Made by a program: the position numbers and the translations under genes | Shown here: positions 1 through 29,025 of the stretch, piece by piece | Position numbering within the stretch: position 1 is the first letter of the stretch | How the letters are laid out: every line of letters starts with the position of its first letter | Origin: a virus | Lineage: Duplodnaviria > Caudoviricetes | Reading direction: 5' to 3' (one strand) | DNA length: 29,025 bases | Virus record (IMG/VR): IMGVR_UViG_3300037501_000260 | Location: 1 to 29,025 of that record | Notes under the pieces: model-generated | Databases searched by the model: none | What the model was told of the DNA's origin: nothing | What the model saw: the letters and a program-made list of their open reading frames with translations, nothing else

Positions 1-142
1 TGGCGTCAAAAGCATCTTTGATATTGTACTTTCCCGCGCTCGTGATGCGCTTGATCGCGGCGCGGTACGTATCATCGTTACTGGGCACAGCAGAGGTGCA
101 GCGATAGCGCAAGGTGTTGCTGTTGGGCTTCAAAAAATTTTA
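1..142. repeat. Terminal direct repeat, left copy (circular overlap)
   Basis: 1-142 matches 28884-29025 except C16 vs A28899. Confidence 0.97.
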
Positions 143-475
143 TCGGAGCAAGAAAAAAGGAAATTCCTATTGTGCGCCCGATTGTTCGCATCGCCGCGAT
201 ATTTTAACCGCGCCGGTGTTGTATCTTACAACAGGCGCGTGCCCGACACGATAAGAATACGCTATCGCAATGATCCGGTGTGCGGAGTGCCGCCTGATTG
301 GATGGGATACGACGAGCGCGTCGGCGATGAGATACGGCTCGACTACACATGGATCGATGCTATATCTCCGTGCTCGTGGGCTGCCTGTGTACCGGTTGTT
401 GGTACCGCTCTATCGGCAATCGCAGCGGCAGACCACTACCCGATGCGCTATCTTGCCGGACTACGCCGCATCTAA
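2..475 (+). CDS. Class 3 lipase (alpha/beta hydrolase), C-terminal part; the gene starts at 28513 and crosses the junction (281 aa)
   Basis: Open frame through the overlap; IIVTGHSRGAAIA nucleophile elbow (GHSRG at 83-97), LFASPR, NDPVCGVPP (catalytic Asp candidate), DHYPMRY (catalytic His candidate). Confidence 0.9.
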   Translation, partial: GVKSIFDIVLSRARDALDRGAVRIIVTGHSRGAAIAQGVAVGLQKILSEQEKRKFLLCARLFASPRYFNRAGVVSYNRRVPDTIRIRYRNDPVCGVPPDWMGYDERVGDEIRLDYTWIDAISPCSWAACVPVVGTALSAIAAADHYPMRYLAGLRRI

Positions 476-490
476 TTAACATAATACAAT

Positions 491-532
491 AAAACCCTCT
501 ATAACGCTTTATTTTGCGCTATACGGGGTTTT
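491..532 (+). terminator. Imperfect hairpin downstream of the lipase gene, possible terminator
   Basis: aaaaccctctataacgc / gcgctatacggggtttt, 17-bp stem with two mismatches and one G-U pair. Confidence 0.4.
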
Positions 533-601
533 CCCTGCTTGGGTGCTATATGATGTACCCCCCGGTACACGACGCTTTATAACGCAATAGCGAGCGTTAT
601 A
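500..601. promoter_or_regulatory. Two copies of the palindrome TATAACGC-N8-GCGYTATA
   Basis: Copies at 500-523 and 578-601, 78 bp apart, with different spacers. Confidence 0.6.
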
Positions 602-703
602 CGCGATTTTGGGAAATATGTACGAAATGTATTATTAACGACTGTTTTCGGACATTGCAACGCTTATTTTTCATTTTTTTCCCGTTTTTTTCCATTTTTT
701 TGC

Positions 704-732
704 TTGACTTTTCCACGGATATATTATATTAT
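704..732 (+). promoter_or_regulatory. Early sigma70-type promoter
   Basis: TTGACT (704-709), 17 bp, TATTAT (727-732); phased T tracts upstream; first gene has AAGGAG SD. Confidence 0.8.
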
Positions 733-778
733 ACATGTACGATTATTGATGATCGTACAAAAAATTAAGGAGTTAGTT

Positions 779-1108
779 ATGAAAGCGATTGTTGTCGAAA
801 GCATGGACGGTATACGAGCTCGCTTGGTAAGCGAGCACCGTACGATCGCCGAGGCAATGGATGCCGCGGAGATCGGAATAGATTACCAAAACTTACGTGT
901 CGTCATTGTCCCGGACGACCCAATCGTCGTCCCAAGGGACAACTACGGCTACGTGCAGACCGGGGCACGTAGACTAATGTTGCATCATCTATTCCCGGGG
1001 TTGTGCGACGCGATAGATACGGTCGTCGCACATCGGATCGACACGATCTGTCGATCCGAAGAAGAAGTCGAGGAAGCCGAAAAGCTCCTCGGCGCATATC
1101 TTGGGTAG
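779..1108 (+). CDS. Hypothetical early protein (109 aa)
   Basis: AAGGAG SD then ATG at 779; the track's TTG start at 704 is the -35 box. Confidence 0.75.
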   Translation: MKAIVVESMDGIRARLVSEHRTIAEAMDAAEIGIDYQNLRVVIVPDDPIVVPRDNYGYVQTGARRLMLHHLFPGLCDAIDTVVAHRIDTICRSEEEVEEAEKLLGAYLG

Positions 1109-1183
1109 AGGAGGTGAAGGACATCAGATCTTGGAAAGACAGGAAGCGACAAAAAAATAATCGTAAAAACAAGGAGGTCTAAA

Positions 1184-1477
1184 ATGAAAACCTATTACGT
1201 AACTGACAAATGTCGTCTGCAGAGTGATAATATGGTGAGGACGGTACTGTACCTCACCGAGGACAGAATGAGTTGGAATCGCCTTGGCGTGAAAAGACGC
1301 CCAGGGATTTACGACAAAAAATTGGCAAAGGTTATAGTAAGTGCTCCAGAGTATATCTGGAGCGAACACAGCTACATCGATTATGTAATCGATGTAGCAC
1401 ACGCCGCGTTGCTGCGGCGTGGGGTAATATGTGAACACCCAAGCGGTTGTTATTTGATCGATGGTGGTAATGTATGA
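1184..1477 (+). CDS. Hypothetical early protein
   Basis: AAGGAGGT SD; ATGA overlap with the next gene. Confidence 0.75.
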   Translation: MKTYYVTDKCRLQSDNMVRTVLYLTEDRMSWNRLGVKRRPGIYDKKLAKVIVSAPEYIWSEHSYIDYVIDVAHAALLRRGVICEHPSGCYLIDGGNV

Positions 1478-1932
1478 TATACTATGCAATGAGAGGAATT
1501 CGAATAGTTCGGGTATTGAACGATCCCGAGATACGGGACGGAAAGATATGGATCAATGGTGTTCCACTATTGGGGATCACAGATGATGCTTCTAAGGCGA
1601 TAGCAGCGGACGCCTGCAGACGCCGTGCCTGGGACGAAATACCAGAAGAATACTATTGCCGTATTGGGGTGAACAGCAATGGTGTCACGGTAGTCTCGAG
1701 GGAAGACTACCGTAGAGCCGAGTGGGAGAACCTCCCGCAGGCGGAAAAGGAATATATAGAGATAGAGAGGATATTTCTGCAGTCATATCGTCGAGAAACG
1801 GACTCAGATGATGACAACGTCTATGATGCGCTTGCTATAAGAAGCAGAGCGCAACATATGATGAACGAGTGGATGAAGAAATACCCGAAAGAAGCGGAAG
1901 AAAAGGAAAAGGAGAAAGGAGGTGAAAAATAA
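1474..1932 (+). CDS. Hypothetical early protein
   Basis: 152-aa ORF coupled by ATGA overlap. Confidence 0.75.
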   Translation: MIYYAMRGIRIVRVLNDPEIRDGKIWINGVPLLGITDDASKAIAADACRRRAWDEIPEEYYCRIGVNSNGVTVVSREDYRRAEWENLPQAEKEYIEIERIFLQSYRRETDSDDDNVYDALAIRSRAQHMMNEWMKKYPKEAEEKEKEKGGEK

Positions 1933-2100
1933 ATAAAAATTAAAAAAAGAAGCGGTCGTATATTAACGTATGCGGCCGCGTCGCTTGCGGAGGCAGCGTT
2001 CCGCGAGGCGGCGCTGCGCGGCGAGCACGTCGCGCTGATGACGGACGACGGCAAGATCGTCGCCGTTACGCCGCATAGGAGACTGCGGCGCAAGCGATAA
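1933..2100 (+). CDS. Putative 55-aa protein with ATA start
   Basis: AAAGGAGGTG SD 8 nt before ATA; open frame IKIKKRSGRILTYAAASLAE...RRKR fills the gap exactly up to the terminator. Confidence 0.5.
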   Translation: MKIKKRSGRILTYAAASLAEAAFREAALRGEHVALMTDDGKIVAVTPHRRLRRKR

Positions 2101-2103
2101 CAT

Positions 2104-2132
2104 AAGCCACCCCGTTAGGGGTGGCTTTTTTT
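2104..2132 (+). terminator. Rho-independent terminator
   Basis: aagccacccc-gtta-ggggtggctt followed by a T run. Confidence 0.9.
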
Positions 2133-2161
2133 ATGCAAACAAAAAAAATAAGGAGCAGAAA

Positions 2162-3013
2162 ATGAAAAGAAAAAACAAACAACAAGAAGAAGAAGTCGTC
2201 GTTGATGCGGGAGTGATCTTGCACCGCAACAAACAGGAAGACAATCAAAAAAAAGAGATTGCGGTGCGCGATGCAACGCAACCGCCGGAAAAAACTGATG
2301 GGCAAGCGAACTATGATACGCTACGCAGCATGGCGGAGGCGTTCGCGCGCTCTAAACTGTTTGGCGTGCAGACGCCAGATCAGGCGCTCGCGCTGATGCT
2401 TGTCGCGCAGAGCGAGGGGAGGCACCCTGCATCAATCGCCGCGGAATACAACATCATACAAAACCGACCGGCGCTCAAAAGTGATGCGATGTTGTCGCGC
2501 TTCCAGGCGGCGGGCGGGAAAGTCAACTGGGAAAAATACACAGATAAGGAAGTCGTCGGAGTATTTTCCCACCCGCAAGGCGGCAATCTGCGAGTGTCGT
2601 GGGATATGCAGCGCGCTATGACCGCAGGCGTCGGCATCAAGGAAAACTACAAGAAATATCCGCGGCAAATGCTACGCGCACGGTGCATATCTGAGGGAGT
2701 ACGCTCTGTATTCCCCGCAGTACTCGGCGGTATGTACACACCGGAGGAAGTCGCCGATTTTGAAGCGCCTCGGGAAATAACAGAAGAGAAAAATGTTGTC
2801 GATTATAATATCTGCAACTGGCCGAAAAGCAAAAATTTTGGCAAACGCTGGGAAGAGATGGACGACAACGATCTCTTATCCGCGCTAAAATTTTTGCATG
2901 AAAAATACACCGGGGGAGGTCGGGAAGAAATGATCGATATTATATCGACAATCCTTTCCGACCGCGAAGCGCGCGCAGAAGCCGAGCGCGGTGAAGGCGC
3001 GACAGTAGAATAA
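2162..3013 (+). CDS. RecT/Red-beta-like single-strand annealing protein
   Basis: YNIIQNRPALKSDAM, YKKYPRQMLRARCISEGVRSVFP..LGGMYTPEEV motifs; AAGGAG SD. Confidence 0.8.
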   Translation: MKRKNKQQEEEVVVDAGVILHRNKQEDNQKKEIAVRDATQPPEKTDGQANYDTLRSMAEAFARSKLFGVQTPDQALALMLVAQSEGRHPASIAAEYNIIQNRPALKSDAMLSRFQAAGGKVNWEKYTDKEVVGVFSHPQGGNLRVSWDMQRAMTAGVGIKENYKKYPRQMLRARCISEGVRSVFPAVLGGMYTPEEVADFEAPREITEEKNVVDYNICNWPKSKNFGKRWEEMDDNDLLSALKFLHEKYTGGGREEMIDIISTILSDREARAEAERGEGATVE

Positions 3014-3030
3014 CACAAGGAGTTAAAAAA

Positions 3031-3678
3031 ATGAAAAGTCTTATAAACGCAACGAAAGATTACGTGTCGTCGATGTCACTGTTGTCGGAATTGCTGTCCC
3101 AAGAGTGGGAAAGCGAGGATGAAAAACAAAAATTCGCCGAAGAGATAGTGCGATCTATTGTCGGTGATGAAAAAACGATTGCGAAAAAGGTTGTTAATAT
3201 CCAGGAAGTGATCAACGCGATTGATGCGCAGATCGAAAAAGCGCGCGCGTGGAAAAAAGATATTGATCGGCAGATCAAAATCGCGACAAACGTGCAGGAA
3301 CGCGTGAAAGAGTATGCGCTCGAGTGTCTCAAGATTATATTTGCGCGCACCGGTCAAAAATATGTTGAGTCTGACGGCGTGCGAATATCATATCAAGCGC
3401 AAGGTCATAAGCACCCCGTTGTAATCGATGATGATGCGTTGGTATCATACAAGTATTACGACACAACTATATCGATAACGTTACCATACGAGAAAATGGA
3501 AGAAGTTATTTCCATGCTAAAGAACAACGGTGTGATGACATGGGAAGAGAAAAAAACAATATCGGCAGATAGGGTTCGTTCTGCGCTCCTCAACGATCAA
3601 AAAGTCGAAGGGGCGCATATCGCGCCGCAGGCGGAAGGCATCCGGATCAAAAATGTATTGCCGGGGAGTGATAAATGA
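3031..3678 (+). CDS. Gp157/Mu Gam-like coiled-coil protein
   Basis: Coiled-coil N-terminus, VVIDDDALV, C-terminal RVRSALLNDQKVEGAHI..IRIK; adjacent to the annealing protein. Confidence 0.65.
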   Translation: MKSLINATKDYVSSMSLLSELLSQEWESEDEKQKFAEEIVRSIVGDEKTIAKKVVNIQEVINAIDAQIEKARAWKKDIDRQIKIATNVQERVKEYALECLKIIFARTGQKYVESDGVRISYQAQGHKHPVVIDDDALVSYKYYDTTISITLPYEKMEEVISMLKNNGVMTWEEKKTISADRVRSALLNDQKVEGAHIAPQAEGIRIKNVLPGSDK

Positions 3679-3839
3679 AAAAAGAAAATAATATCCGAAT
3701 CACGGTAGATTTGCCGGTTGAACTGTACGAGGCTCTGAAAAAAATCCGCGACGTGGAGAAGGCGAAGCCGACTATGTCATATATAGTAAGACGCATAATT
3801 GTTGAGCGTCTCAAGGAGATTGGCGATGATGCGCGGTGA
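3675..3839 (+). CDS. Ribbon-helix-helix (Arc/CopG-like) regulator, 54 aa, not in the ORF track
   Basis: MKKENNIRITVDLPVELYEALKKI...TMSYIVRRIIVERL; ATGA overlap with the upstream gene. Confidence 0.75.
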   Translation: MKKENNIRITVDLPVELYEALKKIRDVEKAKPTMSYIVRRIIVERLKEIGDDAR

Positions 3840-3993
3840 TCTATATCGGTGTATTGCCGTACCGGAAGTAGTGGAGATCATCTTTTGCGACGATGAGATA
3901 GTCCGCTATCGGATGTATGGCGGCGATGAGCGCGTAGCGTCGAGGATATGGTTTGAAGTATGGTACCGGAATATGTGGGCAAAAAAGGGGTGA
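3826..3993 (+). CDS. Small hypothetical protein
   Basis: AAGGAG SD at 3813-3818 then ATG. Confidence 0.6.
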   Translation: MMRGDLYRCIAVPEVVEIIFCDDEIVRYRMYGGDERVASRIWFEVWYRNMWAKKG

Positions 3994-3997
3994 TAGC

Positions 3998-4207
3998 ATG
4001 ACGCAAAAAGATCGGATAAAAAAATATATTGACGATTTCGGCGGGATCACGGCAGCGCAGGCTGCCGCTGATCTCGGCGTGATGTATCTATCGGGGCGGA
4101 TCAAAGACTTGCGGCGCGACGGAGTGCCGGTTGTCGCAGTTCCTCGCGTAGGCATTAACAGATATGGGGACAAGGTGCGGTATCATGAGTACACGATCAA
4201 AGTATAG
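3998..4207 (+). CDS. Winged HTH protein (HTH_39-like)
   Basis: MTQKDRIKKY..GGITAAQAAADLGVMYLSGRIKDLRRDG. Confidence 0.75.
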   Translation: MTQKDRIKKYIDDFGGITAAQAAADLGVMYLSGRIKDLRRDGVPVVAVPRVGINRYGDKVRYHEYTIKV

Positions 4208-5135
4208 AGCGCCGTTCCCATATTTCGGTGGGAAATCAAAAGTTGCTGATATAGTATGGCAGTCGTTAGGCGATCCAGAACATTATATCGAGCCGTTTTT
4301 CGGAAGCGGCGCGGTACTGTTATCTCGTAAAAACTGGTACGGTAAAATTGAAACAGTAAACGACAAGGACGGATACATTGCAAACGTGTGGAGATCGTTG
4401 CAGTTTGCGCCGGATGAGGTGGCGCGGTGGTGTGATTGGCCGGTTAATCACGCGGATTTATCGGCGCGGAAAAAAACGTTGGTAAAAAACGAATCGAGAT
4501 TATTGGAAAATCTTATAGCCGACGAAAAATGGTATGATGCTGTAATGGCTGGCTACTGGATATGGGCGGCGTCGTGCTGGATAGGTAGCGGGTTGACTTC
4601 CATCGGGAAAAGACCGCACGTCAGCAACAGCGGCACTGGCATACACGCAATCGGGAAAAGACCGCACGTCAGCACTGGAGGCAAGGGCGTACAAGAGCCG
4701 TATAACACCAACATCTATACGTGGTTTCGCGAGTTGTCGGAGCGGTTGCGCTACGTACGCGTTGTATGCGGCGATTGGACGCGGGTATGCGGAGGAAATT
4801 GGCAAATCAATTGCGGCGTTTGCGGAATTTTTTTCGACCCGCCGTATGGCGTGAAAGATAGAGATACTGACCTCTATCATATCGATAGCACTACAGTTGC
4901 AGAGGATGTAATGGCGTGGTGTGCGGAGCGTGGAAAACGCGAAACATATCGCATCGTAATCGCCGGGTACGAAGAGTACGAACCGTTGCTCAAAAATGGA
5001 TGGCGGTATATCCAATGGAGTTCGAAAGGTGGATATAGCAATCTTGGCAACGGACGCAGGAAAATAAACCGGCACCGCGAGCGGCTGTATTTTTCGCCAC
5101 ACTGTATCCAATCGGGGAACGAATTGTTTTTATGA
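4185..5135 (+). CDS. DNA adenine methyltransferase, D12/Dam-like (orphan)
   Basis: PFPYFGGK, YIEPFFGSGAV (motif I), ETVND, FFDPPY (motif IV). Confidence 0.92.
   Translation: MSTRSKYRAPFPYFGGKSKVADIVWQSLGDPEHYIEPFFGSGAVLLSRKNWYGKIETVNDKDGYIANVWRSLQFAPDEVARWCDWPVNHADLSARKKTLVKNESRLLENLIADEKWYDAVMAGYWIWAASCWIGSGLTSIGKRPHVSNSGTGIHAIGKRPHVSTGGKGVQEPYNTNIYTWFRELSERLRYVRVVCGDWTRVCGGNWQINCGVCGIFFDPPYGVKDRDTDLYHIDSTTVAEDVMAWCAERGKRETYRIVIAGYEEYEPLLKNGWRYIQWSSKGGYSNLGNGRRKINRHRERLYFSPHCIQSGNELFL
4602..4674 (+). repeat. 25-bp direct repeat with 48-bp period inside the methyltransferase
   Basis: atcgggaaaagaccgcacgtcagca at 4602-4626 and 4650-4674 (IGKRPHVS twice). Confidence 0.95.
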
Positions 5136-5144
5136 TAAAAACAC

Positions 5145-5173
5145 TTGACTAAAGCGAGTTATTATATTATATT
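5145..5173 (+). promoter_or_regulatory. Sigma70-type promoter of the replication operon
   Basis: TTGACT, 17 bp, TATATT; shares cttgact and tatattatattat with the early promoter. Confidence 0.75.
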
Positions 5174-5182
5174 ATGTTAAGT

Positions 5183-5296
5183 ATGATAACCTATGGGCAA
5201 AATAAACGGAGAAAATCGGCGCAAGCCGTTTTTACAAGGGCGGCGGTATTCTATGCCCATAGGTACGCCGCCGACCCTTGTTTTTTTTCCCTATGA
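5183..5296 (+). CDS. Putative 37-aa leader peptide coupled to the initiator gene
   Basis: MITYGQNKRRKSAQAVFTRAAVFYAHRYAADPCFFSL; starts near the predicted +1; its TGA overlaps the initiator ATG (ATGA). Confidence 0.45.
   Translation: MITYGQNKRRKSAQAVFTRAAVFYAHRYAADPCFFSL
5234..5288 (+). terminator. Leader terminator/attenuator
   Basis: acaaggg-cggcgg pairs with ccgccg-a-cccttgt, followed by T8, just before the initiator ATG. Confidence 0.7.
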
Positions 5297-6078
5297 ATAA
5301 ACGGTATTGGCTAAAACTGAATGAGCATTTTTTTGACGACGACAAAATTATTTGGCTTGAGTCGCAACGCAACGGAGAAAAATATGTTTTGATATGGGTA
5401 AAATTACTTCTGAAGTGCCTGAAAAATAGAGACGAAGAGCATATAGGATTTTTGAGATTTACCGACAAGTTACCATACACGGAAGAACTGCTATCGAAAG
5501 CGCTATCAACAGATATAGATGCGCTACGGGTTGCGATGAAAATGTTTTTTGAACTTGGTATGGTGGAAAAATTGAAAGATGGAACATTGTACATTGAGGC
5601 AGTCCAATCGATGATTGGGAGTGAAACATCCGCGGCAGAACGGATGAGACGTATGCGGGAAAACCGCAAATTTTTGCAAATTTCGCAGGTAAAGCGTAAC
5701 AATGTTACAGATGTGACGCGTAACGAGTTACACAATAAAGATATAGATATAGATAAAGATATAGATATAGAGAAAGAGAAAGAGAAAGAGAAAGAAAAAG
5801 AGAAAGAAATTTTCGACGTAAAAATTCCTGAAGTTATTGACGTTGAAATTTTCCGCGTGGCATGGAGAAAATGGGTTGAGTATCGAAAACAAATCCGGAA
5901 AAAACTTAATCGCATGACAGCCGAAAAACAACTTGAATTTCTCTCTGAAAATTCATCAGACGCAGTCGAGATAATCAATCAAAGCATCCGCAACGGCTGG
6001 CAAGGCTTGTTTCCTCTGCGCCGTGGGAAAGAAGCGCCGCGGCGTATTGGTATCGCTTTGCCGCCATCGGACTTTTGA
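5293..6078 (+). CDS. Phage replisome organizer (replication initiator)
   Basis: MNKRYWLKLNEHFFDDDKI..LE...NGEKY..IWVKLLL N-terminal domain, IGSETSAAERMRR, DIDIDKDIDIEKEKEKE linker, SIRNGWQGLF C-terminus. Confidence 0.9.
   Translation: MNKRYWLKLNEHFFDDDKIIWLESQRNGEKYVLIWVKLLLKCLKNRDEEHIGFLRFTDKLPYTEELLSKALSTDIDALRVAMKMFFELGMVEKLKDGTLYIEAVQSMIGSETSAAERMRRMRENRKFLQISQVKRNNVTDVTRNELHNKDIDIDKDIDIEKEKEKEKEKEKEIFDVKIPEVIDVEIFRVAWRKWVEYRKQIRKKLNRMTAEKQLEFLSENSSDAVEIINQSIRNGWQGLFPLRRGKEAPRRIGIALPPSDF
5694..5808. repeat. Iteron-like repeats plus gatata/gagaaa tandem hexamers, candidate origin
   Basis: gcgtaac-aat-gttaca (5694-5709) and gcgtaac-ga-gttaca (5718-5732), then AT-rich hexamer repeats. Confidence 0.5.
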
Positions 6079-6086
6079 GGTGTGCT

Positions 6087-6713
6087 ATGGATACAATAGG
6101 CAACATAATACGCTACGATACGGCTATTGCAAAAAAAATATCAGACGGCGATATACCTTGCATCGCAGAAGAAAAAAAAGCCAACGAAAACGATATTTTG
6201 AGACAAAAAATAATTCTGTCTTTTGGGAAACACTATGCCGACAAGTCGTTTGAAAATTTCCGCGACGAAAAAAACACGATTGGGAAAGCAAAAAAAGCGC
6301 TCGAAAAAAACATGGGGCTATATATATACGGCAAGTCGAGGACGGGGAAAACGCATCTTGCTTGCGGAATATATCGGCATATACACAAAACAATATCGCA
6401 TAATGTTTTGTTCAGAAAATGCGTCGAGCTCGATATTTTGTTTTCCGATTATAACGACGATGAGAGATTGCGAAAAATCGAGCTTTTGAAAAAAGTTGAT
6501 TATCTATTCCTCGACGACATTGGAGTTGGAAAGTTAACGCAAGAAAGGCATAGCATGTACTATTATGTGATAGACTATCGCCTATCTAACGACTTATGGA
6601 CATGCTACACGTCTAACTACATGACCAACGAACTTTGGAAAGGGAGCACGGATGCTGACCCAGCGAGGATAATATCAAGAATACGTGAGACTTGCAAAGG
6701 GATTGCGCTATGA
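6087..6713 (+). CDS. DnaC/IstB-like ATPase (helicase loader)
   Basis: Walker A GKSRTGKTHLA, Walker B LFLDDIG, YTSN, RIISRI; GAGGTG SD. Confidence 0.9.
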   Translation: MDTIGNIIRYDTAIAKKISDGDIPCIAEEKKANENDILRQKIILSFGKHYADKSFENFRDEKNTIGKAKKALEKNMGLYIYGKSRTGKTHLACGIYRHIHKTISHNVLFRKCVELDILFSDYNDDERLRKIELLKKVDYLFLDDIGVGKLTQERHSMYYYVIDYRLSNDLWTCYTSNYMTNELWKGSTDADPARIISRIRETCKGIAL

Positions 6714-7126
6714 TTACATTCGAGCAACAGATTTATTTGGCAGTTACTTCGCGCGGTGTTTTTGTCCGCACGCGGCGCGGCGATATACCAATAAGCAAGA
6801 ACGAATACGTGCAATGCGAATTTATCGATGACAAATCGTTTTCCGACTATTGCCATTGGCTTATGATGTATGCGCGCGGGTATTGCGAAAAAGATATTTT
6901 AATAAAAATTTTGAGCGGGGACGGGTTGTCAAGATTTTACGACGAACGCGACTTATCCATCCCGTACAGAGATACAACAGCATTACCTATACAGGCAAAA
7001 CAGGCAAAACAAGAAAAACAAGAAACAATAGACAAAAAGGAAAACGCAATCGATGCGATAAAAAAATATGAAGATGCTATCAAAAAAAAAGTGATCTTGA
7101 AACAGTGCTTGCGATATGCGGGATAA
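6710..7126 (+). CDS. Hypothetical protein
   Basis: ATGA overlap with the loader gene; its 3' end depends on an A9 run. Confidence 0.65.
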   Translation: MITFEQQIYLAVTSRGVFVRTRRGDIPISKNEYVQCEFIDDKSFSDYCHWLMMYARGYCEKDILIKILSGDGLSRFYDERDLSIPYRDTTALPIQAKQAKQEKQETIDKKENAIDAIKKYEDAIKKKVILKQCLRYAG

Positions 7127-7422
7127 CGCCAGTACGAGAGTACCGGTTCCATCCGCCGCGGCGATACCGGTTTGATTACGCGATACCGGAACGCAAGATA
7201 GCAATCGAATACGAAGGAGGCGTATGGATACGCGGCAGACACAATCGCGGGCGTGGGTATGTCAACGATTGCCGGAAATATAATCTCGCGGCAATCGATG
7301 GGTGGATAGTTTTGCGACTAACCTCCGACGATTTGATCCCAAAAAACTTGCAAAAAACAATCGATATGATAAAATCCGCGCTGGAGTGCACAAATGGAAA
7401 CTGCTATGTCAATCGCGCATGA
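7105..7422 (+). CDS. PD-(D/E)XK restriction-like endonuclease (DUF559/Vsr-like), start uncertain
   Basis: REYRFHPPRRYRFDYA...IAIEYEGG...RH...DCRKYN.A..GWIVLR. Confidence 0.8.
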   Translation: MLAICGITPVREYRFHPPRRYRFDYAIPERKIAIEYEGGVWIRGRHNRGRGYVNDCRKYNLAAIDGWIVLRLTSDDLIPKNLQKTIDMIKSALECTNGNCYVNRA

Positions 7423-7690
7423 GATATGCCGTGGGATACAAGCATCGTGTATTATGTGCGGCGATAGTTATAGCGAATTGCATCATTTCCCGAAACGCCA
7501 CAAACGCGGCGGCGCGCCGGAGATACTATACATAACGCTTTTCCCAGTTTGCAAAAAATGCCATGAAAAATCGCCGACAGCACGCGCAATAACCCAAAAA
7601 ACGAAAACAACATGCGCATACAACGCGATGTGGCGCGCTGCACTCGAGCATGCAAAACAAAACATTCTTCGCTATCGGACACTGGGGTAA
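7394..7690 (+). CDS. HNH-like zinc-binding protein
   Basis: CIMC...ELHH...PVCKKCH. Confidence 0.6.
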   Translation: METAMSIAHEICRGIQASCIMCGDSYSELHHFPKRHKRGGAPEILYITLFPVCKKCHEKSPTARAITQKTKTTCAYNAMWRAALEHAKQNILRYRTLG

Positions 7691-8376
7691 TCATACTAAC
7701 TGCCATTTTTTCTATTCTTTTTTTGTTTTTTTTGGCTGTACTCGCGGTATACGGAGATATAAAGCACTACTCGACATATCGCGCGGACAGCCATGAAGTC
7801 GTAAAATTGATACCAATGGCAGGCGCGGAAAAAATAATTGACGATTACGATTTTACGAACTGCAATTTCCGAAGCGGTGCGGTTAAAAGATTTTTGTCGA
7901 TGTTTCCAAAAAACAAATTCTCTCCCGAAGAGTCGGACTATATCGAGATCACTTGTGCCGCTCACTCAATTTCGCCGCTTATAATACTCACGAAACTTGA
8001 GACAGAAAATAATCTTGTTACTTGCAACCAAATCACAAATTACGAATACCGGAAACGTTGGGCGCTTGGATGCGCAATGTACACGACGATCAACAGCAAC
8101 GGCGTGATAATCAAGCCTTACGCAGGATTTGAAAAACAGATATATACCGCTTGCAAGAAACTGCGTGATCATTTCAATTCTTGGCGCGATGGTGATATAG
8201 TGTATCTCAATCTCGATACAATCGCAGTGTTGCCAATCAACGCCGCGACGTATGCGCTGCATAAATACACTCCATTTTGGGGCGAGCACAGAGAAAACGG
8301 CGCGCATTGCAGCGGCAATGAGTCTTTTATTGTCGTATTTAATAATTTCAAAAAAATATGGAAGTCGGTAAAATGA
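7612..8376 (+). CDS. Membrane-anchored lysozyme-like protein; true start probably near 7690
   Basis: Hydrophobic helix IILTAIFSILFLFFLAVLAVY; ISPLIILTKLETE, ALGC, YAGFEKQI, NAATYALHKYTP, GNESF. Confidence 0.55.
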   Translation: MRIQRDVARCTRACKTKHSSLSDTGVIILTAIFSILFLFFLAVLAVYGDIKHYSTYRADSHEVVKLIPMAGAEKIIDDYDFTNCNFRSGAVKRFLSMFPKNKFSPEESDYIEITCAAHSISPLIILTKLETENNLVTCNQITNYEYRKRWALGCAMYTTINSNGVIIKPYAGFEKQIYTACKKLRDHFNSWRDGDIVYLNLDTIAVLPINAATYALHKYTPFWGEHRENGAHCSGNESFIVVFNNFKKIWKSVK

Positions 8377-8810
8377 TAGTCTATCTCAAAAAAATAAAAG
8401 ATAAACTCGTGCCAGAATCTTACGATGACAAAAAAAATCTCGACTTAATCCGATTAAAAACAAAAGATGGCGAGCGAATACGATTGGAGATACAAAAAGA
8501 CCGCTCGACAAAACAACACCGCCTATATTGGAGTATGCTACAATACGCAATCGAGAACAGCGAAAAAATATCGAACACATACAAGAGCGCGCAAGAACTG
8601 CATATCGTGCTCAAGCACGAGTACTGCGCTTTGCGACCAGAGATGTACCGAGTAGTAAAGCTTTTTTCCGGGGAAAAGAGACGCACGGTTTTTTCGGAAA
8701 GCCCTTACGAAATGAAGCAAAAGGATTTTGACGAGTATTTTTCGTTTGCCGAGCAAATAGTTTCGAAAGTGATTGGCTATCCGATACTTGACACGATGGG
8801 GGTGGCATGA
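8373..8810 (+). CDS. NinB/DUF1367-like protein
   Basis: RSTKQHRLYWSML, MKQKDFDEYF; nin-region context. Confidence 0.6.
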   Translation: MIVYLKKIKDKLVPESYDDKKNLDLIRLKTKDGERIRLEIQKDRSTKQHRLYWSMLQYAIENSEKISNTYKSAQELHIVLKHEYCALRPEMYRVVKLFSGEKRRTVFSESPYEMKQKDFDEYFSFAEQIVSKVIGYPILDTMGVA

Positions 8811-9091
8811 GATACGTTAGATATGGAAGTCTTCCGGATGGCTCGATTTTCCGCGACGTGTGCGGCGTGTACTACGTCAAGCGCACATATCATAGCGACG
8901 GGCGCGATATACCAGCGAGCGACCCTTTGCCGATCTATCGGGGCGCTACAGAGATCACGCATCACACGCCATCGGAGATAGTGCTAACGATCAGCAGACA
9001 AGATATACGGCGAGCTATAAACCGATTGACAAAAAAAGCTCGGAGGTTATATTATACACATGCTTATCGACGCAAGCTTGGCAATAAATGA
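8807..9091 (+). CDS. Hypothetical protein
   Basis: ATGA overlap, GGGGGTG SD-like sequence. Confidence 0.6.
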   Translation: MRYVRYGSLPDGSIFRDVCGVYYVKRTYHSDGRDIPASDPLPIYRGATEITHHTPSEIVLTISRQDIRRAINRLTKKARRLYYTHAYRRKLGNK

Positions 9092-9527
9092 ACTGCGGAA
9101 CTTATTTGCTGCACACGTTGGTACCGAGCGCTTCCGGTTTTTGACCGACCGGTTACAATTTATCCCTGAGCTATCACCATACAAAATACAGCGTGCGTCA
9201 ATCGCTGGGGATGCTATCGTCGGCTATCTTGAGTGCTACATAGACACTGCCGATGTTGCACGCAATCTAATCGCAGCGTCTTTCAAACCGTCATCGATAA
9301 CTTTCGCTCGTGATGCTATAGCATATACCAATTTGCTTTTCCGCAATTATTGCGTTAGGAAAATCGTGGTAGAAATAGCAACAAATAATTCACTCGCGGA
9401 CACGTTTCGAAAATTTTTTAAAAAAAATGGCACACGCTATGTCGGAACACTATTAAAAGACCGTAAGTACCGCGGCGTAATATCAGATGTCGAGATATAC
9501 GAAATAACACCGGAAAACATAAAATAA
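9060..9527 (+). CDS. GNAT (RimJ/RimL-like) acetyltransferase
   Basis: IVGYL, RKIVVEIATNN, G.RYVGTLLKDRKYRG.ISDVEIYEI; GGAGG SD. Confidence 0.6.
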   Translation: MLIDASLAINELRNLFAAHVGTERFRFLTDRLQFIPELSPYKIQRASIAGDAIVGYLECYIDTADVARNLIAASFKPSSITFARDAIAYTNLLFRNYCVRKIVVEIATNNSLADTFRKFFKKNGTRYVGTLLKDRKYRGVISDVEIYEITPENIK

Positions 9528-9540
9528 TCCAAATAAAAAA

Positions 9541-11139
9541 ATGGAAAAAAACAAAGAAAAAACCGGAAGAAAACAGCGGGTGAACAACGGGTGGAAGCCA
9601 GGTCAATCCGGCAATCCAAAAGGGAGACCGAAAGGCAAGGGGATCGCCGCTCACTTGCGGGAGATGGCGGAGGATGTGCACAAATCATCGCATGATGACT
9701 GGATCGTAACGCGGGGGGAGGCGCTCGCGAAAGCGCTTTTCGATATGGCGGAAACCGGCGACCCGCGGGAGCGGTTATACGCAATCGAGAAAATCCTTGA
9801 GTACGTTGACGGTAAAGCGCCGACGAAGATATTGCGGCAATCGCTTACCGAGGACAGACGCGATGCGATACGCTATCGCATACGCCGTGGGTTATGCTAT
9901 GCGCAGTTACAACTGATCGATAGTATCAAGCGGCGGAAACTTGGGATGGCAGGACGCCGCGCTGGGAAGACGTATTGTATCGCGAGACGGTTTGTCGATC
10001 TTGCGGCGATGCACGATGGCGGCGAGGCATTATACATAGGGCTTACCGCCAAGACGGCATGGGAGCAGATGCTTCCGCACGTGATCGATGCGTTTTCAGC
10101 GGCAAAAATAGATCACAATATCAACGCGGCAAAATCTCTAATTGAGTACGAGGGCGGTGGGCTCTTGCGATTCTGCGGCAATGAGAGCCGCGACGACCGC
10201 GAGAAAATGCGCGGCTACGGTAAGGACAGACGGCTTGTAGTGATCGATGAATGCCAATCTCAAAAAGAGTTACGCTATCTTATCACCGAGATACTTGAGC
10301 CGACGCTGTTTGACACGCAGGGGACGATTGAGATGTACGGCACGCCGCCACGTGTGCGCGGCACGTTTTGGGAGCACGAATGGAGTAACACAAATTTAGA
10401 CGCGCTGAAAATATCATGGACGATGTTTGACAACCCCGCGATCCCCGATCCGCAGCGGCAATTGGATGATCTTATGCTGCAACGCGGATGGACGCTGTCG
10501 AGCACAATTGTGCAACGCGAATACCTCGGCAAAATCATATACGACGACGAGGCGCTTGTGATCAGGTTAACCGATAAGCATTATTACACCGACGAGGATT
10601 ATAATATTTGGCGAGAAAAACACGGCGATGTCCGCATCGTATGCGGGCTTGATCTTGGGTACGAGGATGCAGATGCCGTTTGCGCGCTTGCATATTCCCC
10701 TGCGTCTCCGATGGTGTGGGTTGTGTACGAGCAGACGGTACGGCGTCAGACGATAGGCGATCTCGTGTCGATGGTGCGTGAGGCACTTGACAAATCCGCG
10801 GTCTATGGCGATATTAGAGGCACGTTTGTTTTGACCGACATGGGCGGTCTCGGCAAAAAGATCGCGGAAGATCTGTTCTACGCGCACAACCTGCCGATCA
10901 TGCCAGCGGAAAAGTCCGCGAAAGAAGCAGCGGTCGAGATGCTGCAACATGCGGTCATAACGGGGAACTTAAGGGTACGAAAGGATGGGCTATTCGATGC
11001 AGACGCAAAACGCATCGTGTACAAGCGTGATGAGCTGGACAATATCATCCGCGTCGTCGACGATGACATTTGCCATTCTGATATTTTCGACGCAGTACTG
11101 TACGCATATCGTGAGGCGGTGAAGCATGTCGGTGCTTGA
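9541..11139 (+). CDS. terL: Terminase large subunit with N-terminal small-subunit-like (DUF5681-type) domain
   Basis: GWKPGQSGNPKGRPKG at aa 17-32; Walker A AGRRAGKT at aa 137; Walker B LVVIDE; YGTP; nuclease GLDLG..D...HSDIFDAVLYA. Confidence 0.92.
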   Translation: MEKNKEKTGRKQRVNNGWKPGQSGNPKGRPKGKGIAAHLREMAEDVHKSSHDDWIVTRGEALAKALFDMAETGDPRERLYAIEKILEYVDGKAPTKILRQSLTEDRRDAIRYRIRRGLCYAQLQLIDSIKRRKLGMAGRRAGKTYCIARRFVDLAAMHDGGEALYIGLTAKTAWEQMLPHVIDAFSAAKIDHNINAAKSLIEYEGGGLLRFCGNESRDDREKMRGYGKDRRLVVIDECQSQKELRYLITEILEPTLFDTQGTIEMYGTPPRVRGTFWEHEWSNTNLDALKISWTMFDNPAIPDPQRQLDDLMLQRGWTLSSTIVQREYLGKIIYDDEALVIRLTDKHYYTDEDYNIWREKHGDVRIVCGLDLGYEDADAVCALAYSPASPMVWVVYEQTVRRQTIGDLVSMVREALDKSAVYGDIRGTFVLTDMGGLGKKIAEDLFYAHNLPIMPAEKSAKEAAVEMLQHAVITGNLRVRKDGLFDADAKRIVYKRDELDNIIRVVDDDICHSDIFDAVLYAYREAVKHVGA

Positions 11140-11335
11140 TATTGTTGGCAAGTGGATTATCGGCGGCAAACCTGAACCGCGCGCTGATCTCACGTACGAG
11201 GAGATCAAGCGGCTTGTCAACGAGACCGGAACAATCGCACAGATCAAACTCGCGAACGGGAACATACTAACGATCACGCCGCGCGAAACGAAACAGGAGC
11301 GCCGCCGCCGGATACACGAGGAAAACGCATGGTGA
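11126..11335 (+). CDS. Hypothetical protein
   Basis: GAGGCGGTGA SD-like sequence; fills the terminase-portal gap. Confidence 0.65.
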   Translation: MSVLDIVGKWIIGGKPEPRADLTYEEIKRLVNETGTIAQIKLANGNILTITPRETKQERRRRIHEENAW

Positions 11336-13077
11336 AAATAATCGACACTCAAGACACGCGCGCGATCAAGAGCGAGATACAGCGCATACGCGCGATGTGC
11401 GACAGAGTCCTGCCGCGATACCAGCGCAACCTCGCAAGATACTGCAACGTGCAAGACGGGCGCACAGCACTTGCCAATCTCCAAGACATCGAATACCCTT
11501 ACAACTACTACGCGAGCGATGTTGATCTATACTCGACTTACAACGTGGTCAAGTCCTGTACCGACACGCTCACGAGCAAGATTTCGCAGAGCAAAGTCCG
11601 CCCATTTTTCAACGCGGTCGATGGAAGTTTTCATACTCGCAAAGTATGCCTCAACGCGCAGAGATTTTTTGATATTTATTTCGATAACCAGGATATCTAT
11701 GCGCAGTCTGCGATTGCGGTGCGCGATGCGTTGCTGTTTGGACTCGGCGTTATGTGGATCGACGACAGTTCTTATCGCATACGACGTATCCCTCCGTGGT
11801 GGCTGTACGTTGATCCTTATGAGTACACAGAGGGCATTATTACGCGATGTTATGTGCGGCAACCGCATTACCCACGCGCCGCGCTCAAAAAACTACTCGA
11901 CACACAAGATGCGAAACTTGACGACTACGCGCACAAGGTCGAAGTATGCACTTACTACGATCTGGAGAGCAAGCGCAAGTATATCTATGTCAACGGAGAT
12001 TGCGCGCGGGTGTCTGATATTCCGTACGATGTCCCGCCTTTCGAGATTGTCTATTGGCTGCGTCCAGTGAAAGGGTTTTTCGCGCCCGCCGCTGCCGACG
12101 ACATATACCCGATACAAGTGCGCATCGACGATCTTGAGCAAATCATCAAAGACGCATACGAAAAATCGGTGAAACACATGTTGCTCGTAGCTGACAAGAG
12201 CAATGTCAAAATATCATCGATAAGCAACAGCCCCGATACTGCTGTTTCTTACACCGCGACGCCGACGCCGTATCCTCCGGTGCAAGCGTTCACGCCGCCG
12301 CCGATTGACCCGGCATACGAGCGGCGACTTGCGGAACTTATCAACCGTGCTTACGAGTTCTACGGCATCTCGCAGCTATCCGCGCAATCGAAGCGTCCGA
12401 AAGGCGTTACGTCCGCACTACAGATCGAGACGATGCAAGATGTCGAGAGCGAGCGGTACAACGTATTTTTATCGGAGTGCATTTCGTTGTTTCCGCGCAT
12501 CGCAAAAAAATGCATAGATATTTTCCCGCCGGAAGCAGAAATCATTGACGACCCGCGGATCAAGGGATACACATGGGCAGACATACAAGCCGCGCGCAAA
12601 CTGTACCAGATACAGTTTTCGTCGGCGCACGTGCTTTCGAAAGACCCGAGCGAAAAGATCAAGCAGATACAAGAGCTCATCGCGATGGGATATATCGATC
12701 AGCGGACAGCGGCGAACTTGCTTGAGTTGCCTGACGTTGAGCGCGCCTACAACATTAGCAACGCCGCCGCCGATTACTGCGAGACGATAATCGAGCGTGC
12801 ACTCACCACCGGCGATATAACCGGATGGAGCAAGGTCGTCGATCTCGATATGTTGATCTCGATGACGGCGACGTACATTATGCGGCTTGATATTGTCAAT
12901 GCGCCGAAAAAAGAAATCGAAATCTTAACCGCGTTGTTGAAAACAGCGATGACGGAAAAAGATAAAGCAATCAAAGCAACAGCGCAAACGGAAACGCCGC
13001 CTCCGCCAGCACCGCCCGCTGGTGATATGGCAACGGTTCCGCCGCCTGACGCGATGAGTGCTGGACAAGCCCCGTGA
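11329..13077 (+). CDS. Portal protein (podovirus/P22-like)
   Basis: 582 aa after terminase; NVVKSCTDTLTSKI, RDALLFGLG, YEFYGISQLSAQ..GVTSA, Pro-rich tail. Confidence 0.8.
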   Translation: MVKIIDTQDTRAIKSEIQRIRAMCDRVLPRYQRNLARYCNVQDGRTALANLQDIEYPYNYYASDVDLYSTYNVVKSCTDTLTSKISQSKVRPFFNAVDGSFHTRKVCLNAQRFFDIYFDNQDIYAQSAIAVRDALLFGLGVMWIDDSSYRIRRIPPWWLYVDPYEYTEGIITRCYVRQPHYPRAALKKLLDTQDAKLDDYAHKVEVCTYYDLESKRKYIYVNGDCARVSDIPYDVPPFEIVYWLRPVKGFFAPAAADDIYPIQVRIDDLEQIIKDAYEKSVKHMLLVADKSNVKISSISNSPDTAVSYTATPTPYPPVQAFTPPPIDPAYERRLAELINRAYEFYGISQLSAQSKRPKGVTSALQIETMQDVESERYNVFLSECISLFPRIAKKCIDIFPPEAEIIDDPRIKGYTWADIQAARKLYQIQFSSAHVLSKDPSEKIKQIQELIAMGYIDQRTAANLLELPDVERAYNISNAAADYCETIIERALTTGDITGWSKVVDLDMLISMTATYIMRLDIVNAPKKEIEILTALLKTAMTEKDKAIKATAQTETPPPPAPPAGDMATVPPPDAMSAGQAP

Positions 13078-13092
13078 GGGGAAGGAGGCAAA

Positions 13093-13707
13093 ATGCCAGA
13101 AAACACAATGCCCCCGACGGGGGCGACAGACGTTGACTACGTGCAATCGCTTGCGGATGGGCTTAACGCGATGCGTCATGCTATCCTCGAGATCGGGCAG
13201 CACGTGCAGGCGCTTGAGAGCGAGTTCACACCGTTGAAACAGCGGTATGAAATCCTTGAGAGTACCTGCAAAAAATTCCTCGACGAATGGGAGCAGCGCG
13301 CGCTTGAAAAACTACGCGAAGACGGGATTGCCGAGATCAAGGGCAAGTACAAGGACAATGCCGAGTACAATGACCTTGTCGGAAAAATCCACGAATTGGC
13401 AGATCTTAAGAGCTACGGCTACGAAGATGGATGGTCGTATATCTATGATCTGCTCGATGAGGCGCGGCGCGAAGCCGAGCAAGCGAAAGAGCAAGCCGGT
13501 GATAACGCGCAACCGTTCGAAGAAGGGAAGTTCCTTGATGGCGTGTTCGGGTCGATCAAGGACAAAATGAAAAAAATTGCGGATGCGGCAAAAAAGGAAT
13601 TGCCGGAAGCCGCCGCGGTGCAAATCAAAGCCGCGATACCCGAAGATGAAAAAATGAAAGCAGAAGCCGACGAAGCGGTGCGCATCGCGCGCAAGCTACG
13701 CGGCTAA
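13093..13707 (+). CDS. Putative scaffolding protein
   Basis: Acidic helical protein between portal and capsid; basic C-terminus; AAGGAGG SD. Confidence 0.6.
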   Translation: MPENTMPPTGATDVDYVQSLADGLNAMRHAILEIGQHVQALESEFTPLKQRYEILESTCKKFLDEWEQRALEKLREDGIAEIKGKYKDNAEYNDLVGKIHELADLKSYGYEDGWSYIYDLLDEARREAEQAKEQAGDNAQPFEEGKFLDGVFGSIKDKMKKIADAAKKELPEAAAVQIKAAIPEDEKMKAEADEAVRIARKLRG

Positions 13708-13718
13708 AGGAGTAGATT

Positions 13719-15101
13719 ATGAGTCTCGCAACTTTACTGTCTTCCACGGTATTGCCTGCGCTTAAAGAATACTATGGATCGCAGAAGATCACATCGTTGA
13801 CGGAGCGGGCAAGCCCTGCTCTGCAACTGATGAAGCCGGAATACTTTTCCGGGAAAACCTATCCGACGCCGTTCAAAACTTACGACGGTGCCGGCGCGAG
13901 CGGCGATTACACGATTGCCGCCGCAGAAGTGTCGTCGGTGTTCGGCACGCAGGCGGCTGGGGTAACGCCTGCAACGTATTTCTCGACGTACCAGATCGAC
14001 CCGCTTGAGTACCAGGCGAGCCGCGAGAACAAGGGGGCGTTCATACAGCTCAACATCGCAAAAATGGCAGCTGCTTTGAGCAACATGCGCCGCGGTCTTG
14101 GCGGCGCGCTCTATGGATACGGGTACGGCGAGGTGGGGCAAGTGCTTGAGGATGCAAGCTCCGGTACTGATGAGATCGTTGTCGATAGCGCGACGGCGAT
14201 CAAACTCGACATCGGCAAGCGTATCTCGATCTATAATTCAAGCAACCCGACAAGCGGAAGCGCGATCAGCGGCAGCCCGTACACGATCTCGACGATCACG
14301 CGCAACAGCTCTACCGGTAACTACACGATCAAGCTTACAGCCAATCTCTCGGCATCGGTTACCGCGGGCTATTGGGTGCGTGTGTACGGTGGCGTTGATG
14401 GTTCCGGCAACGGGCGTTTGCCAGCAGGCATCGCGCAGTGGAATCCGTATCTCGATGACCGCGACGGCACTGATTGGGCGTCGTATATAGCGACTTCCTT
14501 TTTCGGGTTCTCGCGTTCTGCGTTCGTTGATCGGTACTGCGGCGCATTCTACAAGCGCCAATCGTCCGAGTCGTATGCGGATGCACTCGTAGAAGGGATA
14601 CGGCTTGCGCGTCGCGGCGGACTTTCCGGTGCGGCAGTCGTGCTCGTTAACGATCAGGACTACAAAACGATCTTGGCGGAAGCAAACGCAAAGCTCGCGT
14701 ACTGGTCGGATGTCAACGGCGCGAAAAAGACGACGATTGGTTACAACTTCGGCGGCAAAGCTTTGTCCGCGGCGTTCTCCGAGAACGAAGTCAAGCAGAT
14801 CATTGATGATCCGTTCTGCCCGAAGGGCGTTGCGCATATCATCGACCCGGAAGAATGGAAGATGATCGTGATGACGCGCGTCGGCGATTTGCTTTCGAAC
14901 GTCCCCGACGCAAACAAGCCGGGGAACGACGACGTTTACGGCGCAGGCGACAAGCCGCTGAACTTCGGGATGCTGCTTGATGACTGGCTCTCTATCGAGC
15001 CGGTACAGACAGCTAACGGCGTCGGCGCGCTTGTGTCGATCAACTTTTTCGGCAACTTCGTTTGCAACAAGCCGTCGGCTAACTGCGCGGTTGTGTTTTA
15101 A
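13719..15101 (+). CDS. Major capsid protein
   Basis: 460 aa, strong SD, ALKEYY N-arm, LYGYGYG followed by a beta-rich insertion, C-terminal FFGNFVCNKP. Confidence 0.8.
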   Translation: MSLATLLSSTVLPALKEYYGSQKITSLTERASPALQLMKPEYFSGKTYPTPFKTYDGAGASGDYTIAAAEVSSVFGTQAAGVTPATYFSTYQIDPLEYQASRENKGAFIQLNIAKMAAALSNMRRGLGGALYGYGYGEVGQVLEDASSGTDEIVVDSATAIKLDIGKRISIYNSSNPTSGSAISGSPYTISTITRNSSTGNYTIKLTANLSASVTAGYWVRVYGGVDGSGNGRLPAGIAQWNPYLDDRDGTDWASYIATSFFGFSRSAFVDRYCGAFYKRQSSESYADALVEGIRLARRGGLSGAAVVLVNDQDYKTILAEANAKLAYWSDVNGAKKTTIGYNFGGKALSAAFSENEVKQIIDDPFCPKGVAHIIDPEEWKMIVMTRVGDLLSNVPDANKPGNDDVYGAGDKPLNFGMLLDDWLSIEPVQTANGVGALVSINFFGNFVCNKPSANCAVVF

Positions 15102-15112
15102 GGGCTGAGTGT

Positions 15113-15898
15113 ATGGCGATCTCGGTAGCATCGTTGATCTCTCGTGCCTTGTCAATCTCAGATCATACTAACTCCTCCTTTCTAACGCAAGGCGATAAGC
15201 ACGAGGCGATCAACGAGAGCTACCGAGACGCCTACAATTTTTTGTGCAATAATAACGACGATTATTTTTTGACAGAATTGGAATTTTCTATCACGTCGAA
15301 ATACCAACTTCCAAATGATTTTTTGCGTTTGCGCGCATTGGATTATGACGATGGTGGCAAATGGTCGGAAGTCAAAAAATTTGCGATTAATCAACGAAAC
15401 GCGCTGCAACAGAGCGGCGATGTCGCGCCGATGTATCGTCTGTCTGGTGAGTATCTATATATCATCCCGCAAGATGTAGCATACTCGATGCGGATGTGGT
15501 ACTATCCGCAGCCATCGGTGCTGGTGTCAAGCGGTATATCGTCTTGGGTAACTGCGACCGCGTACAAGATCGGTGATATGGTATCGCAGAGCGGCAGCGT
15601 GTACGTTTGCATTATCGAGCATACGTCAGGGACATTTTCAACGGATTTGGCAGCAGGCAAGTGGTCGCTGTACACCGACGATCCTGTGGATGAGATTGAC
15701 TATCCTAATAACCTCGTGCACGAAATTATTGTGTATTCAGCGGCAAAAAATTATCGCGCGAAGGCAAGGCAAGAATACGCGGCGATCAATGAGCGGCTCG
15801 CGGAACTGTGGATGCGGTTCGAAACGCAATCGCGGCGCGATGACGCTAACGCGGAAAAAATAAATTCAGTATATCCTAAACGCAGGATCATAATTTGA
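15113..15898 (+). CDS. Head-tail adaptor with inserted carbohydrate-binding-like module
   Basis: Follows capsid; INESYRD, YQLPNDFLRLR, WYYPQP; insert WVTATAYKIGDMVSQSGSVYVCIIEHTS. Confidence 0.7.
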   Translation: MAISVASLISRALSISDHTNSSFLTQGDKHEAINESYRDAYNFLCNNNDDYFLTELEFSITSKYQLPNDFLRLRALDYDDGGKWSEVKKFAINQRNALQQSGDVAPMYRLSGEYLYIIPQDVAYSMRMWYYPQPSVLVSSGISSWVTATAYKIGDMVSQSGSVYVCIIEHTSGTFSTDLAAGKWSLYTDDPVDEIDYPNNLVHEIIVYSAAKNYRAKARQEYAAINERLAELWMRFETQSRRDDANAEKINSVYPKRRIII

Positions 15899-18800
15899 AG
15901 CCGATAAATCTACAACAGGGCATAAATCCTGTTTTTGATCCTCGCGCAAACCACGCGTTTGTCGGCGACGGGATGCTCGATGCGCCATTTGTTCTCAACC
16001 GCGCGTCGGCACAAAGCGGCGGGCTGTTGCCGTTGTATCGCAAGCAGTTATCTGCGTCGGATGATGAGATACGCTTTGTAGACGACAGCGGAAGAGTCGT
16101 TGAAGTCAAAAAGTCTTATGAGATCGATTTATCAAGAATAGTATACCTCGATGATGGTACGTATGCTGATAATTACCACACCAAACTTGCAAACGGATTA
16201 TTGTTCGCCTATGGCGGATATACTGAAGCTGGTGGTTATCTATGGGTGAGTGATGACGACGGGCTCACATGGTCGCTTGAATATCACGGCGGAGCATTCT
16301 CAATCGGTATACAAGGCATAGTGTATAATAGCGCAACCGCAAAATGGTACATGCTCACGTCGTCAACATCATATTATTACCAGAGCAGTAACGGATCGTC
16401 ATGGTCGCTTGCCGCCGCGTCTTTCCCGAGCGGGTATGATCCGGTATCAACAGAATATACGAGCGCATATATTCTCGTAACGAACATAGGATTATCCAAT
16501 AAGATTTTCCGATCTGCAGACGGCGTTACATACACCGAGTACACTATGCCTGATACTGCGCAATGGGCAAAAATAATCGTGATCGATAATGATCGTGTCA
16601 TAATAACTGCGCACAACGCGGATTTTTTCGCGTATTCTGATGACAGCGGCGCAACTTTTTCCAAAGTCGATTTGTTGTCAACAGATTATTGGCAGGATGG
16701 CGTTGTGATCGGCGCGAGCCAAGAATACGTTTATATTTTTTCGTCGGAAAAAGTATCCAAAATAAAATTATCAGACATGTCGATAACGGAGCATACGCTT
16801 AACAGGCAGATCACGCAGACGACTTTTGACAATAGAAGTTGCTATCGTGTTGTTGCAGGCGATATTCCAGATGGAAGCGATGTCAACGTAATGGTCGCGA
16901 CAAAACGGGACGGAGTATACTATTCGCTTGACGGCGTGAATTGGAATGTCGTACAAGGGTTGAATTTCAGCGCATTCGACTGCGTCTCTGTGTCATATAG
17001 CAACGGATATTATTTTTTGCTTGATCGTATTTATCGGTCTGGCGATGGCGTATATGGCGGCGTTTGCTTTCTCAACACAAAAAGCCAAGTGTATGCCGAT
17101 AACGTAGCAATAGGAAATTCATTTTCGCGGATAGGATTATCCAATTTCTGCGGTACACAGTACTCCGATGTGTTGTTTTATGACGGCGTGATGTATGGTT
17201 GCAAAATCGCAAACAACAGCATAGTAATTGATATTATCGACAAAGATAATCTTGAATACATTTCTCAATACGCGTCTTACTCGATCAACAGCGGGCGCGA
17301 CGTGCAGTTTGTCCGTATGTCGGACGGTGTCGATGTGTGGTACAAGTCCGGAGGCGCAATCTATATGATCGTTGACGGCACGATATACGGCAGCATCGCG
17401 GAAGATTTTGATGTTTGTTATGAGATACCAGAGATAGCGGGTAAATATCTTTTCGGGAAACTTAAAATTTCCAATGCAGATGGCAACGAAATCGCAAAGT
17501 ACGCGACATACTCAATCGGCAACCCGCCGACGCTTGTCGCGTCAAAGGATGGATGGTTCTATCCGTATTTCGATGACACAAAAACACCGAAACTTGGATT
17601 TGTCGGCGTTGAAAAATCTGGTTCCAATTATATTTTTGTTCATTATTCCGTTTTACCCGGTGGAAGTTTGTATCTCGAGTTTTCTGCCGGCAGCGGAGTG
17701 TCGCAAAAAAAAAGCATTAACGGAATGTACGCCGAATACGAAGGTTACCAGAAATACTCGACCATTTATCCGTATTTATCGGACACATCGAAGAGCGGAA
17801 CAGGCGCTGATGGTGTAAATTTACTTGGATATTTTTCCATCATTGATTATCTACAGATATCGCTTGGAGAGCATCTGTATCTTCGAGCGACGTATAATCG
17901 CGCGTTAAAAAACTGCGACGGCTTATCCGTGTCTTTTGGAAACCGCTATATCGGCCGCCAGTTTGATATAGCAAATGTCGATTTTTCGTACCGGCCGCAG
18001 CTATTTGAGATTGATACTTATAAGCCGCGTATAGTATATCGCCAATCAGACGGCACGTTAGCATATGCCATTTTTGATCTCGTTGATGATTGCGATGTGC
18101 AAATAACAAAAATATCGCGCAACAAATATCTTGCGAACACGATTGATGTGTATGCGTTGATTGACACTGACGCGCAAATTGTATATCCGATTGGCATGGA
18201 TTACAACGGTGCGGTTGAATACACGGCAAGCGGCGGCGAGCACGTGAAAATCGTAAATGATTATTACGAGACGGAATACAATACGGAAACCGGAATTGTC
18301 CCGCAAGCGGATGACAATGTTGAAGATATTGTAGATCAAAAATTATATTATTCGACGGCGACAAAAAACTATTATGTTTTCAATGGGCAACAAATAGAAA
18401 GCAACAAGTTCAACAGCGAGGCGTATCTTGATGACCACTCGCTTGTACCGATACCGCTGTATGCGTTGCTGCAAAATGGATATTGCTATCTTGACGGCGA
18501 GATATATCCGCTCGATAGTTTGCGCCCGCTCAACATATCTTTCACGATGCAGATCACGAACAAGAAATACGAACAGGCGTATTTTTTCTATTTGTTCGGC
18601 AACGATTACATGTTTGATGGGTCATTGATATATTTGCTTGACAAGATCAACAGCGATGCGCAAATTGTTTGCCGCGCGGATGGTTTGGTATTTTTGACGT
18701 TCACGCAGGCGATGGCGATATTTTTTTCGTATTCGGATAGTTCATTGTATATTTTTGACGGCGGGCGTGCGTTGACAAAATTTTTGCAAATGGATAGAAT

Positions 18801-19377
18801 TTTCCCTCCGAGCAGCGATAGTATTATCGGAGATTTTTGCGCTAAAGAAAATTCCATTTTGCTGTCGAAGGGCGGTAACGCGGCGATTATACACGACAAT
18901 AAAATATCATGGCTGCCGTCTCATGATATATTATACGCGAGCGATAATGGAATTTATTATAATGCGTCCGGCGGCGGTGTATACCAATTGGCATACCATA
19001 ATTATGATGACGATTTCGCTGCAATCCAATTGTCTTGGCAATCGGCGTTTTTCAAAAATCCGGCGCAAGTATTAAGCGTCAAAGAAGTGCAATTGTATAT
19101 CAAAGACAACGTAGGCGACGCGGAAGGTACGATAACGGTAAAATACTACGCATTCACCGAGGGCGATACGCTATCGGAGGACGAAAAAGAATATGCTATC
19201 GTTGCATCTGATTGGGATGACGGCGGTTATCTTTCGTTGCGGTACTATCCGCGATATAACGCGGTGTATGGATTTTCTGTCGGCATCGAAACGGATATGG
19301 ATATATTAATACTTGACGTATCCGTATCTGTTAGTAGTATATCACAGACAGTCATTGCAGGGAGCAGGACAAGATGA
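15895..19377 (+). CDS. Tail nozzle/hub-like protein with Asp-box beta-propeller
   Basis: 1160 aa, position after adaptor, five Asp-box repeats, LSWQSAFF-type C-terminal beta domain. Confidence 0.65.
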   Translation: MKPINLQQGINPVFDPRANHAFVGDGMLDAPFVLNRASAQSGGLLPLYRKQLSASDDEIRFVDDSGRVVEVKKSYEIDLSRIVYLDDGTYADNYHTKLANGLLFAYGGYTEAGGYLWVSDDDGLTWSLEYHGGAFSIGIQGIVYNSATAKWYMLTSSTSYYYQSSNGSSWSLAAASFPSGYDPVSTEYTSAYILVTNIGLSNKIFRSADGVTYTEYTMPDTAQWAKIIVIDNDRVIITAHNADFFAYSDDSGATFSKVDLLSTDYWQDGVVIGASQEYVYIFSSEKVSKIKLSDMSITEHTLNRQITQTTFDNRSCYRVVAGDIPDGSDVNVMVATKRDGVYYSLDGVNWNVVQGLNFSAFDCVSVSYSNGYYFLLDRIYRSGDGVYGGVCFLNTKSQVYADNVAIGNSFSRIGLSNFCGTQYSDVLFYDGVMYGCKIANNSIVIDIIDKDNLEYISQYASYSINSGRDVQFVRMSDGVDVWYKSGGAIYMIVDGTIYGSIAEDFDVCYEIPEIAGKYLFGKLKISNADGNEIAKYATYSIGNPPTLVASKDGWFYPYFDDTKTPKLGFVGVEKSGSNYIFVHYSVLPGGSLYLEFSAGSGVSQKKSINGMYAEYEGYQKYSTIYPYLSDTSKSGTGADGVNLLGYFSIIDYLQISLGEHLYLRATYNRALKNCDGLSVSFGNRYIGRQFDIANVDFSYRPQLFEIDTYKPRIVYRQSDGTLAYAIFDLVDDCDVQITKISRNKYLANTIDVYALIDTDAQIVYPIGMDYNGAVEYTASGGEHVKIVNDYYETEYNTETGIVPQADDNVEDIVDQKLYYSTATKNYYVFNGQQIESNKFNSEAYLDDHSLVPIPLYALLQNGYCYLDGEIYPLDSLRPLNISFTMQITNKKYEQAYFFYLFGNDYMFDGSLIYLLDKINSDAQIVCRADGLVFLTFTQAMAIFFSYSDSSLYIFDGGRALTKFLQMDRIFPPSSDSIIGDFCAKENSILLSKGGNAAIIHDNKISWLPSHDILYASDNGIYYNASGGGVYQLAYHNYDDDFAAIQLSWQSAFFKNPAQVLSVKEVQLYIKDNVGDAEGTITVKYYAFTEGDTLSEDEKEYAIVASDWDDGGYLSLRYYPRYNAVYGFSVGIETDMDILILDVSVSVSSISQTVIAGSRTR

Positions 19378-20213
19378 GTGATTATAGCAAGGCACAAGAG
19401 CAATTGACGACGGAGCAATCGCGGCAACAAAAAGTTGAGGAAGAGCAGCAGCGCCTGATGACACAGCGTGCTGCGGAAGAGCAGGCGCAGCGTGAGCAAG
19501 CCGCGAAAACAGCCGCGGCGATGGAGCAGCAAGCCGCGGCGTTTGACCCGCAAACATACGCGCGGATGGTCGGACAACAGGCGGCGCAGCAACAGGCGGC
19601 GGCGGCGCGTGGAGCTGGCGCATCGGCGGGCAAAGCTGCGCGTCTTGGTAACGTCGGGATCGGGCAAGCGTATACGAGTGCATACGGTCAAGGGCAAGCG
19701 CAGAAACAAGCGATGACGGAGAGCGCGTTCGGCGCGCGTAGCGGGCTCGCAGGACAAGCGCAAAGCGGCGCGATGGGATATGGCGGACTCGCGGCAGACA
19801 GAGCGCGCACAGCTGCGGGGATGGCAACGCAACAATCAGAGATCGAGAAACAAAAAGCCGACTGGTGGAAACCGATTGTTGAGACGACGGGAGAGGTCGC
19901 AAAAACAACCGGCGCGATCGTGTCCGATATACGAGCAAAAGAGGGGATACGTAGCGCGCCCGACTTATCGGAGACGCTCGATAAGATACGAGCGCTTGAG
20001 TACAAGTATCTCCCCGGACACGGCAGCAGTGGGAAACATATCGGCGTTGCGGCACAAGAACTGGAAAAGACACCGCTCGCTGGTGCGGTCGTCGAAGATG
20101 GTGGAATAAAAAAAATCGATACCGAAAAATTGGAAGTTGCTAATACAGCATTGATAAAACAGCTATACGACAAGATCAAAAACATTGAGGAGAAAATGGA
20201 TGCCGGCAAATGA
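19374..20213 (+). CDS. Gln/Ala-rich virion (pilot/ejection-like) protein with C-terminal peptidase S74 chaperone domain
   Basis: SDIRAKEGI, YKY, IGVAAQELE, terminal coiled coil. Confidence 0.75.
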   Translation: MSDYSKAQEQLTTEQSRQQKVEEEQQRLMTQRAAEEQAQREQAAKTAAAMEQQAAAFDPQTYARMVGQQAAQQQAAAARGAGASAGKAARLGNVGIGQAYTSAYGQGQAQKQAMTESAFGARSGLAGQAQSGAMGYGGLAADRARTAAGMATQQSEIEKQKADWWKPIVETTGEVAKTTGAIVSDIRAKEGIRSAPDLSETLDKIRALEYKYLPGHGSSGKHIGVAAQELEKTPLAGAVVEDGGIKKIDTEKLEVANTALIKQLYDKIKNIEEKMDAGK

Positions 20214-20970
20214 ATCGTACGTTGATATAGCGAACAGGTTGCTGATTAACCCGCCGCCGAAGATACCGACGGCATCGGAAGCGATGAGCACTGCCGCGCT
20301 TGGTGCGCAGTTGTATGGCGAGCCGCCATCAATGATGACTGATATACGGACGTTGCCTGCCGGAGTTATCACTCCGGAGGGCAAGCTCGATACTACGGGC
20401 AGCGATCCGTATAAGGGGGGGCAAGTAACTGCGCGAACCCAAGCACCGCAAGATGTTGCGCAGACTGGAGGTTTCCTGCCGCGGGAAGTCAAGCAACCCG
20501 CGCCCGAGACAGTGCCGCCGCAACAAATACCAGTACCGCAACTGCAACCAACGGCGGAAAAAGAAATTGTAAAAGAGGCGGCAAAAAAAACCGAAGAGAA
20601 AAAAGAAGAGAAAAAAGAAGCAAAAGACGCGACAAAACCCGAAGAAAAACCCGAAGAAAAACCGCTTGATCTCCAATGGCTCGAGGCACTACTCTATGGG
20701 CTATCAGATATATCAAAAACAGCGGTCGGTAAAGAGGGAAGGGCTATCGAGGGATTTTTGGATCGGGTTGCGCGCGAACGGCAACAGCAAAAAGAATTTG
20801 AGGCGCGGATGAAAGAGATTATGCAACAAAAAGCGGCGCGGCTTGAAGAAATGGAAGCTGGTACGAAAGGGCAAGAAAGATTAACACGGCTTGCTGCTGA
20901 ACTCGCGCAGAAAAAAGTGCCGCAGTCAAGCAGCGGGTGGGCGGCAAGAGCTTTTGAGATGGGGAGATAA
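20200..20970 (+). CDS. Putative internal virion/ejection protein
   Basis: GAGGAG SD; Pro/Glu/Lys-rich with coiled coil; position. Confidence 0.55.
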   Translation: MPANESYVDIANRLLINPPPKIPTASEAMSTAALGAQLYGEPPSMMTDIRTLPAGVITPEGKLDTTGSDPYKGGQVTARTQAPQDVAQTGGFLPREVKQPAPETVPPQQIPVPQLQPTAEKEIVKEAAKKTEEKKEEKKEAKDATKPEEKPEEKPLDLQWLEALLYGLSDISKTAVGKEGRAIEGFLDRVARERQQQKEFEARMKEIMQQKAARLEEMEAGTKGQERLTRLAAELAQKKVPQSSSGWAARAFEMGR

Positions 20971-20973
20971 TTG

Positions 20974-23115
20974 ATGCCGTACCCGGAGTACTCACCACAA
21001 GTTATCGACGAGGCGTTCCGGCATGTTGCTGGGGATGTCCCGCGGGAAAAAGACATAGCCGGTGCGCTCAAAGTCGGCAGCGTCGCGGCGCTTAATGAAT
21101 TGCTTTTCGGCTTGCCGGAACTCGCGTGGAAAAAAATGGCAAAACCTTCTGATACCGAGTCTTGGGAAAAACTAAAAAGCGAACACAAACTCGCTGGGAT
21201 GATCGGCGGAGGCCTTGGCCTTGGAACGAGTATGCTCATCCCCGGAGGTGCGGCGAGACTTGCCGCGCGTGGTGCAGGGCTTGCGGCTCGTGCGGCGCGT
21301 CCGGTTGCATCATACTTCCGCCTCGGCGAAAAAGCAGCGGAGGCGGTAGGCAAAGCTGCGATACCGGCATCGATACGACCGCTTGCGGCGGCGGGCGCGA
21401 AAGGCGCGACAGAGGCGCTCACGTTTGCCGCGCCGAGGATCGCCGGTGAGATGGCGCTCGGAGATGGCGACACTGATACCGCGATCACCGAGGCGCTCTT
21501 GTCCGCTGCTGTCGGCGGCGGCATCGGAGCAGCCGGTAGTATCCTCGGCAAGGCATTGCCAAAGATGACTGAGCTTGAGACACTCAAGGATATAGGATTT
21601 TCCAAAGGCGCGGCGCTCAAGGCAGCGAAAGAGGGGATGGACATAGGAGAGACGGCGCGGCTTGCGAAACAATGGATAGCCGATAGAGGCGGGTCGTTCC
21701 GCGATCCGGCGAAGCGCGCGCAGTTCCTCGATGAGATCAAAACAAAAGCATCGGATAAGTACATCGTTATCGATGAAGCGACAAAGGGCGCGAAACTGCC
21801 TGGGTCAAAAAAACCGAAGACGATGGCGGAAGAGATCAAAAAAACGCTCGTGCCGGAAGAAGCGAAAAAGTTTACAAAGAATTTTTCGAGCGAGCAAAAA
21901 AAAGATATTGATGATTTTTTTGCGCGCGTTGCAAAAGATGCGCCGAAAGTAGAAAATCAATGGGTGTTCCTCGGAAAACAACTGAACAAAAAAATAGCAG
22001 AATTCCCGCCGTATGGAAAGGGAACTGATCGCGAGCTGAGAAAGTATTATCTCGATGTGGAAAAACACGTTGAAGATCAGATTGCAAAGATCGTAAACCA
22101 AAAAGCGGCGAGCACCGGCAAGGATATATACAAGAGCGCGCAAAAAGAATGGGCTATGTATCGGCAGCTTGAAAAAGTAGCGCGGCAACAATGGGGAGGC
22201 ACTCTATCGGAGCTTTTCGGCGGCGGCAGCGACACGGCGATCAAGCTCTTGGCTATGCAGCAAGCGGCGCCGGTAGGTATTAGTGTCGCGGCGGGTGGCG
22301 GCGAGGCGCTACAGCAGCTCAAGGAGGGCGATATTGCATCAGCGGCAGGATCGCTTGCGCGCGGGCTCGGCGGATACGTAGCGGGGCGCGCTGCACATAG
22401 GGCGATACCATCGCTCACGGCTGCGCTTGAGCGCATCGGCGAGCGCCACGGAGCAAAAATTGAGCCAGCGCTTGAGCGCGCAGCGGGCGCGATTATACCA
22501 GCCGCAGTACCGGAAAAAGAAACCGCAGAAAAAACTGAAGAACAAAAAAAAGTTGAAGCGATGATGCCGGAAGCAGGTCGCCCGTGGTACGAAACAGAGA
22601 AGGGAAACGCTATCCTTACGCAAACGCTACAAGAAAAATATGAAAATGGTATCGCGAGCGGGATCATACCGGAAGATGTAAGTTTTGAACAGTTCGCCGA
22701 TGCGATGGCTGAAAAGTCTCGCGGGTTTGATCCGCTTGCGATCTCACACTGGTTTTTTGATAAAGAGGAAATAAAGGATTTCCGAAAACAGTACTCACAG
22801 TATCAAGCGCAGCAACGTGCAATAAGTGAAATCGAAAAACTACGACCGGCGCTTGAGAAATTCGGATTTTTATCGACGATGACACTTACAGGCGGAAAAG
22901 AAAAAGTTGCGGCAGATAGGATTGCTGATATACTGCAAGAATTCGAAATTGAAACCGGAAAATATAAATCGCCGCGCCCCAAAAAAGTGATTGGAAAAGA
23001 GATATACGACTTACTGAAAAACAGATCGCTTACACCGGATGAAAAAATGGAAGATCTTAAGAACAAGTTTTATTTTGGCGACACTACTTTGTTGCAACAG
23101 ATGGGGCTTGTGTGA
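20974..23115 (+). CDS. Putative large internal virion/ejection protein
   Basis: 713 aa, Ala/Gly-rich amphipathic helices alternating with charged segments. Confidence 0.6.
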   Translation: MPYPEYSPQVIDEAFRHVAGDVPREKDIAGALKVGSVAALNELLFGLPELAWKKMAKPSDTESWEKLKSEHKLAGMIGGGLGLGTSMLIPGGAARLAARGAGLAARAARPVASYFRLGEKAAEAVGKAAIPASIRPLAAAGAKGATEALTFAAPRIAGEMALGDGDTDTAITEALLSAAVGGGIGAAGSILGKALPKMTELETLKDIGFSKGAALKAAKEGMDIGETARLAKQWIADRGGSFRDPAKRAQFLDEIKTKASDKYIVIDEATKGAKLPGSKKPKTMAEEIKKTLVPEEAKKFTKNFSSEQKKDIDDFFARVAKDAPKVENQWVFLGKQLNKKIAEFPPYGKGTDRELRKYYLDVEKHVEDQIAKIVNQKAASTGKDIYKSAQKEWAMYRQLEKVARQQWGGTLSELFGGGSDTAIKLLAMQQAAPVGISVAAGGGEALQQLKEGDIASAAGSLARGLGGYVAGRAAHRAIPSLTAALERIGERHGAKIEPALERAAGAIIPAAVPEKETAEKTEEQKKVEAMMPEAGRPWYETEKGNAILTQTLQEKYENGIASGIIPEDVSFEQFADAMAEKSRGFDPLAISHWFFDKEEIKDFRKQYSQYQAQQRAISEIEKLRPALEKFGFLSTMTLTGGKEKVAADRIADILQEFEIETGKYKSPRPKKVIGKEIYDLLKNRSLTPDEKMEDLKNKFYFGDTTLLQQMGLV

Positions 23116-23312
23116 AAGACTATACGCTGAAATCGATGCTCGGGCTTATCGGGCAACAAAAACAGCAAAATACGATCATAAAGGCGTATACGCCGCCGGA
23201 ACTCACGCCGATGGAGGTTGCGGAAGCACAAGCGATATATCAGCGGCCGCAAAAATCGCCGGACACGCCGCCGCCGATGCCGCCGAAAAAGAAAGGATGG
23301 GGCGCGGCATGA
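23112..23312 (+). CDS. Small Pro-rich hypothetical protein
   Basis: GTGA and ATGA overlaps at both ends. Confidence 0.55.
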   Translation: MKDYTLKSMLGLIGQQKQQNTIIKAYTPPELTPMEVAEAQAIYQRPQKSPDTPPPMPPKKKGWGAA

Positions 23313-23866
23313 ATTTGTTACTTACAGGCGACGAAAAAATGGATAAAGCTATAATCAATCTGTACAATCAGATGATTGATATATCGCTACCTGCAGGTAT
23401 TGTATCGGCATACACAGGGGACGAAGCCCCGGATGGGTGGCTTATGTGCGATGGCAAATCGTATCGCAAGACAGAGTACCCTGCGCTCTATGCAGTCATA
23501 AGAGATACATACGGCGCGACAGCAGATACCTTTTTTGTCCCGGACTATCGCGGGCATTTTTTGCGCGGAAGCGGCGCGCATGGAACTGCGGCGAAAGCGG
23601 CGGGCGGAAACTTTGCGGGGCCGGCGGTAGGGTCGCGCGAAGATGACGCAATGCAAGGGCATTATCATGGGGATGTCGTCGGAGATACCACAGGGACTGC
23701 CACTGGTGGCAACAACTGGACACAGGGCCCAACGTCGATTAACCCGCAAACGATAAACGGCTCGTATGTGAGTTCACCGATTACTGATGGGACGAACGGC
23801 GAACCGCGAACCGGGGATGAAACGAAGCCCGCGTCTTATGGCGTCAATTATATCATAAAAACATGA
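23309..23866 (+). CDS. Phage tail collar domain protein
   Basis: PAGIVSAY.G.EAPDGWLMCDG...YPALYAVI...F.VPDYRGHFLRG, QGHYH, ETKP...VNYIIKT. Confidence 0.9.
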   Translation: MNLLLTGDEKMDKAIINLYNQMIDISLPAGIVSAYTGDEAPDGWLMCDGKSYRKTEYPALYAVIRDTYGATADTFFVPDYRGHFLRGSGAHGTAAKAAGGNFAGPAVGSREDDAMQGHYHGDVVGDTTGTATGGNNWTQGPTSINPQTINGSYVSSPITDGTNGEPRTGDETKPASYGVNYIIKT

Positions 23867-23878
23867 GAAGGCATAAAA

Positions 23879-24223
23879 ATGGATATTGTTATCTCGGGTA
23901 TTATCGCTGTAGCGGTCAATGCAACGATCACAGCCGTCATCGCTGGGATTGTCAACCGCTGGCTCAAAAAACGCGATGAAGAGGCGAAGGAGATCATCGA
24001 TGCGATCAAGAGCGTGTCGGAAAAAGTAGACGCGCTGAAAAGTGAATTCGCTGTTTATCAGTTGACAGCACTGGAAAAATATGCATCAAAGGACGATCTT
24101 AACAATCAAAAAAATGAAAATACTACCGCGCATAAAGAATTTTGGGAGACACTAAATATCTTGAAAAACGACTTGACGGAGGTCAAAACTATGATTAACT
24201 TAACAAAGCGAGGTGCACTATGA
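23879..24223 (+). CDS. Membrane protein with one N-terminal TM and a coiled coil
   Basis: Hydrophobic aa 3-26 followed by heptad-rich sequence. Confidence 0.65.
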   Translation: MDIVISGIIAVAVNATITAVIAGIVNRWLKKRDEEAKEIIDAIKSVSEKVDALKSEFAVYQLTALEKYASKDDLNNQKNENTTAHKEFWETLNILKNDLTEVKTMINLTKRGAL

Positions 24224-24519
24224 GTTATATTTTTTACGACGACATCGAGGGTTACGAAGGGACGATCTCTGCTGGCGGTGATGAGACGATAACAGTTTCC
24301 AATTTCCCGGTTGCGTGCGGGATAGAGATCGTCAACGACGGCACAACCGACATCGAGTACGAGTACGATGGAAGGCCGTATACGGCAGGTACGGTCAAGG
24401 CAGGCGAAAGCCATTTCGAACCGATGGTATTTAAATTTGTTAAGCTTACGAACACGAGCGGATCGGTTGCTGCGTCGTATCGGGTGCGTATCGGTACGCA
24501 GACAATCGCGAGGCGGTGA
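24220..24519 (+). CDS. Small beta-rich putative virion protein
   Basis: GAGGTG SD, ATGA overlap. Confidence 0.6.
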   Translation: MSYIFYDDIEGYEGTISAGGDETITVSNFPVACGIEIVNDGTTDIEYEYDGRPYTAGTVKAGESHFEPMVFKFVKLTNTSGSVAASYRVRIGTQTIARR

Positions 24520-24522
24520 TGT

Positions 24523-26067
24523 ATGTACGGGCTTATGCAGACAACGCCGGTAAGCGCAAATCACTACAAGGGTTGGTATGCAACGGAGGCGGCGCTCAAC
24601 GCAGCTTGGCCGACTGCTAACGACGGCGATTGGGCGATAGTCGGCGATACCGATACCGTATGGGTATGGGATGGCGATACGAGCGCGTGGAAAGATAGCG
24701 GTCTCGGATCACTTGTGACGTCGGTTTTTGGGCGCACCGGTGCTGTTGTCGCGCAAGCAGGCGATTACACCGCTGCGCAGGTTGGTGCACTCGAAGCGGC
24801 TTCCAATCTCAACGATGTTGCGAGTAAGCCGGCATCGCGCAACAACCTCGGCGTGCCGCAGATACACACGTCTACGTCTGATCCGACGGTTGACAACGAC
24901 GGCGTAGACACGGCAGGGCTCGGCAAGACGTTCGCAAAAGGCGATTTGTGGCTTAACACGTCAACAGGCATATTATATCGATGCATCGATAACGCTACCG
25001 GCGCGGCGCTATGGTGTGATCTGGATAGTGCTACCTGCGAGACGCTGTACGGTAACGGAGAGGATGGCGATGTTACGATCAGCGGCAGTGTAACACTAAC
25101 AGCTAATGCGAACTATCGCAGTCTTACGCTTGCGGCTGGCGCATCGCTCAACGGCGCTGGATACTTTGTCCGCGTGCGCGACTTGCTTGATCTTTCCGCG
25201 GCACAGGCTGGGGCGATCAATCACAACGGCAACTCCGGCGGCAATGGCGGCGCTACCGGCACAGCGGGGGCGCAACCTGGAGCGCAAGGCGCAAACGAAA
25301 TCCCCGGCGGAGTCACCCGCGGGCTTGCCGGCGGTGCTGGCGGGCAGTCGACCAACGCTTGGACTGGGCAGCAGGCAACGCAGAACGGCACACAGACAAT
25401 CGCTACGTCGTCGTCTACGCCAGGCAGCGGGATGACAAGCGGAGCAGGCGGCGCAGGCGCAAGCGGCGCAGGCGGCGCTGCGCAAGTACCTGGGACTGTT
25501 AACACGACCGTATACAAGCGCCCTATAATGTACACATTTCTGCGTGGAGCTACTGCGGTCGTCGGTGGGGTCGGCGGCGATGGCGGCGGCGGTGGCGGCG
25601 GCGATAGCGTAACGCCTGCTAATGGCGGCGGTGGAGGGGCAGGTGGTAACTCTGGGCGTCCAGTAGTTATATTCGCGCGCATAATCAACCGCGGCGGCAA
25701 CACCAACACGGGGATCATAACGGCGAAAGGCGGTAACGGAGGCAACGGCGGTACGCCCACTACAGGCAATGCAGGCGGTGGAGGCGGCGGCTCTGGCGGA
25801 GGCGGCGGATGGGTGTATATATGTTATCAGGAGATACGCGGCTCGACGATAACCGGCGCGATTGATGTAACCGGCGGCAACGGAGGCAACGGCGGCAGCG
25901 GCAGCGGTACTGGCAGCAGCGGCGGCGGTGGATCGTCTGGACACAGCGGTACGGTGATGCTGATCAACGTGCGTGCGCGCACAAGCACAGTATCGACAAT
26001 CGCCGCGGCTGTCGCGGCGAGCGGGCAGACAGGCGGCGCAGCGACGACAAAACAAATCGATTTATGA
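24523..26067 (+). CDS. Glycine-rich tail fibre/adhesin
   Basis: VTSVFGRTGAV, SNLNDVAS..ASRNNLGV, GDLWLNT motifs and polyglycine C-terminal domain. Confidence 0.75.
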   Translation: MYGLMQTTPVSANHYKGWYATEAALNAAWPTANDGDWAIVGDTDTVWVWDGDTSAWKDSGLGSLVTSVFGRTGAVVAQAGDYTAAQVGALEAASNLNDVASKPASRNNLGVPQIHTSTSDPTVDNDGVDTAGLGKTFAKGDLWLNTSTGILYRCIDNATGAALWCDLDSATCETLYGNGEDGDVTISGSVTLTANANYRSLTLAAGASLNGAGYFVRVRDLLDLSAAQAGAINHNGNSGGNGGATGTAGAQPGAQGANEIPGGVTRGLAGGAGGQSTNAWTGQQATQNGTQTIATSSSTPGSGMTSGAGGAGASGAGGAAQVPGTVNTTVYKRPIMYTFLRGATAVVGGVGGDGGGGGGGDSVTPANGGGGGAGGNSGRPVVIFARIINRGGNTNTGIITAKGGNGGNGGTPTTGNAGGGGGGSGGGGGWVYICYQEIRGSTITGAIDVTGGNGGNGGSGSGTGSSGGGGSSGHSGTVMLINVRARTSTVSTIAAAVAASGQTGGAATTKQIDL

Positions 26068-26076
26068 GGTTAAAAG

Positions 26077-26250
26077 ATGGCAAAAAAAATTGAAACAAAA
26101 AAAGAGCAAAAAAGAATTTGCTATGTCGTCAAAGACAAAAAAACAGGCGCAGATTTGATGCGCGTTGAAAACGATAATGAACAGAAATGTTTGTCGTCGA
26201 TACAATCAATGGAATTTCCAGTAGAAGTTGTGATCGAAAAATTGCAATGA
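26077..26250 (+). CDS. Small hypothetical protein (57 aa), not in the ORF track
   Basis: GAGGT SD; MAKKIETKKEQKRICYVV...EKLQ; ATGA overlap with the next gene. Confidence 0.65.
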   Translation: MAKKIETKKEQKRICYVVKDKKTGADLMRVENDNEQKCLSSIQSMEFPVEVVIEKLQ

Positions 26251-26930
26251 TATTGACAAAACCGGTCAACCAACAAAAAATATCTCCGCCAGGCACAGCG
26301 CCAATTTTTTGGAACAAATTTAATTCAGCGATAGGAACTACCATTTCATCGGAAATCGGCGCTGATGTAGAATGTAATGAGCCAACGTTTGTCGCCGGAG
26401 TCTTCGGCAATGCAATCTACGCGCCGACAGCATCGCATGAATTATACAAGACACAATACACAGTTCCACGCGATGGTTGCTGCGAGATGTGGTTCAAGTC
26501 TGACGGATGGGACTGGGTCGGTAATAATCCCTCCGACGGGGCACAACATGTGTTCTACTATTCATGGGATACGCCTGTAACAGGAATAATTTTTTCTTTT
26601 GATCCAGGTGGTATCAGCGTATATGTATACGATGGCGACGGCAATTTACTTGATTATTTTGTCATGTCAACAATATCAGATATATATCGCGATATATGGA
26701 CGCATCTTGCATTGACATGGTCGTATACTAATGGTCGCGTGAGGTTGTATATCGATGGCACGATGGAGGACGAGTACAATTCTTTTGCGGTTGATATGGA
26801 CGGGTTCACACAATATTTGTCGATTGGTACATATTGGGCAGGGAGTTTGGAAATCAAAGGTGCTATAGACAATTTAAAAATTTACGATTTTGAAAAAACC
26901 GATTTTTCTGATAGGTTCGTTGAGGGTTGA
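26247..26930 (+). CDS. LamG/concanavalin A-like lectin domain protein
   Basis: EMWFK, WTHLALTW, RLYIDG, LSIG, GAIDNLKIYD. Confidence 0.85.
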   Translation: MILTKPVNQQKISPPGTAPIFWNKFNSAIGTTISSEIGADVECNEPTFVAGVFGNAIYAPTASHELYKTQYTVPRDGCCEMWFKSDGWDWVGNNPSDGAQHVFYYSWDTPVTGIIFSFDPGGISVYVYDGDGNLLDYFVMSTISDIYRDIWTHLALTWSYTNGRVRLYIDGTMEDEYNSFAVDMDGFTQYLSIGTYWAGSLEIKGAIDNLKIYDFEKTDFSDRFVEG

Positions 26931-26954
26931 CGATTGCGTTTTTGTAATTATTAT
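26927..26954 (+). promoter_or_regulatory. Putative moron promoter
   Basis: TTGACG, 16 bp, TATTAT. Confidence 0.55.
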
Positions 26955-27021
26955 TATAGCGTGAGAATTCTACGCGGGCGGCGTGGGATTATCATATCAA
27001 AAAAAATCGGAGGTTAAACCG

Positions 27022-27615
27022 ATGAAAATTATCTGTCTGTTACTCTCGTTTTGCGTCGCGCTATCCGCGGCGGATATTTATAGCGATGTCAAAAATGGAT
27101 ATTGCTATGAAGCGGCGTACAATTTTGTTGGTGTCGAGCCGGCATCGAACGTAACTGCGCTTATCACGTGCGGCAACGCACCGGTGTATCTCAACGCAGT
27201 GTTATCGGTCGATGGCAGCGGCGGGTACGCGGTGTGCAATATCAAACTCGCGAAAGACGTAGATTTTACAAACTCTGCAATCGCATCAAACACGTATGTC
27301 GCTGGGTCTCTGTCTAACCAGCAGGTCAGCGGCGTGTTTGATCTGCAGAACGCTAACCTCGCGCCGGTGATTTCTCAATCGCAGCCTGCATACACAGCAT
27401 ATCAGGGCGGCGTGCGCGAAACGTTTTTGATGGTGAGTAACGTTGGCAATATCACAAAAAATATCGCATTTTTCGGGACGGTAGGAAACAAAGTATTCAA
27501 AATGGAAACTCCTATTTTGCTTTACCCGAAGAAGACGTATTTTTTGATGGTTTCCAACAGCGCTGCTGCCGCTACGAACATAAGCGGAACGCTCATCGTA
27601 CAGATACGTAAGTAA
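27022..27615 (+). CDS. Secreted beta-rich protein (moron)
   Basis: GGAGGT SD; signal peptide MKIICLLLSFCVALSA. Confidence 0.75.
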   Translation: MKIICLLLSFCVALSAADIYSDVKNGYCYEAAYNFVGVEPASNVTALITCGNAPVYLNAVLSVDGSGGYAVCNIKLAKDVDFTNSAIASNTYVAGSLSNQQVSGVFDLQNANLAPVISQSQPAYTAYQGGVRETFLMVSNVGNITKNIAFFGTVGNKVFKMETPILLYPKKTYFLMVSNSAAAATNISGTLIVQIRK

Positions 27616-27626
27616 GTGTGGTTGAT

Positions 27627-27656
27627 AAGGCGGGGAGAAAATCCCCGCCTTTTTTT
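27627..27656 (+). terminator. Rho-independent terminator
   Basis: aaggcgggga-gaaaa-tccccgcctt followed by a T run. Confidence 0.9.
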
Positions 27657-27665
27657 GGAGGCAGT

Positions 27666-27887
27666 ATGCAAGCTCTGCGGGATGAAAAAGGAAAAACGTC
27701 ATCGATGCGCGTGATGTCTTTCATAATGCTTTTTGCAAGCATTGGTTTTTTGGCTTGCATCGGATACAATGTAATCATAGGACATTCCATTGACACGAAC
27801 GCAATTTTTATTTTTTTGATTTGCATTTGTGGCGCGTTCGCCCCGAAAACAATACAGAAGTTCGCGGAAAAAGAACTGTCGAGATGA
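27666..27887 (+). CDS. Putative holin (2 TM)
   Basis: GGAGG SD; two hydrophobic helices, charged C-terminus, upstream of endolysin. Confidence 0.65.
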   Translation: MQALRDEKGKTSSMRVMSFIMLFASIGFLACIGYNVIIGHSIDTNAIFIFLICICGAFAPKTIQKFAEKELSR

Positions 27888-28024
27888 AGCGGGAAAACAA
27901 GATAAAAAAAGTGATGGAAGAGTATAGGCATGGAAAACTCAAAAGCAGCAGCGGGAAAAAAGTTATCAAGCCGGAACAAGCGATTGCGATTGCGCTTGCG
28001 GAAGCGGGGAGGAGGAAAAGATGA
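27884..28024 (+). CDS. Small basic DUF6496-like protein
   Basis: KVMEEYRHGKLKSSSGKKV...QAIAIALAEA. Confidence 0.7.
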   Translation: MKRENKIKKVMEEYRHGKLKSSSGKKVIKPEQAIAIALAEAGRRKR

Positions 28025-28509
28025 TAGAAAGAAAGATATCGGAGATCGTAGTCCATCACTCCGCGTCTGCGTTTGGAGATGCACAGCTCATCAGGCACTG
28101 GCACGTCGATGAGCGCGGGTGGGGCGATATAGGATATCATTATGTTATCTGCAACGGGCGCGCAAAAAAGGATAGTGCTTTCTCGCCGCTTCTCGACGGG
28201 CTTATCGAGTTTGGACGCGATATATCAATCCCTGGAGCGCACGTACCGGAAGTCAATCCAACATCAATCGGAATATGTCTGATAGGCGAAAAAAGAGAAG
28301 ACTATACCGATAGGCAGTTGCAATCGCTTGTGATGTTGATAGCATTACTCAAGCGCGCGTATCCTTTTGCGGAGGTCAAGGCGCACAAAGAATATGATCC
28401 GTCCAATAAGCCGATGTGCCCTGATATTGGTATGGACTCTTTACGCGCAAAAATATCGGCATACGAAACGATAGCTTCTTCCGCTTTCAAAAATCTTGTT
28501 TTTTGGTGA
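28021..28509 (+). CDS. Endolysin, N-acetylmuramoyl-L-alanine amidase (Amidase_2, T7 lysozyme type)
   Basis: IVVHHS, GWGDIGYHYVI, GAHV, SIGICLIG, AHKE..KPMCP (His/His/Cys zinc ligands). Confidence 0.93.
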   Translation: MIERKISEIVVHHSASAFGDAQLIRHWHVDERGWGDIGYHYVICNGRAKKDSAFSPLLDGLIEFGRDISIPGAHVPEVNPTSIGICLIGEKREDYTDRQLQSLVMLIALLKRAYPFAEVKAHKEYDPSNKPMCPDIGMDSLRAKISAYETIASSAFKNLVFW

Positions 28510-28512
28510 TCT

Positions 28513-29025
28513 ATGCACGCTGGAAAAGGTTTTTTGCAATTTTTGTTGCGCTCTTGTGTCACGTCGTATTTTGATCCGCGCACACACAAACTCAATCCAG
28601 ATGCGTATAATGGAAATGGAAGTCTCAAGAAAGAATATGAAGGCAGCGTTGAAGATTATTTGCCGTATGATAGCCACGAATGGTTTTACGGCGGCAATGA
28701 TTGCGGTTTCACTTGGGCGAGAACTTTGTATGGGCAAAAAACTTTTGGTGTTACACTACGGGGTACATATAATACCATAGGGTGGGCTTTGAACTTTGTC
28801 GCTGAAAAAAATTATGTGATGGACTATGAACCTTGGGGGAGCGTCACTGCTACAGGGATAGCGGTACATGCCGGTTTCCATTTTGGCGTCAAAAGCATAT
28901 TTGATATTGTACTTTCCCGCGCTCGTGATGCGCTTGATCGCGGCGCGGTACGTATCATCGTTACTGGGCACAGCAGAGGTGCAGCGATAGCGCAAGGTGT
29001 TGCTGTTGGGCTTCAAAAAATTTTA
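28513..29025 (+). CDS. Class 3 lipase, N-terminal part (continues to 475)
   Basis: ATG 3 nt after the amidase stop; VTLRGT, W..N, VHAGFH, VTGHSRGAA; no stop before the window end. Confidence 0.9.
   Translation, partial: MHAGKGFLQFLLRSCVTSYFDPRTHKLNPDAYNGNGSLKKEYEGSVEDYLPYDSHEWFYGGNDCGFTWARTLYGQKTFGVTLRGTYNTIGWALNFVAEKNYVMDYEPWGSVTATGIAVHAGFHFGVKSIFDIVLSRARDALDRGAVRIIVTGHSRGAAIAQGVAVGLQKIL
28884..29025. repeat. Terminal direct repeat, right copy
   Basis: Matches 1-142 with one mismatch. Confidence 0.97.

Follow-up and report, generated by a model that had tools for sequence, protein, structure and literature searches.

A leader RNA with a box complementary to the loop of its own predicted terminator, located 5′ of a phage replication initiator: an uncatalogued element of a recurring type

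What governs expression of the replication initiator in an uncultured tailed phage, and does the short leader between its promoter and its start codon act as an RNA-level control? The window, i.e., the entire 29-kb (29,025-nt) stretch of phage genome analysed here, has all of its encoded genes on the + strand; these specify RecT, a Gam-like protein, an RHH protein, a D12 methyltransferase, a Phage_rep_org_N initiator, a DnaC-like loader, a terminase, tail proteins and an amidase. The two ends share a 142-nt repeat that differs at a single position, which suggests a circular genome of 28.9 kb; the IMG/VR record classifies it as linear and 34% complete. The source habitat may be freshwater, going by a matching metagenome run, and blastn with the window recovered no match among cultured phages. 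No tyrosine or serine recombinase, integrase, S24, HTH_3 or ParA protein was found either in the window or in G001, a complete 45-kb relative with the leader. These absences would agree with the original suggestion that the leader could stand in for a classic repressor, but the window does encode a small RHH gene (PF01402; 3675-3839), its sole repressor-like candidate besides a winged-helix ORF.

The initiator (PF09681, E 1e-23; 5293..6078, + strand) is followed in its operon by the DnaC-like helicase loader (6087..6713, +) and preceded by the D12-class adenine methyltransferase (4164..5135, +), which ends 9 nt 5′ of the promoter and contains a 44-nt duplication of 84% identity at 4602-4693. 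In the interior of the initiator gene (5696-5731), two GTAAC-N-GTTAC palindromes precede an A-rich repeat tract; this arrangement is origin-like, so that read-through from the leader would transcribe a likely origin too.

The leader begins with a sigma70-type promoter (TTGACT-17-TATATT; 5145..5173, +; score 10/12), with a predicted start at ~5180-5183. Its central feature is a pair of 11-nt segments: box A (5189..5199, +), the 5′ pairing box and the predicted antiterminator arm and trans target, and box B (5254..5264, +), located in a hairpin loop, immediately before the 3′ arm. The two are perfect reverse complements, and none of 1000 shuffles reach such a pair (p 0.001). Across the whole genome only two perfect 11-bp pairs occur at a spacing of 30-109 nt, the other being A/T-rich and inside recT; the genome holds no further copy of the box motif within 1 mismatch. 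Between the boxes lies a GCAA tetraloop hairpin with a 4-bp stem (5217..5228, +), which in the A:B conformer is predicted to pair with the 5′ arm of the terminator instead. The terminator itself (5234..5288, +) is a long intrinsic hairpin of 14 bp with one bulge, which carries box B in its loop and ends in a U8 tract; its predicted fold is significant (-27.4 kcal/mol, z -4.61; 0/200 shuffles as good), and a simple terminator scan overlooks it because the loop exceeds 8 nt. Two reading frames cross these structures: a near-leaderless ORF of 37 codons (5183..5296, +), whose stop overlaps the initiator ATG (5293) as ATGA, and a second frame of 35 codons (5193..5300, +) with its AUG inside box A and a third AUG (5253) in frame. 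Six nt of the box A core recur over the initiator AUG (5290..5295, +), a repeat that is not conserved in relatives. The initiator has no Shine-Dalgarno (SD) sequence; a match of at least 4 nt is found at 12 of the 13 other non-overlapped starts checked. The features named in the original prediction all lie where it placed them; the 35-codon frame and the box A repeat over the AUG are additions to it.

Two further searches were negative. No known RNA family was recovered: Rfam yielded no match at the gathering score in the window or in sets of 16 and 9 loci, and a search of 5100-5400 for C4-type models gave none at E up to 10. An antisense RNA over the leader had also been envisaged. Attenuators of the pT181/pIP501 kind require a counter-transcript from the opposite strand; a consensus scan found no antisense promoter over the window leader, and the one minus-strand promoter-like site nearby (5189-5161) faces away from it. 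By the same kind of scan, antisense promoters occur in 6 of 14 leaders of the relative set against 3.9 expected, and the antisense promoter was rejected as a family feature for want of an excess. A sense promoter is present in 11 of the 14.

Elsewhere in the early region, the promoters at 704-732 and 5145-5175 have TTGACT and a TATTATATTAT stretch in common. The GC-rich stretch at 1970-2135, preceding recT (2162), folds strongly (-91.9 kcal/mol, z -5.25) into four hairpins followed by a terminator (2104-2127); it gave no promoter-like site before recT and no Rfam match. It is overlapped by a possible 55-codon gene (1933-2100) with an ATA start, a strong SD and an arginine-rich tail.

We folded the window leader as equilibrium snapshots of a growing RNA with +1 at 5180, which gives predictions and not kinetics. 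The A:B fold prevails from 5261 to 5276 (P 0.96-1.0, -30.5 kcal/mol), its extended helix taking the terminator 5′ arm, and the terminator fold prevails from 5279 (-32.0 to -36.5 kcal/mol). As nested folds the two are mutually exclusive, with a gap of 6 kcal/mol. In the refolded read-through RNA, the freed box A is predicted to base-pair over the initiator AUG (unpaired 0.15 vs 0.66 with A:B).

For relatives of the leader, 89 initiator loci were reduced to 43 non-redundant upstream regions, with L004, L057 and L060 left out because their match misses the N-terminus. Most of these regions are mid-operon; ten of the 43 have a promoter, a 5′ segment, a long hairpin and a U tract directly 5′ of the initiator in testable form (L018, L020, L025, L027, L028, L034, L037, L038, L043 and L044), and in L030 and L054 the hairpin is present and the contig end cuts the region. 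By eye, the sequences of the first-set leaders are unrelated, and the searches turned up no close relative of the window leader. A second collection, gathered with the rule fixed beforehand, comprised 160 more loci (the best 80 of 337 and the best 80 of 460 matches) and 132 non-redundant regions. Here a terminator stands 5′ of the initiator in only 4, with complements of 8, 6, 7 and 9 bp (4114/100,000), which implies that the element is uncommon outside the window's clade. All 175 regions together hold 10 other sites with a promoter, a hairpin and an ORF, 4 of them with at least 7 bp; L023 and L087 have leaders 5′ of methyltransferase genes that in turn lie upstream of the initiator. The closest initiator by protein comparison is P0001 (86%). 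Searches by DnaC or terminase gave no close relatives, the terminase match L282 (35%) coming from a stretch that has no rep gene. A pattern scan for the window's box pair added no members (one chance match, L006); stem scans modelled on L023/L087 returned 0 and then 15 matches, none with an upstream hairpin, and a pattern of the L044/L231 type returned 2, both the L231 sequence. In the annotation tables of 8 phage or plasmid records, taken from 253 plus 48 matches, the initiator stands ~80 nt or less from the upstream gene.

The pairing was measured as the longest perfect complement between the 5′ segment and the interior of the leader's own hairpin, whole-duplex energy being a poor statistic for it. 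In the first set of 11 leaders, the window's included, the cognate sum is 85 against 57.8 +/- 4.0 when partners are swapped (0/200,000 permutations); in this set the pairing had been seen by eye ahead of testing, with three boundaries drawn manually. Without the window the sum is 74 (again 0/200,000), and dinucleotide shuffles give a Fisher p of 2e-6. Under a uniform rule, at least 7 bp are found in 12/12 rep-upstream hairpins, among them the weak L017 lying inside an ORF, against 34/143 others, which are mostly weak hairpins in coding DNA. The 14 sites of the later set, which were unselected, give 95 vs 71.9 +/- 4.1 (1/100,000). The direct-repeat control is weakly raised as well, at 3024/100,000 and, in the unselected later set, 2423/100,000 (76 vs 69.1).

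Two alignable pairs of leaders add compensatory changes. Between L044 and L231, an 8-bp A:B helix shows three double-sided changes and one single-sided change with all pairs kept, a covariation that is not significant alone (78/500 shuffles, two sequences); between L023 and L087, two of five core pairs have changed on both sides, and two flanking pairs are broken in L023. A further relative, L019, whose initiator is 72% identical, has two boxes of 7 bp, with A:B predicted to form first, and a hairpin that lacks a U tract and covers the SD (unpaired 0.11). A hairpin that hides the SD instead of terminating points to an interchangeable output platform, as expected of a cis-regulatory switch. Leader-specific pairing in relatives, compensatory changes and the SD-hiding relative together make an RNA switch 5′ of the initiator well supported by comparative sequence evidence, as originally proposed, and the pairing, though not its letters, recurs in many relatives. 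We consider it likely that the switch is an attenuator of some kind, be it through feedback in trans, in cis only or through a leader peptide. Two other structures bear mention here: L028 has, 700 nt upstream of its initiator leader, another leader built in the same way (1600-1770) whose 8-bp key differs; and in L152, from a Fusobacteriaceae bin, a long hairpin and a small 3′ hairpin lacking a U tract (~1330-1500) precede the initiator, the loop of the latter hairpin appearing by eye complementary to an upstream segment.

The same data bear on whether the element works as DNA, namely as an ordinary terminator beside an inverted repeat that serves as an operator or is a chance match. The genome does encode RHH and winged-helix proteins, and in the 14-leader RNA set (the 11 plus L231, L249 and L258; L252, weak and inside an ORF, was dropped) the extended A:B duplex favours neither strand (7/14). 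However, in 14/14 leaders box B is less paired than interior windows are on average (0.79 vs 0.40 unpaired), the spacing of the boxes ranges over 24-63 nt with free sequence and no other copy within 1 mismatch, and the permutation tests (0/200,000 and 1/100,000 above) speak against chance; this explanation is thus very improbable. Hairpin stability favours the sense strand in 13/14 leaders.

How would such an RNA switch work? The model that we favour, if tentatively, is antitermination in cis by A:B pairing that is shut off in trans by accumulated short RNAs. During transcription box A would pair with box B before the terminator can form and would so block it, the short A:B helix presumably keeping a polymerase-tethered 20-bp stem from winding up. 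On a fresh genome, read-through would be the default, so that the initiator and the helicase loader are made. A terminated RNA of ~105 nt would then accumulate with genome number and time, and by binding box A on newly made transcripts these short RNAs would bring termination back. The outcome would be negative feedback that needs no protein and whose keys are specific in sequence, suited to the control of dose, timing or superinfection. We favour feedback in trans because it needs no conserved protein site, and accounts for keys that are free in sequence but matched within each leader; P4 CI and IsrK offer precedents for it. Several folding predictions count against it. Most leaders leave both boxes accessible once the RNA is finished, which would let the two pair with each other; box A is hidden (less than 0.5 unpaired) in only 4/21. 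The nested A:B form prevails ahead of hairpin completion in only 4/14 leaders. In 5/14 the terminator form is more stable by 19-27 kcal/mol, so that A:B there has to form by kissing or as a pseudoknot, which might exist alongside the terminator. When the window's hairpin and the nascent 5′ part were folded as two strands, no A:B duplex appeared (-37.2 vs -36.1 kcal/mol for the monomers), although the folding model used cannot place a helix in a closed loop.

A purely cis-acting attenuator, in which polymerase speed, pausing, temperature or a phage or host protein sets the balance between A:B and the terminator with no RNA acting in trans, would fit all of the covariation data. The two folds of the window leader lie close in energy, which agrees with it, and it has a precedent in the pLS20 zipper attenuator, which the available part of PMC13401043 describes as antiterminated by default, with no known trigger. 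The window also offers a candidate site: a 15-nt motif, GGAGA-N3/4-CGGCGCAAGC, occurs only at 2078-2095 and 5208-5226, its last 10 nt beginning 17-18 nt 5′ of each of the two early terminators. This is a possible antitermination site; it was spotted post hoc, and 26/2820 windows share a 10-mer. Against a protein-dependent version, the boxes vary freely among leaders, so that no conserved protein site is visible, and we regard the cis-only reading as unlikely overall.

A different function for the terminated RNA can be envisaged, in which A:B clamps it into a compact pseudoknot, a small RNA that acts on other targets while the initiator is expressed through terminator leakage. In most leaders the terminator form leaves both boxes exposed, which would suit such a molecule, as would the clustering of predicted leader RNA lengths at 86-138 nt. 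Yet the leaders have no conserved sequence, other parts of the window's genome match box B over 8 nt at most, the L019 hairpin masks an SD and lacks a U tract, and leaders of this layout stand directly 5′ of a gene, all of which makes this role improbable.

The original prediction also proposed a coupled leader peptide. In the version considered here, a ribosome on the 5183 or the 5193 frame would cross the hairpin, prevent termination and hand over to the SD-less initiator. In the window the two frames do end on the start of an initiator that lacks an SD, one of them begins inside box A, and the available part of PMC8053102 provides precedents in R1 Tap, IncI1 RepY and IncI2 RepR. Such frames are frequent by chance, however: 12% of window shuffles yield a coupled ORF of this kind, 1017/20,000 (5%) give an ATG ORF that starts in the first 24 nt and ends over the rep start, and given the ATG the frame stays open in 3904/20,000 (20%), so that by itself the leader ORF carries little weight. 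Nor is the frame kept as the pairing is. None of 11 relatives (0/11) has an ATG ORF that begins near the TSS and runs to the rep start, and a coupled ATG ORF of at least 25 codons occurs in 3/21 leaders (the window, L019 and L249) against 1.3 expected, a 22nd row (L242) having been dropped for a mislocated start; in the L019 leader (126-258) a 33-codon ORF stops just 5′ of the initiator. Several relatives have a normal SD, which in L025 and L043 is AGGAGG, and L034 has neither an SD outside the hairpin nor a coupled ORF. Control through the peptide is thus decidedly unlikely and finds no support as a family feature; the leader ORFs would at most be the window's private way to translate its SD-less initiator, secondary to the RNA switch. 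Three other candidate family features were also set aside: the downstream box copy resembling seqC proved private to the window (6 nt there; cognate 4-6 vs a non-cognate mean of 4.75 in 11 leaders), and YUNR motifs gave a mixed result, beside the antisense promoter treated above.

Taken together, the leader is a real, uncatalogued RNA element of a recurring type. It is possible, though we hold this broader claim with less assurance than the feedback model, that it represents a widespread leader class free of sequence constraint, in which one RNA of ~110 nt would be a promoter-proximal sensor, a terminator and its own antisense regulator; its short products would count genomes and provide a lock-and-key shut-off of replication with no protein repressor or antisense promoter, the output being either termination or SD masking. 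If so, uncultured and apparently non-integrating phages would have a means to limit or time their replication by RNA alone. The family is defined by geometry, and as only geometry is kept, alignment-based RNA searches miss it. The natural pairs with different keys (L044/L231 and L023/L087) make the question of cis vs trans action testable and would offer ready orthogonal RNA-controlled terminators.

We found no description of the element in the literature; an earlier listing is possible in the supplements of PMC10690425 (0 matches in 6 files) and PMC5737381. The comparisons that follow draw on the available portions of the papers cited. The P4 CI and P1/P7 C4 RNAs (PMC4825925, PMC5320573, PMC3632133) resemble the leader in having an antisense box and an upstream target on the same strand, in causing early termination before replication or lytic genes and in placing specificity in a short variable loop; P4 CI RNA ends replication-gene transcripts by pairing with seqA and seqC (PMC4825925). 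In contrast to these RNAs, the leader matches no Rfam model, is predicted to fold as a single long hairpin and not into the three stems of C4, carries its antisense box inside an intrinsic terminator hairpin, has a downstream target of only 6 nt that is not conserved, and gates the replisome organiser itself rather than kil, icd or ant. The likeness to P4 CI and P1 C4 originally drawn therefore stands for the upstream same-strand target and lapses for the Rfam model, the three-stem fold and the downstream target. IsrK of Gifsy-1, as described in the same part of PMC4825925, likewise combines a promoter, a short terminated RNA and a read-through mRNA at one locus, its short form being proposed to act on its own long isoform; it activates orf45-anrP translation, whereas the effect predicted for the leader is on termination, and the leader matches no Rfam model.

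The pT181 and pIP501 systems (named in PMC3834814) are antisense-driven rep attenuators. They share with the leader a terminator and an antiterminator directly 5′ of a rep gene; the competing antiterminator is seen in silico in the window and its nested form is dominant in 4/14 leaders. They differ from it in that the leader has no antisense promoter and is carried by a tailed phage. In R1 tap-repA, ColIb-P9 repY-repZ and IncI2 repR-repA (PMC8053102), a short ORF runs into the rep start, as it does in the window only; the overlap that had suggested this parallel is real there and not kept among relatives, no antisense RNA gene was seen, and the leader consists chiefly of a terminator. Compared with the pLS20 zipper (PMC13401043), the leader lacks, by inspection of the folds, a long central zipping stem, measures ~110 nt vs 456, precedes phage replication genes and often relies on loop-loop pairing. 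The leader is thus a variant of known RNA-controlled replication gates, and by analogy it probably acts like P4 CI/P1 C4 or the pT181-type attenuators, while belonging to neither.

Follow-up and report, generated by a model that had tools for sequence, protein, structure and literature searches.

A class 3 lipase gene closing a putative lysis cassette in a freshwater phage without a credible spanin

The last gene of a four-gene block in a small freshwater phage, which by gene content is a podovirus-like tailed phage, encodes an intact class 3 serine hydrolase of 281 amino acids. We consider it moderately probable that this enzyme, closing a lysis operon, is an accessory lysis lipase that would be released through holin lesions onto the phospholipids of the envelope. 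The lipase gene is found directly behind that of an amidase in a genome without a credible spanin, and this placement recurs in unrelated phages, which together makes a role in lysis likely. Having no export signal, the lipase would build up in the cytoplasm and would exit with the amidase once the predicted holin opens the inner membrane. It would then likely cut acyl esters of envelope phospholipids, and this cleavage would weaken what remains of the envelope. It should be noted that we infer from the sequence the identity of the holin, the co-expression of the genes, the release route, the substrate, a diderm host and an effect on the outer membrane. We regard a replacement of spanins by the lipase as doubtful. 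All coordinates (Table 1) refer to the window, i.e., the whole stretch of 29,025 nt that was analyzed.

How spanin-less phages of Gram-negative hosts pass the outer membrane is an open question to which there is one answer to date, the gp28 peptide. The phage described here is a clean case: its small genome is complete and encodes no credible lipoprotein, and the cassette, four genes long, could be cloned as a whole for complementation of lambda Rz/Rz1. Its contribution is a complete genome in which the lipase has no lipoprotein partner; the lipase clade is divergent, its endolysin partner is new, and the accompanying survey counts the misses as well as the hits. According to the accessible text of one survey, about 13% of the phages of Gram-negative hosts are without a spanin, and some hosts may, in the view of its authors, not require one (PMC6139136).

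Table 1. Features of the lysis region, of its surroundings and of the assembly junction (positions in the window)
Feature	Position	Strand	Remarks
114-aa protein, N-terminal TM and helical tail	23879..24223	+	no informative family match; outside the cassette
197-aa signal-peptide protein, moron-like	27022..27615	+	own terminator and promoter-like site (26927-26954); no family; outside the cassette
Intrinsic-terminator-like hairpin and T run	27627..27657	+	hairpin 27627-27651; stem of 10 pairs, 7 of them G-C; 5' boundary of the cassette
73-aa two-TM protein, likely holin (class II-like)	27666..27887	+	TM at residues 20 and 41; GGAGG ribosome site
46-aa basic DUF6496 protein	27884..28024	+	PF20106 27.5 bits (cut-off 24); net charge +10; ATGA overlap with both neighbors
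162-aa stand-alone Amidase_2 endolysin, T7-lysozyme type	28021..28509	+	PF01510 E 3e-12; phrog_822 amidase E 4e-30; no wall-binding domain
Class 3 lipase, residues 1-171	28513..29025	+	nucleophile Ser154 at 28972-28974
Class 3 lipase, residues 172-281	143..475	+	Asp215 at 272-274, His269 at 434-436; hydrophobic helical insert near 240-266
Assembly overlap	28884..29025	.	duplicate of 1-142; single mismatch ATC/ATA, synonymous (both Ile)

The genome carries genes for a terminase, a portal-like protein, a major capsid protein, an SU10-type adaptor, a tail collar, a replisome organizer, a DnaC-like loader and RecT (Pfam, PHROG and NCBIfam matches), and it forms a circle of 28,883 bp once the 142-nt overlap of the record's ends is collapsed. 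The lipase gene runs across this junction: 28513-29025 joined to 143-475 gives 846 nt without an internal stop. An earlier note on this DNA, made from the sequence alone, had proposed such a split class 3 lipase frame 3 nt past the amidase stop, and the collapsed overlap, the motifs and the Pfam score all confirm it. Read support for the junction, which that note had wanted, is provided by a single Logan unitig of 7,915 nt, in which 27500-29025 of the window corresponds to 6343-7868 and 1-189 to 7727-7915. The unitig thus covers both ends and reaches 47 nt beyond the overlap. The freshwater metagenome run from which it comes may be the source sample, so that it counts as a second assembly rather than as an independent sample. 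The identical 281-aa protein (P0001) is on record from two JGI/IMG contigs, and an open frame across the overlap, this record and the bridging unitig together indicate that the junction is sound. With a full-length homologue in addition, a lipase produced artificially by the junction can be rejected.

Two observations concern the assembly itself. The longest JGI contig with the same lipase, amidase, capsid and terminase has 33,235 nt and therefore exceeds the circle by 4.35 kb, through either redundancy or an insertion. Furthermore, a 59-nt unitig (depth 4.5) exits the window at 1492 and resumes with letters from about 1934, and the depth is 8.2 over 1463-1923 as compared with about 14 on the flanks; the jump and the drop in depth point to a population variant without most of the 152-aa gene at 1474-1932 (window 1493-1933). 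Close relatives of the phage were found neither in viral contigs with the capsid as query nor among annotated phages with the portal as query.

The lipase contains the motifs RGT83, VHAGF118, GHSRG152, SPR188, DPV215, VPP220 and DHY268, and its two halves score 27.3 and 37 bits with Pfam Lipase_3 (PF01764; cut-off 22), a family that is also precomputed for P0001. The GxSxG elbow is present and the catalytic triad is S154/D215/H269. In an alignment of 69 sequences G152, H153, S154, G156, D215 and P221 are invariant and H269 is conserved in at least 90%. The model predicted from this alignment (pLDDT 79.5) is a single catalytic domain, which superimposes on 1uwc with Z 23.4 (rmsd 2.8 over 218 residues) and on 6qpr with Z 22.1. 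In general, fungal class 3 lipases, feruloyl esterase A and plant PLA1 give Z 20-23, whereas unrelated alpha/beta hydrolases do not exceed 7.5. The checks put forward in the earlier note, i.e., a PF01764 search on the rotated genome and a structure prediction, have thus given a family score above the cut-off and a fungal-lipase fold in the predicted model. Its statement that the protein has no clear signal peptide also stands: none was found, the 19-residue hydropathy of the N-terminus peaking at 0.46. The hydrophobic helical insert before the catalytic His has a value of 1.66 and could be a membrane-surface binder. Of four close relatives tested, two have such an insert at a threshold of 1.5, with values of 1.65 and 1.51.

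A homologue with 40% identity aligns across 98% of the length of the lipase. In a profile search of 1.84 billion representatives the closest sequences form a small clade (P0008, P0131, P0067, P0132 and P0133). Among the proteins in the sister clade of the lipase are some with names from Oscillospiraceae, Lachnospiraceae and Clostridia. With P0001 as query there was one weak match, and a metagenome scan gave one match of 27%. Close relatives of the N-terminal half were absent from the viral contigs, as were those of the C-terminal half from the annotated phages.

With the class 3 lipases of PF01764 (Rhizomucor miehei lipase, Aspergillus FaeA and plant PLA1) the protein shares the family score, the GHSxG elbow, the Ser-Asp-His order and the fold. 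It differs from them by the absence of a signal or propeptide, by GHSRG in place of GHSLG, by the hydrophobic insert before the catalytic His and by its context in phage lysis. The LysB family, the lytic esterases of mycobacteriophages such as Ms6 and D29, is of the cutinase type. Like the LysB genes, the lipase gene encodes a serine alpha/beta hydrolase and lies beside the endolysin gene in a lysis cassette. Unlike LysB, the lipase belongs to Lipase_3, its model matches a cutinase with a Z of only 6.5, and the phage shows no sign of a mycolate host. Neither half matches Cutinase at E 0.01 or a LysB PHROG, and LysB is not among the fold matches listed for the model. In the accessible part of PMC5707550, LysB is assigned to the third step of lysis; by analogy, the lipase would work like a LysB, yet it is not one.

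The effectors Tle2/TseL of type VI secretion systems are members of Lipase_3. The phage lipase has in common with these effectors, which damage membranes from the periplasm only, GxSxG and the order Ser-Asp-His, whereas neither VgrG/PAAR delivery genes nor a periplasmic immunity gene are found here. For example, TseL, a Tle2 lipase, exerts its toxicity in the periplasm but not in the cytoplasm, according to the available text of PMC9927574, and a gating of this kind is therefore possible for the phage lipase. Class 3 lipases in lysis cassettes are not described in the literature searched, which included only a minority of the subscription journals. The accessible portions of PMC8951688, PMC13222311 and PMC9229222 contain nothing on the subject, the last of these speculating that an SGNH esterase functions in adsorption or lysis (PMC9229222).

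The four genes of the cassette, in the order holin-like, DUF6496, amidase and lipase, are joined by ATGA, ATGA and TGA-TCT-ATG, the lipase start being 3 nt past the amidase stop. The terminator-like hairpin lies directly ahead of the ribosome site of the first gene. Four terminator-like sites were found in all as compared with 2.3 +/- 1.6 in shuffled sequences, and it is therefore the position of the hairpin and not the number of such sites that counts as an argument. On the 3' side the lipase gene is followed by an AT-rich gap and then by an early promoter-like site (704-732); a promoter of its own was not found above chance. The 73-aa protein is likely a holin, judged from its size, its two predicted TMs and its position; it has no family match in Pfam, PHROGs or NCBIfam, and there is a weak Atlas lead to DUF2644 (score 0.82, below 0.9; 13% of the members). 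The order holin, small basic protein, amidase and lipase given in the earlier note has accordingly held with respect to gene order and coupling, the basic gene being DUF6496, while the word "holin" goes back to TMs and position only.

Outside the cassette, the protein encoded at 7612-8376 has an N-terminal TM and then a domain with a 'AAHSISPLIILTKLETE' stretch, and it has no match in Pfam, PHROG or NCBIfam. The stretch presumably resembles lytic-transglycosylase folds, and the protein could be a second, membrane-anchored wall enzyme.

Spanins were searched for among 1,190 starts in all six frames of the circle with a strict and a relaxed lipobox rule, which gave 11 and 18 hits, respectively. 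Neither rule yielded a credible spanin or lipoprotein. The only hits in real genes were those in the 73-aa two-TM protein, in the 197-aa protein and in an upstream extension of the tail-collar gene; the others are short or antisense frames without support. As a u-spanin the 73-aa protein is rejected because, with FLAC at Cys31, only about 10 residues remain to the second TM, which is too short for the periplasm. The 197-aa protein (LSFC) is rejected for the lack of a C-terminal TM, a maximum hydropathy of 1.26 and a Pro content of 3%, and the relaxed-rule hit at 23039 is the tail-collar extension. The 114-aa protein was rejected as an i-spanin: no basic residue precedes its TM and KKR follows it (N-out), and there is no embedded lipoprotein. 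It is more likely a second holin-like protein. Since no plausible o-spanin, u-spanin or i-spanin is among the hits, the genome is regarded as being without a credible spanin. The absence of an Rz/Rz1-type pair noticed earlier is thereby upheld under both rules, and a pair involving the 114-aa protein, which had been named as a finding that would speak against the lipase reading, is not borne out. Like the spanins of lambda (Rz/Rz1) and T1 (gp11), the lipase occupies the last position of its cassette, here in a genome without a credible spanin. Unlike them it has neither a membrane anchor nor a lipobox and is an enzyme rather than a fusion protein.

The outer membrane could instead be broken by the cationic DUF6496 peptide in the manner of the disruptin gp28 of phage phiKT, with the lipase at most a helper, which we consider quite unlikely. 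The DUF6496 gene lies between the holin-like gene and that of the endolysin, the position held by gp28 in phiKT (bioRxiv 10.1101/515445, in its accessible text), and with +10 at 46 aa its product falls within the loose screen of less than 80 aa and +4 or more described there. That paper itself, in the part available, calls the screen noisy (bioRxiv 10.1101/515445). The peptide is, however, less amphipathic than gp28, with a mean hydrophobicity of -0.39 versus 0.01 and an 18-residue moment of 0.42 versus 0.68. Elsewhere DUF6496 is linked to the head module: in all three other phages viewed (13 records) it is found at the head or packaging module, once two genes after a lysozyme.

A host without an outer membrane would need no spanin, and the lipase would then act on the cytoplasmic membrane. 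This explanation, which cuts across the other readings and which we hold to be rather improbable, can point to the replisome-organizer and Gp157 genes of the phage (Pfam, PHROG), both common in phages of Firmicutes, and to the Clostridia-type names in the sister clade of the lipase. Against it are the stand-alone amidase of the T7 type without a wall-binding domain, of which the best 15 of 1,399 phage records all have hosts in the Proteobacteria and which thus leans to a diderm host, and a spacer-like match in the run. A 91-nt unitig of the run matches 2245-2278 of the window with one mismatch and then has a CRISPR-repeat-like end, which we take to be of type I-E; AAT is present at 2243-2245. 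The unitig is likely to contain a spacer against this phage and is the best lead to the host. Sixteen loci carry the repeat; they belong to Gammaproteobacteria, Chlorobiaceae, Fibrobacteria, sulfate reducers and unclassified proteobacteria, in every case to diderm or unclassified proteobacterial genomes. Taken together, a diderm host is likely. A matching spacer was not present in the 16 loci or in five of their genomes, a search of the Chlorobiaceae family gave only 80%, GC-rich matches of 58 nt in 3 of 122 genomes, and the capsid of the phage was absent from the genomes sampled in two phyla (251 and 301).

Five IMG/VR scans for viral Lipase_3 genes gave 32 distinct contigs, of which 27 were kept after removal of three with the domain in a protein of 1,361-1,801 aa (L019, L033 and L034) and of two near-duplicates (L046 and L055). 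In seven of the 27 loci a named endolysin (Pfam or PHROG) is encoded within about 1.2 kb of the lipase: Hydrolase_2 in L027 and L058, lysozyme in L047 and L051, glucosaminidase in L050, GH108 in L059 and the phrog_894 endolysin in L056. A probable endolysin lies beside the lipase in four more, namely L025 (MepK-like, E 0.005), L040 (C39-like, under the cut-off), L030 (PHROG of unknown function in the position of an endolysin) and L060, whose call we take from an M15-type motif only. At an assumed chance rate of 10% the binomial P is 0.015 for seven and 3e-5 for eleven of the 27, and 0.10 for the five of 25 that remain when two related pairs are collapsed and only named endolysins are counted; since this rate is an estimate and the loci were found by motif patterns, the values are suggestive only. 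In a quickly built tree, which comprises 34 lipases (the present protein, those of seven annotated records and those of 26 of the 27 loci), the cassette members are scattered over several branches among non-cassette ones, and deep support is weak.

The ends of late operons collect cargo genes, and the lipase may be such cargo, placed by the amidase because genes get added there and having another job, such as remodeling of host lipids, release of fatty acids or attack on extracellular lipid or ester coats. We regard this explanation as rather unlikely. Sixteen of the 27 loci have no recognized endolysin nearby, among them large phages with the lipase amid metabolic genes. They also include the closest relative with known context (P0008, 40% identity; tree sister L017), which has none within 6 kb and lies behind a two-TM gene on a 50-kb, 21%-complete fragment of a larger phage. 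Moreover, feruloyl esterases are among the top fold matches, one of the annotated records (vir526) names a host in the Methanomicrobiales, and the moron-like gene at 27022-27615 shows that the region takes cargo. What speaks against cargo is that the lipase is coupled to the amidase stop and lacks a separate promoter above chance, that in L025 and L047 the lipase lies between a holin-like gene and the endolysin, and that its partners belong to several unrelated endolysin families.

That the lipase is a virion protein acting on the envelope at infection is very improbable. It follows tail or late structural genes with no endolysin recognized in L038, L041, L043, L045 and L057. In the present phage, however, the moron-like gene and a terminator separate it from the tail genes, and the protein has no linker or tail domain in addition to its catalytic domain.

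We therefore return to the accessory lysis lipase. The earlier note had suggested that the lipase may be an outer-membrane lysis enzyme released through the holin, an analogue of LysB from a different hydrolase family, and this is supported in part. In favor of it the gene is intact and coupled to the amidase, the product is cytoplasmic by sequence and outside the LysB family, there is no credible spanin, and the arrangement recurs beside unrelated endolysins; the 16 loci without an endolysin do not fit. Of the survey proposed there, the linkage to lysis genes was found in part, as counted above, and the expected anticorrelation with envelope lipoproteins is not general, since many cassette lipases adjoin a lipoprotein. 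In 12 phage loci the lipase gene is directly adjacent to a lipoprotein-type gene for which no i-spanin partner is evident. The lipoprotein-type gene precedes the lipase in L021, L028, L030, L032, L035, L036, L050 and L051 and follows it in L027, L047, L049 and L058; it is absent from the window. In three of the seven annotated records, those of Ralstonia phage Raharianne, Burkholderia phage BgManors32 and Shewanella phage QDWS, the block containing the endolysin ends with a lipoprotein and the lipase, the endolysin lying 4, 4 and 6 genes upstream, respectively. In these cultured phages with a terminal lipoprotein-lipase pair the gene can be deleted in the phage's own host. The other four records (Cr-LKS4, P-SSM2, Xoo-sp13 and vir526) have no endolysin nearby. 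Two terminal-repeat genomes with the lipase beside a probable endolysin (G002 and G004) have no lipoprotein by the strict rule, a soft result because this rule missed the evident lipoprotein of L027 (LQAC), the relaxed rule having been applied to the window only; a third (G005) has some.

It is tempting to generalize that tailed phages have repeatedly and independently recruited class 3 lipases as a fourth component of lysis. In spanin-less genomes such as this one the holin-released lipase alone would then remove the outer-membrane barrier via the phospholipids of the inner leaflet, an enzymatic third route in non-mycolate diderms beside spanins and disruptins. As a whole this is speculative and in our opinion rather unlikely to hold. 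Were it correct, mycobacteriophages would not be the only phages with lipolytic lysis; otherwise the lipase is another cargo enzyme at the end of a late operon.

Some loci of the survey deserve mention in their own right. In L043 (3953-5779; genome G009) the lipase gene is followed by two TM genes and comes after the tail module. An endolysin was not recognized among the 31 proteins scanned from this 71%-complete genome, in which the lipase may be in the endolysin's place. Archaeal lipids are ether-linked, and a Lipase_3 gene (L075, 4444-5040; BK063670.1) is present in a virus with a host in the Methanomicrobiales on record. In L045 (781-2463) a reverse transcriptase gene directly precedes that of the lipase, possibly as part of a diversity-generating retroelement. 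Finally, OP650936.1 ("Hujiaoplasma phage zrk29-1") and OK094664.1 (Shewanella phage vB_Sb_QDWS) are both 47,902 in length and have the same lipase scores, so that one of the two host labels may be wrong.
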